DNA from: Christensenella sp. UBA3217
GTDB taxonomy: Bacteria > Bacillota > Clostridia > Christensenellales > CAG-1252
NCBI GenBank assembly: GCA_002363545.1
Contig: DEWF01000001.1
Location: forward strand, 240,272-304,271
Reading direction: 5' to 3'
DNA length: 64,000 bases
In this document: in pieces, positions 1-64,000 of the stretch
Layout: each line of letters opens with the position of its first letter
Position numbering within the stretch: position 1 is the stretch's first letter
Notes under the pieces: generated by a model
What the model was told of the DNA's origin: nothing
Database searches by the model: none
What the model saw: only the letters and a program-made list of their open reading frames with translations
Position numbers and translations under genes: made by a program

Positions 1-1
1 T

Positions 2-1666
2 ACCGAGCTTCCTTATCAGGTGAATAAATCCAAGCTTCTTTTGAAAATCAATGAACTTCGTGAAAGCAAAAAAGAGCCTTATGTGCAGATAGCGGATATT
101 TTGGATGAGTCGGATAGGCAGGGCTTGCGTGCCACTATTAAGCTTAAAAGGGACGCAGATCCCGATAGGATCGTAAAGCTTTTGTTAAAACATACGGATC
201 TGCAAACCAATTTTGGCATCAACATGGTTGTTATTGCGGACGGAAAACCGCGTTTGATGGGGTTAAAAGAGATTTTAAGGTATTATCTTGACTATCAACG
301 CACCTTGATCCAACGCCGTACTCGTTTTGACTTAAATGCGGCAAAGGAACGTGATGAGATCTTGCGCGGTTTGCTCGTTGCTATTCAAAATATTGACGAA
401 GTGATCGCCATTATCAAAGCCGCAAAGAACGTGAATGACGCAAAAGACGCGCTTCGTCAGCGTTTTGCACTCTCCGAAAAGCAAGCAAATGCCATCGTGG
501 AGATGAAGTTGCGCCGTTTGACCAACCTCGAAACCGATCAGATCATAAGCGAAATCGAAGAGTTGCGTATTCAGATCGATAAACTGACCAAAATACTTGC
601 TTCCGCTAGGTTGCAATATCAGGTGATCAAGGAAGAATTGCTGGATATCAAAAAACGTTATAAACGCCCGCGCCGTACCACCATTATGGATGAGAGCGGC
701 AAGGAGATGACTATTTCCGAGTTAAAGCCGGAAGAAGCGGAATCCAAGCCTGTCGTTAACGGCGGTATCGTTCTTTTTAAGAACGGAAATTTAAAGTTCT
801 GCAATCAGCGGACGCTCGGAGCGGGTGGCAAAAACGTTGTGGGGCTGGGCGAGGATGATATCGTTAAGGATATTTGCTACCTCACTTCGGACAAGAATTT
901 CTATGCGTTTACCGATAAAGGAAACGTGGCAAGGATCCTTGCTTCCGATCTGCCCGAGCGCTCGTGGAAGGATAAAGGTATTCCCTTTATTAAGCTTGTG
1001 CCGCAAGCGGATAAGGAAGAGAGGGTGATCGCCTTATTATGTCCGGATGAAAACAAACTGACGCCTGAAAGCAGTTGGATCTTCTTCACAACTGAAGGTA
1101 TGGCAAAACGTACTTTGGCTCAAGAGTACATTGCTTTAACAAAATCTTACTTCCAAGCAACCGTTTTAAAAGATGAGGAAAAGCTCATCAACGTGTGCGA
1201 GTTTGACGCCGGTTCCTCTATGATCTTCGTTACACAAGACGGTATGGTGCTAAATGCCGAATTAACTGACGTTCCGGTGCAGGGCAGACGCTCTTCCGGT
1301 GTAAGAGGTATTCAACTGAACACCGGGGATAAAGTCGTATTTGCTTCCATAATAGACGATATGGGAGAACTCATAGTTGTGACCGAACTCGGCTACGGAA
1401 AGAGAATGATCTTGGCGGAATTTGACGTTTCCAAACGCTATAGAAAGGGAACAAAAGCGATCGATACCGATCTTTCCAGAGGTCCGATCGTGTTCTCTGA
1501 CGTGGTGAAAATGCCGTATATGGTGGCGTTCTTCTATGATGATGGCGATAGCGAGCTCGTGTTTACTGATTTTATAGATATTCAGATGATCTCGGATATC
1601 GGCAGTTATATCCCCTCTAATCGAAACGCGCGTATTATCTCTGCCGGAAAACATAGAACCAACTGA
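2..1666 (+). CDS. Type IIA topoisomerase subunit A (gyrase A / topo IV ParC-like), 5'-truncated by the window edge
   Basis: The frame is open from base 2 (TELPYQVNK motif). LSEKQANAIVEMKLRRLT and C-terminal beta-pinwheel repeats are present. No clear GyrA box. Confidence 0.9.
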   Translation, partial: TELPYQVNKSKLLLKINELRESKKEPYVQIADILDESDRQGLRATIKLKRDADPDRIVKLLLKHTDLQTNFGINMVVIADGKPRLMGLKEILRYYLDYQRTLIQRRTRFDLNAAKERDEILRGLLVAIQNIDEVIAIIKAAKNVNDAKDALRQRFALSEKQANAIVEMKLRRLTNLETDQIISEIEELRIQIDKLTKILASARLQYQVIKEELLDIKKRYKRPRRTTIMDESGKEMTISELKPEEAESKPVVNGGIVLFKNGNLKFCNQRTLGAGGKNVVGLGEDDIVKDICYLTSDKNFYAFTDKGNVARILASDLPERSWKDKGIPFIKLVPQADKEERVIALLCPDENKLTPESSWIFFTTEGMAKRTLAQEYIALTKSYFQATVLKDEEKLINVCEFDAGSSMIFVTQDGMVLNAELTDVPVQGRRSSGVRGIQLNTGDKVVFASIIDDMGELIVVTELGYGKRMILAEFDVSKRYRKGTKAIDTDLSRGPIVFSDVVKMPYMVAFFYDDGDSELVFTDFIDIQMISDIGSYIPSNRNARIISAGKHRTN

Positions 1667-1686
1667 TCCTTATTCAATACATTTTA

Positions 1687-1720
1687 TTACCCGATCGTTC
1701 ACGCGGTCGGGTATTTTTTT
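1687..1720 (+). terminator. Intrinsic terminator
   Basis: TACCCGATCG...CGGTCGGGTA stem followed by a T-tract. Confidence 0.75.
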
Positions 1721-1734
1721 ACACCTTTATAAGG

Positions 1735-1763
1735 TGATATCAAAGGTTTGTCCCACATATACA
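1735..1763 (+). promoter_or_regulatory. SigE-like promoter of the spoIIIA operon
   Basis: TGATATC-N14-CATATACA resembles the sigma-E consensus; spoIIIA is SigE-dependent in model organisms. Confidence 0.55.
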
Positions 1764-1768
1764 TCAGT

Positions 1769-2590
1769 ATGTTGAATGATATTTTACCGAAGCGGGTTTT
1801 TAATTTATTGCCAAAAGAAGTGACGGAAGTGCGTGTGCGGCGGGACAAGCCTCTCGTTTATTATACAACGCAAAAGAAGGTCATGACGGAATGCTTGATC
1901 ACGCAAGCGGAGTTTGATTATGTGCTTTCTTGTGTGACGGAGCGTTCGTTATACGCGGTGACGGAAAAACTGGTTTGTGGTTTTTTACCATTGAAAGACG
2001 GCCTTCGAGTCGGAATAGCAGGAGAAGGGGTGGCGGAGGGTGAAAAGATCAAAACGGTAAAGCATATCACTTCTCTTTCCATTCGCATTCCTCATCAAAT
2101 TTTCGGAATTGCAAATTTTCTTGGAATTAACGGATATTTCAAGAAAAACGTTCTTATTGTTTCACCTCCTGCGGCTGGCAAAACCACCCTTTTGAGGGAG
2201 ATAGCACGCACCATTTCCGACACCGGACAAACGGTTGTAATTCTGGATGAAAGAGGAGAGATCAGCGGTGTTTGCGGGGATTCTTTTTCTTTAAAAATAG
2301 GGAAAAACACAGACGTGCTTTTCGGGTTTCCGAAGCGCATCGCTTATGAAAACGCATTGCGTGCATTGAACCCCGATTATTTGATAACGGACGAGCTATC
2401 GGGGGAAAAGGATGTAGAAGGCGTTTTACGTGCATATTACGGAGGAGTGAAAGTGATAGCCACTTTACATGGAGCGTCTTTGGACTGTTTCCATGGTGTT
2501 TTTGAGCCGTTAAAAAAGGTGTTTGATCATTTGATCCTATTGTCAAAAGTGCCAAGAGTAGGCACTGTGGTAGAGGAGGTGGTACTATGA
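1769..2590 (+). CDS. spoIIIAA: Stage III sporulation protein AA (ATPase)
   Basis: Walker A SPPAAGKTT, ILDERGEI and ITDEL motifs; first gene of an 8-gene cluster; start moved to ATG 1769. Confidence 0.9.
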   Translation: MLNDILPKRVFNLLPKEVTEVRVRRDKPLVYYTTQKKVMTECLITQAEFDYVLSCVTERSLYAVTEKLVCGFLPLKDGLRVGIAGEGVAEGEKIKTVKHITSLSIRIPHQIFGIANFLGINGYFKKNVLIVSPPAAGKTTLLREIARTISDTGQTVVILDERGEISGVCGDSFSLKIGKNTDVLFGFPKRIAYENALRALNPDYLITDELSGEKDVEGVLRAYYGGVKVIATLHGASLDCFHGVFEPLKKVFDHLILLSKVPRVGTVVEEVVL

Positions 2591-3042
2591 GTTATTCATC
2601 TGTCTTCGCCGGGCTTTGTTTGATCCTTTCGGCTTCTTTTGTCGGATTGTGGATCAAAAAAAGAATGTTCCTCAAGGCTGCATTTTATGAGGACTATTAT
2701 TCATATCTTCTTTTTGCAACCGAAAAGATCTCCTATGAACGAATGCCCGTAGGTGAGTTGATCGCCGCTTTTACCAAGGGGAACCAAAGGGAGTTTTCCC
2801 GCTTTTTAAAGGGTGAAAAAACTGTTGTTCCTGTATCGGAAAATGCCACGCGTGACATATGCGAGTATCTTAACGGGATCGGTAAGACTGATGCCGAAAC
2901 ACAGATCGCTTCCCTTAAAGGGAAGGCGGCAGAAGTAAAACGTTTTGTGGAGACCGAATGTGTAAAGTACCGAAAGGACGGGAATTTGTATTTTAAGCTC
3001 AGCGTGCTTGTTGGTGCCGTTCTGTTTATCATTTTCGTGTGA
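2587..3042 (+). CDS. spoIIIAB: Stage III sporulation protein AB
   Basis: Operon position, terminal TM segments, GIGKTDAETQ motif. Confidence 0.8.
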   Translation: MSYSSVFAGLCLILSASFVGLWIKKRMFLKAAFYEDYYSYLLFATEKISYERMPVGELIAAFTKGNQREFSRFLKGEKTVVPVSENATRDICEYLNGIGKTDAETQIASLKGKAAEVKRFVETECVKYRKDGNLYFKLSVLVGAVLFIIFV

Positions 3043-3049
3043 GGTGATT

Positions 3050-3247
3050 ATGGATATAGGAGTATTATTTAAAATCGCAGGGATAGGTTTGCTTGCGGCG
3101 ATCATCAATACCATTTTACGTAAAAGCGACAAAGAAGAAATTGCCACCATCACAACTTTGGCCTCTCTTGTGATCGCTTTGGTGATCGTACTTGATATGA
3201 TCGCTTCGCTTTTTGAAAATATCAAATCGATATTTAACCTTTATTGA
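3050..3247 (+). CDS. spoIIIAC: Stage III sporulation protein AC
   Basis: MDIGVLFKIAGIG, 65 aa, GAGGTG RBS. Confidence 0.9.
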   Translation: MDIGVLFKIAGIGLLAAIINTILRKSDKEEIATITTLASLVIALVIVLDMIASLFENIKSIFNLY

Positions 3248-3250
3248 CAA

Positions 3251-3634
3251 ATGCAGATCGTAAAAGTGGTCGGAGTGGGGTTAATTGGGGCTCTTGTTGC
3301 CGGAATGCTCCGACAGGAAAAATCGGAACTCTATATCGTGGCTGTTATCGCAGGGAGTGCCTTGATCTTAGTGATCGTTCTTTCCTCTTTAACGGAAGTG
3401 ATCGCGCAATTCGGCATTTTGGTAGGCAAAAGCGGGGTGGATGAATCCCTTTTTGCCGGTGTGTTAAAGATCATAGGCGTTGGATATATCACCGAATACG
3501 CCGCTGCGCTTTGCACCGATTTTGGCATCACGAGCATTGCCAATAAAATGCAACTTGCGGGAAAGGTTGCTATCTTTTTTATGACCATGCCCATTTTGAC
3601 CAATCTTGTGAACGTGATATCCGCTATGTTATGA
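3251..3634 (+). CDS. spoIIIAD: Stage III sporulation protein AD
   Basis: LKIIGVGYITEY...C.DFG...IA.KMQLAGK pattern; operon position. Confidence 0.9.
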   Translation: MQIVKVVGVGLIGALVAGMLRQEKSELYIVAVIAGSALILVIVLSSLTEVIAQFGILVGKSGVDESLFAGVLKIIGVGYITEYAAALCTDFGITSIANKMQLAGKVAIFFMTMPILTNLVNVISAML

Positions 3635-4821
3635 AAAAGTTTTTAGTGGTGTTGTTGCTTGCTATCGTGCTATTCACATTCGAGGAAACGCAAGCGGAAG
3701 CCTTTGCACAGAGCAAAAGTGAAGAAGAAGTGCAGGCGGAGATCGGTTCGGAGATTGAAAAGTATATTGAATCTTTGGATCTAAACGAATTCGATCGATT
3801 CTTACAAAGCGTGGATCTTCCCGATGGGATGCAAAACACAAGCGTAAAAGGTCTTATTTCTTCCTTTGTGGAGGGGAAGGTGCCCCTTTCGCCACAAGGT
3901 TTTTTTAGCTATTTGGGAGAAAAAGCATTGGGTGCACTCAGCGGCACGTTAGTCACCCTTTTAACGGTCGTGATCATTGCGGTAATGAGCAGTATCCTTT
4001 CAGGATTGACGTCCGGTTTTGTGAAAAAACAAACGATAGACGTGGTGCATTTTGTCTTTTATGCGCTGGTGGTGACCATCGTTATGGTCAAAGTGGCATC
4101 TATCATTACGGAATGTAAAAACTTTTGCTTATCGGTGAATAAATTCAGTGAAACGATCTATCCGCCGCTCATCACCTTGATGAGTGCTCTTGGGGGAAGC
4201 GTTTCCACTTCGATCTACAAGCCTCAAATAGCCTTTTTCAGTGTGATCATATCCAAAGTGATCGGAAACGTGATCTTGCCGTTGTTTATTGCCACAATAG
4301 CCTTTTGTTTGATAGGGAATTTGTCCTCATCCATTAAAATGGATAAAATACAATCGGCAATACGCTATGCTTCCACCTTGATCGTATCTTGTGTTTTCGG
4401 GTTGTTTATGACGTATTTGACCATAGCGGGCATTACGGGCGGTATGGTGGACGGGGTGGGAATAAAGGCGGCAAAATTCGTGCTTTCGGGATATGTTCCC
4501 ATCCTTGGCGGCTATCTTTCCCAAGGGTTTGACCTTATAAGTGCAGGCTGTGTATTGATCAAAAATTCCATCGGAATGATCGGTATTATATCGGTGCTAA
4601 TTATGATCTTTAAGCCGCTTTTGCATATTACGATCTTTTCCTTTTCCTTAAAGATCGTGGCGTCTCTGATCCAGCCGCTTGGGGATAAACGAATATCGGA
4701 TTTTCTGTACTCGGTATCAAACGCTACCAAAATTTTGGTCACAGCAGTGTTGGGGTCCGGTTTTGTGATGATCCTCACTTTGATCTTGATGGTAGTCACT
4801 TGCAACGTGGGTGTTTTATGA
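3631..4821 (+). CDS. spoIIIAE: Stage III sporulation protein AE
   Basis: Polytopic membrane protein with YVPILGGYLS...V.IKNSIG; operon position. Confidence 0.9.
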   Translation: MKKFLVVLLLAIVLFTFEETQAEAFAQSKSEEEVQAEIGSEIEKYIESLDLNEFDRFLQSVDLPDGMQNTSVKGLISSFVEGKVPLSPQGFFSYLGEKALGALSGTLVTLLTVVIIAVMSSILSGLTSGFVKKQTIDVVHFVFYALVVTIVMVKVASIITECKNFCLSVNKFSETIYPPLITLMSALGGSVSTSIYKPQIAFFSVIISKVIGNVILPLFIATIAFCLIGNLSSSIKMDKIQSAIRYASTLIVSCVFGLFMTYLTIAGITGGMVDGVGIKAAKFVLSGYVPILGGYLSQGFDLISAGCVLIKNSIGMIGIISVLIMIFKPLLHITIFSFSLKIVASLIQPLGDKRISDFLYSVSNATKILVTAVLGSGFVMILTLILMVVTCNVGVL

Positions 4822-5273
4822 CGGGGTGGATCATGAGCATCGTCGGTATGGTACTTACCGTTACCATGACCGAGATCATGCTTCCGGAAGGGCAAACCGC
4901 AAAGTATATAAAGGGAGTGATCTCTTTGATGGTGGTTTACGTTGTGATAGCACCGATCCCTTCTTTGATTCGATCAAAAATCGACATAAATTCTTTCTTT
5001 GACTTTTCTTCGGGGAGTTATGAATCCGATCAAGCCTTCATACAAATTATCAAAGAGGACAAACAGTCCGCGCTGTCACAGCAGATGGAGCGCATTTATC
5101 ATGCAAACGGGTTTACGCAAGCCAAAGCTTCCGTGCTGTTAAATGAAAAATCCGAAGTTGTGGGCGTTATCGTTTCGGTAAAAGGTGAAGACGTGGATGC
5201 GGTATATAACCTTACCAAACAGTATCTTGGGGTGAAGGAGGAACAAATAGTGATCAATGAGATTTGTACGTGA
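4818..5273 (+). CDS. spoIIIAF: Stage III sporulation protein AF
   Basis: MTGWIMSIVG...EIMLPEGQTAKYIK; ATGA overlap with AE. Confidence 0.8.
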   Translation: MTGWIMSIVGMVLTVTMTEIMLPEGQTAKYIKGVISLMVVYVVIAPIPSLIRSKIDINSFFDFSSGSYESDQAFIQIIKEDKQSALSQQMERIYHANGFTQAKASVLLNEKSEVVGVIVSVKGEDVDAVYNLTKQYLGVKEEQIVINEICT

Positions 5274-5676
5274 GTTGAAAGATCGTATCACAAATAGCAA
5301 ATTGATTAAAAAAATACGTTCCGCTAAAAACGCAGAAATCGTTGTAGCTTTGATTTTTGCTTTGATCGCGGGGGTCACTTATTTTGTAATAGCAGCCAAA
5401 ACTTCCTCAAATAAACCTACCGCAAGTATGGCACAAAATGGAAAGATGACGGAGGAAGAAGAACGACTTGCCGAGCTGATCTCCGATATCTCGGGCGTAG
5501 GGAAAACAAGGGTACTTATCACAACGGATAACGGCAATGAGGTGATTGGTGTTGTGGTGGTTGCCGAGGGCGCGAAAGATATGAATAATCGGGTAAAAAT
5601 GATCCGTTGCGTGGAAAAGGCCACCGGTGCTACGGTGGACAAAATAGAAATATTTGAAATGGCAAATGGAGGGTAA
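5257..5676 (+). CDS. spoIIIAG: Stage III sporulation protein AG (short form)
   Basis: EERLAELISDISGVGKTRV and VIGVVVVAEGA motifs. Confidence 0.85.
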   Translation: MRFVRELKDRITNSKLIKKIRSAKNAEIVVALIFALIAGVTYFVIAAKTSSNKPTASMAQNGKMTEEEERLAELISDISGVGKTRVLITTDNGNEVIGVVVVAEGAKDMNNRVKMIRCVEKATGATVDKIEIFEMANGG

Positions 5677-5680
5677 AAAA

Positions 5681-6175
5681 ATGTCAAACAAAAAGAAAAT
5701 CATAATTATTTGTTCCATGGTGGTATTGCTTGTTGCCGCAGCTTATCTAAACGTGTTGATCTCGCAAAAAAACACGGGGAGTTTGGCTGTTGGAAAGATT
5801 ACGGATGAAGCATCAACGACGGTTTCCTTCTTTACGAGTTATCGCAGTGCAAGGGATGCTTCCAGACAGGAGACCTTTATGTATTACGATTCTATCATCA
5901 ATTCCGAAACCGCTTCAGCCGCCGCTGTCACCTCGGCAGAGGGTAAGAGAGAAGAATTGGTTGGATTCAGTGAAACCGAACTCGTTTTGGAAGGGCTTAT
6001 CAAAGCAAAAGGGTTTGAAGACGCCGTTGTGACTATTTCCACAAGCAACGTAAACGCCATCGTGAAAAAGGAAGGGGAGATAGATTCAAACGATGCCGCC
6101 CAGATCCTTAATATCATCACTACCGAAACGGGGGTAGCCGCAAGTAAGGTGATCATCACGCCGTACTCTGTCTAA
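5681..6175 (+). CDS. spoIIIAH: Stage III sporulation protein AH
   Basis: N-terminal TM, FFTSYRSARD...R, LIKAKGFEDAVV. Confidence 0.85.
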   Translation: MSNKKKIIIICSMVVLLVAAAYLNVLISQKNTGSLAVGKITDEASTTVSFFTSYRSARDASRQETFMYYDSIINSETASAAAVTSAEGKREELVGFSETELVLEGLIKAKGFEDAVVTISTSNVNAIVKKEGEIDSNDAAQILNIITTETGVAASKVIITPYSV

Positions 6176-6194
6176 GTCAAAATACGAATCGCAT

Positions 6195-6224
6195 AGGGGG
6201 CTTTTCATAAGCCCTCTTTTTTTT
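6195..6224 (+). terminator. Intrinsic terminator after spoIIIAH
   Basis: AGGGGGCTT/AAGCCCTCT stem plus T-tract. Confidence 0.75.
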
Positions 6225-6309
6225 CAAAAGCGGATAGGAAATAAATTTTAAATTTATTTGCCGCTTGAAATATCCGTTTAATTTGTGTTATACTTTTATC
6301 GGAGGGAAT

Positions 6310-6630
6310 ATGATCGAAGACAGCAGATATGAAGAAACCATTGCATCCATTGCCGCCCAAGCCGCTTTGAAGGTGGAAGGCGTGGCATCTCTTTCCGATG
6401 CGTCCGCCATGCGTGGCAAAACCCAAAAACGCCAACCAAAAAGTGTAATAGTTGAGCGCAATGAATCGGTTGTTCGCATAGACGTATACGTGAATGCCTT
6501 TGCAGGGGTATCCGTTCCCGATATGGCGTATGATATTCAGCAAAACATTACGAAAGAAGTGCAGGCACAAACGAGTTTTAAAGTATCGGCAGTCAATATC
6601 AACGTGGCGGGGATCGTATTTAATCAGTAG
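6310..6630 (+). CDS. Asp23/Gls24 family protein
   Basis: IASIAAQAALKVEGV...AYDIQQNI...VNINVAGI; canonical position upstream of nusB; GGAGGG RBS. Confidence 0.85.
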   Translation: MIEDSRYEETIASIAAQAALKVEGVASLSDASAMRGKTQKRQPKSVIVERNESVVRIDVYVNAFAGVSVPDMAYDIQQNITKEVQAQTSFKVSAVNINVAGIVFNQ

Positions 6631-6632
6631 TT

Positions 6633-7055
6633 ATGAGCAGAAAGAACGCAAGAGAAACTTTATACAAACTCGTATTTGAATTTTTATTTTCCAAAGAGGT
6701 CAACGAGCAAACCGAAACACTTTTGCTTTACGATGCAACCTTGACCGATGATGATAAGGCATATATCCGCAATTGCTATACCGGCATTGCGTCCCATTAT
6801 GATGAACTTTGTTCATCTATTCTGAAATACACTACCGGCTATTCCTCGGTGGATAGGCTTGTTAAGGGTGATTTGACCGCTATGCTTATTGCTACATACG
6901 AGCTTATATATTGCTCCGAAATACCTGCAGGCGTATCCATCAATGAGGCGGTGGAACTTGTGAAGCAGTTTAGCACAAGCAAGAGTAGCGGCTTTGTAAA
7001 CGGTGTGCTGGCGAGTATTAATAAGGAGGTTAGAGGTAATGGGGAAAATCATTGA
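6633..7055 (+). CDS. nusB: Transcription antitermination factor NusB
   Basis: SRKNARE; VSINEAVELVKQFS...FVNGVL. Confidence 0.92.
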   Translation: MSRKNARETLYKLVFEFLFSKEVNEQTETLLLYDATLTDDDKAYIRNCYTGIASHYDELCSSILKYTTGYSSVDRLVKGDLTAMLIATYELIYCSEIPAGVSINEAVELVKQFSTSKSSGFVNGVLASINKEVRGNGENH

Positions 7056-7893
7056 CGGCAAGGCGATCTCAAATGCCTTGCAAGAAAGGCTCAAAGAGCA
7101 GGTGGCTTATTTTTCAATGACGGTGGGAAGAAAACCAAAGCTCGCCGTTATCATGGTGGGAGATGATCCCGCGTCGCAGGTTTACGTTCGCAACAAGATC
7201 CGTGCATGTGAAACGGTGGGTATCACATCCGAGGCGTATAAGCTTGCCGAATCAACGGAATCTTCTTATCTGGAAACCTTGATCGCGAAACTGAATGAGG
7301 ATCGCGACACGGACGGGATTTTGGTGCAATTGCCTCTTCCCGCTCACTTAAACGCAAAAAAGATCATTCCTTTGATCGATCCCAAGAAGGATGTGGACGG
7401 TTTTTCCGCCGCCAACATCGGTGCACTTTTGCTGGATGATAAAAGCGGATTGTATTCTTGCACGCCGCTTGGTATTATGCAACTGATCTTGAGTACAGGC
7501 ATCAATCTTACCGGCAAGCATGCCGTTGTGGTGGGAAGGTCAAATGAAGTTGGAAAACCCATTGCGTTGATGCTTTTGCAACACAATGCCACCGTTACCA
7601 TTTGCCACAGCAAAACGGAAGATTTGGCCGCTGTTACGAGAACAGCAGACGTTTTGGTTGTTGCGGTTGGTAAAAAACATTTGATCACGGCAGACATGGT
7701 GAAAGAGGGTGCTGTGGTCATTGACGTAGGTATCAACCGTGATGATGAAGGAAAACTTTGCGGTGACGTGGACTTTGCGGGTGTTGAACCTAAGGCAAGT
7801 TATATTACTCCCGTTCCGGGCGGCGTCGGCCCCATGACCATCGCAATGCTTATGACCAACACATTGAAAGCGGCAAAACGGAATGTTCAATAA
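7039..7893 (+). CDS. folD: Methylenetetrahydrofolate dehydrogenase/cyclohydrolase
   Basis: YVRNK, GILVQLPLP, KDVDGF, ITPVPGGVGPMT. Confidence 0.96.
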   Translation: MGKIIDGKAISNALQERLKEQVAYFSMTVGRKPKLAVIMVGDDPASQVYVRNKIRACETVGITSEAYKLAESTESSYLETLIAKLNEDRDTDGILVQLPLPAHLNAKKIIPLIDPKKDVDGFSAANIGALLLDDKSGLYSCTPLGIMQLILSTGINLTGKHAVVVGRSNEVGKPIALMLLQHNATVTICHSKTEDLAAVTRTADVLVVAVGKKHLITADMVKEGAVVIDVGINRDDEGKLCGDVDFAGVEPKASYITPVPGGVGPMTIAMLMTNTLKAAKRNVQ

Positions 7894-9061
7894 AACGTTA
7901 TCGGTTGAAGACCTAAACGGATATATTCGCTCCATCTTTCAGGCAGAGGAAATGCTGCATGACGTTTCTGTATTTGGGGAAGTATCGGGCTTTAAGATCA
8001 GTGGCCCGCACGCTTATTTTACAATAAAAGGGAAAGAGGCGGCCATTTCTTGTAATCTTTTTCAATACAAACGCACCTATGTTCCCAAAGATGGGGATAG
8101 CGTGATCGTAAAAGGAACTCCCGATTTTTATGCCAAAACGGGAAAGCTTTCTTTTAACGTGGTTTCGGTTCAGCCGGTAGGCATTGGTGATCTGCACGCG
8201 CAACTCGAACAATTAAAAGCAAAACTTTTGAAAGAGGGGATCTTCGCTCCCGAACACAAAAAAGCTATTCCGGCTTTTCCGTTTGAGGTGTGTGTGATCA
8301 CAAGTAAAACTGGCGCTGTTATTCGCGATATATACAGGACGATACGCAACGTGAACAACACCATCAATATTCACGTTTATAACGTGAGAGTACAGGGCGA
8401 GGGTGCAGAAAACGAGATCGCACACGCTATTCAAAGAACCGATGGTAAATATGACGTGATCATCGTTGCAAGAGGTGGCGGTTCCTTTGAGGATCTTGCG
8501 CCTTTTAACACCGAGATCGTTGCAAGAGCCATATATAACGCAACCACGCCTATCATTTCCGCAGTAGGCCATGAAACGGACTTTTCCGTATCTGATCTAG
8601 CCGCTGATTCGCGTGCAGCAACCCCCACCGCGGCAGCACACATGATCGCCTTTGATGAAGCCGCTTTAAAGGAAACTGTTTTTTCTTATCTAAGCAAAAT
8701 GGGTGTATCCGTTCAGGATAAACTGAAAGCATCGCAAAGTGATCTAGTTGCCGTTACCAAGTCTTTGTCTTCTTCGGCTCGCCATATTACAGACCGCGCG
8801 TTTATGTCGGAGCAAGCGGCAATCAACAGGATGATGGGTGCGGCAAAGGTGTTTATTACAGCAAAAGATGGCGAATTGGAAAAAGCGCTCATTGCTTACG
8901 GAGCGGCCAATCCTCTCGCCAGCATCGAAAAAGGGTTTTTCGGGGCAACAAAAAAAGGGAAGCGTATTACCTCCGTTCAAGAGGTTGCCGTTGGGGACGA
9001 TCTTCTCTTGATTGCTAAGGACGGCAAGATCTTAACAGAGGTAAAGGAGATACAAAAATGA
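7883..9061 (+). CDS. xseA: Exodeoxyribonuclease VII large subunit
   Basis: IVARGGGSFEDL, ISAVGHETD, RAATPTAAA. Confidence 0.95.
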   Translation: MFNKTLSVEDLNGYIRSIFQAEEMLHDVSVFGEVSGFKISGPHAYFTIKGKEAAISCNLFQYKRTYVPKDGDSVIVKGTPDFYAKTGKLSFNVVSVQPVGIGDLHAQLEQLKAKLLKEGIFAPEHKKAIPAFPFEVCVITSKTGAVIRDIYRTIRNVNNTINIHVYNVRVQGEGAENEIAHAIQRTDGKYDVIIVARGGGSFEDLAPFNTEIVARAIYNATTPIISAVGHETDFSVSDLAADSRAATPTAAAHMIAFDEAALKETVFSYLSKMGVSVQDKLKASQSDLVAVTKSLSSSARHITDRAFMSEQAAINRMMGAAKVFITAKDGELEKALIAYGAANPLASIEKGFFGATKKGKRITSVQEVAVGDDLLLIAKDGKILTEVKEIQK

Positions 9062-9279
9062 CGTTTGAAGAAATACTGAACGAGTTGACCAAAATATCCG
9101 ATTCCTTGGAAAACGGGAATCTATCTTTGGAAGAGGGCATTGAGATCTACAACAAAGGGTTGGAGCTTTCCCAAAAGGCCATTTCCATTTTGAAGGAAAG
9201 CAAAGGGAAGATCACTCTTCTGAATGATGAGCTTGGCAAGCTTGCCGATATGGCTTTTGAGGTGGAAACCAATGATTGA
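9058..9279 (+). CDS. xseB: Exodeoxyribonuclease VII small subunit
   Basis: MTFEE...LE.G.LSLEEGIEIY.KG; follows xseA. Confidence 0.92.
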   Translation: MTFEEILNELTKISDSLENGNLSLEEGIEIYNKGLELSQKAISILKESKGKITLLNDELGKLADMAFEVETND

Positions 9280-10213
9280 AGACGTTCTTAAACGTTTTGC
9301 GGAAAAGTTTGATAAAGATATAGAGCGTGAGATGAACGCTCTGCGAGGTGGAACGCTGGTAAACGCTATGCGTTATTCCGTGCTAGGTGGCGGGAAACGT
9401 TTGCGTCCCTTTATGGTGCTGCTTGCCGCAGAAATGGGCGGGCTTACTTATGACGACGTGTTCCCCCTTATGTTTGGTATTGAACTTGTGCATAGTTATT
9501 CTCTTGTGCATGATGATTTGCCTTGTATGGATGACGATGATTACAGAAGGGGGCGCAAATCCACTCACGCTGTGTATGGGGAAGCTATGGGTGTATTGGC
9601 AGGTGACGCACTTTTGAATTATGCGTATGAATACATGCTTGCCAATGCGGTTAAAGCCAAAAACGTTGGCGGCTATATCACAGCGATCAGTTGCATTATG
9701 GTGCGTGCAGGATATATGGGTATGCTTGGCGGTCAAAGTTACGATATTGATGAAGAGATCAAAAAGAACTTCAAACGCGATGACTTTATAAACATGTATT
9801 CCGGAAAGACGGGCGCGCTTTTCCAGGCGGCGCTTGGTGCGGGCGCTTTTGCCGCCGGATTATCCGAACAAGATATCCTTTCACTTTTGAAATGCGGCAA
9901 TTATCTGGGAATCGCTTTCCAACTCAAAGACGACCTTGATGATCTTACACAAGACCAAAAAGGGGTGGATCAAAAGGAGAAAAAGCCTTGCTTGACTATG
10001 ATGTCCACCTTTACAGAGCAGTCGGCAAGAGAGTATATCGAATTGAATCGTGACGTGGCAATAGACGCAGTTTCCGAGATAAAGGGTTCGGAAAATATTG
10101 TATCGTTTATCAAAGCACTTTTATCTTTCCCTGCGACGGAACAAAAAAAGGGTGAGAAAGATACCGAAGAAAAAACGGAAACTGAGCAAGGGGAACAAGA
10201 TCCCAAGCAATAA
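9272..10213 (+). CDS. ispA: Farnesyl/geranyl diphosphate synthase
   Basis: GGKRLRP, HDDLPCMDDDDYRRG (FARM), FQLKDD; acidic C-terminal tail. Confidence 0.93.
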   Translation: MIEDVLKRFAEKFDKDIEREMNALRGGTLVNAMRYSVLGGGKRLRPFMVLLAAEMGGLTYDDVFPLMFGIELVHSYSLVHDDLPCMDDDDYRRGRKSTHAVYGEAMGVLAGDALLNYAYEYMLANAVKAKNVGGYITAISCIMVRAGYMGMLGGQSYDIDEEIKKNFKRDDFINMYSGKTGALFQAALGAGAFAAGLSEQDILSLLKCGNYLGIAFQLKDDLDDLTQDQKGVDQKEKKPCLTMMSTFTEQSAREYIELNRDVAIDAVSEIKGSENIVSFIKALLSFPATEQKKGEKDTEEKTETEQGEQDPKQ

Positions 10214-10267
10214 AACATATTACCGCGTTCGGTTGGTGGCGTAATAGCCTTTGCACAACGGAATCGG

Positions 10268-10296
10268 TTGTAATTTATAAAAAAGTATGTTAATAT
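10268..10296 (+). promoter_or_regulatory. SigA promoter of the OLE-oapA operon
   Basis: TTGTAA-N17-TAATAT with an extended TG; the predicted TSS (~10303) matches the start of the RNA closing stem. Confidence 0.6.
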
Positions 10297-10303
10297 AATT
10301 TTA

Positions 10304-10868
10304 CGGTGGTGCAGTATTCTAGTCAGAACACACACATACGAGGACGGGGGTAAAAGACCGTCGTAGGGCACATCGATGAAGTTTCTTGTGTTGGCTCGTT
10401 TTGCCCAAATTCGGGTCGATGCTGGGAGTTAAGAATCGTGGGCGTTTCGTAACGGCATACGAAAGCCGACCCACCTTTCGTGGAGACCTACAATGGTGGT
10501 CGGGAACCGGGCACTGTGTGGGATTAAACCTGCAATGCGGTAATAAGCTGTGTGCAGAGTAGCCTGCCTTGAGTGAAATAGGCGGATTGGGAACCACACC
10601 GTATATGTCGGCAGACATATACCGGTGATTGCCCATGAAACTTAAATTGCAAAAGAGGATAAGTCGTGTGTGGTCTGTTAAGGAAATCTTCTAGACTGTA
10701 TTCGGTAATGTAAGGATTATAGTGCGACCTTAGTGGTGATTCAGTTGCGTGAGGGGTGACCCCCGCCTTGCGGATCAAAAGGAAACTGCGCGTTCGGCGA
10801 CGGCGCGTTTCGCATGGGGAAATCCTACTGGACCTATGGCGCAAGGTTTACTTGCATTACTACCACCG
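10304..10868 (+). ncRNA. ole: OLE RNA (ornate, large, extremophilic)
   Basis: ~565-nt structured intergenic region in the canonical ispA-OLE-oapA-dxs-tlyA context. The 5' CGGTGGT(GC)AGTA pairs with the 3' TACTACCACCG. Internal hairpins include GTATATGTC-GGCA-GACATATAC (10601-10622). Confidence 0.88.
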
Positions 10869-10888
10869 ATTTTTAAAGGAGTCAGCTC

Positions 10889-11533
10889 TTGAAAGAAGAC
10901 GCGGAAAATAAAGTTTCTTTACAAGAAGAGAGCTCAACGAAAGAGCGACAAAAAAGAAAGGGTGAAAAAAAGAATCTTTGGCCCTTAAAAGTTACGATCA
11001 TCACTCTTGTGTTGTCGGCATTTTTTAGTTTTTCTACAGAAATTCTCACCAATAAAAGTAATTTGATCGTGGCATTTTTGATCTGCGTCCTTTTGATTTT
11101 GATCAGTATCATCTTTGATGGGATTGGCGTTGCCGTAACCAATTGCGATATTAAACCTCTTACGTCCATGGCGTCAAGACGAGTGCCGGGCAGTAAGCGT
11201 GCGATACGTTTGGTGCAAAACTCGGAAAAAGTAAGTAGTATTTGTTGTGACGTGATCGGTGATATATGCGGTGTTATATCGGGCGCTTGTTCGGCTGCTA
11301 TCGTTATTCAGATCATTGCGTTATCCGGTTCTACCCATCAACTCATCATATCCATTGCCATGAGCGCAACGATCGCGGCATTGACCGTTGGCGGAAAGGC
11401 GATCGGAAAGACCATTGCCATTCGCAATTCAAAAGAGCTGGTTATGCTTACCGCTCGCATCCTCGGACTGTTTAGTCGGGAAGGCAGAAAGGAGAAAAAA
11501 CATGCTTCTGAAAAGAAAAAATCTTCCCGCTGA
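10889..11533 (+). CDS. oapA: OLE-associated membrane protein A
   Basis: Multi-TM 214 aa protein with SMASRRVPG..RAIRL and CCDVIGDICG (DxxxD motif); immediately follows OLE; AAGGAG RBS, TTG start. Confidence 0.85.
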   Translation: MKEDAENKVSLQEESSTKERQKRKGEKKNLWPLKVTIITLVLSAFFSFSTEILTNKSNLIVAFLICVLLILISIIFDGIGVAVTNCDIKPLTSMASRRVPGSKRAIRLVQNSEKVSSICCDVIGDICGVISGACSAAIVIQIIALSGSTHQLIISIAMSATIAALTVGGKAIGKTIAIRNSKELVMLTARILGLFSREGRKEKKHASEKKKSSR

Positions 11534-13211
11534 TATCAAAACGCTTACTTTGGACGAACTGAGCGTTCTTTCCAATGAGGTCAGGCAAAGGATCATAGAA
11601 GTAACTCTTCAAAACGGAGGGCATATCGGGGCCTCTCTCGGGGCGGTGGAGCTTATCGTATCACTTTTGCACGTTTTTGATGCGGATAACGATAAAATAG
11701 TGTTTGACGTTGGCCATCAAGCCTATGCTTATAAAATACTTACCGGCAGGAATGATGCCTTTGATTCTTTGCGTACCTTTGGGGGGATCAGCGGTTTCCC
11801 AAAACCTTCCGAAAGCAAGTACGATCATTTTGTTGGCGGACACGCAGGAAATGCTGTTTCCGCGGCTTGCGGTTATGCAATGGCTCGCAAACTATCGGGG
11901 AAAGATTATCAAGTGATATCCGTACTTGGCGATGGGGTGCTTGTGAACGGAGAAACCGCAGAAGGCCTTAATCTTGCATCTTCTTCCGGTAAACAGATCA
12001 TTGTAATAAACGATAACACTTTTTCCATATCTGCCGGCGTGGGCAGTATCCCGGACTATTTGAAAGACTTGCGTGAAAAACGTTACGATGGGAGGGTTTT
12101 AACGGGAGAAAAGAGTCCTTTTGCCATGTACGCTTTGGATTATTTAGGGCCAATAGACGGGCACGATGTAAAAACCCTCGTTAAGGCCTTTGAAATTGCA
12201 AAAGAGAATAAAACCTCTATCGTTTTACATATTGTCACCAGCAAAGGAAAAGGGTTTGCAATAGCGGAACAAAACCCCTTAAAATTGCACGGTATCTCCC
12301 CAAAAGGTGAAGTTTCAAAAGAGGGCTTTGGTAAAGTGTTTGGGGATACCCTCATAAAATTGCGCGAAAAAGATGATAAAGTTGTTGCCGTTGCGGCAGC
12401 AATGGCTATCGGGACCGGTTTAACGAGTTTTATCAATCGATTCCCGAACAGTTTTATTGACGTGGGTATTGCGGAAAGTACGGCCGTAAGCGTTGCCGCG
12501 GCACTCGCTCGTGCAGGATATAAGCCTTACGTTGCCATTTATTCCACCTTTTTACAACGTGCCTATGATCAGCTTTTATATGACGTTGCGCTTGACAACT
12601 TAAACGTTACGTTCCTGCTTGATCGCTCCGGTATCGTTGGGGAAGATGGAGAATCCCATCAAGGTATTTATGATCTTTCTTTGTTGTCATCCGTGCCCAA
12701 GTGTAAAGTTGCTTCTCCCGCTACCTATCAAGAACTGGAACTATTGCTTGATTGGTCGCAAAAAACGGATGGCGTGAAGGTGATACGTTATCCTAAGGGC
12801 GGTACCGAATTGTCTAATGCTTGTGACGGGGCATTCCCTTTCTGGCAGATGCTTTCTTATGGAAAAGACGGTTATTTGATCGCACATGGCGCGGCAATGT
12901 TGCAGGTGGCAAAGGATGCGATCGGCATGTTGAAAGAAAAAGGGAGGGAAATAGGGCTCGTAAACGCGCGCTTCATTTCACCGATAGACTGTGCTTGTTT
13001 GGATCAAATTAAACATTTACCTTTGTTTACGGCTGAGGACGTGGTGTATGCGGGATCTCTTTCCGAACATCTTTCCGCCATGGGGTATTCCATTCATAAA
13101 GCATTCACGCTTCCCAATACGTACGTGACTTTCGGTAAGCCTGCCGAATTGCGTTCTCTTTATCGGATCGATGCCGCATCTATTGCAGAGGAGATCCTCA
13201 ATGAGGCTTGA
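11502..13211 (+). CDS. dxs: 1-deoxy-D-xylulose-5-phosphate synthase
   Basis: GGHIGASLG, FDVGHQAY, GPIDGHD, DVGIAE, DRSGIVGEDGESHQG; start moved to ATG 11502 (AGGAG RBS). Confidence 0.95.
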   Translation: MLLKRKNLPADIKTLTLDELSVLSNEVRQRIIEVTLQNGGHIGASLGAVELIVSLLHVFDADNDKIVFDVGHQAYAYKILTGRNDAFDSLRTFGGISGFPKPSESKYDHFVGGHAGNAVSAACGYAMARKLSGKDYQVISVLGDGVLVNGETAEGLNLASSSGKQIIVINDNTFSISAGVGSIPDYLKDLREKRYDGRVLTGEKSPFAMYALDYLGPIDGHDVKTLVKAFEIAKENKTSIVLHIVTSKGKGFAIAEQNPLKLHGISPKGEVSKEGFGKVFGDTLIKLREKDDKVVAVAAAMAIGTGLTSFINRFPNSFIDVGIAESTAVSVAAALARAGYKPYVAIYSTFLQRAYDQLLYDVALDNLNVTFLLDRSGIVGEDGESHQGIYDLSLLSSVPKCKVASPATYQELELLLDWSQKTDGVKVIRYPKGGTELSNACDGAFPFWQMLSYGKDGYLIAHGAAMLQVAKDAIGMLKEKGREIGLVNARFISPIDCACLDQIKHLPLFTAEDVVYAGSLSEHLSAMGYSIHKAFTLPNTYVTFGKPAELRSLYRIDAASIAEEILNEA

Positions 13212-13917
13212 TCTCTATTTGTCTGAAAGAGAGGGTATCTCTCGCACGCGCGCGCAAAACCTCATTAAAACAGGTGGCGTAAAGGTGGATGGTGTGCTCG
13301 TGGACAAACCTTCCATTGAGGTAAACACTTTATCCGATATCATCGTAACGGATACAGTAAAATACGCGTCACTTGGCGGTATTAAACTGGAGAACGCTTT
13401 AAACACCTTTGGGATAAACGTAAATGGATTGCATTGTTTGGATGTAGGCGCGGCAAACGGCGGTTTTACCGATTGTTTGCTGAAACAGGGTGCCGCTTCT
13501 GTTTGCGCAGTGGATCTTACCATAGCGTTTCCGTCAGATCTTATAAACGATAAGCGGGTGACAATTTTGGATCATACCAACGTGAAGGATCTAAAAACCG
13601 CGATCGGAGATCAGACTTTTGATTTTCTTTGTGCCGACCTTAGCTTTATTTCTCTTACGGGAATGTTTGAACTGTTTTCGTCATTTCTTAAAGCGGAAGG
13701 AAAGGCGGTACTTCTTTTCAAACCACAATTTGAAGTAGGGCGTAAATTTTTACCAAAGAGCGGTGTGGTTCGAGATAAAAAAGCCATAGAAAAAACGTTT
13801 TCTGCTTTTTTAAGCGCAGCACGTGTTGCCGGATTTAAGCCGGTTGGACATTGCGCGGTGCCGGATGTTTTCCCCGATAAAAATGAGGAACGTACCGTAT
13901 ATTTTACAAAATTGTAA
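13201..13917 (+). CDS. tlyA: TlyA family rRNA 2'-O-methyltransferase (YqxC-like)
   Basis: S4 domain MRLDLYL, LDVGAANGGFTDCLL, KPQFEVG. Confidence 0.92.
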   Translation: MRLDLYLSEREGISRTRAQNLIKTGGVKVDGVLVDKPSIEVNTLSDIIVTDTVKYASLGGIKLENALNTFGINVNGLHCLDVGAANGGFTDCLLKQGAASVCAVDLTIAFPSDLINDKRVTILDHTNVKDLKTAIGDQTFDFLCADLSFISLTGMFELFSSFLKAEGKAVLLFKPQFEVGRKFLPKSGVVRDKKAIEKTFSAFLSAARVAGFKPVGHCAVPDVFPDKNEERTVYFTKL

Positions 13918-13966
13918 TAATTTTCACAAATAATTCATTTTTCAGTCGCATTTTTGCATAAAACTG

Positions 13967-13995
13967 TTGTCTTTAATGAATATTCGTATTATAAT
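13967..13995 (+). promoter_or_regulatory. SigA promoter, leaderless nadK
   Basis: TTGTCT-N17-TATAAT-N6-ATG with no SD. Confidence 0.6.
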
Positions 13996-14001
13996 AACGG
14001 T

Positions 14002-14784
14002 ATGAAATACTGTTTAGTCATAAATCATTCCAAACCTCTTGCAGAGGCTTTTGCAAAAGAGTTTTCCGCCGAAATTCAGGCGCGAGGCTCTTCTTTTTAT
14101 GCTTTTGACGGCGCCATCCTTGACGGTACGGACTATGCAGTGGTCTTTGGTGGGGACGGCACTATCTTAAAGTTCATTCGTTCCACACATCCTCAGGTTC
14201 CCGTCCTGGGCATTAATTGTGGTAAAATGGGCTTTTTGGCGGAATCCGGAAAGACTGCCTCGGAGTATTTGGATGATCTTGCAAACAAAAATTACGAGCT
14301 TGATAGGCGTTATTTTTTGAAGATCCGTATTGGCTCCGAAGTTCATTATGCTCTTAACGAAGCCGTTATCGGCAGGGGTGATACGATCAATTTGATGGAC
14401 GTGCAGGTATTTACCCAGGGTGGGTCATTGGATCGTTATCGTGCCGATGGGGTGATCCTTGCAACTCCTACGGGCTCCACAGCATATTCTTTATCTGCCG
14501 GTGGTCCTGTGCTCAGCCCCAAGGTGCCGGCGTTTGTTGTGACGCCTATTTGTCCGCATAGTTTACAATCGCGGCCCATCGTTTTGCCAAATGAAGAAAC
14601 GGTAACGATTAAAGCCGCAACCGCAGGGAAATGTGTGATCGTGGTGGATGGTATTACCGTATATTCGCAAGAAAAAGAGGTGGAAGTTTCCGTCACGGGC
14701 GGAACGGATTCCGTATCTTTCGTTAGGATTGATAAACGCAGTTTTTACAGCATTATGCTGAGTAAATTTACCAAAGGAAAATAA
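14002..14784 (+). CDS. nadK: NAD(+) kinase
   Basis: GGDGT, GINCGKMGFL, ALNE, ADGVILATPTGSTAYSLSAGGP. Confidence 0.95.
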   Translation: MKYCLVINHSKPLAEAFAKEFSAEIQARGSSFYAFDGAILDGTDYAVVFGGDGTILKFIRSTHPQVPVLGINCGKMGFLAESGKTASEYLDDLANKNYELDRRYFLKIRIGSEVHYALNEAVIGRGDTINLMDVQVFTQGGSLDRYRADGVILATPTGSTAYSLSAGGPVLSPKVPAFVVTPICPHSLQSRPIVLPNEETVTIKAATAGKCVIVVDGITVYSQEKEVEVSVTGGTDSVSFVRIDKRSFYSIMLSKFTKGK

Positions 14785-14788
14785 GATT

Positions 14789-15247
14789 ATGGCTTGTGAT
14801 AATAGAAGGCTTAGGATCCTTGAATTGATCAAAAAATACAATATTGCCAGACAAGAACAACTTGTTGATTTATTGAATGCGGAAGGTTATAACGTAACGC
14901 AAGCAACGGTTTCTCGTGATATCAATGAACTGAAATTGAAAAAGATTAAAGAGGATGGTGTGTTTCGTTATGTGCAAAGTGCCCGTGATTACACAAATGG
15001 GGATGACAAAACTTCCGCTATCTTCAAGCAAACCGTTCATTCCGTCAATATTTGCGGAAACTTGATCGTCATTAAGACCTTGGCGGGTAGTGCAAACGCC
15101 GTTTGTGCTATTATCGATAGTTTTAATCTTACCGGTGTGTATGGAACGATCGCAGGTGACGATTGTATTTTCGTTGCGACGGATCCCGATCATGCAGAGA
15201 ACATTGTGAACCGTTTTAAAGCGTTTCTTTCCGCGGAAAAAGAATGA
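14789..15247 (+). CDS. argR: Arginine repressor
   Basis: TQATVSRDINEL, GTIAGDD. Confidence 0.95.
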   Translation: MACDNRRLRILELIKKYNIARQEQLVDLLNAEGYNVTQATVSRDINELKLKKIKEDGVFRYVQSARDYTNGDDKTSAIFKQTVHSVNICGNLIVIKTLAGSANAVCAIIDSFNLTGVYGTIAGDDCIFVATDPDHAENIVNRFKAFLSAEKE

Positions 15248-16956
15248 TTTTACAGCTTCATATCAAAAATATTGCCTTAATTGAAGAGTGCACCCTATCT
15301 TTTGGAGATAAATTGACCGTATTAAGTGGTGAAACGGGCGCGGGAAAGTCTATTATCATAGATTCTCTTGGCTTTGTTTTGGGTGCGCGAGCAGATAAGG
15401 GGTTGATCCGCCACGGCGCTTCTCAGGCTCAGGTAGAAGCGGTTTTTGACGTGTCCGACAGCGTAGGTGTGAAGCAAAAAATGGTAGAACTTGGCTTGGA
15501 AGAAGAGGATACTTTGATTTTAAGCCGTACGATGAGCGAGAATAAGTCGGAAGTAAGGTTGAATGGCAAGATTGCCTCGCTATCCATGTTAAAAGAATTG
15601 GGCTCGCGCTTGGTAGATATTCTCGGTCAGCATGAAAATCAATCACTGCTGAGCGTATCCACCCATATTGATCTTTTGGATAAATACGGGGAAAAGGAGA
15701 TATTTGCCTTAAAAACCGAGATCGCCACCCTTTATGATCGTTACCGTGAAATAGAAAAAAAACTTTCTGATTACGGGGATGAGCAAGCCCGCGCCCGTAA
15801 AATCGATTTATTAAAGTATCAAATAGATGAAATTGCGCAAGCGGAATTAAAAGAGGGCGAAGAAGAATCGCTTTTGGCAGATAGAGAACGCTTTCGCAAT
15901 TCCGAAAAGATACTAAACGCGGTAGGTGCTTCTGCATCCTGTTTGGAAGGGGATGAGGCATATAGTGCGCCTTCTGCCGTTTCCATGGCAATGAATTCCT
16001 TAAAACAGGCAATTTCATACGATCCTGCAATCGAAAGCCTTTATAACAGGCTGGATTCGGCGTATGTGGAGCTGAAAGATATCCTTGATGAATTAACGGG
16101 ATATATCGATTCCTTTGATTTTGACGATGCTAAAGCCGATTTTGTTGAGAAGAGGGTAGATCTTATTCGTTCCATGAAACGCAAATATGGCGCTACGGTT
16201 GAAGAGATCCTTTCTCGCTATGATGTTTTCCAAAAGGAATATGAAACGCTTTTGGACGCAGATGCAGAGATCGAGCAATTACAAAAGAATCGTAATGAGA
16301 TCTATTCGGATCTTATCATGAAATCGGATCGCTTAACCGAAACTCGCAAACATGCCGCCAAGGAATTGAAAAGCGAAATTGAAAGAGAACTTTCCGAACT
16401 TGGTATGAAGGGTAGTATATTTGAAGTTTCGATCGGTTCGGCGGAGGAATATTTAAGTGAAACGGGTTGTGATAGGGTGGAATTTTTAATTTCTCCCAAC
16501 CCGGGTGAGCCTGTAAGGAGTTTGTCAAAAATTATTTCCGGCGGTGAAATGTCCAGGTTCATGCTTGCACTGAAAGTGATCACATCTCGTTTGGACGGTA
16601 TTCAAACTTTGGTGTTCGACGAGGTTGATGCGGGCATCAGCGGTAAGATAGGGGAAGTTGTTGCTGAAAAACTTGCATTGGTTTCTGCAACTCGTCAAGT
16701 GATAGCCATTACCCATTTGCCACAAGTTGCAGCTATGAGCGACAGCCATTATTTGATCGAAAAAACCACAGATGGCAGTGCAACGCATACCTCTTTGATT
16801 GCACTTACCGAAGAGGGGATCGTTAAAGAAGTTGAGCGCTTGTCAGCGGGGGCGGGCACTTATGGTAGCTTACATGCGCAAGAGCTTAGGTCTATTGCTT
16901 TGCGCAAGAAAGATGCTATAAGATCGTCAAACAATTCTAAATTAGTCCGTTTTTAA
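15244..16956 (+). CDS. recN: DNA repair protein RecN
   Basis: LSGETGAGKS, SGGEMSRFML, VFDEVDAGISG, ITHLPQVA. Confidence 0.96.
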   Translation: MILQLHIKNIALIEECTLSFGDKLTVLSGETGAGKSIIIDSLGFVLGARADKGLIRHGASQAQVEAVFDVSDSVGVKQKMVELGLEEEDTLILSRTMSENKSEVRLNGKIASLSMLKELGSRLVDILGQHENQSLLSVSTHIDLLDKYGEKEIFALKTEIATLYDRYREIEKKLSDYGDEQARARKIDLLKYQIDEIAQAELKEGEEESLLADRERFRNSEKILNAVGASASCLEGDEAYSAPSAVSMAMNSLKQAISYDPAIESLYNRLDSAYVELKDILDELTGYIDSFDFDDAKADFVEKRVDLIRSMKRKYGATVEEILSRYDVFQKEYETLLDADAEIEQLQKNRNEIYSDLIMKSDRLTETRKHAAKELKSEIERELSELGMKGSIFEVSIGSAEEYLSETGCDRVEFLISPNPGEPVRSLSKIISGGEMSRFMLALKVITSRLDGIQTLVFDEVDAGISGKIGEVVAEKLALVSATRQVIAITHLPQVAAMSDSHYLIEKTTDGSATHTSLIALTEEGIVKEVERLSAGAGTYGSLHAQELRSIALRKKDAIRSSNNSKLVRF

Positions 16957-17075
16957 TAATATTGCTATACATTTTTCCGTAAATTAGAACACCTTTCTAC
17001 ATTTTTCCAAATAAAGATGTGGCCTAAACTGAGTAAATCACTTCACTTTGCAAATGATAAAAGCGAGGTGACGAA

Positions 17076-18089
17076 ATGAAGTGTAGGATCATACAGGTGC
17101 TTCTTTTTACTTTTCTAATAGTATCATTTACCTTTTATCCAACCACAATCACCTATGCCGAAGGTGAAAAGGTTTATCTCGGTGGAATCCCCATCGGGAT
17201 CGGGCTTGCCGAAAAAGGGTTGATCGTTACGGGCATGGTTGATGTGATCACCGATGAGGGGAGCTTTTGTCCCGCTCGCGGCAGCGAAATTTTGACCGAT
17301 GACGTGATTGTTAAAGTAAATGGAACAGAAGTTAGCGGCGTAAGCGAATTTGCAAGCGAACTACAAAAATCGGGAAATCATGTTGATCTTACTTTAAAAA
17401 GAGGGGATCGTGAGTATAACGTCTCACTTTCTCCCGTCACCGATGCTTTGACAGGGCTCAAAAAGGTCGGATTGGTTTTGAAAAACGGGATAAACGGCAT
17501 TGGCACCCTAACTTTTATTACAAAAGAGGATAAATTCGGTGCTTTGGGACATGGGATTGTTGATGTGGATACCGGAAAACCCTTTATTACCGATGAAGGA
17601 TCTATATATTCCTGTTTGATAAACGGATACCGAAGACCTGAGGCGGGAAAAGCGGGAGAGTTATCGGGTAAATTCATGAATCGCGATGAACCTATCGGAA
17701 AGATAACAAAATGCAATGAATTTGGTGTATACGGAACTGTTTTACCTGTGGTAAAAGATGATTTGAAAGAAATAACGCTCGGGAATAAGAGTGATATTCG
17801 AACAGGTCCGGCCCTAATATATTCAACTATTTCCGGGAATGTTCCGAAAGCATACAAAATCGATATAATCAAATTGTCGAATCAACAGAAACCTACAGAA
17901 AAAAGCATGCTGATCCGCGTGACCGATAAGGAGCTTTTAGCGGAAACAGGTGGCATTTTACAAGGAATGAGTGGTAGTCCGATCGTGCAAAACGGTAAAC
18001 TGATAGGGGCGGTGACTCACGTTCTCGTAAACGACAGCACCTTAGGATATGGTTTATATATCGATTGGATGATCGAAAACGCCGCATAA
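17076..18089 (+). CDS. spoIVB: SpoIVB peptidase (S55, PDZ)
   Basis: GIGTLTF, GALGHGI, TGGILQGMSGSPIVQNGKLIGAVTHV. Confidence 0.95.
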   Translation: MKCRIIQVLLFTFLIVSFTFYPTTITYAEGEKVYLGGIPIGIGLAEKGLIVTGMVDVITDEGSFCPARGSEILTDDVIVKVNGTEVSGVSEFASELQKSGNHVDLTLKRGDREYNVSLSPVTDALTGLKKVGLVLKNGINGIGTLTFITKEDKFGALGHGIVDVDTGKPFITDEGSIYSCLINGYRRPEAGKAGELSGKFMNRDEPIGKITKCNEFGVYGTVLPVVKDDLKEITLGNKSDIRTGPALIYSTISGNVPKAYKIDIIKLSNQQKPTEKSMLIRVTDKELLAETGGILQGMSGSPIVQNGKLIGAVTHVLVNDSTLGYGLYIDWMIENAA

Positions 18090-18099
18090 CGCGGTTTTT

Positions 18100-18128
18100 A
18101 CATATTTTAGAGCTTACACTCATATCTT
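18100..18128 (+). promoter_or_regulatory. SigE-like promoter
   Basis: ACATATT-N14-CATATCTT, 6 nt before ATG 18135. Confidence 0.55.
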
Positions 18129-18134
18129 TATGAT

Positions 18135-18749
18135 ATGAAGTATGGCTTGAGATCGCGTTTTTACTATTTGAAACTTGATTTGAAAGAAAGTATAAAACAT
18201 AATAAAAGACGATTGATTGCGCTTTATGGGTGGCTGTTGGCGGGAATGGCTATTGGTATTTATATCGGAGTTAAGATCGGTGAAAAAAACGCGCCATTCG
18301 GAATGTTTTCGGAACTGTTTCATCTGAAATATGAACCTTTTTCTCACGTTTGGCCTGATTTTTTACGCTTTTTCCTCTTTGCTTTCTTGTGTGCTCTATG
18401 TTATTTTTTGCCATTTCCAACCATATACCCGGCACTTGCCGCGTTGTTCTTCGGAAAATACTTCGGTCAGCTCGCCTGCGTTGTTTTCTTAACAGATTCT
18501 TTGATCGCTTCTTTACTTTCGTGTGTTCTTTTATACATACCTCTGTTGATCGTAGGCGGTTGGCTTTTATTTAGGATATCCTTAAAATGCGGTGAATTTA
18601 GGCTTTGCAATGGAACGGACCCTTGTAAAAACAGCTTAAAACGTGCCGGAGCAACGTTGCTATTAAGCCTAATTATGTACCTTTTGCTCCTTTTTTTACT
18701 TTACGTTATGCTTTGCGGTCTTATTTATTTGATCGTCATAGCACTTTAA
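18135..18749 (+). CDS. Polytopic membrane protein, probably SpoIIM-like
   Basis: About 5 hydrophobic segments, SigE-like promoter, sporulation neighbourhood upstream of dacF; the family call is inferred. Confidence 0.5.
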   Translation: MKYGLRSRFYYLKLDLKESIKHNKRRLIALYGWLLAGMAIGIYIGVKIGEKNAPFGMFSELFHLKYEPFSHVWPDFLRFFLFAFLCALCYFLPFPTIYPALAALFFGKYFGQLACVVFLTDSLIASLLSCVLLYIPLLIVGGWLLFRISLKCGEFRLCNGTDPCKNSLKRAGATLLLSLIMYLLLLFLLYVMLCGLIYLIVIAL

Positions 18750-18757
18750 GCCTTTTC

Positions 18758-18786
18758 GAATAGCGGTTTTTGTTTTTTCCATACTA
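18758..18786 (+). promoter_or_regulatory. SigG/SigF-like promoter of dacF
   Basis: GAATA-N17-CATACTA followed by a GAGGTG RBS. Confidence 0.5.
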
Positions 18787-18801
18787 TTCGTGAGGTGAAC
18801 T

Positions 18802-19950
18802 ATGAAAAAAATCTTTATATTTCTTGTTTTAATGTTGATGCTCGTAGGATTGGTTGCTCCCATAGGATCCATTGCCCAAGCGGAAAACCTTCCCGCCGTT
18901 CAGGCAAAAAGCGCCTATTTGATGGATAAACGAACGGGGCAAATGCTTTATGGTCAAAGGGAAAACGATCATTTTCCGATTGCCAGCATGGTTAAGATCA
19001 TGACGGCGCTTTTGACCTTTGAGGAGATTGAAAAGGGCTCGCTCACTTTCGACGAAAAGATACTGATCAGTGACGAAGCCTCCGGAATGGGCGGAAGTCA
19101 AATGTTTTTGGAGAGCGGTGACGAATATCCCGTCACAGATCTCTTGAAAGGTGTGATCGTGGTATCCGCAAACGATGCTTGCGTTGCTCTTGCCGAACGC
19201 ATAGCCGGTTCGGAGGCTGCTTTTGTGGAACGCATGAATGAAAGGGCAAAATCCCTCGGCATGAAGAACACGATGTTTGTAAATGCCACCGGCCTTCCTA
19301 AAGAAGGCGGTTACAGCTCCGCTCACGACGTTGCGCTCATGCTATCGGAGCTTACCAATCACGAAAGATATTACGATTACAGCAAGATTTGGTTGGAAGA
19401 TTATACCCATCCCGATGGCAGGATCACCACCCTTACCAATACAAACAAATTCGTTCGCTTTTATGACGAATGCGACGGGGGAAAGACGGGATATACTTCC
19501 GAAGCAAAGTTTTGTCTTTCCGCTTGTGCTACTCGAGGGGATACCAAATTGATCTCTGTTGTGATCGGAGCAGATGACAGCAAAACGCGTTTTGCAGAAA
19601 GTAAACGACTTTTGTTGTACGGGTTTGCAAACTACAAAACGGAAATATTGGTAAAAAAGGGAGAATCGGCTTTCCTTTGCCCGGTAACGAGAGGAAAAGA
19701 AAAAGAGGTGCCGGCTTATGCCGAGCAAGACATTTCGGTGCTCTATAAAACCGGTTCGGAGCAGGGAGAATATGACGTTCAAACCAGCTATTATCATGTG
19801 AAAGCGCCTGTAAAAAAGGGTGATAAAGTAGGCGAAGTTAAATTGATGAATAACGGAGAGGAAAAGGTGGTTTATTTGATCGCAGCAAAAGACATTTATA
19901 AGGCCGGGATATCGGATATTTATAAACGAATAGCGGAAAAAATGGCATAA
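18802..19950 (+). CDS. dacF: D-alanyl-D-alanine carboxypeptidase (DacF-like)
   Basis: Signal peptide, ASMVK (SxxK), SAND (SxN), GKTG. Confidence 0.85.
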   Translation: MKKIFIFLVLMLMLVGLVAPIGSIAQAENLPAVQAKSAYLMDKRTGQMLYGQRENDHFPIASMVKIMTALLTFEEIEKGSLTFDEKILISDEASGMGGSQMFLESGDEYPVTDLLKGVIVVSANDACVALAERIAGSEAAFVERMNERAKSLGMKNTMFVNATGLPKEGGYSSAHDVALMLSELTNHERYYDYSKIWLEDYTHPDGRITTLTNTNKFVRFYDECDGGKTGYTSEAKFCLSACATRGDTKLISVVIGADDSKTRFAESKRLLLYGFANYKTEILVKKGESAFLCPVTRGKEKEVPAYAEQDISVLYKTGSEQGEYDVQTSYYHVKAPVKKGDKVGEVKLMNNGEEKVVYLIAAKDIYKAGISDIYKRIAEKMA

Positions 19951-19955
19951 AACGT

Positions 19956-19983
19956 GGGGCGCGGATAAACCGCGCCTCTTTTT
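19956..19983 (+). terminator. Intrinsic terminator
   Basis: GGCGCGG-ATAAA-CCGCGCC plus T-tract. Confidence 0.8.
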
Positions 19984-20037
19984 GTGCATTATTTTGAAAT
20001 CGGTTGACGAAACTATTTTAATAAAATATAATATTTT

Positions 20038-20754
20038 TTGACTATGATATACACCATCTTGTATGAGAGATTTGATGCGATCATAAAGATCATTATGATT
20101 TTGGCGTTTTTGACAAGCGCCGTTTTTGCTATCTCTCTGCACGAATATGCCCATGGTTTTGCGGCTTATAAAATGGGTGATATGACGGCAAAAGCCAACG
20201 GACGGTTGACCATTAACCCTGCGGCGCACTTTGAACCCATTGGGTTTTTGATGTTCCTTTTGGTGGGTTTTGGGTTTGCTCGTCCGGTGCCCATCAATCC
20301 TTACAACTTTAAGGATATCAGAAAAGGGCTCTTGATCACCTCCTTGGCGGGAGTAACAGCCAACTTGATCCAGGCCATAGTCGCTTTTGGATTATGGGTG
20401 GGGATAGGGTATCTTCTCCCGGTCGTAGTATCGATAAAAGCGCTGTATTACTTCTTGCTTTACTTGTTTTATGTGGCGTTTTTCTCCACGCTCTTGAACG
20501 TGGCGCTTATTGCCTTCAATATCCTTCCCATTTATCCTTTGGACGGATATAACGTGGTTGCATCGCTTTCACGCACGAATAACGCGTATTTGCGTTTTAT
20601 GCGCCAATATGGCTCTTATTTCTTGCTGGGGATCTTACTGCTCGGTTATTTCTTTGATGCGATCGGGTTGCCGCAAGCAAACTTGTTCCGGCTATATATC
20701 ACCGGCTTACAAAAAGGTGTATACAAACTCTATTATTTGATCGTGGGAGGTTGA
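20038..20754 (+). CDS. Site-2 protease family (M50) membrane metalloprotease
   Basis: HEYAH and NILPIYPLDG motifs; the start may be TTG 20038 or ATG 20044. Confidence 0.9.
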   Translation: MTMIYTILYERFDAIIKIIMILAFLTSAVFAISLHEYAHGFAAYKMGDMTAKANGRLTINPAAHFEPIGFLMFLLVGFGFARPVPINPYNFKDIRKGLLITSLAGVTANLIQAIVAFGLWVGIGYLLPVVVSIKALYYFLLYLFYVAFFSTLLNVALIAFNILPIYPLDGYNVVASLSRTNNAYLRFMRQYGSYFLLGILLLGYFFDAIGLPQANLFRLYITGLQKGVYKLYYLIVGG

Positions 20755-20755
20755 G

Positions 20756-21547
20756 ATGGAAGATTTTTTTGTAGAAAGCAAAGAAACGTTCAGCTTCAAA
20801 CTCGATGACTTCGAGGGTCCTCTTGACTTGCTCTTACATATGCTCAAAGAAGCGAAGATCGAGATCAAAAACATCTTCGTCTCAAACATAACGGGGCAAT
20901 ACTTAAAGTACATAGAAGATATGAGCGGCTTGGACCTTGAAAAGGCAAGCAACTTTGCCGGCATGGCCGCAACTCTTTTGGATATTAAACTCAGAAGTGT
21001 GCTTCCGCGTACGGAAGAAGAGGACGTTATCCTTGAAGAGGATAAGAACTCCATTATCTTCTTGCTTGAAGAATATGATCTTATCAAAGATTCCGCGCTG
21101 AAATTGAAGATCACGGAAACCACCAACCGCTTTTTCCGCGAACCTGAATTTGATGAAAAAGATTGCCGCATTTTGCTTAAAAACTTTAATTTGGACAACC
21201 TTTTGGATGCTTTTGCCAAAATCATGTACAAGGCGGAAACCAAAACGGTGGACGCCATTCCCAAAGTCATTGTTAAAGACCGTTTTACTGTGGGGCAAAA
21301 AACGAGATCTCTTGTGGCAACGTTGCTTGAAAAAAAGGAGCTTACCTTCTTCTCGCTGTTTGATGAAGATTATACGGAGAGCGAAAAGATCAATACCTTC
21401 CTTGCTTTGCTGGAACTATTGAAAAAACAATTTGCTGAAGCAGTGCAGGAAAAACCTTTTGAAGATATCAAGATCACCCTAAAAGAGGGAGCGGAAAACC
21501 TGTCGTACGAAGGAGGATTCGATGAACAATCAGATGAGTATAATTGA
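20756..21547 (+). CDS. scpA: Segregation and condensation protein A
   Basis: FEGPLDLLLH, MAATLLDIK, FLALLEL. Confidence 0.95.
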   Translation: MEDFFVESKETFSFKLDDFEGPLDLLLHMLKEAKIEIKNIFVSNITGQYLKYIEDMSGLDLEKASNFAGMAATLLDIKLRSVLPRTEEEDVILEEDKNSIIFLLEEYDLIKDSALKLKITETTNRFFREPEFDEKDCRILLKNFNLDNLLDAFAKIMYKAETKTVDAIPKVIVKDRFTVGQKTRSLVATLLEKKELTFFSLFDEDYTESEKINTFLALLELLKKQFAEAVQEKPFEDIKITLKEGAENLSYEGGFDEQSDEYN

Positions 21548-22229
21548 GGCGATCGTCTTTGCCTCCGGAAAGGGGATAACCAAGACCGAGATCTTGGAAA
21601 AGATGGATATTACAAAGAAGAGATTAGATGCCATCGTGGAAGATCTTAAAGAAAAATACGACCCCGCAAACGGCGGCATCGTTTTTGTGGAAACCAATGG
21701 GACGTTGCGTTTTGTTACCGCTCCCGACGTGGGAGAACCCGTTGCGGAAGTATTGAAGCCATTGAAAGAACGCGAACTCAGCCGTTCTTTGCTTGAAGTA
21801 ATGGCTATCGTGGCATATAAACAACCCGTTACTCGCTTGGAGATAGATGACATTCGTTCCTCTTCGTCCGATTACGCCATTTCTATGCTTCTTAAAAACA
21901 ATTTGATCACCGTAGTTGGCAGAAAAGATGCACTCGGCAGGCCTCTTCTTTATGGAACAACGGATGATTTCTTGGTAAAATTCCAACTGAGCGATTTATC
22001 TGAGCTGCCCTCGGTAAAAGAGGTGCAGGAACGCATAAAGGTTTTGGAAGAAGGCATGCAAAAGAGCATTGAACTCTTCCCCGAAAAGGAAGTGAACGAA
22101 GTGGATGCGCCCATGCTTGCTGCCGGCGAGGAGATCCGTGTGGAAAAACCTTCCGACGAAGATTATGAAGTTGACCTTTCCGCTATCGTACGAGAAGTTG
22201 CGGCAGATGCGGCCGATAGAGAAGAATAA
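21522..22229 (+). CDS. scpB: Segregation and condensation protein B
   Basis: IEAIVFASG, IVAYKQPVTR, GRPLLYGTTDDFL. Confidence 0.95.
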   Translation: MNNQMSIIEAIVFASGKGITKTEILEKMDITKKRLDAIVEDLKEKYDPANGGIVFVETNGTLRFVTAPDVGEPVAEVLKPLKERELSRSLLEVMAIVAYKQPVTRLEIDDIRSSSSDYAISMLLKNNLITVVGRKDALGRPLLYGTTDDFLVKFQLSDLSELPSVKEVQERIKVLEEGMQKSIELFPEKEVNEVDAPMLAAGEEIRVEKPSDEDYEVDLSAIVREVAADAADREE

Positions 22230-22261
22230 TCTATAATATTTGAAAGATCCGCCATACTAAC

Positions 22262-22846
22262 ATGGTGGATCTCTTTTTTTATTTACTTTTCATTTTACTG
22301 TTCTTACTTTTACCTATTTTTATCAAGGCGGAAGGCACTTTTCGCCCCGATAAGCGAGTGCTTTATATATCGATCAAATGGTTGGGGATCAAATTGTTAT
22401 CCATACGCCTTTTTTTATCCGATGACATTTACATTTCCATCAATAAGAATAAGGCAAAAATGCTGTCAAAAAAGAAAAAACACGGTAAAAACAGCGCAAT
22501 ATTGCCATTTTTGTTTACCGCGATCCATATAAGCGACTTAAACGTATCGGTATATACGAGCGGCGATCCCTCATCTCTCTCTATTGCCATTTCAACCGGT
22601 TTACAGATCATAAATAGTTTTATCGGTTACTTGAAAAATCTTAATCGCTTGGATAAAAGCAAGGTGTTGATCCTTCCGTGCTATTTGAACGAACAGGCAA
22701 CGGTAAATTTTTCCATTTGCGTATATTCCTGCATCGCGTTAGTTATTTTCTCATTTGCGCATACTATTTTGGGAGAAAAATATGCAAAGCGAAGCGATAG
22801 GAAACATCATGGACAAGACCTTAGAAAACCTGAAACAAATGGCTGA
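22262..22846 (+). CDS. YtfI/DUF2953-like membrane-anchored protein
   Basis: N-terminal TM; conserved position between scpB and ytfJ; the start may be GTG 22265. Confidence 0.55.
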   Translation: MVDLFFYLLFILLFLLLPIFIKAEGTFRPDKRVLYISIKWLGIKLLSIRLFLSDDIYISINKNKAKMLSKKKKHGKNSAILPFLFTAIHISDLNVSVYTSGDPSSLSIAISTGLQIINSFIGYLKNLNRLDKSKVLILPCYLNEQATVNFSICVYSCIALVIFSFAHTILGEKYAKRSDRKHHGQDLRKPETNG

Positions 22847-23144
22847 CGGAGAAACGGTTGTTGGGCGAGAGATCATCGCACCCGATGGGACTATGGTGAT
22901 CCCCATCTCCAAATTGAGTGTGGGAATGGTGTCCGGTGGGGGAGAATACGGTCTGCAAAGAATAAACGGAGAATTCACGGGAGCCGGAGCAGGCGGGGCG
23001 GGAGCCACCGTCACACCGCTTGGATTTCTTTTACTCGGAAAATTCAGTCACTCTTTTATAAGGGTGGACGGTAAAGAGGAGGACGACAAATGGATGAACG
23101 TATTACAAACCGTAGCAAAAGTTTTCGCAAAGAAAAAATCTTGA
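22782..23144 (+). CDS. gerW: GerW/YtfJ family sporulation protein
   Basis: TVVGREI...VIPISKLSVG..SGGGE and GAGAGGAGATVTPLGFL. Confidence 0.88.
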   Translation: MQSEAIGNIMDKTLENLKQMADGETVVGREIIAPDGTMVIPISKLSVGMVSGGGEYGLQRINGEFTGAGAGGAGATVTPLGFLLLGKFSHSFIRVDGKEEDDKWMNVLQTVAKVFAKKKS

Positions 23145-23935
23145 TCGCATTGCTGTTTTTTTTACTTTTTTTCTTTTTTGCCGCACCCGCTGCCACTGCT
23201 AATGCATATAACCGCACTTCGGCTGTGGTTTTGATGAATGCGGAAACCGGTGAGATCCTATACGAAGAGAATGCAAACGTTAAGATGGAGATCGCCTCTA
23301 CTACTAAAATACTCACCGCTATTACCGTTATAGAAAACTCCGATCTTTTCCAATGGGTAACTGTTCCAAAGCAGGCGGTGGGGGTGGAAGGCTCGTCCAT
23401 CTATTTAAGAAAGGGCGAAAACTGGCGCGTATTGGACTTGCTTTACGGTTTAATGTTGCGAAGCGGAAATGATGCCGCGACCGCTCTTGCCATCATAACG
23501 GCAGGATCGGTTGAAGGTTTTTGTGCAATGATGAATGAAACGGCCATAAAAGCAGGTGCTGAAAACAGCCACTTTACCAATCCGCACGGTTTGCACGATG
23601 CGGATCATTATGCAACCGCAAAAGACCTTGCGTTGATCACAAAATACGCCTTTGATTGCCCGATCTTTCAAACGATATGTAAAACCAAAGTGTATAACGC
23701 AACAAAAAAGGTGGGTGGTTTTGACGTAAAAGTGACTTTTTATAATAAAAATAAACTTCTCTATTCTTATCCTTATGCAACAGGTGTAAAAACCGGTTAT
23801 ACAACGCACTCGGGAAGGTGCTTGGTTTCCTCTGCGCAAAAAGACGGCGTGCACCTTATATGCGTGACCTTGAACGTTTATGATACCTATGGCGTCAGCA
23901 AAGGATTGTTTGAAAGATATTTTCAAGAAGTTTAG
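23141..23935 (+). CDS. dacB: D-alanyl-D-alanine carboxypeptidase (DacB-like)
   Basis: ASTTK, SGNDAA, VKTG; the start is uncertain (TTG 23141 overlaps the gerW stop). Confidence 0.8.
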   Translation: MIALLFFLLFFFFAAPAATANAYNRTSAVVLMNAETGEILYEENANVKMEIASTTKILTAITVIENSDLFQWVTVPKQAVGVEGSSIYLRKGENWRVLDLLYGLMLRSGNDAATALAIITAGSVEGFCAMMNETAIKAGAENSHFTNPHGLHDADHYATAKDLALITKYAFDCPIFQTICKTKVYNATKKVGGFDVKVTFYNKNKLLYSYPYATGVKTGYTTHSGRCLVSSAQKDGVHLICVTLNVYDTYGVSKGLFERYFQEV

Positions 23936-24005
23936 CCGATGTCGAAAGAGTAAAACACTTGATTCTCAAAAAAAAATAAGTTATTATAACTTATAGGAGA
24001 AACTT

Positions 24006-24725
24006 ATGAGAATCAATAAATATATTGCGGAAGCGGGAGTGGCGTCCAGAAGAAACGCCGATCAAATGATCAAAGACGGAAGGGTGTCCGTAAACGGTAA
24101 AAAGACTACCGAATGTGGCATGGATATCAACGTGGATAACGATACCGTTTATGTGGATGGCGTTAGGATCACTCCCATTCGCAGATACACTTACATAATG
24201 TTCAATAAGCCCAAGGGCTGTATCACCACTGCCCAAGATGAATTTGGGCGCAAAACCATTTACGATTATTTGGATCAATATGCCGGAAAAGGACTTTTTC
24301 CCGTGGGGAGATTGGATTATGACAGCGAAGGCTTGTTGCTTTTGACTAATGACGGGGCGCTTGCACAAGTTTTAACCCATCCGAGTTATGAGATCCCTAA
24401 AACTTATCTTGTAAAAATCGAAGGCGAGATATCGGAAGACGATATGAAAAAGATCCGCAACGGTATCAAAGCCAAGGATGGGGTGCGTTATGCTCCCGCA
24501 AAACTGTATGCCAAGGAGATAAAACCCGAGTATTCCAAATTGGAGATCACCATTACCGAAGGTAAAAACCGTGAAGTCAGAAAGATTTTTGAAGCAGTGG
24601 GAAAAAATGTGGTGTTCCTTTGTCGCAAAAAGATAGGTGATCTTGCACTCGGCGGGCTCACCCGCGGCACGGCTCGTTATTTGACGGCAAAAGAAATAGC
24701 GTATCTAAAATCGCTCGGAAACTAA
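24006..24725 (+). CDS. rluB: 23S rRNA pseudouridine synthase (RluB-like)
   Basis: S4 domain MRINKYIA, PVGRLDYDSEGLLLLTND. Confidence 0.9.
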   Translation: MRINKYIAEAGVASRRNADQMIKDGRVSVNGKKTTECGMDINVDNDTVYVDGVRITPIRRYTYIMFNKPKGCITTAQDEFGRKTIYDYLDQYAGKGLFPVGRLDYDSEGLLLLTNDGALAQVLTHPSYEIPKTYLVKIEGEISEDDMKKIRNGIKAKDGVRYAPAKLYAKEIKPEYSKLEITITEGKNREVRKIFEAVGKNVVFLCRKKIGDLALGGLTRGTARYLTAKEIAYLKSLGN

Positions 24726-24743
24726 AAGGGAGCGACAAATGTT

Positions 24744-25502
24744 ATGAGGATCTTGATCGTAAACGATGATGGCATTTCGGGGCGCGGGTTATATGCGCTT
24801 GCAGAGGCATTGTGTAAAGAGCACGAAGTGACGGTTGTAGCACCGCACACACAAAAATCCGGGTACAGCCATTCACTTTCTTTTCACAAAACCATTACTT
24901 ATGCACCTTATAACCTCGGCTTACCATTAAAAGCCTATTCTTTAACGGGTACTCCCTGTGATTGCATCAAGTTTGCAATAGACGTGTTGATGCAAGATCA
25001 TCTGCCGGATCTGATCCTTTGCGGAATCAATGACGATTATAACCTTGGTACGGACGTTGTTTACTCCGCTACGGTAAACGCCGCTTTGGAAGGTACCATA
25101 CTCGGGTTTCCCTCCGTTGCGGTTTCAATAGGAAGAGAACACGCGAACGACTTTTCCTATCCTGCCGAATTTATTAAGAAAAACCTTACGACGCTCCTTA
25201 CGTTAAAGCGCAATAATACCGTATGTTACAGCATTAATTTCCCTTCACAAGATCCCAATGAGATCAAAGGTGTACGTTTTGCTACATTAGGGCTCAGAAA
25301 ATTCAGCGATCGCTACGAATTGCAACAGCATAGTGACGGTAGCGGATACTTGTTGCTCGGAGAGCCTATTCCTCTCGATAACTCCCCCCAATCGGACGTG
25401 GAGCTAATTAAAAACGGCTATATCACCATAACTCCCGTTTCCATTCAAGACACCGCATTTTCCTTTATGGATAAAGAAGCAGAGGGAACCATATGCATGT
25501 AG
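24744..25502 (+). CDS. surE: 5'/3'-nucleotidase SurE
   Basis: ILIVNDDG, VVAP...SGYSHS, GTPCDC, GIN...NLG..V.YSAT. Confidence 0.93.
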   Translation: MRILIVNDDGISGRGLYALAEALCKEHEVTVVAPHTQKSGYSHSLSFHKTITYAPYNLGLPLKAYSLTGTPCDCIKFAIDVLMQDHLPDLILCGINDDYNLGTDVVYSATVNAALEGTILGFPSVAVSIGREHANDFSYPAEFIKKNLTTLLTLKRNNTVCYSINFPSQDPNEIKGVRFATLGLRKFSDRYELQQHSDGSGYLLLGEPIPLDNSPQSDVELIKNGYITITPVSIQDTAFSFMDKEAEGTICM

Positions 25503-26710
25503 CGGTGATCGGGGGTGGAGCGTCCGGAATGGCGGCTGCATATGCCGCGGCAATAAACGGGGCAAAGACCATTCTTTTTGAGAAGAATGAAAAACTCGGA
25601 AAGAAGCTCTTTATCTCAGGGAAAGGACGTTGCAACTTGACCAACGATTCGGATATTCAAAACCACTTAGCCAACGTGGTGGATAATCCGCGCTTTCTAT
25701 ATTCCGCTTATAACGCTTTTTCTCCGGTGGACTTAATGAGGCTTATGACGGAAGCGGGCGTTAGTTTGAAAACGGAAAGAGGAGATAGAGTTTTCCCTCT
25801 TTCTGACAAGTCTTCCGATATTATCTCGGCTTGGCAAAAACTATTACTTAAATCCAACGTGGATATCCACTTGAACGAAACGGTTTTATCTTTTGATAAA
25901 AAAGACGCGTCTTTTGCCATAAAAACAGATCAAAAACAGTATACTTTCGATAAGCTAATCATTGCCACCGGAGGGTTTACCTATCAAGCCACAGGTTCCA
26001 CGGGAGACGGCTACCGTTTTGCTCGATCTTTTGGTCATTCCATTGTTCCTCTTCGACCTTCTTTGGTTGGGATCAAAGCAGTTATTCCCACTTCTCTTGC
26101 GGGATTGAGTTTGAAAAACTGTGAGATCACCGTCAAAAAGAGTGAAAAAGTGCTGTTTTCCGAGTTTGGAGAGATGCTTTTTACGCATAGCGGGATCTCA
26201 GGACCGATCGTGCTCACCGCATCGGCCAAAATCAACAATTTGCCTTTTGAGGAGCTCATGATATATTTGGATCTGAAGCCGGCCATCACGATGGAAACTT
26301 TGGATCAACGCCTGATCAGGGAGCTTACGGCTGGGGGGAGTAAGGCATTGAAAAACAGAATGCCGGAACTCTTACCAAAGTCCCTTATCGAGCCTATTTT
26401 AGAGCAAGCCGGATTGGATCCCCTTGCACCTTGTCACTCAATCACCAAAGCGGATAGACTTCGCTTGGCTTTACTGTTAAAAGCATTTCCCATCAAACCG
26501 ATCGGGTTGGAAGCCTTTAACGGAGCGATCGTCACCGCAGGTGGTGTGAACGTAAAGGAAGTGGATCCCAAAGATATGCAAAGTAAACTTGTATCCGGTC
26601 TATACTTTGCGGGGGAGCTGTTAGACGTTGACGCATTAACGGGCGGATATAATTTGCAGATAGCATTTTCCACCGGTTACCTTGCCGGCAGGAGCGCCGC
26701 AAATGCTTGA
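25493..26710 (+). CDS. HI0933/YhiN family flavoprotein
   Basis: GGGASG, SGKGRCNLTN, TGSTGDGY, VTAGGV, GELLDVDALTGGYNLQ. Confidence 0.9.
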   Translation: MHVAVIGGGASGMAAAYAAAINGAKTILFEKNEKLGKKLFISGKGRCNLTNDSDIQNHLANVVDNPRFLYSAYNAFSPVDLMRLMTEAGVSLKTERGDRVFPLSDKSSDIISAWQKLLLKSNVDIHLNETVLSFDKKDASFAIKTDQKQYTFDKLIIATGGFTYQATGSTGDGYRFARSFGHSIVPLRPSLVGIKAVIPTSLAGLSLKNCEITVKKSEKVLFSEFGEMLFTHSGISGPIVLTASAKINNLPFEELMIYLDLKPAITMETLDQRLIRELTAGGSKALKNRMPELLPKSLIEPILEQAGLDPLAPCHSITKADRLRLALLLKAFPIKPIGLEAFNGAIVTAGGVNVKEVDPKDMQSKLVSGLYFAGELLDVDALTGGYNLQIAFSTGYLAGRSAANA

Positions 26711-26756
26711 TTCCGTCCACAGAGTATGATACTATTTGTTAAAAGGGGGAATAACC

Positions 26757-27410
26757 ATGAATATTGCTATTGACGGACCGTCCGGAGCAGGAAAAAGTAC
26801 GATTGCAAAGGAACTTGCAAGACGTTTGAATATTACCTATCTTGATACGGGAGCCATGTATCGTACCGTTGCGCTCAAAAGCATATGGCTTGGCGTGGAC
26901 GTTAACGACGAGGAAAAGGTAAAAGAGTTTTTACCGAACGTGGATTTGGATATTCAATATATAGATGGCACACAACACGTGTATTTGGATGGAAAAGACG
27001 TTTCCAAAGAGATTCGTGAACATAGAATGAGCAAAGCTGCATCCGATATTTCCAGGATCCCCGCAGTGCGCTTGCACTTGGTGGAAATGCAACGAGCGCT
27101 TGCCGCAAAATACGATTGCGTTTTGGATGGTCGCGATATCACCTCTTACGTTCTCCCTAATGCGGAGTATAAATTCTTTATCACAGCTTCTCCCGAAGTG
27201 CGTGCAAAACGCCGTTTGGATGAGCTTGCCGCAAAAGGGGAAACAATGGATTTTTCCGTGCTTTTGGAAGATATCAAACAGCGTGATTATAATGATAGTC
27301 ACCGCGATTTTGCGCCCCTAACGCGCACAGAAGACAGCGTTTATATCGATACGAGCGATATGACCATCGAGCAGGTTTTGGCTAAGGTGCTTTCCTATAT
27401 CAAGGAGTAA
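26757..27410 (+). CDS. cmk: Cytidylate kinase
   Basis: IAIDGPSGAGKST, LDTGAMYR, DGRDI. Confidence 0.96.
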   Translation: MNIAIDGPSGAGKSTIAKELARRLNITYLDTGAMYRTVALKSIWLGVDVNDEEKVKEFLPNVDLDIQYIDGTQHVYLDGKDVSKEIREHRMSKAASDISRIPAVRLHLVEMQRALAAKYDCVLDGRDITSYVLPNAEYKFFITASPEVRAKRRLDELAAKGETMDFSVLLEDIKQRDYNDSHRDFAPLTRTEDSVYIDTSDMTIEQVLAKVLSYIKE

Positions 27411-27412
27411 AG

Positions 27413-28030
27413 ATGCTGTATCGTATTGCAAGAGCGTTCGCATTGCCATTTATTGCGATCTTTCATCCCACAAAAGTATTCGGAAAAGAAAAATTTTCTT
27501 CCGAAAGCGCAGTTATCTGCTGTAATCACTACCATTCTTCCGACGTATTGATCGTGGCGGCAAAACTTTTGAAAAAAGAGATGAACGTGCTTGCAAAAGC
27601 CGAGCTTTTTAAGGGGAAATTTACCTCATCTTGTTTAACAAAATTGGGTGCTATCAAGGTAAATCGCGGCACTCCCGAAGTTAGCGTGCATAAGGAGATA
27701 CTTCGCCGCTTAAAAGCAGGAAAACAGCTTTTGATCTTTCCGGAAGGAACTCGAAATCAAGCGGGGACCCACGACATGGCCGAGCTGAAAAACGGTGCCG
27801 CCGTGTATGCCATAAAAGCCCGTGTTCCCATTATTCCATTGATGTTTCATCACAAATCAAAATTCTTTCAAAAGAATTATTTGATCGTGGGAGATAAGAT
27901 CGATCTTTCGGCATATTACGGAAAAAATATCCATGAGGTAAAAGAGGAAGTTTCCCAACTTTTACACGACAAAATGGAAGCGTTACACCTGGAATTGGAT
28001 GAAAAAGTGAACGCGCTGAAAAGGAAATAA
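27413..28030 (+). CDS. plsC: 1-acyl-sn-glycerol-3-phosphate acyltransferase
   Basis: NHYHSSD (HxxxxD), FPEGTR. Confidence 0.9.
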   Translation: MLYRIARAFALPFIAIFHPTKVFGKEKFSSESAVICCNHYHSSDVLIVAAKLLKKEMNVLAKAELFKGKFTSSCLTKLGAIKVNRGTPEVSVHKEILRRLKAGKQLLIFPEGTRNQAGTHDMAELKNGAAVYAIKARVPIIPLMFHHKSKFFQKNYLIVGDKIDLSAYYGKNIHEVKEEVSQLLHDKMEALHLELDEKVNALKRK

Positions 28031-28033
28031 TAA

Positions 28034-30292
28034 ATGGAAGTGATCTTGGCAAAACACGCTGGATTATGCAGTGGGGTAGAACGTGCTTTGAAACTCGCTC
28101 TCGGAGCAACAAAGAAGCCCGTATATCTTTTTGGCAACATTGCGCATAACGAAAGGATCATAAAGAATTTGAGTGAGGCAGGGTGCGTGGTCGTTGACGA
28201 AACTGCCGAGATCAACGGCGGAAGCATCGTGATACGCGCACACGGCGTTGGGCCCAACGTTCTAACTAAACTTCAAAATACCTCTGCCGAGATTATAGAC
28301 GCCACTTGTCCCATCGTTAAAAAAATTCACGATATCGTTCGTGAAAGCGCACGAAACGGGTGCTCAATTTTGATCGTGGGAGATCCTACGCATCCCGAGG
28401 TGATCGGCACGCGCGGTTATGCCGAAATATGCCATGTGATAGATAGTTTGGAATGTGCGAAAAAACTCGAAATCGATCAGAATAAACAGTATGTTTTGGT
28501 TTGTCAGACGACATTTTCCGAAAAAACCGCAAATATTATAATAAATCATCTAAAAAATAAGATTAAATCGCTTGTCATAAATCAAACGATTTGTTATACT
28601 ACAAAAGAACGACAAACTGAGGCGGAATCCCTTTCCCGCAGTTGCGACGCCGTTTTGGTAGTGGGAAGCAAAAGCAGTTCAAATACCACAAAACTCGTTG
28701 ATATTTGTAAAGCACACTGCAAAAATGTTTACTTCATCCAAACAGCAGAGGACCTGCAAGAAATCGATTTCACCGGAATACAAAAGATTGCCGTCACAGC
28801 AGGAGCATCAACTCCGAGAGAGTTGATCATGGAGGTATTATCAGGAATGAGCAACGAAAACGAAGTGACTCTCCCCATTGAGGAGAATGAGAAGACGGAA
28901 GCAACCGCTCCCGTCGCAGCAGCAGCAGAAGTCAAGCAGCCCAAGGCATCTTCCAAGATGACGATGGCTGACGTGATGGCGTCCACCAAATTCGAGATCC
29001 GCGAAGGGATGCGCGTTAAGGTGACGGTCATCAGAAGTGACGAAACCGGTGTTTATGTGTCCGGTCTTGGCAAGAAAGATGGTTTTATTGCTGCCGACAA
29101 GGTGACAGACGGTGAATACAAGCCCGAAGATTATACTGCGGGTATGAAGTTTACCGCTATCGTGATCCCCAACACAAACGTCAGCAAAGATTATATCGCA
29201 CTCGACAAGCGCAAGTTTGACGAGATCGAGGAAATGGATAAAGCCTTGCTTGACGGCGTTTTCGAGTTAAAGATAGATAAAGCGGTGGAAAAGGGCGGCT
29301 TGCTTGGCAAGAAAGGTTCCTTTACCGTGTTTATTCCCGCTTCGCACATTGAGCTCCACAGAGTGGAAGATGCCGATCTGCAAAGCTATGTGGGCAAAAA
29401 GCTCATGGTGAAAAAGCTTCCCGACAAGAAGGGTGAAGAAGCCGCTGACGGAAAGCGTCATAGAATCGTTGCTTCCCACAAGGAAGTTTTGATTGCGGAA
29501 AAGAAAGCCGCTCGTGAAAAGGCAGAACAAGAATGGCAAGAGAAGAAGGCTCGCGAAGAAGAAGAAAAGAAAGCTATCTTTGACGCCAACAGGGATAGAT
29601 TTGAAGTGAACAACGTTGTGCCCGGCACCGTGAAGAGATTCACTGACTTTGGTGCCTTCGTGAACGTTTACGGCTTTGATTGCTTGGCTCCCAAGACCGA
29701 ACTCAGCTGGATCAAGGGGCAGGCTCCTGCCGACATCCTTGAGATCGGCAAGGAATACGAGTTCGTTATCATCAAAGTGGATGCGGAAAACTACAAAGTG
29801 TCCCTTTCTTATAAACTTCTCCAAAAGCGTCCTTATGAGATCGCTCAAGAGAAGTATCCCGTTGGTTCTATCGTCACCGGTAAGGTGCAAACCATTGTGA
29901 ACTTCGGTGCTTTCATCAGCATTGAGCCGGGTGTGGATGGTTTGGTGCACGTTTCCAACATCAGCGACAAGAGACTCAACTCTCCCGCAGACGTTTTGAA
30001 AGTTGGTGATGAAGTGACTGCAAAAGTCATCAGCTTTGTGGATAACCGCATGGCTCTCTCCATCAAGGATGCGCAAGAACCTGCCGAAGGCGCTGCTGAA
30101 GCAAAAGAAGGCGAGAAGAGAGTTCGTAACAACGCTCGTCCCCAACAAGAGCGCAAGGGCAAAAAGTCCGCAGGTGACGAGATCTCCAAGGAAGAGCAAG
30201 AGATCGTACAGAATTTCGGTACTACCGAGTCCGTACAAAACAACATTCTCGGCGATCTTCTTAAAGGTTTCACTCCTTCCGACGAGAAATAA
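28034..30292 (+). CDS. ispH: IspH (HMBPP reductase) fused to ribosomal protein S1
   Basis: AGLCSGV, DATCP and TICYTT Fe-S cysteines plus AGASTP, followed by several S1 repeats (GAFV/GAFI, DGLVHVSNIS). Confidence 0.93.
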   Translation: MEVILAKHAGLCSGVERALKLALGATKKPVYLFGNIAHNERIIKNLSEAGCVVVDETAEINGGSIVIRAHGVGPNVLTKLQNTSAEIIDATCPIVKKIHDIVRESARNGCSILIVGDPTHPEVIGTRGYAEICHVIDSLECAKKLEIDQNKQYVLVCQTTFSEKTANIIINHLKNKIKSLVINQTICYTTKERQTEAESLSRSCDAVLVVGSKSSSNTTKLVDICKAHCKNVYFIQTAEDLQEIDFTGIQKIAVTAGASTPRELIMEVLSGMSNENEVTLPIEENEKTEATAPVAAAAEVKQPKASSKMTMADVMASTKFEIREGMRVKVTVIRSDETGVYVSGLGKKDGFIAADKVTDGEYKPEDYTAGMKFTAIVIPNTNVSKDYIALDKRKFDEIEEMDKALLDGVFELKIDKAVEKGGLLGKKGSFTVFIPASHIELHRVEDADLQSYVGKKLMVKKLPDKKGEEAADGKRHRIVASHKEVLIAEKKAAREKAEQEWQEKKAREEEEKKAIFDANRDRFEVNNVVPGTVKRFTDFGAFVNVYGFDCLAPKTELSWIKGQAPADILEIGKEYEFVIIKVDAENYKVSLSYKLLQKRPYEIAQEKYPVGSIVTGKVQTIVNFGAFISIEPGVDGLVHVSNISDKRLNSPADVLKVGDEVTAKVISFVDNRMALSIKDAQEPAEGAAEAKEGEKRVRNNARPQQERKGKKSAGDEISKEEQEIVQNFGTTESVQNNILGDLLKGFTPSDEK

Positions 30293-30309
30293 GCGGTTTA
30301 AATGCAAAC

Positions 30310-30344
30310 AAAAAAACGATCCGATCTATTCGGGTCGTTTTTTT
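30310..30344. terminator. Bidirectional intrinsic terminator
   Basis: A-tract, ACGATCCGA...TCGGGTCGT, T-tract between convergent genes. Confidence 0.8.
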
Positions 30345-30363
30345 ATACCTAATTGAGCAAGTT

Positions 30364-30954
30364 TTACATTTTTACAAAGATATCCAATAAAAAGTCCATT
30401 GCGGAGTCCGCCACGTCCGCCGTGTGATTTAAGTGACGGTAGATCTCATTGTATTTAAAAATCATTTTAAAGTCATCGCTCTCAAAAATATTGGCATAAG
30501 CTCCCTTCGTAAGACCTTCCATAACGTTTTCCAAGTGTTTTACCTTATAGGCGGCACCTTTGGAAGCTTCCTGATCGGTGGACATAAAACGCATAGCGTC
30601 ATATAAATACCCGGCCATCTCCAATAAGGTTTCGGTGATTTGTAAAAGGTCTTCGTTGGGAGTGATCCTGAATAGCTTTACTTCATCTACCGAAGTTTTT
30701 ATATAGTCAATGATCTCATCCAACAAGCGAGAAAGGTGGAAAAGGTCCTCTCGGTCGATGGGAGTAATGTAGGTTCGATTCAGATTTTCTATCAAAGTCC
30801 TGCGAATATCATCCGCTTGTTCTTCTAAGGCAATTACTTCATCCGCTTGGTCCTTTTCACCGGATTTACAATAATCGCTCAACAAAGTCATGGCTTTCAC
30901 AACGTAAAGACCTTGTTGTTCCAAAAGTTTATAAAAATCAATTTTCTTTTTCAT
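30364..30954 (-). CDS. DUF47 (PhoU-like) phosphate transport regulator
   Basis: LEEQADDIRR...YITPIDREDLF.LS..LD; paired with a Pit gene. Confidence 0.88.
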   Translation of the reverse strand: MKKKIDFYKLLEQQGLYVVKAMTLLSDYCKSGEKDQADEVIALEEQADDIRRTLIENLNRTYITPIDREDLFHLSRLLDEIIDYIKTSVDEVKLFRITPNEDLLQITETLLEMAGYLYDAMRFMSTDQEASKGAAYKVKHLENVMEGLTKGAYANIFESDDFKMIFKYNEIYRHLNHTADVADSAMDFLLDIFVKM

Positions 30955-30955
30955 A

Positions 30956-31975
30956 TCAACCTCCGAAAATCAAATTGACAAGCAGGTAAAACCCTGCGCC
31001 GAAAGCAATGGTAGCGGGCATGGTAATGATCCATCCCAAAACGATGCGTTTGACGGTAAGCCATTTAACTCCACCGATGCGCTCCGAAATGCCAATTCCC
31101 ACAACGGTTGAAGAGATCACTTGACCTGTGCTGATTGGAATACCCAGCGCCGAAGAGGAAAAGATAACGATATTGGTTGCAAATTGAGAGGAAAGTGACA
31201 TGAGCGGCTTGATCTTAAAGAGCTTACTGCCGATGGTAACGATGATTCGATAACCGCCGAGCATCATGCCAAGCGCAAGACAGCCGCCAAAGATCGCCAC
31301 CAAGTAAAATGGCGGAGTGGCGCGCATAACGCCAATTCCAAGCGATGCGATAAGCATATAGATCCCAATGGCCTTTTGTGCATCATTTACAGAAATGGCG
31401 GATGAAAGAAGCCCTACGTTTACCCATTGCAATACCTTTACCGTTTTTCCGATACCGGAAGAACAGCGTAGTGCGATCTTTTTCAGTAATTTTTGGATCA
31501 AAAAACCGATCACGACCGATACGATGGGTGCAAGAAAGATCATGAGAACGATCCTAAGAAAAACGTTCCCCCAAAGAACGGCACGAAAACCAAAAGCTCC
31601 AATGCCGGCACCGATGATACCGCCCAATAAAGTGTGTGAGGTGCTGTTCGGTTGCTTTAAAAAATAAGTGACAAGACTCCAAAGAATTGCGGAAAGAAGC
31701 GCCGAAAGCATAAATAAAAATGCTTTTTTACTTGATAAAGCAACGTAAGATGCCTGTTTTATCATCCCTTTCCCCACGGTAGAAGCAACCGTTAAATCTT
31801 TTATTATAAAATACATTACGATGACGGTGGAAAACTGAACAAATGCACTCAAAGAGATGGCTATCCTTGGGCGCATGGCTTTTGTTGTGATGCAAGTTGC
31901 CACAGCATTTGATCCATCGGTATAACCCATATAAAACGTATAAATAGAAGTTAAAATCAATAGGCTTAGGATCAT
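30956..31975 (-). CDS. Inorganic phosphate transporter, PiT family
   Basis: GYTDGSNAVAT, STSHTLLGG, NDAQK, GIPISTGQ motifs. Confidence 0.9.
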   Translation of the reverse strand: MILSLLILTSIYTFYMGYTDGSNAVATCITTKAMRPRIAISLSAFVQFSTVIVMYFIIKDLTVASTVGKGMIKQASYVALSSKKAFLFMLSALLSAILWSLVTYFLKQPNSTSHTLLGGIIGAGIGAFGFRAVLWGNVFLRIVLMIFLAPIVSVVIGFLIQKLLKKIALRCSSGIGKTVKVLQWVNVGLLSSAISVNDAQKAIGIYMLIASLGIGVMRATPPFYLVAIFGGCLALGMMLGGYRIIVTIGSKLFKIKPLMSLSSQFATNIVIFSSSALGIPISTGQVISSTVVGIGISERIGGVKWLTVKRIVLGWIITMPATIAFGAGFYLLVNLIFGG

Positions 31976-32102
31976 ATCATTATAATAGTTTATTTCCTTT
32001 CAAAATGTCAATATACCCTTGTTTTTCGCACGCATATCACGATGAGTTTTTCAAGCAAAAGCATTTGCATTTCATTGCCAACGGAGGAAAATAGGTGCTA
32101 TA

Positions 32103-33146
32103 ATGAGATCGGTGGACCAAATGAAGTACTTAGCAGTAGATCTTGAAGCATGCAATATGTTTGTGAAAGGCAGCGTTTTCAGCGTAGGCATGGTTCTTGC
32201 AGATGAGAATTTTAATATTATTTTCAAAAGGAATTATTGGATCAACCCGTTGTGTCGTTTTGCAATGAAGTTTCGTAAACCCATTGATTTTAAGGTGACC
32301 AAGGACGATCTTTTTGATAAACCCACTTTTGCCGAAGTTAGGGATGAACTCGCAACTTATTTAGAAGATAAAGATACCATTGTGATGGCTCATTCCGCCA
32401 ATAACGATATGTTTATGTTTAACGAGGCATGCAAGCGCGCAAAAGTGAAGCCCTTTACCTTCCGCTTTATTTGCACGCAAATGATCTATTCTGCCGTTTA
32501 TGACGTGGAAAACGGAATAGGGCTGGATAAAGTGGCTGTGCAACTCGGCCGTGACTCCTTTACCCATCACCAAGCCGATGATGATTCCGAAATGGCGCTT
32601 TACCTCTTACAACATTGCTTGCAAAAACTGGGGCTTTCTTATTCCGAGGCTGTGAAAAAACTCGGTATCACACCGGGAAAGATGAGTGGCGGATCTTTTA
32701 CCTCTATGCGCTGTGCAGAGCTGGGCAGGTTGCGTGCAAGACGTAAGCAACGCGCATATGCTCTCCAACGCAAATGGCAAAAGGAATTGCGACAAGGCGG
32801 TGCGGTGACCATGCACGTGGAGCCAAGGTTCTTTGATCTTTTGAAATGTCGCTCCAAAACCATCGAATTGCGCACGTTGGATGAGAAAAGGGCAAAGATC
32901 GGAATTGGAGATCCCATCTATTTTATAAAAGAGAGCCAACATCCGATCGTGTTAAAAACAAAAGTGACTGCAATAGAGCATTTTCCTTCCTTTGATGAGG
33001 CATACTCCGCATTGGATCATGCAGCTATTGGCTTCCGCGATTCAGGGCTCGTGGAGTTTTTGGATAAGATGTACTCCATCTATTCCGATGAGAAGGAATT
33101 CACGCGCGGAGTAGTTGCTTTTCACCTTGATTTGACCGAAGATTGA
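32103..33146 (+). CDS. DEDDh 3'-5' exonuclease domain fused to a C-terminal ASCH domain
   Basis: AVDLE, HSANND and HQADDD exonuclease motifs; KTIELRTLDEKRAKIGIGD ASCH-like motif; the true start may be 32112 or 32121. Confidence 0.75.
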   Translation: MRSVDQMKYLAVDLEACNMFVKGSVFSVGMVLADENFNIIFKRNYWINPLCRFAMKFRKPIDFKVTKDDLFDKPTFAEVRDELATYLEDKDTIVMAHSANNDMFMFNEACKRAKVKPFTFRFICTQMIYSAVYDVENGIGLDKVAVQLGRDSFTHHQADDDSEMALYLLQHCLQKLGLSYSEAVKKLGITPGKMSGGSFTSMRCAELGRLRARRKQRAYALQRKWQKELRQGGAVTMHVEPRFFDLLKCRSKTIELRTLDEKRAKIGIGDPIYFIKESQHPIVLKTKVTAIEHFPSFDEAYSALDHAAIGFRDSGLVEFLDKMYSIYSDEKEFTRGVVAFHLDLTED

Positions 33147-33205
33147 CCCTTGAATAAACGATACTCAAAATCTCTAAAATTTATTTAGAAATTCTCGAAA
33201 AAATG

Positions 33206-33234
33206 TTGACATTCAAGGCAGTCTATTGTATGAT
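33206..33234 (+). promoter_or_regulatory. SigA promoter of the tRNA operon
   Basis: TTGACA-N17-TATGAT. Confidence 0.8.
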
Positions 33235-33252
33235 TATTAAGTCGCAAATCTT

Positions 33253-33328
33253 CGGGGTGTAGCGCAGATGGTAGCGCACGTGGTTTGGGACCATGGGGCC
33301 GGGAGTTCAAGTCTCTTCACCCCGACCA
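33253..33328 (+). tRNA. tRNA-Pro(TGG)
   Basis: Cloverleaf, anticodon TGG, encoded CCA. Confidence 0.95.
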
Positions 33329-33339
33329 GTATGTATCTT

Positions 33340-33416
33340 GGGCCTTTAGCTCAGTTGGTTAGAGCGGTCGGCTCATAACCGATTGGTCCGCGGTTCGAGT
33401 CCGTGAAGGCCCACCA
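33340..33416 (+). tRNA. tRNA-Ile2(CAT), lysidine type
   Basis: Anticodon CAT; GGGCCTT acceptor stem and body resemble Firmicute Ile2 rather than Met. Confidence 0.8.
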
Positions 33417-33438
33417 AGAATAGTTTTGTTAATAATGC

Positions 33439-33515
33439 GGTCCGGTAGTTCAGTTGGTTAGAACGCCAGCCTGTCACGCTGGAGGTCATGGGTTCGAGCC
33501 CCATTCGGATCGCCA
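33439..33515 (+). tRNA. tRNA-Asp(GTC)
   Basis: Cloverleaf, anticodon GTC, CCA. Confidence 0.95.
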
Positions 33516-33522
33516 ATTTTAT

Positions 33523-33598
33523 GCCTTGGTAGCTCAGTAGGTAGAGCAGGGGACTGAAAATCCCCGTGTCGGTGGTTCAATTCCGCCCCAAGGCACCA
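33523..33598 (+). tRNA. tRNA-Phe(GAA)
   Basis: Cloverleaf, anticodon GAA, CCA. Confidence 0.95.
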
Positions 33599-33603
33599 GC
33601 CCT

Positions 33604-33679
33604 GCTGGTGTAGCTCAATTGGCAGAGCAGCTGATTTGTAATCAGCAGGTTGTTGGTTCGATTCCGATCACCAGCTCCA
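33604..33679 (+). tRNA. tRNA-Thr(TGT)
   Basis: Cloverleaf, anticodon TGT, CCA. Confidence 0.95.
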
Positions 33680-33686
33680 TAATTTC

Positions 33687-33770
<84 letters not shown>

Positions 33771-33771
<1 letters not shown>

Positions 33772-33810
33772 AAAACAGTCTAAAGCGAACCTGCTTTAGA
33801 CTGTTTTTTT
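33771..33810 (+). terminator. tRNA operon terminator
   Basis: AAAACAGTCTAAAGC-GAACCT-GCTTTAGACTGTTTT plus T-tract. Confidence 0.9.
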
Positions 33811-33838
33811 ATCCAAAACGAAACGTTAGCGAGGTTTG

Positions 33839-33960
33839 GCATATCATCAAGTGCTTGTCCCTTGCATATCATTACGGCATTCCCATGTATAAAAAACCGC
33901 TTCGATTTTGATGATATACAGCGCCTTTCGGCACTGATGATATACACGCATTCGCGTGAT
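33839..33960. repeat. Composite REP-like repeat (2+2 inverted ATATCAT(CA)/TGATGATAT units with small hairpins)
   Basis: GCATATCATCA at 33839, GCATATCATTA at 33864, TGATGATATAC at 33909 and 33935, CACGC-ATTC-GCGTG hairpin. Confidence 0.55.
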
Positions 33961-34002
33961 AAATCGATTTATAGGTTATTCTTTTTTTAGTTTAACGTTG
34001 CC

Positions 34003-34042
34003 AAAAAAAGGACCGATCCTCATGCTTGGATCAGTCCTTTTT
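34003..34042 (-). terminator. Terminator of the spoIIA operon
   Basis: AAAAAGGAC.GATCC...GGATC.GTCCTTTTT stem with flanking A/T tracts. Confidence 0.75.
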
Positions 34043-34072
34043 AATTTTATTAAGTTCAATTCCCACGATATT

Positions 34073-34789
34073 TCACGTTAAACGTTCTTTCAAAGAAGCA
34101 AGAATTTTACTTTCCAAGCGAGATACCTGTACTTGTGATACTCCAAGAATTTCCGCTACTTCACTTTGGGTTTTATCACGATAATAGCGTAAAAGAATGA
34201 TCTTTTTATCGCGTTCGTTTAACTTGTTGATCAGATCTCGCAGCATGATCTTATCTATCAGATCATCCGTTTTATCCACCGTTTTGATATTGTCTATCAA
34301 ATAGGCGCCGTTATCGTCATCGTATTTCTCATATAAAGATACGGGCATCCTGGTGCTGTCAAGTGCAAAAACAACCTCGTATGGATCTATATTAAAATGC
34401 TCTCCGATCTCCTCAATGGTGGGTTCACGCCCCTCATTGCCACGAAATTCATCGGTAAACTTGTTTATTAAAATGGCAAGCGCTTTTGTGGACCGGGATA
34501 CTTTTACCGGACCATCATCTCGTATTTGTCGCTTGATCTCTCCGCTGATCATAGGGACTGCGTAGGTGGAAAAGCGTACGCCGAAAGAACAATCAAAGTT
34601 CATAATGGCTTTATAAAGCCCAAGAGAACCGAGTTGTATCAAATCGTCATACTCGATAACGGTATTTCTATATCGCTTGATAATGCTTTTGATCAAAGGC
34701 ATATTTTCGGCAAGCAAGGTCGATTTTGCTTCTTCGCTGCCGTTTTGTGCTTCTTTTATCAAGAGCATCGTTTGCTCGTGATCAAGCAT
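34073..34789 (-). CDS. sigF: Forespore sigma factor F
   Basis: DDLIQLGSLGL, FSTYAVPMISGEIKR.IRDDG, LGVSQVQVSRLE; third gene of spoIIA. Confidence 0.92.
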   Translation of the reverse strand: MLDHEQTMLLIKEAQNGSEEAKSTLLAENMPLIKSIIKRYRNTVIEYDDLIQLGSLGLYKAIMNFDCSFGVRFSTYAVPMISGEIKRQIRDDGPVKVSRSTKALAILINKFTDEFRGNEGREPTIEEIGEHFNIDPYEVVFALDSTRMPVSLYEKYDDDNGAYLIDNIKTVDKTDDLIDKIMLRDLINKLNERDKKIILLRYYRDKTQSEVAEILGVSQVQVSRLESKILASLKERLT

Positions 34790-35213
34790 TTTTCAGTTCT
34801 TTCCTCATGGAAATGCTTGTTCCTCGACCTTTTTCCGACAAAATCTCTATTTTATCCGTAAAGGCTTCCATGATGGTGAAGCCCATGCCGCTGTGTTCTT
34901 CTTGCGACTTGGTGGTGAAAAAGGGTTTTCTTGCCTCTTCCACGTTGCTCATGCCTGTGCCTTGATCGGCTACCACAATGTCTATCACTCGATCGTCGAA
35001 GATCCGAACAGTCAGTTCCACGTTTCCACTCGTGCCGGGATAAGCGTGCACGATCACGTTGGTAACGGCTTCCGATACAGCCGTTTTGATATCGTTAATC
35101 TCTTCAAGAGTTGGTGAAAGCGGGGCGCAAAATGCCGCTACTGCCGCGCGGGCAAACCCTTCGTTTCCGTGCAAAGCCGGAAGTGTGATGCTTACATGAT
35201 TGGTTATCTTCAT
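34782..35213 (-). CDS. spoIIAB: Anti-sigma F factor
   Basis: NEGFAR.AVAAF, IKTAVSEAVTN..VHAY, SGMGFTIME. Confidence 0.95.
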   Translation of the reverse strand: MKITNHVSITLPALHGNEGFARAAVAAFCAPLSPTLEEINDIKTAVSEAVTNVIVHAYPGTSGNVELTVRIFDDRVIDIVVADQGTGMSNVEEARKPFFTTKSQEEHSGMGFTIMEAFTDKIEILSEKGRGTSISMRKELKNA

Positions 35214-35521
35214 ACCGATACCGCCTTTATAATTTGATATAGACCGCTGATGCGAAACACTTTATCCACCTGCGGCCGAACGTTTGTCACGCACAGATCC
35301 GCCCCGAGCGCCTTTATCCTCTTATACCTGCCAAGAAGTACGCCGATTCCGGTGCTATCCATAAAATCCACCTTGGCAAAGTCTATGATAAAAGTATCGA
35401 AACGGTATCCATCTATAAGTTTGTCAAGGTATTCTCTGGTTTCTCGTGCGCTTTCAGCGTCAAGATCCCCCTCCGGCATGACCGTTATGCAGTCTTTTAG
35501 ATATTCACTTCTGTATTTCAT
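35210..35521 (-). CDS. spoIIAA: Anti-anti-sigma F factor
   Basis: GDLD, FMDSTGIGVLLGRYK (phospho-Ser). Confidence 0.95.
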   Translation of the reverse strand: MKYRSEYLKDCITVMPEGDLDAESARETREYLDKLIDGYRFDTFIIDFAKVDFMDSTGIGVLLGRYKRIKALGADLCVTNVRPQVDKVFRISGLYQIIKAVSV

Positions 35522-35621
35522 ATTTCCCTCCGCGTATCATAGTATCTTTTCCTAAATCAAAGGAATCATTTGATTTTGTCGTCCTGTCACGCATTTTGTG
35601 CGCTTTTGTCGAGAGAAAAAG

Positions 35622-35652
35622 GTATAAAAACAAATGATGGTTGCGATACTTA
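35622..35652 (+). promoter_or_regulatory. SigG-like promoter of spoVA
   Basis: GTATA-N18-GATACTTA; spoVA is SigG-dependent in model organisms. Confidence 0.5.
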
Positions 35653-35744
35653 GCATATGGAAAACAAAGAAAACCATGCGATTGAAAAAAATCACGTTGA
35701 ACCGGAAAGTTATCGAAAAATAAAAGAAACGGAGTGTATCAGAA

Positions 35745-36191
35745 ATGCTGAGTAAAACACAATATTTGGAGTTAGACAAAAGAATAGCCCCTAAAAGTAA
35801 GGAAGGGCAAACCTTATGGATCGCATTTTTGGTAGGCGGAGCAATCTGCATGATCGGGCAAGGAATATCTGACGTGTTTTCCCTGATCCTGCCGAACGCT
35901 GATGAAAAAGTGATCGGGCAAATCACTTCTACCGTGATGATCTTTTTGGGAGCACTTTTGACGGGAATTGGGGTTTACGACCGTATCGGCAAGTATGCAG
36001 GCGGGGGATCCATTATTCCCATTACCGGTTTTGCCAATTCTGTAGTTTCTCCCGCTATGGAATACCGCTCGGAAGGCGTCGTTTTCGGTGTAATGTGCAA
36101 AATGTTTGTGATTGCAGGGCCTATCATCGTGAGTGGCGTGACAGCTGCGATCGGAGTTGGATTGATCTATTGGTTTATAGGTGTATTATGA
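35745..36191 (+). CDS. spoVAC: Stage V sporulation protein AC
   Basis: AFLVGGAIC.IGQ, PITGFANS, MFVIAGP. Confidence 0.95.
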   Translation: MLSKTQYLELDKRIAPKSKEGQTLWIAFLVGGAICMIGQGISDVFSLILPNADEKVIGQITSTVMIFLGALLTGIGVYDRIGKYAGGGSIIPITGFANSVVSPAMEYRSEGVVFGVMCKMFVIAGPIIVSGVTAAIGVGLIYWFIGVL

Positions 36192-37195
36192 TGAATTTCG
36201 GCAAACAAACCATTCGCTTTCAAAACAAACCACGTGTGCTTTCCGGCTACTCGATCGTAGGACCGAAGGAAGCATCCGGACCTTTGGATCCATACTTTCA
36301 TAAGCGCCTCAGGAAGGACGATTTCGGTCAAAGATCCTTTGAAAAAGCAGAATGCAAACTCCATATGAGCGCCATTTCAGGTGCGATCATTGCGGCGGGA
36401 CTCACGCCAAAGGATATAGATGTTAACATTGGTGGGGATCTGTTGAATCAAATCATCACATCCTCGTTTTCCGCACGAGAACTTGATATACCCTTTATTG
36501 GTATGTACAGCGCGTGTTCAACCTTTGGACAATCTCTTGCTCTGGGCGCCATGCTCATTGATGGCGGATATGCAGAAAAAGTCACTTGCAGTACAAGCAG
36601 TCATTTTTCCACGGCGGAAAGACAGTATCGCTATCCCCTGGAACTCGGCACGCAAATGACCCCAACTTCGCAATGGACCGTCACGGGAGCAGGGTGTACG
36701 CTACTTGGAAACATGGGTGGAAACATCTTTGTGGAAAGTGCCACGATAGGTAAAGTGATCGATTTTGGCATATCTGACGCCAATAATATGGGTGCAGCCA
36801 TGGCTCCCGCCGCCGCCAAAACAGTTGTTCAACACTTATTAGATACCGGACGTGAGGTTTCTTATTATGATCATATCGTAACGGGGGACCTCGGAATTTA
36901 CGGCAGTAAACTCTTTCTTGAACTTTTGGAAAGTGAAGGGATCCATGCGGCCGGCGTACACAAAGATTGCGGAGAAATGATCTTTGATAAAAAACAGCGT
37001 TGCCCACAAGGCGGTAGCGGAGCGGGATGCAGTAGCGTTGTGTTCAATTCCTACTTTCTGCACCACATGTCGGCGGGGGCAATCAAAAGGATCTTGTTGG
37101 TGCCAACGGGAGCGCTGCTATCCAAGTTATCATCGTTACAAGGGGAAACCATACCGGGGATAGCCAATGCGGTATCTTTTGAAAGGGAGGAATGA
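36188..37195 (+). CDS. spoVAD: Stage V sporulation protein AD
   Basis: GDLLNQI, SHFSTAERQYRYPLE, WTVTGAG, GGSGAGCS. Confidence 0.96.
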   Translation: MMNFGKQTIRFQNKPRVLSGYSIVGPKEASGPLDPYFHKRLRKDDFGQRSFEKAECKLHMSAISGAIIAAGLTPKDIDVNIGGDLLNQIITSSFSARELDIPFIGMYSACSTFGQSLALGAMLIDGGYAEKVTCSTSSHFSTAERQYRYPLELGTQMTPTSQWTVTGAGCTLLGNMGGNIFVESATIGKVIDFGISDANNMGAAMAPAAAKTVVQHLLDTGREVSYYDHIVTGDLGIYGSKLFLELLESEGIHAAGVHKDCGEMIFDKKQRCPQGGSGAGCSSVVFNSYFLHHMSAGAIKRILLVPTGALLSKLSSLQGETIPGIANAVSFEREE

Positions 37196-37197
37196 TT

Positions 37198-37560
37198 ATG
37201 GTGCTTACCTATTTGAAAGTATTTGCGGTGGGTGGAGCGCTGTGTATGATCGGGCAGCTACTCATCAATTTAACGAAAATGACTTCCGCAAAAATCTTAG
37301 TTGCTTTTCTACTTCTCGGTGTGCTCTTAGAAGCACTTGGATTGTTTGATGCCATCAAATCTTTTTCACAAGCCGGGATCACCATTCCCATTACGGGTTT
37401 TGGCTCAACCTTAACGAAAGGAGCAATAGAAGGGGTAAAAGAAGATGGTATACTCGGCGCTTTGACCGGTGGAATGAAAGCTGCGGCGGCCGGATTGTCT
37501 TCCGCCATCTTTTTCGGCTTTGTGATCAGTTTGATTTGTAAGTCAAAAACGAAAGTATAG
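37198..37560 (+). CDS. spoVAE: Stage V sporulation protein AE(b)
   Basis: FAVGGALCMIGQLL, IPITGFGS; GGGAGG RBS. Confidence 0.93.
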   Translation: MVLTYLKVFAVGGALCMIGQLLINLTKMTSAKILVAFLLLGVLLEALGLFDAIKSFSQAGITIPITGFGSTLTKGAIEGVKEDGILGALTGGMKAAAAGLSSAIFFGFVISLICKSKTKV

Positions 37561-39162
37561 TTATTTAATAGTCAAGTAAGGTGCCTTCATGCGGAATATG
37601 CGCACTTCATAAGGGCGAAGTCCCATGGTGGGGAATATCTGCTTACTCACAACGTTATAATTGGATACTTCACAAACAGCTTCTTTTTCCAACAGATCGG
37701 AAGGTACTTTGTAATTCATGTGTTTGTCCGTAGTGTTGGCAATAATGAGCAGTTTTTCCTTGTCCGATTGCCTGATAAAAGAAAGAATGTTTCCCTTGGA
37801 ATGATCGGAAAAGTCACCAAGCGTAAGAGCGGTGGAGTCTTTACGAAAAGCGATCATGTGTTTGGTATAGTTCAAAAGGCTATCTGCATCATTGGCTTGA
37901 GCAATAACGTTTATCTTATTGTAGTTATCATTGATGGGAAGATAGGGGTAGCCAGAGGTGAATCCCGCCGAAGGAACGTTATCCCACTGCATTGGAGAAG
38001 TGGTGTGTAAATTGTCTTTTGCGATCAAGTTTTCCACCGATTTTCTGAGCGGAAAATCGCGCATACCGATCTCCTGTCCTTGATAAATGGATGGGGTGGC
38101 AGTAGAAGTAAGCAACAGGGTGCAAAGCATTTTTTCCAAGTGCATAGCGGGATCAGCGCCATCGGAGAACCTTGAGATCATCCTCGTGTGTGCCTCATCC
38201 TCAAAGGCAAAGGTAAGATCCCTTTTACAAATAGATCTTTGTAAACTCAAATAACTACGGAAGAAATGCTCCTTGCAGAAAGAGGTATCATAGGTGAGGT
38301 TTGAGATCAAGTGTTCCGCATACAAGGAATCTCCAACTGCGCGATCGGTGGAAACCAAATAAGAAAAAGCGCCCGGTTTTACGTTTTTGCCGTAAAGGAT
38401 AATAGGGAAATCCCTTCCGATCTTCTCTCTGATCTCATTTAGGATCTGGAAAATACCGCCGCCGGAGGAAAAGAAGTCTTTCCCGGGCTTGTATATGGGC
38501 TTTAAATCGGATAGTATGATCTTTTTGATGGCAAAGTAAGCATCATCGATCACAAACCCATCCACGTTTCTATTGAGCCAATAACGAATAACGTCTAAAA
38601 TCTCTTTACGTAAACGCGGGTTTTGATAATTCAGAGTAGGGAAGGAAGCACCGAAAGTGTTTTTGTACCATTCTCCTTTGCTCTCTGAATAAGTCCATTC
38701 GTTTTGTCCGAATGCATTTCTCTTTTTATTGGGCGGATGCTTTCCGTTTTTTCCTTTACCCGTTCTCCAAACGTAGAATTCCTTATAAGCATTTTGCGAA
38801 GACTCCATGGCTTGCGTGAACCAAGAGTGTTGGGCGGAAGTACAAGTTAAATTCAAAGAAAGAAATATTTTGAATCCCGCCGTATGTCCTGCATTCACAA
38901 GCGAATCAAATTCTTCGTCCGTCCCGATGGCGGGATTGATGCGGCAATAGTTGGTGCACCCGTATTCCGGACGCTCCGAATCGGTTTCCGTAATAGCGGA
39001 TAAAACCAAAGTATCAACACCCAAAGCGGAAAGATAGGGGAGCCTACTTTCAATTCCCGCAAGATCTCCTATTCCATCTCCATCGGAATCGAAAAAGGAT
39101 TTAGGATAGATCCTATACACAACGGAAGATGCGTAATTCTCTTTGGTGTTCGTGTCCTTCAT
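37561..39162 (-). CDS. GH13 alpha-glucosidase-like protein with degenerate catalytic motifs
   Basis: VVYRIYPKSF.DSDGDGIGDL, YQGQEIGM and PMQWD scaffold motifs are retained; conserved regions I, III and IV are altered. Confidence 0.8.
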   Translation of the reverse strand: MKDTNTKENYASSVVYRIYPKSFFDSDGDGIGDLAGIESRLPYLSALGVDTLVLSAITETDSERPEYGCTNYCRINPAIGTDEEFDSLVNAGHTAGFKIFLSLNLTCTSAQHSWFTQAMESSQNAYKEFYVWRTGKGKNGKHPPNKKRNAFGQNEWTYSESKGEWYKNTFGASFPTLNYQNPRLRKEILDVIRYWLNRNVDGFVIDDAYFAIKKIILSDLKPIYKPGKDFFSSGGGIFQILNEIREKIGRDFPIILYGKNVKPGAFSYLVSTDRAVGDSLYAEHLISNLTYDTSFCKEHFFRSYLSLQRSICKRDLTFAFEDEAHTRMISRFSDGADPAMHLEKMLCTLLLTSTATPSIYQGQEIGMRDFPLRKSVENLIAKDNLHTTSPMQWDNVPSAGFTSGYPYLPINDNYNKINVIAQANDADSLLNYTKHMIAFRKDSTALTLGDFSDHSKGNILSFIRQSDKEKLLIIANTTDKHMNYKVPSDLLEKEAVCEVSNYNVVSKQIFPTMGLRPYEVRIFRMKAPYLTIK

Positions 39163-39273
39163 ACTTTACTTATTATAATATAAACGATAAATAATTGCAA
39201 TCACATGTTTTTTTATAAATTTAATCCATTGATTATAGAAAAAACATATTGTATAATAATAATTGAGGTAATT

Positions 39274-41022
39274 ATGTATCAGTCACTATATAGAAAATAC
39301 AGACCCGATACCTTCGAAAAAGTTATCGGACAAGATCATATCACCAAAACACTGGTAAATCAGATCAAAAGCGGGAACATTGCCCATGCTTATTTGTTGA
39401 CCGGTACAAGAGGAACGGGCAAAACTTCCGTGGCAAGGATCTTTGCACGTGCGATCAACTGTCTTTCTCCCCAAAACGGTTCTCCCTGCGGAGAATGTGA
39501 TTGCTGCAAAAAGTTGCTTGCCGGAACCAGCCTGGATATCGTTGAGATAGACGCCGCCAGCAACAATTCGGTTGATGATGCCCGTGCCATACGTGACAAC
39601 GTAAGATACGCCCCTGTGGATTGTAAATACAAAGTTTATATTATTGACGAAGTGCACCAACTTTCCGGCGCTGCTTTTAATGCGTTACTGAAAACTTTGG
39701 AAGAACCGCCTGCACACGCCGTGTTTATTTTGGCAACCACCGAAGTACAAAAGATCCCCGCAACCATCATGAGCCGCTGTTTGAGACTTGATTTCCACTT
39801 GGTCCCGCAGGAAGTGTTGGAAAAACACGTGGCGTGGATCTTTGATCAAGAGGGTGTCAAATACACCAAAGAGGGCGTAAGCGCCATAGCGCAAGCAGGG
39901 GAAGGAAGTGTGAGAGATACCCTTTCCGTGGCGGATATGTGCGTTTCCTTTTCCGATACCGTTTCTTATGAGAGCGTTCTTGGCGTACTTGGCGCGAATG
40001 ACCCCGCCATGATAGCAAACATTGCGTTTGCAACACTTTCCGGCGATATCAAAGGAGCAATAGACCTTATCGAATCATCCGCATCACTCGGAAAGAGCGT
40101 TCAGCTTCTCACCAAAGATCTCACAAAATATTTCCGTGATCTTATTATAATCAAACACGATGCCGAAGCGAACGCTATTTTAAAACTGCCTGACCGACTG
40201 TTTGCGGTGGCAAACGAGATGGCGCAAAAGTTTAACGCCGTTACGTTGATGCGTGCTTTGGATATTTTCTCGGGGGTAGAAGCTAAATCCAGGTTCAGCA
40301 ATCAACCCAAGATCCTTTTGGAAACCGCCATCATTAAAACGGCAACGCTTTCCGGTGAAGATATTGGGGATTTGATTGCCAAAGTAACCGCTTTGGAAGG
40401 CAAATTGAAGGATCTGGATGCAATGCCGCAACAAAAACCCGATTACAGCGCTATCAAAAATATGCTTACTCCTTCCCAAGCTCCCGTAGCGGCGACTGCT
40501 ATCACTTCCGCGTCAACCCTAAAGGAAGAAACCAAACCAACCGAGACGGAAGTACCCACGAGCGATCTTCCTTTTGATTTACAAGACGCCACAGCAACCG
40601 AAGCGCTTCCTTTCGATACTGCGCAAGAAACACCTGCGGCACCCGAAAGCATTGAAGACGTGTCCGAATTTTTGCCGAGTGCTGTAAAAAACCAAATGAC
40701 AAAACTGCGCGGAAGGGTCTTAAACAAGTTCCGTGCCGGCGCGCTCAACATGCTTTATATTGCATTTTTGGATGCAAAAAGCACGATTTTTAAGATTCAA
40801 AACGGTAAAATTATCATTGCATTCAAAAATGAGATGAATTACAACTACTGCAATACGCCCACCATCTTGGAAACCATTAAAAGGGTTTTCTCCGAAGAGA
40901 TTGGCGAACAGGTAGAGGTATCCATCATATACTTTAACGATAATGCGCCCAACGCGCTTTCCACTCAGGATATCATAAAACTCTTTTCCGGAGCGGAGTC
41001 TATCGACATTAAAAGGAGGTAA
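39274..41022 (+). CDS. dnaX: DNA polymerase III subunits gamma/tau
   Basis: MYQSLYRKYRP, GTRGTGKTS, Zn cysteines, IDEVHQLS, SRC. Confidence 0.96.
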   Translation: MYQSLYRKYRPDTFEKVIGQDHITKTLVNQIKSGNIAHAYLLTGTRGTGKTSVARIFARAINCLSPQNGSPCGECDCCKKLLAGTSLDIVEIDAASNNSVDDARAIRDNVRYAPVDCKYKVYIIDEVHQLSGAAFNALLKTLEEPPAHAVFILATTEVQKIPATIMSRCLRLDFHLVPQEVLEKHVAWIFDQEGVKYTKEGVSAIAQAGEGSVRDTLSVADMCVSFSDTVSYESVLGVLGANDPAMIANIAFATLSGDIKGAIDLIESSASLGKSVQLLTKDLTKYFRDLIIIKHDAEANAILKLPDRLFAVANEMAQKFNAVTLMRALDIFSGVEAKSRFSNQPKILLETAIIKTATLSGEDIGDLIAKVTALEGKLKDLDAMPQQKPDYSAIKNMLTPSQAPVAATAITSASTLKEETKPTETEVPTSDLPFDLQDATATEALPFDTAQETPAAPESIEDVSEFLPSAVKNQMTKLRGRVLNKFRAGALNMLYIAFLDAKSTIFKIQNGKIIIAFKNEMNYNYCNTPTILETIKRVFSEEIGEQVEVSIIYFNDNAPNALSTQDIIKLFSGAESIDIKRR

Positions 41023-41025
41023 ACT

Positions 41026-41358
41026 ATGGCTAAATTCAACGGTTTCGGCGGCGGAGGTAATATGGCGCAACTGATGCGTCAAGCACAAAAAATGCAGCAA
41101 GATATGCTCGCCAAGCAAGAAGAACTGAAAAACACCGAATTTACCGCACAAGCAGGCGGCGGAATGGTGGAAGTGACCTTAACGGGGGAGAAAAAGATCG
41201 TTTCCCTTAAAATCAAACCCGAAGCGGTGGATCCCGAAGACGTGGAAATGTTGGAAGATCTTATCGTTGCCGCGTTGCAAGAGGGCTTTAATTTGATCGA
41301 TCAAGAAACGGCAGAAGCAATGGGCCCCTATGCGGGAATGCTCGGAGGCTTAAACTAA
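41026..41358 (+). CDS. ebfC: YbaB/EbfC nucleoid-associated protein
   Basis: LMRQAQKMQ, AGGGMVEV, DVEMLEDLIVAA. Confidence 0.93.
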   Translation: MAKFNGFGGGGNMAQLMRQAQKMQQDMLAKQEELKNTEFTAQAGGGMVEVTLTGEKKIVSLKIKPEAVDPEDVEMLEDLIVAALQEGFNLIDQETAEAMGPYAGMLGGLN

Positions 41359-41359
41359 C

Positions 41360-41950
41360 ATGGAATATATAGAGCCGATATCCAGGCTCATTGCCGAATT
41401 CACAAAATTGCCCGGCGTTGGTAAAAAAACCGCCGCAAGGTACGCTTTTTCCGTTATCAATATGCCAATGGAATCGGCGGAAAACTTTTGCGATGCCATC
41501 ATGAAGATCAAAGAATGCGTGAAACTATGTAAGGTTTGCGGCAATTATACCGATCAAGAGGTGTGCGAGATATGCAAAACCCGCGATAAGAGCGTCATTT
41601 GCGTTGTGAAAGAGCCAAAAGACGTGATCGCACTTGAAAAAACCAAGTCATACGGTGGAGTATATCACGTTTTACACGGTCATTTGAGTCCGCTGGAAGG
41701 CATTGGCGTATCCGATATCCATATCAAAGAACTGTTGGAACGCATTGCACAGGGCGGTGTAAAAGAAGTCATCATCGCAACCGGAACCGACCAAGCGGGT
41801 GAAGCAACAGCGCTGTACATTGCCATGCTTGTGAAACCGCTTGGCGTGAAAGCAACCAGGATCGCAAGGGGTCTTCCTTCGGGAAGCAACTTGGAATATA
41901 CCGATGAAGCAACCCTTTCACGTGCGTTAACAGATAGAAAAGAGATATAA
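41360..41950 (+). CDS. recR: Recombination protein RecR
   Basis: LPGVGKKTA, C4 zinc finger, YHVLHG.LSPLEG, TRIARGLP.G. Confidence 0.96.
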   Translation: MEYIEPISRLIAEFTKLPGVGKKTAARYAFSVINMPMESAENFCDAIMKIKECVKLCKVCGNYTDQEVCEICKTRDKSVICVVKEPKDVIALEKTKSYGGVYHVLHGHLSPLEGIGVSDIHIKELLERIAQGGVKEVIIATGTDQAGEATALYIAMLVKPLGVKATRIARGLPSGSNLEYTDEATLSRALTDRKEI

Positions 41951-41969
41951 ACTTGCTTTAAGAACTATT

Positions 41970-42004
41970 AAAAAAGCCCCCGATTCTCGAGGGCTTTTTA
42001 TTTT
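41970..42004. terminator. Bidirectional intrinsic terminator
   Basis: AAAAAAGCCC...GGGCTTTTT between convergent genes. Confidence 0.8.
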
Positions 42005-42010
42005 AAGCAA

Positions 42011-43339
42011 TCACTTTAAATGATAGCGTTTTGTGTTGTACAAAACAGCGTAAATCAGAGTATAAACAGGCAGATCCACAAAAAGCAAGAAGGGGTAGAG
42101 AAGGGGACGAACCATCGTTTTGGGGCTGCCAAGATCCGCTTTAAAGAGGAAGAAGGCAAATAGCATAGACACAATCACAAGATTGATGGTTAGCATGATC
42201 ATGCCGGACAAAGCCGTTTTAAGATCAAATTCCGCTCGTACGCGTTTATCGGGTTTGATCAAGTACATAATCACACCGAAAATGGGAAAAACGAGTAGAA
42301 TACAGCCTGTGACGATATAAAACACAAAACCAAGGTTTGCATAACGGTCAAAAGCAAAGCCTGCCACCAACAACTCCACCAGCATAAAGAGATACAACAG
42401 TAAGAAACTATCCCTCTTCAAACGAGAAGAGAAAATAAAGTTCATAGAATAATAGGAAGTGGAAGCCGCTTTGGAATAGGGATGCAAACGATATCCCTCA
42501 GCCTGGGCGCGTTCTTTTAATTCTCCATAATTAAAGGCGCTGTGATTTGCCTCTTCTTTGGGGGCTTCTTCTTGTTGAACCGAGATAGAAGGGGGAACGG
42601 GGGTATTAAAAAGATCGTTAAGCGGGGTGAGATAATCGTCGTTTTGCGATAATTTTTCCTGCAAAAAATCTTGCAAAATGCCTTCTTGAGCAGGTTCCTC
42701 CGCTTGAGCAGCCACATAGGACTCCAAATCGATCTGTGTGCCTTCCACGTGCGTGCCGAAAATAGCGTTTTGAATGGGTTTAACAGGCTCCATATCGGGT
42801 TCAGGTGTGCCATCGTCCTCTAAAACGGGAGATTCTGAAACAGCAAGAGGTTCGTTTGGTGTTTCCGCATCCCGATCCTGCGTTTCCTCAGCAGAATCAA
42901 CAGAAACTTCCTCCTGCGCGGCATTTGCCACGCCAACACCACGTTTGGTGCGAGGTCTGAGCTCGCTGGGATCAAAGGGGCGGGGGGCATTTGTCAAATC
43001 GAATTCCTTATCGGAAAGAAGCCTATTCAAAAGGGTGCGGGAAAACTCCCATTGCTTGATATCGTCTTCCACAAAAGTGCGGCCTTTATCGGTGATGGAA
43101 TAGTATTTGCGTTGTGCGCCGTTGGAAGTTTCACCATCATAGGAATTGATAAACCCTTGCTTTTCCAAACGTTTCAAACAACTGTATAAAGTTGGTTGTT
43201 TGATCTCGTAAACACCATCTGTTGCAGAAGAAATGGCTTTATGAATATCATAGCCATAACTGTCACCGGCAGCTAAAAACCTTAAAATGAAGGAATCTAC
43301 GTGATCCCGAATCAAATCCGTGTTTACGTTGTTTTCCAA
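42011..43339 (-). CDS. PadR-family winged-helix protein with an acidic linker and ~4 C-terminal TM helices
   Basis: SYGYDI...IKQPTLYSCLKRLEKQGFI...RKYYSIT..G; acidic, Pro-rich middle; hydrophobic C-terminus; AGGAG RBS, TTG start. Confidence 0.8.
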   Translation of the reverse strand: MENNVNTDLIRDHVDSFILRFLAAGDSYGYDIHKAISSATDGVYEIKQPTLYSCLKRLEKQGFINSYDGETSNGAQRKYYSITDKGRTFVEDDIKQWEFSRTLLNRLLSDKEFDLTNAPRPFDPSELRPRTKRGVGVANAAQEEVSVDSAEETQDRDAETPNEPLAVSESPVLEDDGTPEPDMEPVKPIQNAIFGTHVEGTQIDLESYVAAQAEEPAQEGILQDFLQEKLSQNDDYLTPLNDLFNTPVPPSISVQQEEAPKEEANHSAFNYGELKERAQAEGYRLHPYSKAASTSYYSMNFIFSSRLKRDSFLLLYLFMLVELLVAGFAFDRYANLGFVFYIVTGCILLVFPIFGVIMYLIKPDKRVRAEFDLKTALSGMIMLTINLVIVSMLFAFFLFKADLGSPKTMVRPLLYPFLLFVDLPVYTLIYAVLYNTKRYHLK

Positions 43340-43459
43340 AAGGGTTCTCCTATATGTTAATATTTTACTTTTTTATAATAATCTTTGTCAAGGCGTATCG
43401 GAGATTATTTCGCAAAGTGGGGGAGTATCGCTCTTCGACAATATTTTTATCCTCCATTA

Positions 43460-43493
43460 AACTATTCGCAAAACACAACTTTTGCGAATAGTT
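43460..43493. other. Perfect 14-6-14 palindrome; candidate dif/Xer recombination site
   Basis: AACTATTCGCAAAA-CACAAC-TTTTGCGAATAGTT, ~155 bp upstream of a tyrosine recombinase gene. Confidence 0.6.
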
Positions 43494-43613
43494 AGCACAA
43501 GAAATAAGTCGATTTACTTTAAAAATGTATTTAAATTAAAACAATCACTCGAAAATTGCATTTTAAACAAACAAGCAGATTTATTGTTAATCGATACGCT
43601 TTTGGGATTTATC

Positions 43614-43642
43614 TTTACAGGAATTGCGAATCATGATAAACT
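43614..43642 (+). promoter_or_regulatory. SigA promoter, leaderless xer
   Basis: TTTACA-N17-(TG)TAAACT-N6-ATG; the spacer contains TTGCGAAT, the palindrome half-site core. Confidence 0.55.
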
Positions 43643-43648
43643 ATATAT

Positions 43649-44719
43649 ATGGATGAAACTTATTTTGACAATCGCAATAAAGACGTAATCTTAAAGATAC
43701 GTGAATTAAGGAGCGAATTACCTTCTTTTTGCAATGAATTCTTTATTGGTGTGGAAAGTCGCACAACTCCTTTAACACGTTTGGCTTATGCGTATGACCT
43801 TCGCATCTTTTTTGATTATATCCTTTCATACGTCAGAGAGTTTCGGTCTTATACTTTAGATACCTTTGGACTTGCCGAGCTTGACAAGATCAATCAAACG
43901 CACATCGAATCCTTTTTGGAATATTTAAGTTTTTATCGTTTTAATGATAAAGAATATAAAAACGATGAACGTGCAAAAGCACGTAAACTATCAACTTTAC
44001 GCTCGTTTTTTAAGTATTACTTCAATAAAGGCAAATTGACCAGCAACATGGCAAGTAAAGTGCCAACACCCAAGATACACGATAAAGAGATCGTTCGCTT
44101 GGAAGGTGCCGAGGTCAGCTCACTTTTGAATACGGTGGAAAACGGTCAAAAACTAACCGATCGCCAACAAGCCTATCATAAAAAAGTAGGTTTGCGTGAT
44201 CTTGCCATCGTCACGCTGCTTTTAGGGACCGGTATTCGTATTTCCGAATGCGTTGGGCTTGATATTGATGATCTTGACTTTAAAAACAACTCGTTTACCG
44301 TCACAAGAAAAGGCGGAAATAGAAAAATCCTGTACTTCCCCGAAGAAGTTTCAGACGCTTTACGCAAGTACTTGGAAGAAGACCGCCTTCTTTCCGATGC
44401 CGAAACCGATGCCCTGTTCCTATCCATGCAAAAAAAGCGTATTACCGTGCGCGCCGTGGAAAACCTTGTTAAAAAATACAGCAAGTTGACTACGCCGCTT
44501 AAAAAGATCACACCGCACAAACTTCGCAGCACATACGGTACCAACCTTTACTATCGCACCAATGACATTTTTGTTGTTGCGGAAGCACTTGGGCACCGCG
44601 ACGTTAATACTACCAAAAAACATTATGCCGCCATGAGTGAAGAAATCTTACGTAACGCCGCCGAGATCACCGTTTTGCGCGAAAACGCCGATAAAGATCC
44701 GGATAATCATTCCAATTGA
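43649..44719 (+). CDS. Xer-family tyrosine recombinase
   Basis: Complete catalytic set: GIRISE (R), RKGG (K), HKLR (HxxR), LGH, KHY (Y); 356 aa. Confidence 0.92.
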   Translation: MDETYFDNRNKDVILKIRELRSELPSFCNEFFIGVESRTTPLTRLAYAYDLRIFFDYILSYVREFRSYTLDTFGLAELDKINQTHIESFLEYLSFYRFNDKEYKNDERAKARKLSTLRSFFKYYFNKGKLTSNMASKVPTPKIHDKEIVRLEGAEVSSLLNTVENGQKLTDRQQAYHKKVGLRDLAIVTLLLGTGIRISECVGLDIDDLDFKNNSFTVTRKGGNRKILYFPEEVSDALRKYLEEDRLLSDAETDALFLSMQKKRITVRAVENLVKKYSKLTTPLKKITPHKLRSTYGTNLYYRTNDIFVVAEALGHRDVNTTKKHYAAMSEEILRNAAEITVLRENADKDPDNHSN

Positions 44720-44742
44720 TCATTCTTTCTTTATTTTTTTAT

Positions 44743-44776
44743 AAACATTTGTTCATTTTTATGCGAACAGATGTTT
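44743..44776. promoter_or_regulatory. Two Gram-positive SOS boxes upstream of lexA
   Basis: AAAC-ATTT-GTTC (44743-44754) and GAAC-AGAT-GTTT (44765-44776); the second overlaps the -35 of TTTACA-N17-TATACT. Confidence 0.75.
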
Positions 44777-44808
44777 ACATTTTATTTTGGTTATGTTATA
44801 CTATGGGC

Positions 44809-45405
44809 ATGAAAACTTCTACAAACGTTAAAATTAAAGATCTCTACGATTATATTCGTTCCTTTCAGCAAGAAAACGGTTTTCCGCCCACCGTTCGTGA
44901 AATTCAAAGCCGTTTTTCCATTAAATCCACGGCTTCTGTGGCGTATTACTTAAAACAATTGGAAGCAGAAAACTTAATACGCCGCTCCAAGCAAAAAAAA
45001 CGTTGCATTGAAGTGGTTGGTGAATCCAAGGTCAATCAAGTACCTTTACTTGGCGAAATTGCCGCAGGCGCACCTATTCTTGCCGTGGAAAACATTGATT
45101 CTTACTTTCCCCTACCCGAAGGCTTTTTCGGCGCAGGAAGTGAACTTTTTATGCTGCAAGTACGCGGCAACAGCATGATCGAGATTGGCATTAATAATGG
45201 GGATTATGTGATCATTCGCAAACAATCCACCGCAGATAACGGTGAAATTGCCGCCGTTTTAATAGATAACGACGTTACCTTAAAGAGGTTTTTCAAAGAA
45301 AAAGACCATTACAGACTGCACCCCGAAAACCGCGATATGGAAGATATCATCACAAAAAATGCGGAAATTTTGGGCATTTTGGTTGGCATGATGCGCCGCT
45401 ACTGA
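44809..45405 (+). CDS. lexA: SOS repressor LexA
   Basis: PPTVREI HTH, IAAG cleavage site, GNSM (Ser), TLKRF (Lys); start at ATG 44809. Confidence 0.95.
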   Translation: MKTSTNVKIKDLYDYIRSFQQENGFPPTVREIQSRFSIKSTASVAYYLKQLEAENLIRRSKQKKRCIEVVGESKVNQVPLLGEIAAGAPILAVENIDSYFPLPEGFFGAGSELFMLQVRGNSMIEIGINNGDYVIIRKQSTADNGEIAAVLIDNDVTLKRFFKEKDHYRLHPENRDMEDIITKNAEILGILVGMMRRY

Positions 45406-46632
45406 TCAAGCAAATTCTTCAATACACCTTAATACAGCAAGTTTGATATGCTCGTACGTTAAGCCCCCTTGCACATATGCAATGTAAGGGGGTTTTATTG
45501 GCGCATCCGCCGTCAGTTCCAAGGATGCACCGCCCACGAACGTGCCTGCCGCCATGATCACCTGCTCGTTATAACCGGGCATATCCCAAGGCTCGGGCGT
45601 TACGTATGCATCGATGGGAGAAACCGATTGGATGATCCTGCAAAACTCAATTAACTTTTTCTCGTCTTCAAAAACGATGGATCGAATGATATCCCCGCAT
45701 CTTTTACCGCATGCGGGAATGGTGCGATAACCCATTTTAGAAAAAGCCGCTCCGAAAAGAATGGAGCCTTTTAAAGCGCATGCCACCACGTGAGGCGCAA
45801 AGAAAAGACCTTGGAAGAAGGATTGATAACCCGGTTGATAGGAGCCGATCTCTGTGCCGAGGGAAGGTGCGGTCAAGCTGAACGCCACCTGCCGGACCAA
45901 ATCTCTGCGTCCTGCGGCATATCCTCCCGAAGGTGCAAGACCTCCGCCAATATTTTTGGTAAAGGAGCCCACGATCATATCCGCGCCTGCGGCGGTCGGT
46001 TCTTCCTTTTCTACAAATTCTCCATAACAATTATCCACAAAAACGATCGCTTTGGAATGTGCTTTAATAAAAGAAATGGCTTCTCGTAGTTGCTCTATGG
46101 AAAAAGCGTCACGATCACTGTACCCTCTCGACCGCGTTAAAAACACCATTTTGGGAGCATGCTCCAATGCGGCAAGAATAGCGTCATAATCGAAAGAGCC
46201 GTCCTTATTCAGGTCCACTTGTTCGTACTTTACACCATAATCCGCGAGGGAGCCGATCCCTTTTTTCGTAATAACGCTCATCAGTGTATCATACGGCGCT
46301 CCCGTGACGGAAAGAAGGATATCACCCGGACGAAGCAACCCGTAAAGCGACACCTTCAATGCGTGCGTGCCGCTTGCAAAATAAGGAGAGGCAATGGCGT
46401 CCTCAGCACCAAGCGTTTTAGCAAATACGGCATTTAAGGTTTCTCTTCCGATATCACCATACCCATATCCCGTAGTCCCTTTCAAGTGACGCTCTGCCAC
46501 ATGAAACTCACGAAATGCCGCAAGCACTTTTTCCGTATTATAAAGCGCCGTTTCCTCTATCTCGGCAAAGAGGGCTTTGTTCTCTTCCTCACAGCTTTTT
46601 AAGATGCGTTCCGCTTCTTCTCTTGTTTTCAT
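45406..46632 (-). CDS. Methionine gamma-lyase-like / aluminium resistance family protein (YnbB-like)
   Basis: TTGYGYGDIGR, SGTHAL, VDNCYGEF, GSFTKNIGGG, AAGTFVGGASLEL. Confidence 0.9.
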   Translation of the reverse strand: MKTREEAERILKSCEEENKALFAEIEETALYNTEKVLAAFREFHVAERHLKGTTGYGYGDIGRETLNAVFAKTLGAEDAIASPYFASGTHALKVSLYGLLRPGDILLSVTGAPYDTLMSVITKKGIGSLADYGVKYEQVDLNKDGSFDYDAILAALEHAPKMVFLTRSRGYSDRDAFSIEQLREAISFIKAHSKAIVFVDNCYGEFVEKEEPTAAGADMIVGSFTKNIGGGLAPSGGYAAGRRDLVRQVAFSLTAPSLGTEIGSYQPGYQSFFQGLFFAPHVVACALKGSILFGAAFSKMGYRTIPACGKRCGDIIRSIVFEDEKKLIEFCRIIQSVSPIDAYVTPEPWDMPGYNEQVIMAAGTFVGGASLELTADAPIKPPYIAYVQGGLTYEHIKLAVLRCIEEFA

Positions 46633-47528
46633 TTTTGCTCCTCAAAAGTCTTTTTTATTCTTTCTGCCAATTCTTCCACTTTGTGCCCTATCATCGGTAC
46701 TTTTACCGCATCGGGATATTGCTTAAACCAAGTGATCTGTCGTTTTGCATAGTTTCGCGTATTCTTTTTGATAAGCGCCACCACTTCACTTTCACCGATC
46801 TCACCTTCAAGCGCCCATTCTTTATACGCAATTGCCTGCATGCATTGTTTATCAAACCCGATCTTGGGCAAAAGATCGTATACCTCTTTTTTGAGGCCTT
46901 TCTCCATCATTTTATCCACACGTTTTTCGATGCGGTCGTACAAAACGTCTCGCGGCATATCGGTCAAGAACATTTTATAAGGGTATTTGGGAGAGGTAAG
47001 ATCTTGTTCTTTTTTCCCGCCCGTTAACGCCTTTTCAATGGCGCGGATCACACGCTTTTCATCATTTACGTGCAATCTTGCCGCCGCTTCTTGATCCAAG
47101 GAGGCAAGTTTCTGGTGCATATAGTTTTTTCCTTTTTCCTCTTTTTCGCGAAGAAGAGCTTCACGCAACCCCGGATCGTAGTTCCCCGAAAAGGAAAGAT
47201 CGTATATCACCGAAGAGATATAAAGGCCGGTACCGCCGCAAAAAATGGGCAATTTACCGCGCGAAAGGATATCTTGCATAGCCTCAACTGCCAGCTTTTT
47301 ATAATCTGCCGCCGTAAAAGTGTCCGTAGGATCCGCAACGTCTATCAAATGATGTAAAACACCCTGCATCTCCTCTTTGGTGATCTTTGCGGTGCCGATA
47401 TTCAGTCCGCGATAGATCTGCATGGAATCAGCGGAGATCACCTCTCCATTCATGATCTTTGCGCATGCCACGGCAAGATCGGATTTTCCGGTGCCCGTTG
47501 CACCGGCGATGATCAATAACGGTCTCAT
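46629..47528 (-). CDS. miaA: tRNA dimethylallyltransferase
   Basis: GATGTGKS, ISADSMQIY, GGTGLY, TRNYAKRQ.TWF; start moved to 47528. Confidence 0.96.
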   Translation of the reverse strand: MRPLLIIAGATGTGKSDLAVACAKIMNGEVISADSMQIYRGLNIGTAKITKEEMQGVLHHLIDVADPTDTFTAADYKKLAVEAMQDILSRGKLPIFCGGTGLYISSVIYDLSFSGNYDPGLREALLREKEEKGKNYMHQKLASLDQEAAARLHVNDEKRVIRAIEKALTGGKKEQDLTSPKYPYKMFLTDMPRDVLYDRIEKRVDKMMEKGLKKEVYDLLPKIGFDKQCMQAIAYKEWALEGEIGESEVVALIKKNTRNYAKRQITWFKQYPDAVKVPMIGHKVEELAERIKKTFEEQK

Positions 47529-49351
47529 ACGATCCTCTTGAAAAGTTTTTCCAAATCGCGCTTCGTATAGACGTAATAGGCGGGACGACCATGCGGACAT
47601 TGCACGGGCAACCCTTGCTTGAAATAAACGTTCATCAGTTCCGCGATCTGATCATCCGTTAAATAAGTGTTCCCCTTTATAGAACTACGGCAAGCAGCAT
47701 AAGCCAAACGCTCGCGAATGATCGTATCTTCACTTTCCGCACGATCGGAAAGTATATATTTGATCAAAGCTGATACGTCCATATCGGATAAAATATCCGG
47801 AACAGATTGCAGTTTAAAACTATCTGCTCCAAACGGAACGAGTTCGATCCCCAGAGAACGCAGCGCGTCTATTTTGTTTTCCACAATGGCATATTCCGAA
47901 GGCGTGACTTCTAAAACGTGCGGTATTAAAAGCGGTTGCACAGAGATCGCCCCCTTTTCGTATGCGGCAAGCAACTTATCGTAACGCAAACGTTCCACGG
48001 CGGCATGCTGGTCAACAATAATGAATTTCTCGTTATATTCCAATAACAAATAGGTACCGAACACCTGTCCGATCACTCGATAAAGAGAGGCCGTTTCTTG
48101 CATTTCTTGTTGCACTTCCGGCTCGGAAAAACTATACTTCTTTTTCAAATGCTCTTTGACCGAGCGGGTGATCTCGCTCTCTTCGTGCATTTCTTCCGTG
48201 TGAGAAGTAAAAAAGTCAAAAGATGGGATCTCCTTACGAGGAGCTGAGTCAAAAATCAGATGATCGGAGGCGGTGAAAGTATCCTGCTCGGCGGTAATCG
48301 GCGGAATTCGCTCCACGACCTGCTCTGCATCATCTTGCAAAGTATCAAATAGGATCTTTCTCTCTTCGATATCCTTTTCCACGGCGTTTTTGATCGCATG
48401 ATAGACAGCAGAAAACACTTTATTCCCATCACTGAAACGCACTTCTGCCTTGGTGGGATGCACGTTAACGTCCAATTCCGATGGCGCAATCGTGATAATG
48501 AGCACGGTGACGGGATAATTCCGTTTCATAAGATATTGCTGATAAACGGTTGAGATAGCGCTCGTAATGCTTTGATTTTCCGAAACACGTCCGTTAATGA
48601 CCGATATCTGATAGGTACGATTCATCTTAAAAAAAGTACTTCTGCTGGCATAACCGGTCACGTGAATGCCGCTCTTCTCAAAATCCAAAGGCAACAAATT
48701 TTGCCAAATATCCTCGCTGAAAATACCTTTGATGGCCTCACCGAGCCCTTTCCCATCCGAAGAGTAGATCAACCCTTTTTCGTCGGATAAACGAAATGCA
48801 ACACGGGGATTGGCAAAGATCAATTTCATCACGCACGCTTTTACTTCGGAAAGTTCCCCCGAAGGCGTTTTCAAAAACTTTAAGCGTGCTGGGGTGTTAA
48901 AAAACAGGTTGGATACCGTGATCTCGGTACCGCGGTTCATTGCCGTAACCCCTTCTTCTGTAACGGATCCTGCGCGAAGTTTCAAAAAGTGCCCCATTTC
49001 AGACGCTTGGGTCTTGCTTCTCATTTCCACCATGGAAACCGAAGCGATACTCGGCAAAGCTTCACCGCGGAAACCAAGGGTATTGATCTCATTCAAATCT
49101 TCTGCTGAACGGATTTTACTGGTTGCATGAGGTAAAAACGCCGTCTTTAAGTCCTCTTCATCAATACCCGAACCGTTATCCAGCACCTTTATTTCATCCA
49201 AGCCGGCATTGACCAAAGAGATCTCCACGGCAGTGGCCCCTGCGTCTATGGCATTTTCCACCAACTCTTTTACTACCGAAGAGGGTCGTTCCACCACCTC
49301 TCCTGCGGAGATCTTATTATAAACCGAACTGTCTAATTTGATGATCTTCAT
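47525..49351 (-). CDS. mutL: Mismatch repair protein MutL
   Basis: GEVVERP..VVKELVEN, GFRGEAL, DQHAAVER, CPHGRP. Confidence 0.97.
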   Translation of the reverse strand: MKIIKLDSSVYNKISAGEVVERPSSVVKELVENAIDAGATAVEISLVNAGLDEIKVLDNGSGIDEEDLKTAFLPHATSKIRSAEDLNEINTLGFRGEALPSIASVSMVEMRSKTQASEMGHFLKLRAGSVTEEGVTAMNRGTEITVSNLFFNTPARLKFLKTPSGELSEVKACVMKLIFANPRVAFRLSDEKGLIYSSDGKGLGEAIKGIFSEDIWQNLLPLDFEKSGIHVTGYASRSTFFKMNRTYQISVINGRVSENQSITSAISTVYQQYLMKRNYPVTVLIITIAPSELDVNVHPTKAEVRFSDGNKVFSAVYHAIKNAVEKDIEERKILFDTLQDDAEQVVERIPPITAEQDTFTASDHLIFDSAPRKEIPSFDFFTSHTEEMHEESEITRSVKEHLKKKYSFSEPEVQQEMQETASLYRVIGQVFGTYLLLEYNEKFIIVDQHAAVERLRYDKLLAAYEKGAISVQPLLIPHVLEVTPSEYAIVENKIDALRSLGIELVPFGADSFKLQSVPDILSDMDVSALIKYILSDRAESEDTIIRERLAYAACRSSIKGNTYLTDDQIAELMNVYFKQGLPVQCPHGRPAYYVYTKRDLEKLFKRIV

Positions 49352-52002
49352 TCTTTTACCCTCGAAACCAAATCGGACAAAATGGAAAAAGCCTGCATGG
49401 GGTTGATGGAATTCATATCGATGGCTTTGAGCTCCTCTTTGATCTTTGCAAGCGTTTCATCCACGGGCGCATCAAAGAGCGTGGGCTGTACCACGTCTGC
49501 TTTTTTAATTTCCCCTTGCATCATGATTTGGTTTGTGTCACGATATTTGGAAGTTTCCTCCAAGATCTTGGTGATGGCCTTTGCTCTTGCCACAACAGGC
49601 TCAGGCACCCCCGCAAGGGACGCCACTTCCGCACCGAAGCTCTTGCTTGCCTCTCCTCGAGCGATCTTATGTAAAAATACCACCTTTCCTTCAATCTCAT
49701 TGGCAAGGATCCTGTAATTCTTCACCCCCGGCAAACGGTTTTCCAAATCGGTCAATTCATGGTAGTGAGTGGCAAATAAGGTGTTGGCACGAACCTTTTT
49801 GGCAATAAACTCCATGACGGACCAAGCAATACCAAGGCCATCGTAAGTGGATGTGCCCCTCCCGATCTCATCCAAGATCAGTAGGCTCTTTTCGGTAGCA
49901 TTGTTTAAGATGGTTGCCACCTCAACCATTTCCACCATGAAAGTACTTTGCGAATAAGCAAGATCGTCACTTGCGCCAATTCTTGTGAATATACGATCGG
50001 TCAAAGCGATCTCTGCTTTGCTTGCGGGAACAAAGCTGCCGATATGCGCAAGAAGGGTGATCAAAGCCACCTGGCGCATATAAGTACTTTTACCGGACAT
50101 GTTGGGACCGGTGATGATCATGGTGCGGCAATCTTCGTTAATTTCGGCATTATTCGGAATGTAATTGCGTGGACCAACGATCTTTTCCACAACGGGATGC
50201 CTGCCGTTTTCGATCGTGATGCCTTTTACGCCCTTTCCGATCTTGGGTCTGACGTAATTGTTTTCCGCCGCAACCTGTGCAAGAGAAAGAAGCGCATCCA
50301 ATACGGCGATCGCATCTGCGATTTTCAGCATATTGGTCACTTCATCCGCAAGCATCTTTTTAAAGCTCTCAAAAACCTCTATCTCTATTTCCAAGGCGCG
50401 GGTTTCCGCCGTTAAGAGCTTTTCTTCTATCTCTTTTAACTCTTCTGTGATATAACGCTCTCCGTTAACAAGCGTTTGTTTTCTATGATAACGGAACGGC
50501 ACAAGGCCAACGTTGGTTTTGCTCACCTCAATATAATAGCCAAAAACTTTATTATAGCCTATATGTAGGTTTTTGATGCCCGTTTGTTCCTTTTCGGCAA
50601 GTTCCAGAGTAGCCAACCACTCCTTTCCGAGGGTTTTTGCGGAACGGCACTCTTCCAAGTCCTTACGATAACTGTCGGCAATAAAACCGCCGTGTTTGTA
50701 TTCGGCGCCGCAGTGTTTCTCATCCAAAGCCTTCAACAACTCTTCGGCAAGCGGTACTTTTGCGGGGATAACGGAAAAAATCTTTTTCAAAAGAGAAGAA
50801 CTTTCCTGTGAAAGCGCCTTTTTCAGGTCAGGACACAAAAGCATTGTTTTTGCAAGTTGCAACATATCGGATGGCGTCACGTTTCCATAAGCGCAGCGAC
50901 CGGCCAAACGTTCCAGATCCCACATGTTGGAAAGAAGTTTTTTGAGAACATCGCGTACTTCTTGGTGAGAAACGAGTTCTTCCACCGCATCCAAACGATT
51001 GTTCAACACTTTTTCTTCCAAGGAAGGATAATCCAGCCATTTGCGCAACTTTCTCACGCCCATATTCGTGTTGGTACGATCTATCACCCAAAAGAGAGAG
51101 CCCTGCTTTTTTCTGTCGCGGCTGGATTCGGTTATTTCCAGATTGCGGCGAGCGGCGCTATCCAAAAGCATATAATTCTTATCGTTAAAATAAGAAAGCT
51201 TGGCGAACTGCGGAAGCGCGCGTTTTTGCGTTTCATGCATATATTCGTTCAATGCGCCGGCGGCGGAAACTGCGTTTTTCTTGTCTTTTACTTCAAAAGA
51301 ATCCAAGGTGGCAACGTTTAAGGCGCGAGTCAAAGAATCATATGCGTTTTTATATTTGTACGCCCATTCGTAATAGGCTTGCATTTTGGGATATTTGCCG
51401 CTCACAAGGGAAGGAATACGCTCATTTAAGGCGCATGCCGCAGGGTTTGCTATGATCTCGGAAGGATTCACTGCAGCAAAAAAGTCTTCCAGTGCGGTTG
51501 CGGGCGTTTCCGTTTCCTGCTCAAAGAGATTGAATTCACCGGTAGTAATATCCGCCCACGCATAACCGATTTGATTATCCGAAAGGAAAATAGACACGAG
51601 ATAATTGCTTTTTTCCGCCTTGACCATGCCGTCATCGATCACAGTGCCCGCCGTGATCACACGCACGACTTCTCGGTCCACCACTTCTTTTCCCGGCTCG
51701 GGAACGGTGGACATTTGCTCGCAAATAGCAACTTTGTATCCTTTGGATACAAGCCTTGCAATATACCCGTCCACAGCATGATAAGGAACTCCGCACATAG
51801 GTGCACGACTATCCAAACCGCAATCACGCCCGGTGAGGGCAAGTTCCAATTCGCGAGAAGCAACTTCCGCATCATCGAAAAACATCTCGTAAAAATCACC
51901 CAAGCGATACATTAAAATGGTATCCGAATACTCCTGCTTGGTGTCATAATAACGTCGCATCATCGGAGAAAGTTTGTTCCTGTCTAACTCACTGAACTTC
52001 AT
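49348..52002 (-). CDS. mutS: Mismatch repair protein MutS
   Basis: GDFYEMF, GPNMSGKST, STFMVEM, DEIGRGTST, FATHYHEL. Confidence 0.97.
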   Translation of the reverse strand: MKFSELDRNKLSPMMRRYYDTKQEYSDTILMYRLGDFYEMFFDDAEVASRELELALTGRDCGLDSRAPMCGVPYHAVDGYIARLVSKGYKVAICEQMSTVPEPGKEVVDREVVRVITAGTVIDDGMVKAEKSNYLVSIFLSDNQIGYAWADITTGEFNLFEQETETPATALEDFFAAVNPSEIIANPAACALNERIPSLVSGKYPKMQAYYEWAYKYKNAYDSLTRALNVATLDSFEVKDKKNAVSAAGALNEYMHETQKRALPQFAKLSYFNDKNYMLLDSAARRNLEITESSRDRKKQGSLFWVIDRTNTNMGVRKLRKWLDYPSLEEKVLNNRLDAVEELVSHQEVRDVLKKLLSNMWDLERLAGRCAYGNVTPSDMLQLAKTMLLCPDLKKALSQESSSLLKKIFSVIPAKVPLAEELLKALDEKHCGAEYKHGGFIADSYRKDLEECRSAKTLGKEWLATLELAEKEQTGIKNLHIGYNKVFGYYIEVSKTNVGLVPFRYHRKQTLVNGERYITEELKEIEEKLLTAETRALEIEIEVFESFKKMLADEVTNMLKIADAIAVLDALLSLAQVAAENNYVRPKIGKGVKGITIENGRHPVVEKIVGPRNYIPNNAEINEDCRTMIITGPNMSGKSTYMRQVALITLLAHIGSFVPASKAEIALTDRIFTRIGASDDLAYSQSTFMVEMVEVATILNNATEKSLLILDEIGRGTSTYDGLGIAWSVMEFIAKKVRANTLFATHYHELTDLENRLPGVKNYRILANEIEGKVVFLHKIARGEASKSFGAEVASLAGVPEPVVARAKAITKILEETSKYRDTNQIMMQGEIKKADVVQPTLFDAPVDETLAKIKEELKAIDMNSINPMQAFSILSDLVSRVKE

Positions 52003-52014
52003 TTGTTCTCCTTA

Positions 52015-53328
52015 TCAAACGATCTCTCCAAAGAGAGATGCGCTTCTGGATTTGGTTATCTTCACGGATACGAAACTGCCGATCAGATCGGGCGTTCCGG
52101 GCATGGTCACCAACCTGCCGGAATCCGTTCTGCCGCATACCGTACCAATATATTTGGGATTAACGTCTTCCACCAAAACCTCATAAATGCCGCCGATATA
52201 TTCATTGGAAAGAGACTTGGTGATATCATTTTGCAACTTTACAAGGCGAGTGATACGGGATTTTTTAACCTCTGCGGGGATCTGCTCCATCGCAGCTGCC
52301 GGCGTCCCCTTTCTCGGCGAATAAACGAAGGTAAAAGCATTTGAATACTTTACTTTGCCAACAAGATCCATCGTACGCTGAAAATCTTCTTCCGTTTCCC
52401 CGGGAAAGCCTATCATAACGTCGGACGTGATGCCGACGTCGGGCATTTTGGAGCGGATATAGTTCACTATATCCAAATATTGACTTGAGGTGTATTTACG
52501 ATTCATTCTTTTAAGAATGCTATCACTCCCCGATTGAATAGGCAAATGGATATTATGACAAATATGGGTGGATGACGCGATCACGTCCACCACGTCTTTG
52601 TTAAAATCTTTTGGGTGGCTGGTCATAAAACGAACGCGATATTTTCCCTCTATCTTATCAATTTCCCTCAATAGTGAAGCAAAATTCGTGCCATCGGCAA
52701 GATCGTTACCATAAGAATCCACGTTTTGTCCCAAAAGCGTGATCTCTTTATACCCTTCCGAAAGAACGGTTTTTACGTCTTGTACCACTTCTGACATGGA
52801 GCGACTACGTTCACGCCCGCGTACATAAGGAACGATACAATAGGTGCAAAAATTGTTGCAACCATACATAATATTGACCCAAGCGTTCGTGCCGCTGGTT
52901 CTGTAAATAGGCAATTCCTGCGAAAGATCCACGGTGGGATCATCGTGTAAGGCAATTTGTGTGCGCTTTTGGCGTTTATTTTGTAAAATAATGGGTAATT
53001 GATCCAAAGAATTAGTGCCAAGAACGATATCCACAAAGGGGAATTTAGCGGAAAGTGCCTCTGCACCCCCCTTTTGCTGCGTCATGCAACCAACAACGGC
53101 TATGATCAAGGAAGGGTTTTCTTTTTTGAGCCCTTTCAAAGCGCCGATATTCCCGTACGCGCGCTTTTCCGCAGTATCACGAATGCAACAAGTGTTAAAA
53201 ACGACAACGTCGGCTTCATTATAAGACGCAGCCTCGTCGTATCCGATCTCGCGGAGCATTCCCGCGATCTTTTCCGACTCGTGCACGTTCATTTGGCATC
53301 CGTATGTGGTAATAAAATATTTTGACAT
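52015..53328 (-). CDS. miaB: tRNA-2-methylthio-N6-dimethylallyladenosine synthase
   Basis: TYGCQMN, NTCCIR, GCNNFCTYC radical SAM motif, TRAM tail. Confidence 0.95.
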   Translation of the reverse strand: MSKYFITTYGCQMNVHESEKIAGMLREIGYDEAASYNEADVVVFNTCCIRDTAEKRAYGNIGALKGLKKENPSLIIAVVGCMTQQKGGAEALSAKFPFVDIVLGTNSLDQLPIILQNKRQKRTQIALHDDPTVDLSQELPIYRTSGTNAWVNIMYGCNNFCTYCIVPYVRGRERSRSMSEVVQDVKTVLSEGYKEITLLGQNVDSYGNDLADGTNFASLLREIDKIEGKYRVRFMTSHPKDFNKDVVDVIASSTHICHNIHLPIQSGSDSILKRMNRKYTSSQYLDIVNYIRSKMPDVGITSDVMIGFPGETEEDFQRTMDLVGKVKYSNAFTFVYSPRKGTPAAAMEQIPAEVKKSRITRLVKLQNDITKSLSNEYIGGIYEVLVEDVNPKYIGTVCGRTDSGRLVTMPGTPDLIGSFVSVKITKSRSASLFGEIV

Positions 53329-53431
53329 AAAACTCTCACACAATACTTAATAAATTAAGTATATAATAATTTTTCCGAGAATTCAACAAAAAACAAAAAT
53401 ATTTTCCACGGTCTAAACGATACTAATTGAT

Positions 53432-55591
53432 GTGAAAAAAACAAGAAAAATTGCAATTGTTACCCTTTTAAGCCTTTCAACCATGTTGTTCATCTCGGCA
53501 ATCATACTTTTTTGCTTGTTTTTACAAGGAGATTCACCCGATCCAAGCAAACTGCCATCACTTTACGGCAATACGATTTTATTGGACAATACAAATACCC
53601 CCATCGAAAACGATAACTATGCCAAAATCGAAGAGATCTCTCCCTATATCAAAAATGCCTTCATCGCTTTGGAAGATAAACGTTTTTATTCTCATTTTGG
53701 AATCGATCCTATAAGGATCGCGGGAGCGGCGCTCAAAAACATTAAAAGCGGTAGTTTCTCTCAGGGTGGTTCCACCATCACCTGCCAACTGGTAAAAAAC
53801 ACCCATCTTAGCAATAAAAAAACACTCAAAAGGAAGTATCAGGAAAGTAAACTGGCATTTGGGTTAGAAAAAAACTACACAAAAGATGAAATTTTGGAGA
53901 TGTATCTAAACGTGATCTACTTTGGAAAAGGTATTTACGGGATAAAACAAGCCTGCCTACAACTCTATGGAAAAAAACCGGACGAAATAACGCCCTTGGA
54001 AGCGGCCTCTCTTGCCGCAACCGTTGCCAACCCGGCAAGGTACTCTGTTCTTTTCCATTATGCAAATAATCTAGATAGAAGCCGCACCGTTTTATCACTA
54101 ATGAATAAGCAAGGCTATCTGTCCGATAGTGAATTTACATCAGCCTGCGCTTCCAATTTAGTTATAAATTATAATGATTTTCATAATAATTATGCTGAAA
54201 ATTATCGTAATTTAGTTCTTTTTGAGTACCAAAATATGGTTCCTAACGTGAATTACAATAAATACAAAAAGCCTTTCTTTATCTATACGAAGTTTGATGC
54301 AAAAGCGCAGCACCATGCAGACCGTGCCCTTTTAAACTATGCAAACGACATAAGAGATACTATTCCTTCAGTGCAAGCGGAACTTCTACTGGCGGAAAAC
54401 AAAACCGGAGCTATAATTGCAGCCGCCTCTCTCGGGAATCATAAAAAATCTTTTTCGACAAAACGGCAGCCCGGTTCGCTTTTAAAACCGTTTATTTACG
54501 CATCCGCCATAGAAGAAGGACGTTTGTTGCCCGATTCCCCTATTTTAGATGAACCCATTCACATAGACGGATATTCACCAACGAACTATCACAACCGATA
54601 CAGCGGTTGGACCACGGCAAAACAAGCCTTATCCCAATCCAGCAACACTTGTGCGGTAAAAATCCTGCAAGAGATAGGGATCCAAAAGGCATCGGATAGA
54701 CTTCAACGATGCGGGATCCCGCTGTGCGAACGGGATAAAACGCCCGCACTCGCACTTGGCGGAACCACTTACGGCTCCTCCGTACAGGAGATCTGCAACG
54801 GATATCTTTGTATCGCCAACGGCGGTATGCCCGTTCCCGCAAAGTGCATCAGAAAAATCACCGATGCAAATGGAAATGTGATCTATAAGGCAAAAGCAGC
54901 CCGTACGGACCGAGCTTTTTCAAAGGAAACCGCTTATTTGACAACGACTATGCTGAAAGAGACTGCTAAAACAGGCACCGCTAAACAATTATCCCCTTTA
55001 TCCTTTGATATAGCAGCCAAAACCGGAACAGTGGCAAAAGGCAACGGCAATTCCGATGCCTGGTGTGCGGGTTACACAACCGAACACACTTTCGTTTGTC
55101 GATATTCCGCCAACACATTACCAAACAAGGTCACAGGCGGCAACCACCCCACCAAAACCGTTAGAAGCCTTCTTCGTTCAATATATTCAACACGTACTCC
55201 AATGCCTTTCTCCGCACCTAACGGTGTTAAACAAATTAGCGTTAATAAAAATATAAAGGATAACTTACACATTCTGATCCCTTATGAGCAAAGTCCTGTT
55301 GGAGCAAGAGAAAACATCCTTTCCTTTGGAAAATATACTTTTTTAAAAGCAGATCCGAACGAGTTATTTTTACGCAATTTTACCGTTCAAAAAACCATAA
55401 CGGGAGCCATTATAACCTTTGACATCTTCCCGAACGTCACTTATCAAGCAAGCGTAAACGGAAATATAATACCCATAGAAGAAAATGGGATCAAAATAAA
55501 GAGCGGGAAATTCCCGCTCATTAGGCTAGATATTGTTTGTTCGAACGAGGGACAAATCTTGCACAAAGCAACAAAGATCATCCGGCTTTAG
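53432..55591 (+). CDS. Class A penicillin-binding protein
   Basis: N-terminal TM; EDKRFY.H.G, GGSTITCQLVK and LEMYLN transglycosylase motifs; GSLLK, SSN and KTG transpeptidase motifs. Confidence 0.9.
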   Translation: MKKTRKIAIVTLLSLSTMLFISAIILFCLFLQGDSPDPSKLPSLYGNTILLDNTNTPIENDNYAKIEEISPYIKNAFIALEDKRFYSHFGIDPIRIAGAALKNIKSGSFSQGGSTITCQLVKNTHLSNKKTLKRKYQESKLAFGLEKNYTKDEILEMYLNVIYFGKGIYGIKQACLQLYGKKPDEITPLEAASLAATVANPARYSVLFHYANNLDRSRTVLSLMNKQGYLSDSEFTSACASNLVINYNDFHNNYAENYRNLVLFEYQNMVPNVNYNKYKKPFFIYTKFDAKAQHHADRALLNYANDIRDTIPSVQAELLLAENKTGAIIAAASLGNHKKSFSTKRQPGSLLKPFIYASAIEEGRLLPDSPILDEPIHIDGYSPTNYHNRYSGWTTAKQALSQSSNTCAVKILQEIGIQKASDRLQRCGIPLCERDKTPALALGGTTYGSSVQEICNGYLCIANGGMPVPAKCIRKITDANGNVIYKAKAARTDRAFSKETAYLTTTMLKETAKTGTAKQLSPLSFDIAAKTGTVAKGNGNSDAWCAGYTTEHTFVCRYSANTLPNKVTGGNHPTKTVRSLLRSIYSTRTPMPFSAPNGVKQISVNKNIKDNLHILIPYEQSPVGARENILSFGKYTFLKADPNELFLRNFTVQKTITGAIITFDIFPNVTYQASVNGNIIPIEENGIKIKSGKFPLIRLDIVCSNEGQILHKATKIIRL

Positions 55592-55620
55592 AGCTTACAG
55601 CCCTTTTAAACCGCACAGGA

Positions 55621-56775
55621 TCAAAGACGGATCACCTCAACGTCTTTCATCGCTTCCTCGATCAACTTTTCATAATCGATTTTCGTTTCGGCGGCACGTA
55701 TCAACTCAGGCTTGGGTTTGATTACGGGATATTTGGGCAAAAACACCGTGCAACAATCCTCATATGGCTCGATACTTTTATCAAAAGTTCCGATCTCTCT
55801 CGCCGTGGCAATGATCTCCTCTTTATCCATACCGATCAACGGACGAAAAACCGGCAAAGTTTCCACCGTTTCATTCGTCACCAGAATGCTTTCTTGCGTT
55901 TGTGAAGCAACCTGAGCCAAACTTTCCCCGGTAGTGATACTTCCGCACCCCTTTTCCTTTGCCAATCGCTCAGCAATTCGCATCATGATCCTGCGCATAA
56001 TGGTGATCATATATTCTTCGGGGCAGTTTTCATGTATTGCACGCTGAATTTCGGTAAAAGAAACAACGTATAAATCAAAACTACCTTGGTAGGTAGAAAG
56101 AATTTTAGCAAGATCCACCACCTTCTGTTTTGCCATGGGGCTGGTATAGGGAAAACTGTGGAAATGAACGCCACACATTTTCAAACCGCGTTTTGCCATA
56201 CGATACGCCGCCACCGGGCTATCAATGCCGCCCGATAAAAGCACGATACCCTTTCCCGAAGATCCAACCGGCATTCCGCCCACGCAGGAAACTTTGTCCG
56301 CAAAAAGGAAAGTATACCCTTCTTCACGCACGTCTACAAAGATCTCTTTATCAGGATCAAACAGGTCCACTTTCAACTTAGGTGCATAAGTAAGAGCAGC
56401 ACCGCCAAGCGCCATGGCTATTTGTTGCGAATTGAGCGGAAACTTTTTATCTGCGCGGTTAACGGTAAAGCGGAAGGTGCCGTTTTCAGGTAAATAAGCA
56501 AGGCACTCCTTTTTCAAAACCTCTATATCCGTAGGAAGCTTTAAAGCAACACTGTAAGAAATCAAGCCGAAGACCCTGCGAACACGGGTTTCAACCTCCA
56601 CAACGTCTTCATCTGCCAAATTCTCTATCAAATAGCGTCCATGCATCCTGTTCAAAGAAAATTTGATCCCACGCAACGCGTATTTGATATTGTCTAACAG
56701 CTGTTTTTCAAAGGAGAAGCGATTTTTTCCCTTCAAATAAATCTCTCCGAAACGCAACAAAATAACTTTTTCCAT
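55621..56775 (-). CDS. thiI: tRNA 4-thiouridine synthase
   Basis: GEIYLKGKNR, THUMP domain, LLSGGIDSPVA, GESLAQVASQT, EDCC. Confidence 0.95.
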   Translation of the reverse strand: MEKVILLRFGEIYLKGKNRFSFEKQLLDNIKYALRGIKFSLNRMHGRYLIENLADEDVVEVETRVRRVFGLISYSVALKLPTDIEVLKKECLAYLPENGTFRFTVNRADKKFPLNSQQIAMALGGAALTYAPKLKVDLFDPDKEIFVDVREEGYTFLFADKVSCVGGMPVGSSGKGIVLLSGGIDSPVAAYRMAKRGLKMCGVHFHSFPYTSPMAKQKVVDLAKILSTYQGSFDLYVVSFTEIQRAIHENCPEEYMITIMRRIMMRIAERLAKEKGCGSITTGESLAQVASQTQESILVTNETVETLPVFRPLIGMDKEEIIATAREIGTFDKSIEPYEDCCTVFLPKYPVIKPKPELIRAAETKIDYEKLIEEAMKDVEVIRL

Positions 56776-56776
56776 A

Positions 56777-57913
56777 TTATCTCCCAACGTATTTCTTTAA
56801 AACGTTATAGTTTTCAACCAAAGCTGCGGCAAGTTCTTGCACTTCTTCCATGGTGTTTTCTCTGCCGAAACTGATACGGATCACGCCATCCGAATACTCT
56901 TTCAATCCAAGCGCTTTGGGGATGCGTTCATGCGCACGCGTGGAAGAACATGCCGAACCCGTTCCCACCAAAAATCCAACACTTTCAAGCGCATGCTGCA
57001 TCACTTCTCCGCGAACACTCTTAAAAGCAAAGGTGAAAATATGCGCCGAACACTTTTCATCGGAAAGATATTGGATCTCCTCTATCTCGGAAAGCCTATC
57101 TTTCAGCACGTTTGAAAAGGCACGATAGCGTTCTTCCAACTCTTGCCTTTCACCCTGCGCGCGTTTTGCCGCAAAAGCAAAAGACATAATACCGGACACG
57201 TTTTCAGTGGAAGAACGAAGCCCACTCTCCTGTCCACCACCGTACAAAAGCGGAGCGATCGAAATACCTTTCTTCACATATAAGGCGGCAATACCTTTTG
57301 GCGCGCCTATTTTATGCCCGCTGATGGTATAAAGGTCCACACCCAGATCGGAAAGATTGGCGGGAACTTTACCAAAAGCCTGAACACCGTCCGAATGAAA
57401 GATCACGGCGGGACTTTTTCTTTTAGCAATGGAAACAAGTTTCTTAATATCATTTATGCCGCCCGTTTCATTATTAACGTGCATAACGGATACAAGTGCC
57501 GTATCGATATCCACCAACTCAGCAAAAGCCGCCTCATTTACACGCGCAAAAGAGTCAACAGGACAAATCCGAAGTTCAAAACCGCTGTTTTTTAAAGCAT
57601 TTGCCGTATTATATATGGCAGGATGCTCCGCCGCAGAGATCACGATATTGGCATTTCTTCGTTTTTTGCTGCAAAACAAAGCTTGATTATCACCTTCCGT
57701 CCCCGAAGAAACGAAGTACAGCGTTCCGTTAAAGCCCTTTAAGGCATTTAACAAACCCTCTCTTGCGCCATCTATCTCATGATGGACGCTCGCCGCAACA
57801 GCATAATTTGCGGAAGCGTTATAAAATAAACTGCCGTTATACTTTGAAATTATAGCGGCGATCTCATCATCCACGCGCGTCGTAGCAGCGCAATCAAAAT
57901 ATCTATACTTCAT
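56777..57913 (-). CDS. Cysteine desulfurase (IscS/NifZ-like, ThiI partner)
   Basis: YFDCAATT, HSDGVQ, SGHK (PLP lysine), GSACSS (catalytic Cys). Confidence 0.93.
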   Translation of the reverse strand: MKYRYFDCAATTRVDDEIAAIISKYNGSLFYNASANYAVAASVHHEIDGAREGLLNALKGFNGTLYFVSSGTEGDNQALFCSKKRRNANIVISAAEHPAIYNTANALKNSGFELRICPVDSFARVNEAAFAELVDIDTALVSVMHVNNETGGINDIKKLVSIAKRKSPAVIFHSDGVQAFGKVPANLSDLGVDLYTISGHKIGAPKGIAALYVKKGISIAPLLYGGGQESGLRSSTENVSGIMSFAFAAKRAQGERQELEERYRAFSNVLKDRLSEIEEIQYLSDEKCSAHIFTFAFKSVRGEVMQHALESVGFLVGTGSACSSTRAHERIPKALGLKEYSDGVIRISFGRENTMEEVQELAAALVENYNVLKKYVGR

Positions 57914-58409
57914 GTGTAGCACCTCTCACAAGGGTACGAGCATAGTCATCCAAGGCAAGCAGATAGCGCTCGTTTCTCACAAGTGCAACCACAGACTTTA
58001 CCGAAAAACTATTCTCATTTGTATTGTTTTTTACGATAATCCTATTCTTCCAAAAGGTATATTTTATGTTTTTCTTTTGGGAAAAGTCCGAAAATTCCGC
58101 ATTTTTCTCAACTTTTATATCTTCTAAGGCAATTTTGAGCGTTGCTCGTCCATTCCCTTCCAATTCCAAATACTTTTCCGTGAAATGGTAGGAATAAGCC
58201 GCGGGAGAACGTCCCACAAAAAAGCAAGTTAGCACAAAAAAGAGTATCATCGCACCGGGAAGAATCAGCATCAAATAACGCTCAAACAACAAAAACAAAA
58301 CGACGAGCGCAAGCCCAACCGTCAAAGACAATATAGCAAGATACAAAACCGCGCGCTTCACAAAAGCAAGATTGGGATCGGTGTTTATGATCTTATAATC
58401 GTAACTCAT
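57903..58409 (-). CDS. Hypothetical membrane protein (2 TM plus a soluble tail)
   Basis: 168-aa ORF overlapping both neighbours; no family recognised. Confidence 0.7.
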   Translation of the reverse strand: MSYDYKIINTDPNLAFVKRAVLYLAILSLTVGLALVVLFLLFERYLMLILPGAMILFFVLTCFFVGRSPAAYSYHFTEKYLELEGNGRATLKIALEDIKVEKNAEFSDFSQKKNIKYTFWKNRIIVKNNTNENSFSVKSVVALVRNERYLLALDDYARTLVRGATHEV

Positions 58410-60460
58410 ACCTTTTTCACCTTTTGCGCAGCCCCGCGTTTCACCGTGGTGGTAAAATTCCCTATCTTCACGATATAATCGCCGTTTCGCTTTAGCCCTA
58501 CCACCGTTGCTATCTTGGATATTTTTTTGATGTACACTTCGTCGCCTACGTCGGCAACGCCGCCAACAAGCTCCGGTTCAAGCTCGTCCTCATCCACTTC
58601 TTCCCGATTTGCGATCTCTTCAATGCGTTTTCTCAGTTTTGCCGCCTCAAAGTAATCCTTGGGTTGGGGTTCGTCCAAGAGTTTTTTCAACTCCGCCAGG
58701 ATCTCGTTCACTTCTTCCAGTGATTCCGCCACTCTGCGCTTCACTTCGGATCGAACCGTTGCCGCAAGTTTTTCCCTCAAAAGGAACAGTTTGTTCTTTT
58801 CATCCTGTAAGGCGCGTTTTTCCTCACGAAGGGCATCGTTGAGTTCCTTGCCCGTTTCTTTTTCCTTTTCCGCCTGGCGGCGTGCTTGGTCTGCGGACAT
58901 TAAAACTTCGTCAAAATACACGCGGTCCGCCCCCACTTTTCCTTTTGCTTCTTGAATGATCTCCTTATCAAGCCCCAAACGCTCGGCAATTTGCAAAGCA
59001 TTGGACGTACCGGGAATGCCGATGATCAAATGAAAAGTGGGTTCATAAGTTTCCGGATCAAAGTCCATGGAAGCGTTTTCCACACCCTGTGTGCTGTAAG
59101 AATACTCTTTTAACTTGCCATAATGAGTGGTGATGATCGCTTTTGCCCCGCTCTTCAAGATACGGTCCGTTATGCAAACGGCAAGCGCAGCGCCCTCGTC
59201 GGGATCGGTCCCCGCACCGAGTTCATCCAAGAGAATGAGGGAACGCTCGTTGTAATCACGCATGATCTCAACGATGTTTTTAATATGAGAGGAAAAGGTG
59301 CTGAGGCTTTGCTCGATACTTTGCTCGTCACCCACATCGCAGAACACGTGATCAAATACAGAAACCTCGCTTTCTTCCTCTGCGGGAATAAACAAACCGC
59401 ATTCCGTCATTAACACAAACAACCCAACTAACTTTAAGGAAACGGTTTTTCCACCTGTATTGGGCCCGGTGATCAATAAAATGTTGTAATCCTTTCCGAT
59501 AGACACAGAAACGGGCACCACCCGTTCCTTATCGATCAAAGGATGCCTGCCTCTTTTTATATCGATATAGCCTCTCTGATTTAAAACGGGACGCGTAGAA
59601 CGAGTGGAAAGTGCGTATGCGGCACGCGCAAAAATAACGTCCATCGTCGTGATGATCTCATAATCGGCAAGCAGTTCGTCCGAAATCACGGAAACTCTTG
59701 CGGTAAACTCGTGCAGGATCCGTTCGATCTCCGTCTTTTCATCTGCAAGAAGCATCTTTAATTCGTTATTCATCTCCACGATAGCCATCGGTTCCACATA
59801 TAAGGTTTGCCCCGACGCGGAACGATCGTGCACCAACCCCGCGATCACCCCCTTAAACTCACGCTTAACGGGTATGACGTATCTATCACCGCGCATGGTC
59901 ACCACGCTGTCCTGCAATGCTTTTTGATATTCGGGAACGGAAATATAGCTATTGAGTTTGGCGCGTAAACGCTCACCGTTTCGTTTGATCTCACGCCTGA
60001 TAGCCCCCAAACGTTCCGAAGCACAATCATTCATTTCGGTTTCGGAAAAAATGCTTCTGTCTATCTCTTCCGCCAAGGTATTTTGCAAAAAGAGTTGATT
60101 GGACATCTTTGTAAGGATGGGCGCAATATTCCCATCCAATTTGCCGATAGAGTTTTTGAGATTCCTGGTCAAACGTAAAAGCCTTGCTATTTTAAGCAAT
60201 TCCCCCATGGTGAGCATGGACATTTTTTTCGCTCGCATGATACACTCGGTAATATCATCCACCTCAAAGGAAGGATAACAATTACAGCGATTCATGGCAT
60301 AATACGCTTCTTCCGTTTCCTTTTGCAATTGCGTTACGGTTAAGAGATCCGCACTCGGTTGTGTGGATAAAACACTTTGCTTTCCCTTTTCACTCCCCGC
60401 GCACAATGCCACGGCGGAAAGGATCTTATCAAGTTCCAAAGATCTGACGTTATTACTCAC
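58406..60460 (-). CDS. mutS2: MutS2 family ATPase lacking the C-terminal Smr domain
   Basis: DRSASGQTLYVEP, ITGPNTGGKT, SLSTFSSH, LDELGAGTDPDEG; ends after a KOW-like segment. Confidence 0.9.
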   Translation of the reverse strand: MSNNVRSLELDKILSAVALCAGSEKGKQSVLSTQPSADLLTVTQLQKETEEAYYAMNRCNCYPSFEVDDITECIMRAKKMSMLTMGELLKIARLLRLTRNLKNSIGKLDGNIAPILTKMSNQLFLQNTLAEEIDRSIFSETEMNDCASERLGAIRREIKRNGERLRAKLNSYISVPEYQKALQDSVVTMRGDRYVIPVKREFKGVIAGLVHDRSASGQTLYVEPMAIVEMNNELKMLLADEKTEIERILHEFTARVSVISDELLADYEIITTMDVIFARAAYALSTRSTRPVLNQRGYIDIKRGRHPLIDKERVVPVSVSIGKDYNILLITGPNTGGKTVSLKLVGLFVLMTECGLFIPAEEESEVSVFDHVFCDVGDEQSIEQSLSTFSSHIKNIVEIMRDYNERSLILLDELGAGTDPDEGAALAVCITDRILKSGAKAIITTHYGKLKEYSYSTQGVENASMDFDPETYEPTFHLIIGIPGTSNALQIAERLGLDKEIIQEAKGKVGADRVYFDEVLMSADQARRQAEKEKETGKELNDALREEKRALQDEKNKLFLLREKLAATVRSEVKRRVAESLEEVNEILAELKKLLDEPQPKDYFEAAKLRKRIEEIANREEVDEDELEPELVGGVADVGDEVYIKKISKIATVVGLKRNGDYIVKIGNFTTTVKRGAAQKVKKV

Positions 60461-62639
60461 CGATCTCCTCCGATATACACGTTATCACTTCTTTTTTCTC
60501 CGATCCGGTTAGCCCGATCAAACTGTAAAAACAGGATCTTTTTTCTAAAATCGGATAATACGTGATCTTATCTTCATACAAGGTAAAATCGCAAGATGCC
60601 GACCGTCTGCGAAGCATCTTATAACGATTATTGCCGTTTTGGTAATAGATCGTATCCTTTTCCTGTTTGCAACTGCCGCACTCCCGAGGATACACCACCG
60701 AAAAGGGACAATGCGCAAAACTCATTAGGGGCATTTTCCCTGCGCGATAGATCAGGTCCCCATAAAAAGGATACTCCACCGATGCACAAACGTGATCGGC
60801 ATCCGCAAACAGGCTTGCGGTCACGCTATTAAAAACGTTTAGTCCAAAACCGGCAATATACGGCTTGTTATACTGCCGTGCAAACGCCACGGCGTATAGA
60901 TTATCCGCATAAACGCCCACGTCAAGCGAACAAAGCAAGTCCTTAAAAAAGGATAACTCTTTCCCTCTAACGATCTTGGGCAAGCGAAGGTAGCACTTCC
61001 TTTCCCCCGCTGAACGAAGCATTGCGTGAAGCAAGTCCGCTTCCATTTTAGCGGGCGTTAACACAAAGGCGTCGGCAAAAGCGCAAGTTGCGATCTCTTC
61101 CGTTGTGGATACTTCCGCAATCTTTTTCGGAACACAGACCTTTCGTTCATCCTTGCAGCACACGCGAGGATCGTCAAAATAATAGTTAGGCGTATTGGTT
61201 TGAACGATCTTTTCACGCAGTTTCACTAAAAGAGAGCGCCGCATGTTATTTAATTCCGATGCGTTCAAATAAAGTGGCTGCTTGCTCATATCGGAAAAGC
61301 ATTGCACTTCAAAATCGGATGAACCCACTTTGGATAGTTTTTCCACCAGCGCCGCATTATCCTTACCATTCCCCTTTTGCGCAACGGATTCGCTCACAAC
61401 TTCCGCAATGATCGAACCGTACTCCGCACGTAAAGTGATCCTTTTATCTGCCTCCCCGGTTAGTACCAAACGAATGGGAAGTTTATTCACGATTCGTTCC
61501 GACTCGGCAACCTTGCGTTGACAAGTGGTAAGACATACTTGGTCACCTATTTTAACACCATCGCTTACGGGAATAAGATATAGTCCGTTTTCCAATCTCA
61601 CCGAAGTAACGTCACTTCCCCCCACTTCAACACCCTTTCGCAAGATCTTGGCGCCATCTCCTTTCTCAAAAGGATAGTTTGAGGAAACGCAAGCATATTT
61701 GTATCTGCCGCGCTCTTTTATCGAAAGGATTTTGCCTACGGGGATACCGATATGAGAAGCCGTTTGCACGTTAATGACCTTATCCGACTTGCGCAAGGTA
61801 TATCCTTTTGTAAAGCCGCGATTAAAACTCTCTTCAAGATCAACAAGGTCTTGCTTTACGTCCTTCCCATCCAAAAGATCACGATAATACTTTGTGGCGG
61901 CATAAACGTAAAGCGGACGTTTTAAACGCCCCTCAATTTTAATGGAATCGACCACATTACATTCGGGAGAAAGAACCTTTTCTCCCAACGAAAGATCTCT
62001 GGGAGATAAGAGTTTTCCTTTGGTGATCTCTCTTCCGTCTTCGTCAAGTGCGGTGTAAGTTAACCTGCACGCTTGATTACAAAGCCCTCTGTTTCCGCTG
62101 GCGTCATAAACCTTGCTGCCAAGTAAACACCCGCCCGAAAAGGATACGCACACCGCGCCTTGCGCAAAGATCTCTACTTCGGCAACCTTCTTTTTGATTT
62201 CGGCAACGTCCTGCAAAAGTGCTTCCCTTGCAAGGATAACACGTTTTATCCGAAGCCCCCTTAGCGCATCCACATCCATTGCGTTTTGCACTCCGGCTTG
62301 TGTGGATAAATGTAAAGGGATATTTGTTAAGTCGGATAACAATTTGACCATTCCGAGATCGGAAACGATCAGAGCATCCGCTCCGGCATTGACTGCCACG
62401 CGAGCAAGCGCCAAAACGCGCGGTATCTCCTCTTGTTTTACGGCGGTATTCAGCGTAACGTGCACTTTAACACCGAAAAGGTGAGCATAGCTCACCCAAT
62501 CGGAAAGATTATCCTCGTTAAAATCATTGGACTTGATACGAGCATTATGCTCACCAAGTCCGAGATAAACGGCATCGGCGCCCCCTTTAATTGCCGCTTT
62601 CAGGGCGGCTATACTGCCTGCGGGCGCAAGGATCTCCAT
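60453..62639 (-). CDS. U32 family RNA hydroxylase-like protein (long RlhA-type)
   Basis: EILAPAGS, GADAVY, CVSFSGGC...NRGLCNQACR cysteine motif, IKIEGRLK. Confidence 0.88.
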   Translation of the reverse strand: MEILAPAGSIAALKAAIKGGADAVYLGLGEHNARIKSNDFNEDNLSDWVSYAHLFGVKVHVTLNTAVKQEEIPRVLALARVAVNAGADALIVSDLGMVKLLSDLTNIPLHLSTQAGVQNAMDVDALRGLRIKRVILAREALLQDVAEIKKKVAEVEIFAQGAVCVSFSGGCLLGSKVYDASGNRGLCNQACRLTYTALDEDGREITKGKLLSPRDLSLGEKVLSPECNVVDSIKIEGRLKRPLYVYAATKYYRDLLDGKDVKQDLVDLEESFNRGFTKGYTLRKSDKVINVQTASHIGIPVGKILSIKERGRYKYACVSSNYPFEKGDGAKILRKGVEVGGSDVTSVRLENGLYLIPVSDGVKIGDQVCLTTCQRKVAESERIVNKLPIRLVLTGEADKRITLRAEYGSIIAEVVSESVAQKGNGKDNAALVEKLSKVGSSDFEVQCFSDMSKQPLYLNASELNNMRRSLLVKLREKIVQTNTPNYYFDDPRVCCKDERKVCVPKKIAEVSTTEEIATCAFADAFVLTPAKMEADLLHAMLRSAGERKCYLRLPKIVRGKELSFFKDLLCSLDVGVYADNLYAVAFARQYNKPYIAGFGLNVFNSVTASLFADADHVCASVEYPFYGDLIYRAGKMPLMSFAHCPFSVVYPRECGSCKQEKDTIYYQNGNNRYKMLRRRSASCDFTLYEDKITYYPILEKRSCFYSLIGLTGSEKKEVITCISEEIGE

Positions 62640-62640
62640 T

Positions 62641-64000
62641 TTAATCTCTGAGTTTTGCCCCAAAGGCGTCGGACATTGCCTTTAAGATATTGTCCACTGC
62701 GGAATTGACCTCTTCACCATCCAGCGTGCCGTCATCTTTTCTGAAAAGAAGGTTAAAGGCAACGGATTTTTTACCCGGAAGAACGCCCAAACCGGAATAC
62801 ACGTCAAAGATAGTAGCAGATCTTAAATAAGCTCCACCCGTTTGATTGATGAGCTTTAACATATCACCGCCGTAAACATCCTCCTTCACAACAAGTGCCA
62901 AGTCACGCTCGATGGAAGGGAATTTACTTACTGCAACAAAGGGGAGAAACTCTACGGCATATTCAAAGAACACGTCCAGATCCAACTCGGCAACGTAAAG
63001 CTTTTCATCAAACTTTCTCTGCTTGGTCACGGCGGGATGCATTTCGCCAATATAACCTATCTTTTTCCCGTTAACCGAAATAAACGCCTGTCTGTAAGGA
63101 TGCAGGAAGGGTTCATCGGAAGGAGTGAAATCCAACGCAATGCGGAAACGTTCTGCCAAGGATTCAATAACGCTCTTTAAGGAGAAAAAGTCTTCCTTTT
63201 CACCGAAAACGGCAAGTGCAAGCGTTTCTTTTTCAATGGCGGTATCCGTTACGGGAATAGCCTTGGGGAAATAGGTTTTACCTATCTCATAGAAACGCGC
63301 CGCTTTTACGCCGCGAGCGTAATTTGTTGCGCAGATGGAGAAAAGGCTGGGCGTTAGCGTGGTACGCATAACGGAAACGTCCTCACTGAGAGGGTTCATT
63401 ATGCGGATCACGTTTCTACGTGCATCCTCTTCCGAAAGTCGGAAGTCATCCATAAACTTGGGATTAACAAAGGAGTAAGAAAAGGTTTCCGAAAGGCCAC
63501 CGAAACCGGAAAGGAAGGCTTTCGTTTGCATTACCAAACGATCTTTACGGTTTCTTCCGCCCTGCGTTAACTTTTTACCATCCAAGGGTTTGCCCACGAT
63601 ATTGTCATAACCATAAAGACGGATCACTTCTTCCGCAATGTCGTTAGCTCCCACGATATCCTCGCGATAAGCCGGAACGGTCAAGGTGAATTCACCGGAC
63701 TTCTCCGTCACGCCGAATTGTAAAGAAGAAAGAATACGCACGATCTCCTCGGTGGGAATATCGATCCCCAAAATCTCATCGATTTTTTCTTTTTTCACAC
63801 AAAGGGTAGCCGGCGCAACTTCTTGCTTTAAGGAATCGATCTTTCCGCCCACAAAACTGCCCGCACCAAGACGGGAAACCAGTTGCATCGTACGGATCAA
63901 CGCAAGATCCTGGCTCACGTAATCAATGCCTTTTTCAAAGCGCGCGGAAGAATCGGAATGCAAGCCAAGCATCCTTGCCGTCTTACGCACGTTATCACGC
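62641..64000 (-). CDS. pheT: Phenylalanine-tRNA ligase beta subunit, 5'-truncated by the window edge
   Basis: DSSARFEKG, YREDIV...DIAEEVIRLYGY, MRTTL, FPSIERDLA, LR at the C-terminus. Confidence 0.96.
   Translation of the reverse strand, partial: RDNVRKTARMLGLHSDSSARFEKGIDYVSQDLALIRTMQLVSRLGAGSFVGGKIDSLKQEVAPATLCVKKEKIDEILGIDIPTEEIVRILSSLQFGVTEKSGEFTLTVPAYREDIVGANDIAEEVIRLYGYDNIVGKPLDGKKLTQGGRNRKDRLVMQTKAFLSGFGGLSETFSYSFVNPKFMDDFRLSEEDARRNVIRIMNPLSEDVSVMRTTLTPSLFSICATNYARGVKAARFYEIGKTYFPKAIPVTDTAIEKETLALAVFGEKEDFFSLKSVIESLAERFRIALDFTPSDEPFLHPYRQAFISVNGKKIGYIGEMHPAVTKQRKFDEKLYVAELDLDVFFEYAVEFLPFVAVSKFPSIERDLALVVKEDVYGGDMLKLINQTGGAYLRSATIFDVYSGLGVLPGKKSVAFNLLFRKDDGTLDGEEVNSAVDNILKAMSDAFGAKLRD

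Follow-up and report, generated by a model that had tools for sequence, protein, structure and literature searches.

We are highly confident that the gap downstream of ispA described here holds an OLE RNA gene that is full-length and functional, that oapA, its obligate partner gene, comes next within a conserved ispA-ole-oapA-dxs operon, and that the host is an uncultured rumen member of the Clostridia. OLE is a known class of large, folded RNA in bacteria and acts together with the protein OapA at the cell membrane. An Rfam cmscan of the whole window (the entire stretch of 64,000 nucleotides of Christensenella sp. UBA3217 DNA that was analysed, numbered from its first letter) placed OLE (RF01071) at 10290-10882 on the plus strand, with 446.5 bits and an E-value of 7.7e-128, against a gathering threshold of 50 bits. 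The match covers model positions 1-616 without truncation and is the single strong non-tRNA match in the window, and OLE is single-copy in the genome (1.42 Mb, 12 contigs, 91.65% complete). The initial annotation had proposed an OLE gene followed by oapA and had said that the lack of a significant covariance-model match would speak against it; a score of this size bears the proposal out.

The ole-oapA operon and its host

The gap that had been noted between ispA (polyprenyl synthase, 9224-10213) and oapA, which starts at 10889, is present and measures 675 bp. Counted from P1 to P1, the OLE RNA within it occupies 10304-10868 on the plus strand (565 nt). Its expression signals and the genes that follow it are these:

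10268-10296, plus strand: putative sigma-A promoter of ole (-35 TTGTAA at 10268-10273, 17-nt spacer, TG-extended -10 TGtTAATAT at 10288-10296)
10876-10881, plus strand: Shine-Dalgarno sequence AAGGAG of oapA, 8 nt past the end of P1, an arrangement conserved in the genus
10889-11533, plus strand: oapA, 214 aa with a TTG start; Pfam CNNM match of 39.8 bits against a cut-off of 28.4
11502-13211, plus strand: dxs, NCBIfam dxs equivalog match of 489 bits; public gene calls agree on the coordinates

The promoter motif is present as first claimed, and a comparison found the block kept in 12 relatives from the genus and family, every genus member examined among them, the sequence farther upstream being unalignable. 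Its hexamers match the sigma-70 consensus at 8 of 12 positions, a moderate agreement that accounts for the failure of a consensus promoter scan of the gap to report any plus-strand promoter. Its conservation throughout the genus, in the form TTGTAA-17-TGnTAATAT, is the only reason for retaining it as a putative promoter. From its position the transcript is predicted to start at about 10303-10305, at the first base of P1.

A sequence scan found no terminator-like site on either side of OLE, whether toward ispA or toward oapA. The start codon of oapA lies 20 nt beyond P1, and dxs overlaps the end of oapA by 32 nt, so that these genes belong to the same operon. The uninterrupted run from P1 into oapA, a ribosome-binding site so close to P1 and the overlapping dxs would also suit an element working chiefly in cis, a long structured leader that controls the translation or stability of the oapA-dxs message, and not a trans-acting particle. 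We regard such a leader as very improbable, since the OLE of H. halodurans is released from the operon transcript by processing, is abundant, binds OapA, OapB and OapC, and is localised to the membrane (PMC12265935, PMC11332333), and since some 565 nt with roughly 180 covarying pairs far exceeds the needs of known leaders. The trans-acting RNA is the reading pursued below.

The gene order around the locus is spoIIIAH-asp23-nusB-folD-xseA-xseB-ispA-OLE-oapA-dxs-tlyA-nadK-argR-recN-spoIVB, in agreement with the published OLE association (PMC12265935). The flanking genes at the two ends encode a SpoIIIAH-like protein (5654-6175) and SpoIVB (17076-18089), and from their presence the 1.4-Mb genome seems to keep sporulation genes. 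In this it is in line with the correlation reported between OLE and sporulation genes. Past spoIVB, the window also contains a 204-aa ORF (18135-18749) with no Pfam match at E <= 0.001 and, farther on, six clustered tRNA genes on the plus strand (33253-33768).

The nearest relatives are metagenome-assembled genomes (MAGs) recovered from the rumen of yak, buffalo and goat, and they carry the labels Clostridia or Christensenella sp.; an identical OapA occurs on 20 contigs of metagenome assemblies of rumen type, including runs SRR8736xx, which we take to be a sheep-rumen study. The host is an uncultured, small-genome rumen anaerobe of the Clostridia. The earlier suggestion of a non-extremophilic anaerobe fits these closest relatives, which are rumen and gut Clostridia MAGs, and OLE is already known to be common in anaerobes of the rumen and gut type.

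Fold, covariation and length of the RNA

The closing stem first seen as joining 10304 to 10868 is real and corresponds to helix P1, in which CGGUGGU (10304-10310) forms seven Watson-Crick pairs with ACCACCG (10862-10868). Among 60 related OLE sequences P1 is 95% paired and covarying, with five of its seven pairs changing on both sides. P1 belongs to the published OLE model and carries no annotation in the Rfam structure line; the long-range helices P1, P2 and P3/P3.1 were added manually to the Rfam structure. P2 pairs 10312-10315 with 10695-10698 and 10319-10322 with 10691-10694, and the third long-range helix is the following:

10324-10335 (5' strand) with 10666-10677, plus strand: helix P3/P3.1, 11 bp and one A.G, covarying in the 60 relatives

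P3/P3.1 has been proposed to cross the membrane beside OapA (PMC12265935), and it may do the same here.

To test covariation, 60 distinct OLE sequences taken from related genomes were aligned with MAFFT, without fitting the alignment to the structure. The 27 pairs of P1-P3 were 90.9% paired, against 31-48% when the partners were slid by 1-3 columns, and 18 of them change on both sides. For the whole structure of 178 pairs the figures were 88.1% of cells paired against about 40% in the slid controls, with compensatory (two-sided) change in 136 pairs. As judged from these alignments, the OLE helices, including the long-range helices P1-P3, are maintained by compensatory change in the relatives. 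In the window RNA itself both partners are present for 151 of the 159 modelled base pairs, of which 135 form standard pairs, and 225 of the 249 well-conserved (upper-case) consensus positions are identical. Differences among species of the genus are mostly compensatory.

The same comparisons bear on the reading frames in the gap. Mechanical ORFs do overlap the RNA (105 and 106 aa on the minus strand, 51-58 aa on the plus strand), and one could suppose that the gap encodes small proteins in these overlapping frames of 50-106 aa, and no RNA. We give this next to no credence: public gene callers report no gene within the gap, the products of the two long antisense ORFs were not found in a collection of 15 billion proteins, and substitutions among relatives track base-pairing, not codon structure. 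That the RNA was "hidden under spurious ORFs", as the initial annotation put it, does not describe the public gene calls, which leave the gap empty.

Between the same P1 landmarks the RNA has 23 nt fewer than the 588 consensus positions, all of the difference being deletions. The suggested covariance-model check for shortened stems located them: 8 nt are missing from the terminal loop of P7, another 8 nt from the replacement of a 4-bp mini-hairpin (model positions 424-435) by AUUC, and the remainder from seven deletions of one or two positions each in P8, P9, P13 and P14.1. The mini-hairpin region is equally short or shorter in many relatives. When core length was taken as the distances between twelve conserved anchors, the window RNA measured 544 nt, against a median of 548.5 nt and a range of 523-567 nt in relatives. 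The 565 nt from P1 to P1 first given for this copy is therefore correct; its description as shorter than typical is not, the core being close to the relatives' median. The C. acetobutylicum OLE with a solved structure has 577 nt (PMC12286853).

Fernando & Breaker (2024) count matches of at least 390 bits as full-length OLE, and describe reduced variants in which P7-P9 are shortened or missing and the OapB site is absent (PMC11332333). Here P7 (10487-10522) and P8 (10530-10557) are present. We class the RNA as full-length because its score exceeds 390 bits, P7-P9 are of near-normal length and the OapB site is kept, with the reservation that the 446.5 bits come from the Rfam model and not from Fernando & Breaker's own model. 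Assignment to reduced variant 1 or 2 was rejected on bit score, element lengths and the retained docking sites. A 64-nt insertion seen in P5 of the OLE of another genus member (G005, loci L015 and L113) proved to be a run of N and was set aside as an artefact of the public assembly.

Could this copy nevertheless be a decaying, non-functional relic in a reduced 1.4-Mb genome? The small genome, the 23 deleted nucleotides, an altered dimer-bridge loop (see below) and the existence of relatives that lost OLE entirely yet kept oapA all point that way. Against it, identity holds at 90% of the conserved positions, and of 151 modelled pairs 135 form; most differences within the genus are compensatory, and purifying selection is already strongly evidenced; neither the promoter nor oapA nor any of the protein docking sites is damaged; and the deletions are confined to terminal loops and to a small hairpin that also varies in relatives. 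Decay is accordingly a most unlikely account, and we proceed on the basis of a functional gene.

Partner proteins, docking sites and the P9 loop

The gene after OLE carries the CDVIGD form of the DxxxD motif that had been read in it, at C120-D125, with the two aspartates at D121 and D125 (codons 11249-11263). Alignment with 20-21 homologues shows W31, D77, G80, I118-D125 (ICCDVIGD), C127, S131, G132, K170 and K174 to be invariant. Four hydrophobic segments are visible in the homologue alignment, and the N-terminus bears a Lys/Glu-rich extension of 30 residues that varies among relatives. The start codon in relatives is TTG or GTG. With one genome taken per species, 75 homologous oapA loci were recovered, and OLE lies directly upstream of oapA in nearly all of those with sufficient flank. 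OLE and OapA almost always occur together according to the literature; among 40 related genomes OLE was found in 25 and OapA in 29.

Three related genomes have oapA without detectable OLE (locus L119 in G035, L120 in G033 and L121 in G039), and each of the three carries an MpfA-type protein. At L119 (G035:C3:26900-28700) the order is xseB-ispA-oapA with a gap of 91 nt between ispA and oapA, and the OapA there has 217 aa, is 49% identical to that of the window and bears the motif VCADVIGD. G035 looks like a clean loss of the OLE gene with oapA retained.

The proposed genome search for oapB and oapC turned up an OapB-like and an OapC-like gene, both away from the locus. The OapB-like gene was located by its position between map and infA and then confirmed against the H. 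halodurans OapB structure. It encodes 90 aa (G000:C6:29556-29825, minus strand), and its top solved-structure match is that protein (7K9B, E 1e-4, residues 7-60). Equivalents of the RNA-contacting residues G19, R20, N54 and H57 are retained, and R35 and N56 are each replaced by K. Sequence searches of two other kinds gave no OapB, a KOW-motif protein also named YbzG. A Pfam KOW (PF00467) profile search of the 40 genomes returned two matches per genome, presumably L24 and NusG, and none that was OapB, which indicates that the Pfam KOW model is blind to OapB; a screen of all small ORFs for the N.NH motif found nothing. A 77-aa KOW match in one genome (G020) was dropped, as it adjoins an apparent phage-type gene. 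An OapB-like protein occurs in 35 of the 40 related genomes, with OLE present or absent, and finding it in this genome is therefore no proof that it works with OLE here. Occurrence of OapB independent of OLE is the pattern known from the literature as well.

The OapC-like gene (C6:1254-1511, minus strand) lies directly upstream of rpsL, and no other L7Ae-family gene occurs in the genome. Its top solved-structure match is B. subtilis YbxF (E 1.7e-4, a low score), the conserved glycine that in this family touches k-turns is kept in LVGLKQ, and its best NCBIfam match, PRK13602, falls under the cut-off of that model. It is a candidate for the YbxF-type (OapC) L7Ae paralogue as opposed to the YlxQ type. 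Directly upstream of this gene and rpsL, at the place expected for rpoC, we observed a 1410-aa ORF with many repeats of leucine-rich type (locus L101, G000:C6:1744-5976, minus strand; TSVTIPDSVTSIG...).

The CorC_HlyC domain, a marker of MpfA-type Mg2+ exporters, was absent from the window genome and from all 12 of the 12 other genus genomes searched. An anticorrelation of OLE and MpfA has been published (PMC11332333); the window genome fits it, and a sister genus (g4) reproduces it at fine scale. The alternation there is strict: three members of that genus (G015, G021 and G023) combine OLE with OapA and lack MpfA, and three others (G018, G020 and G022) carry MpfA but lack both OLE and OapA. 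Across the same sister genus, identity of the OapB-like protein to that of the window is 37-40% in the members lacking OLE versus 52-59% in those that have it.

The functional landmarks of the RNA are listed below under names that follow PMC7936274, PMC9723947, PMC12286853 and PMC12265935.

10343-10362, plus strand: P4 hairpin with A-rich loop (AAAA at 10352-10355), from the cmscan alignment
10374-10381, plus strand: kink-turn strand J4a/5, CGAUGAAG, matching the consensus
10402-10407, plus strand: L5.1, UGCCCA, complementary to L6.1 (GGCA at 10454-10457)
10480-10488, plus strand: kink-turn strand J6/7, GUGGAGACC, matching the consensus
10610-10613, plus strand: apical tetranucleotide of P9, GGCA against the consensus GGCC, with A in place of C at consensus position 336
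10747-10766, plus strand: P13 hairpin with GUGA (GNRA) tetraloop at 10756-10759 and bulged A10752, from the cmscan alignment
10797-10800, plus strand: GCGA tetraloop of P14.1, from the cmscan alignment

In cryo-EM structures the A-rich L4 loop forms dimer bridge B1 (PMC12286853, PMC12265935), and L5.1 and L6.1 make an intermolecular kissing pair in the OLE dimer (PMC12265935). In the 60 relatives the G, C and C of L5.1 and the GGCAU of L6.1 are invariant, and the bases of the kink-turn strands are mostly invariant or nearly so. The kink-turn formed by J4a/5 and J6/7 is the docking site of OapC (PMC9723947, PMC12286853); that of OapB, with its known requirements, is the bulged GNRA hairpin of P13, and the GCGA loop of P14.1 is a second, weaker OapB site (PMC7936274). 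Within the genus the P13 loop alternates between GUGA, GUAA, GAGA and GCGA, and therefore remains GNRA.

The P9 loop is different. In cryo-EM structures it is palindromic and forms dimer bridge B3 by symmetric kissing, and it covaries between palindromes (PMC12286853, PMC12265935). All members of the window's family (f1, four genera) have a non-palindromic GGCA or GGCG instead, and the loop is self-complementary in 47 of 47 relatives outside that family (GGCC, CGCG, GCGC, GUAC or GACGUC). Besides the window, the loci with GGCA or GGCG are L007-L013, L103-L106, L108-L111 and L113. The GGC of the loop is invariant, so the loop is still constrained; not being palindromic, it may weaken one of the four published dimer contacts. 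We propose, tentatively and with some doubt, that the family replaced the self-complementary P9 loop by GGCA or GGCG while keeping the other OLE features and the three partner proteins. The loop sequences would still allow two G-C pairs with a G.A or G.G mismatch on either side, and the bridge could persist in that form; alternatively, the P9 loop of this family may have acquired another partner. If the replacement holds structurally, the family would offer a natural test of whether the P9-P9 bridge (B3) and the arch are needed for OLE dimers.

Proposed role and relation to known OLE types

What can be said of function here is carried over by analogy from distant model species, namely from work on Halalkalibacterium halodurans and from the Clostridium OLE structures. 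On that model, transcription of ole would begin at its own promoter and perhaps, in addition, run through from ispA; OLE would form the 5' portion of a polycistronic transcript, and processing would then release its 3' end. The RNA would fold into domain 1 (P3-P9) and domain 2 (P1, P2 and P10-P15) and form dimers by way of its A-rich L4 loop and the kissing loops L5.1 and L6.1. OapA dimers beside P3 would hold it at the membrane, and OLE would bind two further proteins, OapC through its kink-turn and OapB through the GNRA hairpin of P13. Such a particle might help the cell to withstand stresses, among them cold, an excess of Mg2+, short-chain alcohols and poor carbon sources, and in this genome it probably covers the role in Mg2+ homeostasis that is played elsewhere by MpfA.

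The locus is a known RNA class in a textbook setting, with no feature that changes current knowledge. OLE, its partner oapA, the gene neighbourhood and the occurrence in gut and rumen anaerobes have all been published, and so has an OLE census across all GTDB genomes (PMC11332333). The locus therefore matters little beyond its correct annotation and is a clean negative for novelty. Three of the observations could feed work on the function of the OLE class: the non-palindromic P9 loop, the alternation of OLE/OapA with MpfA, and the retention of oapA after loss of OLE. It may also be recorded that, in contrast to the reduced TANB77 and RF39 lineages, this 1.4-Mb rumen genome retains the full OLE-OapA set along with genes resembling those for OapB and OapC.

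Among proteins, the closest systems are the OapA family of WP_010898928.1 and the CNNM/MpfA/CorB-CorC Mg2+ transporters, with both of which the window protein shares a CNNM-type transmembrane domain. Like the WP_010898928.1 family it has four hydrophobic segments and a conserved DxxxD and is encoded directly after ole. It has no CBS or CorC_HlyC domains, unlike the MpfA types and as expected for OapA.

Among RNAs, the window OLE resembles the full-length OLE of H. halodurans, C. acetobutylicum and C. botulinum (PMC11332333, PMC12286853, PMC12265935) in matching the full model, in having P1-P15 with covariation, and in carrying an A-rich L4, L5.1/L6.1 kissing loops, the kink-turn strands, a bulged P13 with a GNRA loop and the GCGA loop of P14.1. 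It also sits between ispA and oapA-dxs in a Bacillota anaerobe, as those RNAs do. It differs from them in being 23 nt below the consensus, in having GGCA and not GGCC in the P9 loop, and in its host, a small-genome rumen bacterium and not an extremophile. With the reduced OLE variants it shares an uncultured gut or rumen host with a small genome (about 1.4-1.55 Mb). Unlike those variants, which score 310-390 and 235-310 bits, it reaches 446 bits and keeps near-normal P7, P8 and P9 together with the OapB site; and whereas the clades with reduced variants mostly lack the OapB and OapC genes, the window genome keeps OapB-like and OapC-like genes.

Follow-up and report, generated by a model that had tools for sequence, protein, structure and literature searches.

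What does a perfect palindrome do directly upstream of a tyrosine recombinase gene, at a point where the genes of a bacterial chromosome converge? The question is raised by a 64,000-nucleotide stretch of the genome of Christensenella sp. UBA3217, referred to here as the window. The Christensenellales are abundant and heritable in the human and animal gut, but to our knowledge their chromosome biology is essentially unstudied. Three observations make it very probable that the palindrome is the chromosome-dimer resolution (dif) site of this gut Clostridia bacterium: its location at the terminus of replication, its conservation among relatives, and the insertion, precisely within it, of filamentous-phage-like elements that lack an integrase. 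We consider it likely, with good though not complete confidence, that the palindrome and the adjacent Xer together form a self-contained, single-recombinase module for chromosome-dimer resolution at the terminus.

The candidate dif-like recombination site occupies positions 43460..43493, with no strand assigned. It is made up of a left arm, AACTATTCGCAAAA (43460-43473), an asymmetric 6-bp central region, CACAAC (43474-43479), and a right arm, TTTTGCGAATAGTT (43480-43493). The arms are 14 nt each, are 100% complementary and have 6 nt between them, giving a total of 34 bp, and the ATG of the recombinase gene xer (43649) starts 155 bp past the end of the palindrome. By our own arithmetic, and with equal base frequencies assumed, 64 kb should contain ~2e-4 perfect inverted repeats of 14+14 nt whose gap is fixed at 6 nt. 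The first-pass annotation had described a perfect palindrome with a 6-bp spacer some 155 bp upstream of an intact tyrosine recombinase, a description that holds for the 14-6-14 geometry, for the distance and for the six catalytic residues detailed below. It had also proposed a check that the palindrome is single-copy, and the full 34-bp site indeed occurs once in the 1.42-Mb assembly (12 contigs, 91.65% complete), both in an exact search and with up to 3 mismatches allowed. It has the core-site layout of generic Xer/dif systems, namely two inverted arms about a central region of 6-8 bp, present once in the chromosome.

The right arm TTTTGCGAATAGTT alone is found once more, without mismatch, on contig C6. 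This lone arm was considered as the hybrid site of an integrated element and rejected, its spacer being mismatched and its neighbours housekeeping genes. The window site was likewise rejected as the attL or attR of a resident element: the window has a single full site, its flanks are housekeeping genes and genes of an element are absent, as is also the case in 15 contigs from this species. An inverton was ruled out because the arms are merely 6 bp apart. A search of the genome for a Bacillus-type dif gave no match of ≥20/28.

A perfect 14-bp stem is foldable, and the palindrome might in principle be a structural hairpin, that is, a terminator or an RNA or DNA stem-loop without a protein partner. 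The window's other long inverted repeats are hairpins of terminator type, their A and T runs being on the outside, whereas the A and T runs of the palindrome point inward to the spacer, where they would face the loop, and a T-tail is absent after the stem. Nor does the palindrome lie at a gene end, being placed between two divergent promoter regions. The covariation of the arms among relatives, described below, would by itself also fit an RNA stem, but mixed sites with T in one arm and G in the other at position 7 would give T-C or G-A mismatches on either strand. A hairpin with no protein partner deserves almost no credence as an explanation.

The location of the palindrome can be stated with some precision. 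Cumulative G-C on the 412-kb contig has a single maximum, at window position 43128 (C1:283,399), and falls afterwards; the GC-skew switch, of terminus polarity, was placed at 43100..43500 (no strand), and its maximum is 332 bp from the palindrome. In 10-kb bins the skew ranges from +0.02 to +0.13 before the switch and from -0.05 to -0.13 after it. Among the 12 contigs this is the one terminus-type skew switch; the sole origin-type minimum is on contig C6, between dnaA-like and dnaN-like genes, and the cumulative skew of the contigs other than these two is monotonic. ORFs of ≥150 aa are nearly all on the + strand up to ~45.4 kb and nearly all on the - strand beyond. An inflection of the skew near 43.5 kb had been anticipated, and a convergence of gene orientation noted, from the window alone; the analysis bears out both. 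The motif GGCAGGG is polar about the site, with 40 forward and 2 reverse occurrences to its left and 1 forward and 20 reverse to its right. The assembly also encodes a 1077-aa FtsK with alpha, motor and gamma domains (FtsK_gamma 65.6 bits), and thus a location at the terminus and an FtsK-gamma with polar motifs pointing to the site, both features of generic Xer/dif systems, are found here.

The xer gene (43649..44719, + strand) encodes a 356-aa Xer-type tyrosine recombinase (Pfam Phage_integrase PF00589, 114 bits) that is XerS-like in length and colinearity. The tyrosine-recombinase active site R-K-H-R-H/W-Y expected of a generic Xer is present: all six catalytic residues, R197, K221, H290, R293, H316 and Y326 (RKHRHY), are there, and they are unvaried across 31 orthologues. 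Databases name the product 'integrase' or 'tyrosine-type recombinase/integrase'. Its NCBIfam scores are 172.9 bits for XerS, 167.4 for XerA, 159.4 for XerC and 152.1 for XerD, against cut-offs of 267 (NF003462 equivalog), 220 (NF040815), 335 and 330 bits, respectively, and it thus stays under the cut-off of every named Xer family. XerS is the best match; the alignment to this model runs end to end (residues 12-339 on model positions 5-354 of 360), and the model is matched by all 31 orthologues, with a best E of 5.4e-62 in the clade. In a sequence comparison with the PDB, XerD (75.8 bits) and XerA (72.5 bits) were followed by XerH (5jjv; 49.6 bits), the last match being restricted to the catalytic domain and weaker than that to XerD or XerA. 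The structures nearest to the AF2 model of the product (pLDDT 85) are XerA, at the top, XerD and XerH. HMM scores and predicted fold therefore point to an affinity with the Xer subgroup, and by the curated thresholds the protein falls outside the XerS and XerH families; neither the cut-off for XerS nor that for XerA is reached, and close kinship with XerH is not seen. A weak promoter-like match, TTTACA-17-TAAACT with TG, precedes the gene at 43614..43642 (+ strand) and does not overlap the palindrome. Promoter-like matches in the region number 6, vs 5.0 in shuffles, and are therefore not evidence of function.

One Xer-like gene was found in the 91.65%-complete assembly, together with one phage-type integrase; an XerC/XerD pair was thus not seen (one gene, in an assembly 92% complete). 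As the assembly is in 12 contigs and ~92% complete, the missing ~8% could hold a second Xer or a second copy of the site. A two-recombinase system with its second Xer gene in the unassembled ~8% of the genome would be in line with the XerC/XerD-type pairs of most Firmicutes (PMC3025954). It would sit less easily with arms that are identical here and that covary symmetrically in a set of 44 different sites, which is what a single protein bound to both arms should produce, and the gene-beside-site layout and the 356-aa length fit single-recombinase modules (PMC1914069, PMC5357621). We regard a missing second recombinase as quite improbable.

The proposal that the palindrome is conserved beside orthologous xer genes was borne out at most of the loci compared. 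A 14-6-14 site matching the palindrome lies upstream of xer in 52/80 orthologue loci (51-84% identity), as judged by the regular expression CG[CT]AAAA-N6-TTT[TA][AG]CG, for which ~0.03 chance matches are expected by our own arithmetic. Each of the 52 has exactly one site, always upstream of xer and always with a 6-bp spacer (consensus about NACAAS), at a distance from the gene that varies from 13 to 1345 bp; the arrangement of XerS/difSL, with the site directly upstream of the recombinase gene, is accordingly found both here (155 bp) and at these 52/80 loci. The two arms change in step. In 44 distinct sites, and counting only arm positions left free by the expression, position 4 is T/T in 35, A/A in 7 and mixed in 2, position 7 is T/T in 20, G/G in 16 and mixed in 8, and position 2 is A/A in 28, T/T in 11 and mixed in 5.

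The other 28/80 loci do not match the expression. Among them are sites with one mismatch (L009, L070, L041/L089), sites whose spacers have an unusual length (L023 and L028, 17 bp; L068, 8 bp) and loci with a lone arm only, ~50 bp from the start of xer (L020, L022, L050); in L092 a terminus-type skew switch is absent as well. The terminus signature is otherwise common in relatives. In flanks of +-3 kb the mean skew is +0.054 to the left of the site and -0.028 to its right, and left exceeds right in 40/49 loci; in loci with +-10 kb the sign flips at the site in 4/5, and in metagenome loci found via the site alone left again exceeds right in 10/11. Several metagenome contigs carry the same 22-mer several kb from any xer, and the linkage of site and gene is therefore frequent but not obligatory.

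These data also bear on the possibility, raised by the first-pass annotation, that the palindrome is bound by the neighbouring PadR protein. A divergent gene (42011..43339, - strand) encodes a protein of 442 aa in which a PadR domain (Pfam PadR 71 bits) is followed by a long C-terminal extension. The palindrome could be the operator of this regulator, with xer a mere neighbour: it is in the intergenic region common to both genes, 121 bp ahead of the PadR start, and a PadR gene is upstream of the site at many orthologue loci. Synteny of PadR with xer is, however, common but not constant. In many loci (L011, L015, L059, L082) a further gene separates PadR from the site, at a distance of 0.85-1.5 kb; PadR is downstream of xer in L042, L043 and L065, is 8 kb away in L087 and is undetected in L046, L047 and L077. 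The site keeps its association with xer or the terminus even where PadR is 1-8 kb off, follows xer or is missing. The palindrome is also clear of the best PadR promoter-like match (43391-43362), which falls between the padR gene and the palindrome without overlapping it, and no tie between palindrome and padR promoter was found. An operator has no such properties as a footprint of 34 bp, a fixed and asymmetric 6-bp spacer, a location at the terminus or element insertions in which arm and spacer are duplicated, and a fixed spacer, arms that change in step and a variable distance to xer form a pattern unfit for a PadR operator. An operator function is contradicted by these observations and is very improbable, and the PadR gene is probably a neighbour outside the recombination module.

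The most direct view of the site in action comes from elements that have inserted into it. In at least four relatives, integrase-less elements of 6-10 kb are inserted, or have a junction, exactly within the homologous site, the left arm and spacer being duplicated by each insertion, and in one species both empty and occupied alleles are present. Loci L086 and L087 have an identical Xer and flanks that are identical at 1399/1400 and 5000/5000 bases; L086 contains an 8,387-bp insertion, one end of which reads AACTATTCGCAAAA-CACAGC-TT and then passes into foreign DNA, with the full site at the other end. Further insertions are of 9.8 kb (L084/L085) and 6.2 kb (L121), attL-type junctions are found in L104, L108 and L124, and L109 has an attP-like junction whose spacer fits a CACAAC host. 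The element genes include those for a Zot-like ATPase of inovirus type (E 7e-13 and 3e-10), for rolling-circle Rep proteins (PF01446, PF23343) and for repressors; no recombinase, PF00589 or other, is on record among them, but several of the element proteins belong to no known family and might include an unrecognised one. The relatives' elements thus have the properties of integrative mobile elements exploiting Xer (IMEX), in that they are without a recognised recombinase of their own, are located at the host Xer site and are bordered by one full and one hybrid site. The genome to which the window belongs has no such element, nor do 15 contigs from the species, the arm-plus-spacer 19-mer had no match in viral contigs, and a search for relatives of the Zot-like element protein found nothing. 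Since elements are integrated exactly in the homologous site with arm and spacer duplicated, the insertions show that strands have been exchanged at that site in relatives.

The same insertions lend themselves to another interpretation, namely that the palindrome is a true recombination site of the adjacent recombinase but serves as a landing pad, with the recombinase as host integrase for mobile elements, or in some other rearrangement, and not in dimer resolution. Strand exchange is directly visible in the sequences solely as element integration, and the xer product is, as stated, under every named Xer family cut-off and is called an 'integrase' in databases. Yet the housekeeping genes around gene and site are conserved in their synteny, whether or not an element is present, the site is at the skew switch here and in most relatives, and the gene is the only Xer-like one in a genome with FtsK-gamma and polar motifs converging on the site. 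Furthermore, the sites that such integrative elements are known to exploit serve in dimer resolution (PMC5357621, PMC9765430). A role confined to mobile elements or other rearrangements is, in our judgement, unlikely, and dimer resolution remains the preferred reading.

Site anatomy, uniqueness, terminus location, conservation, arm covariation and the intact active site are established from the sequence, as is DNA exchange at the homologous site in relatives, and the identity of the palindrome as a recombination site is well supported by such comparisons. Its physiological role we infer to be dimer resolution, with the adjacent Xer as the enzyme that would act at the site, alone and under FtsK control. 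In essence, two Xer monomers would bind the two identical 14-bp arms, and a chromosome dimer would bring two sites together at the septum for synapsis. FtsK, through its gamma domain, would probably translocate to the site along the polar G-rich GGCAGGG motifs and activate the reaction, and strand exchange would take place where the arms meet the asymmetric 6-bp centre. This centre, of about NACAAS, would be the only source of polarity in the site. If the arms are fully symmetric, only the 6-bp spacer, or else FtsK, could set the polarity of the site and decide which strands are exchanged first.

The scores against curated HMMs, together with the PDB sequence and fold searches, are what separates the present proteins from the named Xer families. 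We lean, by a little over even chances, toward a Xer/dif family that has not been described before, is widespread in Christensenellales and related Clostridia of gut and rumen, relies on a single recombinase and is distinct from XerS, XerH, XerA and XerL, with symmetric 14-bp arms and with a site to which inovirus-like, integrase-less elements attach in Gram-positive-type hosts. For the whole clade, the analysis provides a defined and very probable dif site together with its putative recombinase, and a marker of the terminus that could serve MAG scaffolding and replication-rate estimates. A perfectly symmetric Xer site also offers a clean natural substrate with which to ask how a homotetrameric Xer selects its first strand pair and by what means FtsK imposes directionality.

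Compared with the XerC/XerD systems of Bacillus and E. coli, which act at a 28-bp dif, the present one has in common the enzyme superfamily and active site, a 6-bp centre, a location at the terminus and FtsK as partner. It differs in that one Xer-like gene was found, the scores of its product are far under the XerC and XerD cut-offs and the protein is ~60 aa longer. Archaeal XerA is set apart by the bacterial host here and by the longer N-terminal domain of the present protein.

The single-recombinase system XerS/difSL is found in Streptococcus and Lactococcus (Le Bourgeois 2007, PMC1914069; Nolivos 2010, PMC2965235). Likenesses to it are a 356-aa lone recombinase directly downstream of its terminus site in one module, AAAA/TTTT runs that border the central region and an FtsK with gamma domain, which the present genome encodes. 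The difSL site of L. lactis is ATCTTTCCGAAAA-ACTGTA-ATTTTCTTGACA (PMC2965235); the outer arm bears a resemblance to it, in that some orthologue arms read ATCTTTTCGCAAAA vs the difSL left arm ATCTTTCCGAAAA, and in our own comparison that arm and the present left arm have 8/13 positions in common. Whereas difSL is 31 bp long with a weak and divergent right arm, the present site is 34 bp and perfectly symmetric, and does not conform to the difSL consensus of 31 bp with a strong left and a weak right arm. In addition, difSL has CCG where the present arm has CG[CT], and the hosts of XerS are Streptococcaceae as opposed to Clostridia.

XerH/difH of Helicobacter and Campylobacter (PMC5357621; PMC5241119) is again a single recombinase, of ~355-362 aa, with a site near its gene and a 6-bp central region, and its arm, AGTTATGAAAA, has the same layout of an outer A-x-T-T-A-T and an inner AAAA. 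Sequence similarity is weak, however, the phylum is another one, and the present arms are 3 bp longer with a conserved CG. In both difSL and difH, the asymmetry of the arms orders the strand exchanges, a feature from which the perfectly symmetric arms of the present site depart. XerL/dif of the Legionellales, with the element LME-1, is an experimentally tested system (Nicholson 2022, PMC9765430), where the dif site came to light through an element that has no integrase, carries a mimic of dif, integrates at the terminus and leaves a modified second site (PMC9765430). It is similarly a lineage-specific single-recombinase system, and the logic by which an element reveals the site is the same. 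Its lineage and site are unrelated, and the evidence for the present system is from sequence.

Among the IMEX are filamentous phages such as CTXphi, VGJphi and TLCphi, which integrate at the dif of Vibrio (PMC5357621). The hosts here are, in contrast, Gram-positive-type gut Clostridia with a single Xer, and the relatives' elements are known as integrated copies. Like IMEX, these 6-10 kb elements encode a Zot-like morphogenesis ATPase, a rolling-circle Rep and a repressor but no integrase, and they combine a good arm and spacer with a degenerate other arm, the intact host site being kept at one end. Filamentous-phage-like elements thus appear to use the single host Xer in Clostridia, which would extend IMEX beyond the Proteobacteria, the group named for them in a 2017 review (PMC5357621). 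One Xer beside a terminus site is already known from XerS, XerH and XerL, and, as the general design is familiar from these systems, the present result extends rather than surprises.

The palindrome at window positions 43460-43493 and the adjoining tyrosine recombinase gene, xer, are best read as a self-contained single-recombinase Xer/dif module. This interpretation, put forward in the first-pass annotation, is now supported by the terminus skew, the conservation of the site, its inconstant linkage to the PadR gene, and insertions at the sites of relatives. The site consists of a left arm, AACTATTCGCAAAA, a spacer, CACAAC, and a right arm, TTTTGCGAATAGTT. Its 14-nt arms are 100% complementary across the 6-nt gap, and 155 bp separate its end from the xer ATG, which bears out the original description of a perfect palindrome with a 6-bp spacer upstream of a recombinase. 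The assembly to which the window belongs (1.42 Mb in 12 contigs, 91.65% complete; the window is C1:240272-304271) holds one full site, both in an exact search and with up to 3 mismatches, so the palindrome is single-copy there, as anticipated. A lone exact copy of the arm TTTTGCGAATAGTT lies outside the window at C6:256916-256929, where about 0.01 exact 14-mers would be expected by chance in 1.42 Mb. It has neither a partner arm nor a matching spacer and is flanked on either side by housekeeping genes; it precedes a membrane metallophosphoesterase-like gene by ~100 bp, and the skew minimum at dnaA-dnaN is ~11.8 kb away.

The xer gene (43649-44719, + strand) is a 356-aa ORF with a Pfam Phage_integrase match, and the Xer catalytic residues (R197, K221, H290, R293, H316, and Y326) are shared without exception by 31 orthologues (51-83% identity). 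Among NCBIfam models, XerS gives the best score (172.9 bits, aligned end to end), followed by XerA (167.4), XerC (159.4), and XerD (152.1), all four far under the curated cut-offs; this ranking is common to 31/31 orthologues, the lowest XerS E-value among them being 5.4e-62. The closest solved structures by sequence are XerD (75.8 bits), XerA (72.5), and XerH (49.6), and Foldseek comparison of the AlphaFold model (pLDDT 85.3) places XerA, XerD, and XerH nearest, then Tn1549 Int, IntI, lambda Int, and Cre. Public names for the protein are only 'integrase', 'tyrosine-type recombinase/integrase', or 'XerD'. Besides xer, the 91.65%-complete assembly has a single PF00589 gene, which sits at the end of contig C11 and encodes an integrase of phage or ICE type, and it has no match at 20 or more of 28 positions to a Bacillus-type dif. 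Two sequences similar to the Gram-positive SOS box, AAACATTTGTTC and CGAACAGATGTTTA, lie between xer and lexA at 44743-44777, shortly before the lexA start (44806); the pair fits with lexA autoregulation.

An inflection in skew had been proposed near 43.5 kb, and the cumulative G-C of the 412-kb contig C1 indeed peaks only once, at C1:283,399 (window 43128), and declines thereafter; the peak is 332 bp to the left of the site. The remaining contigs are monotonic, with the exception of C6, whose minimum (268,699) falls between dnaA-like and dnaN-like ORFs, followed by recF-, gyrB-, and gyrA-like ORFs (identities drawn from gene order and N-terminal sequence). With this single maximum and single minimum, the assembly has one terminus-type and one origin-type switch, and the palindrome is at the terminus-type switch. 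The convergence of genes suggested near 45 kb also holds, with ORFs of at least 150 aa being nearly all + up to about 45.4 kb and nearly all - beyond. The heptamer GGCAGGG is similar to the KOPS motif of E. coli, GGGNAGGG; left of the site it has 40 forward and 2 reverse copies, and to the right 1 forward and 20 reverse, flipping strand between 268 kb and 314 kb on C1. The same contig encodes an FtsK of 1077 aa with alpha, motor, and gamma domains (C1:395924-399157). The dnaX-ybaB-recR cluster, near oriC in Bacillus subtilis, here lies at window 39205-41950, at most 4 kb from the terminus-type switch, and the gene order of this lineage is thus rearranged relative to the replication axis.

Records related to the window genome carry the labels Christensenella, Christensenellaceae, or Clostridia MAGs. 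Scanning one genome per species gave 289 relatives, from which 80 loci were kept. The pattern CG[CT]AAAA-N6-TTT[TA][AG]CG, for which about 0.03 chance matches are expected in the DNA searched, has a single match in each of 52 loci and none in the other 28. All of the matches lie upstream of xer, at 13-1345 bp, and none downstream, and the spacer is 6 bp throughout; the expected conservation upstream of orthologous genes is therefore found in 52/80 loci. In a further three loci the site departs from the pattern by one mismatch: L009, L070, and L041 (the last seen in L089). Spacer sequence differs among species but fits NACAAS, in either orientation relative to xer. Odd spacers separate two good arms in some loci: 17 bp in two related genomes, at L023:1808-1851 and L028:592-635, and 8 bp at L068:144-177. 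Lone arms precede the xer start codon by ~50 bp at L092:4997, L022:~913, L089:9922, L050:~2941, L098:2941, and L133:4847, in some cases with a full site additionally 0.9-2.5 kb farther upstream, and may be autoregulatory Xer binding sites or scars of past element integrations.

At arm positions left free by the pattern, in 44 distinct sites (88 arms), the two arms change together: T/T in 35 and A/A in 7 at position 4 (2 mixed), A/A in 28 and T/T in 11 at position 2 (5 mixed), and T/T in 20 and G/G in 16 at position 7 (8 mixed), with T in 88/88 arms at position 6. Such symmetric changes are predicted if one protein reads both arms. Sites mixed at position 7 speak against an RNA or DNA stem, since their T versus G would place a mismatch on either strand of a hairpin. 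The A and T runs of the palindrome point towards the spacer and no T-tail follows it, unlike the other long inverted repeats of the window, which resemble bidirectional terminators, their A and T runs lying outside. At position 10, the C/T of CG[CT]AAAA, 19 of the 44 distinct sites have left C and right T and only 1 the reverse, a bias that may be a built-in half-site asymmetry in many species and is not present in the window's own site.

In relatives, too, skew around the site switches with terminus polarity. Mean skew within 3 kb is +0.054 left of the site and -0.028 right of it, with left exceeding right in 40/49 loci, and within 10 kb the sign changes at the site in 4/5 loci; L092, with a lone arm near xer and no pattern match, lacks a switch at ±10 kb. 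Metagenome contigs picked by the site 22-mer alone have greater left than right skew in 10/11 cases, and in several the 22-mer is kilobases from any xer.

The first-pass annotation named as a refuting outcome that the palindrome is bound by the PadR protein and not by the recombinase; the PadR-domain gene is divergent (42011-43339, - strand; 442 aa with a long C-terminal extension, the protein being 582-617 aa in relatives). PadR-xer synteny recurs in many genomes, divergent upstream or co-directional downstream, and the gene is frequently upstream of the site; however, 0.85-1.5 kb and other genes intervene in four loci (L011, L015, L059, and L082), PadR is downstream of xer in L042, L043, and L065, 8 kb from the site in L087, and not detected in L046, L047, and L077. 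In the window, neither the best PadR promoter-like match (43391-43362) nor that of xer (43614-43642) overlaps the palindrome, such matches being no commoner around it than in shuffles. The synteny comparison found no functional PadR-site link, and a PadR operator was rejected because linkage of the site to PadR varies among relatives and is lacking in some.

There is good sequence support for the palindrome as a recombination site, the key result coming from orthologous loci compared with ±10 kb flanks. L086 and L087 encode identical Xer and match at 1399/1400 bases on the left and 5000/5000 on the right, yet L087 has the full site alone and L086 an 8,387-bp insertion precisely within it. The left junction of L086 reads AACTATTCGCAAAA-CACAGC-TT and then foreign DNA; the right junction, beside xer, is a full site, AACTATTCGCAAAA-CACAGC-TTTTACGAATAAAA. 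The same anatomy surrounds a 9.8-kb insertion in a second species (L084/L085, two independent assemblies), and a 6.2-kb insertion in L121 has a hybrid site at one end and a full site at the other. Three assemblies of one further attL-type junction are L104, L108, and L124. The junction in L109 is attP-like: a small ORF of element-like character lies to its left, its right arm is of the element type, and its spacer is CACAAC rather than CACAGC, which suggests matching between element and host spacers.

The elements (L084:100-9879, L086:1490-9877, and L121:726-6983) are 6-10 kb and integrase-less, with no recombinase on record among their annotated genes. They encode Zot-like ATPases, an inovirus morphogenesis protein family (phrog_197 matches, E 7e-13 and 3e-10), rolling-circle Rep proteins (PF01446, 46.9 bits; PF23343, 46.1 bits), cI-like or HTH repressors, Flg_new-repeat proteins, and toxin-antitoxin pairs (ParE/Phd, HicB). 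They probably represent inovirus-like prophages in gut Clostridia. A viral contig collection yielded no relatives, and no such element occurs in the window, nor in 15 contigs from its species. Element DNA left of the arm resembles the host flank for ~25 bp past the 14-bp arm (for example, element gtcccgcaagggagtatatgcgc and host ctcccgtaagggagtatatacat; L086:9847-9876 versus L087:9847-9876, and L084:69-98 versus L084:9849-9878), which could be accessory sequence or host DNA taken by imprecise excision.

We infer that the enzyme acting at the site is the adjacent Xer, that it acts alone, and that its role is dimer resolution. One Xer would bind both identical arms, strands would be exchanged at the edges of the asymmetric 6-bp spacer, and FtsK would probably control the reaction at the terminus.

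A full-text literature search turned up neither this 34-bp site nor a described Xer/dif system in Christensenellales. The module shares its design with XerS/difSL, which likewise combines a 356-aa recombinase, a site placed upstream of its gene, and a position at the terminus (PMC1914069). AAAA/TTTT runs around the spacer are common to the window site, difSL (ATCTTTCCGAAAA-ACTGTA-ATTTTCTTGACA; PMC2965235), and difH (arms AGTTATGAAAA and AAAAGTTTGA; PMC5357621). Identity with difSL or difH is rejected, the site being 34 bp with a conserved CG per arm and perfect symmetry in the window genome, and Xer falls below the curated thresholds for XerS, XerH, XerA, and XerC/D. IMEX leave a characteristic signature at dif: an integrase-less filamentous-phage-like element, a duplicated arm plus central region, and an intact host site at one end (PMC5357621). 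The XerL system of Legionellales was revealed by the same logic, from an integrase-less element at dif (PMC9765430). The type of module is thus already known; what is added is the use of the site by the inovirus-like elements of relatives.
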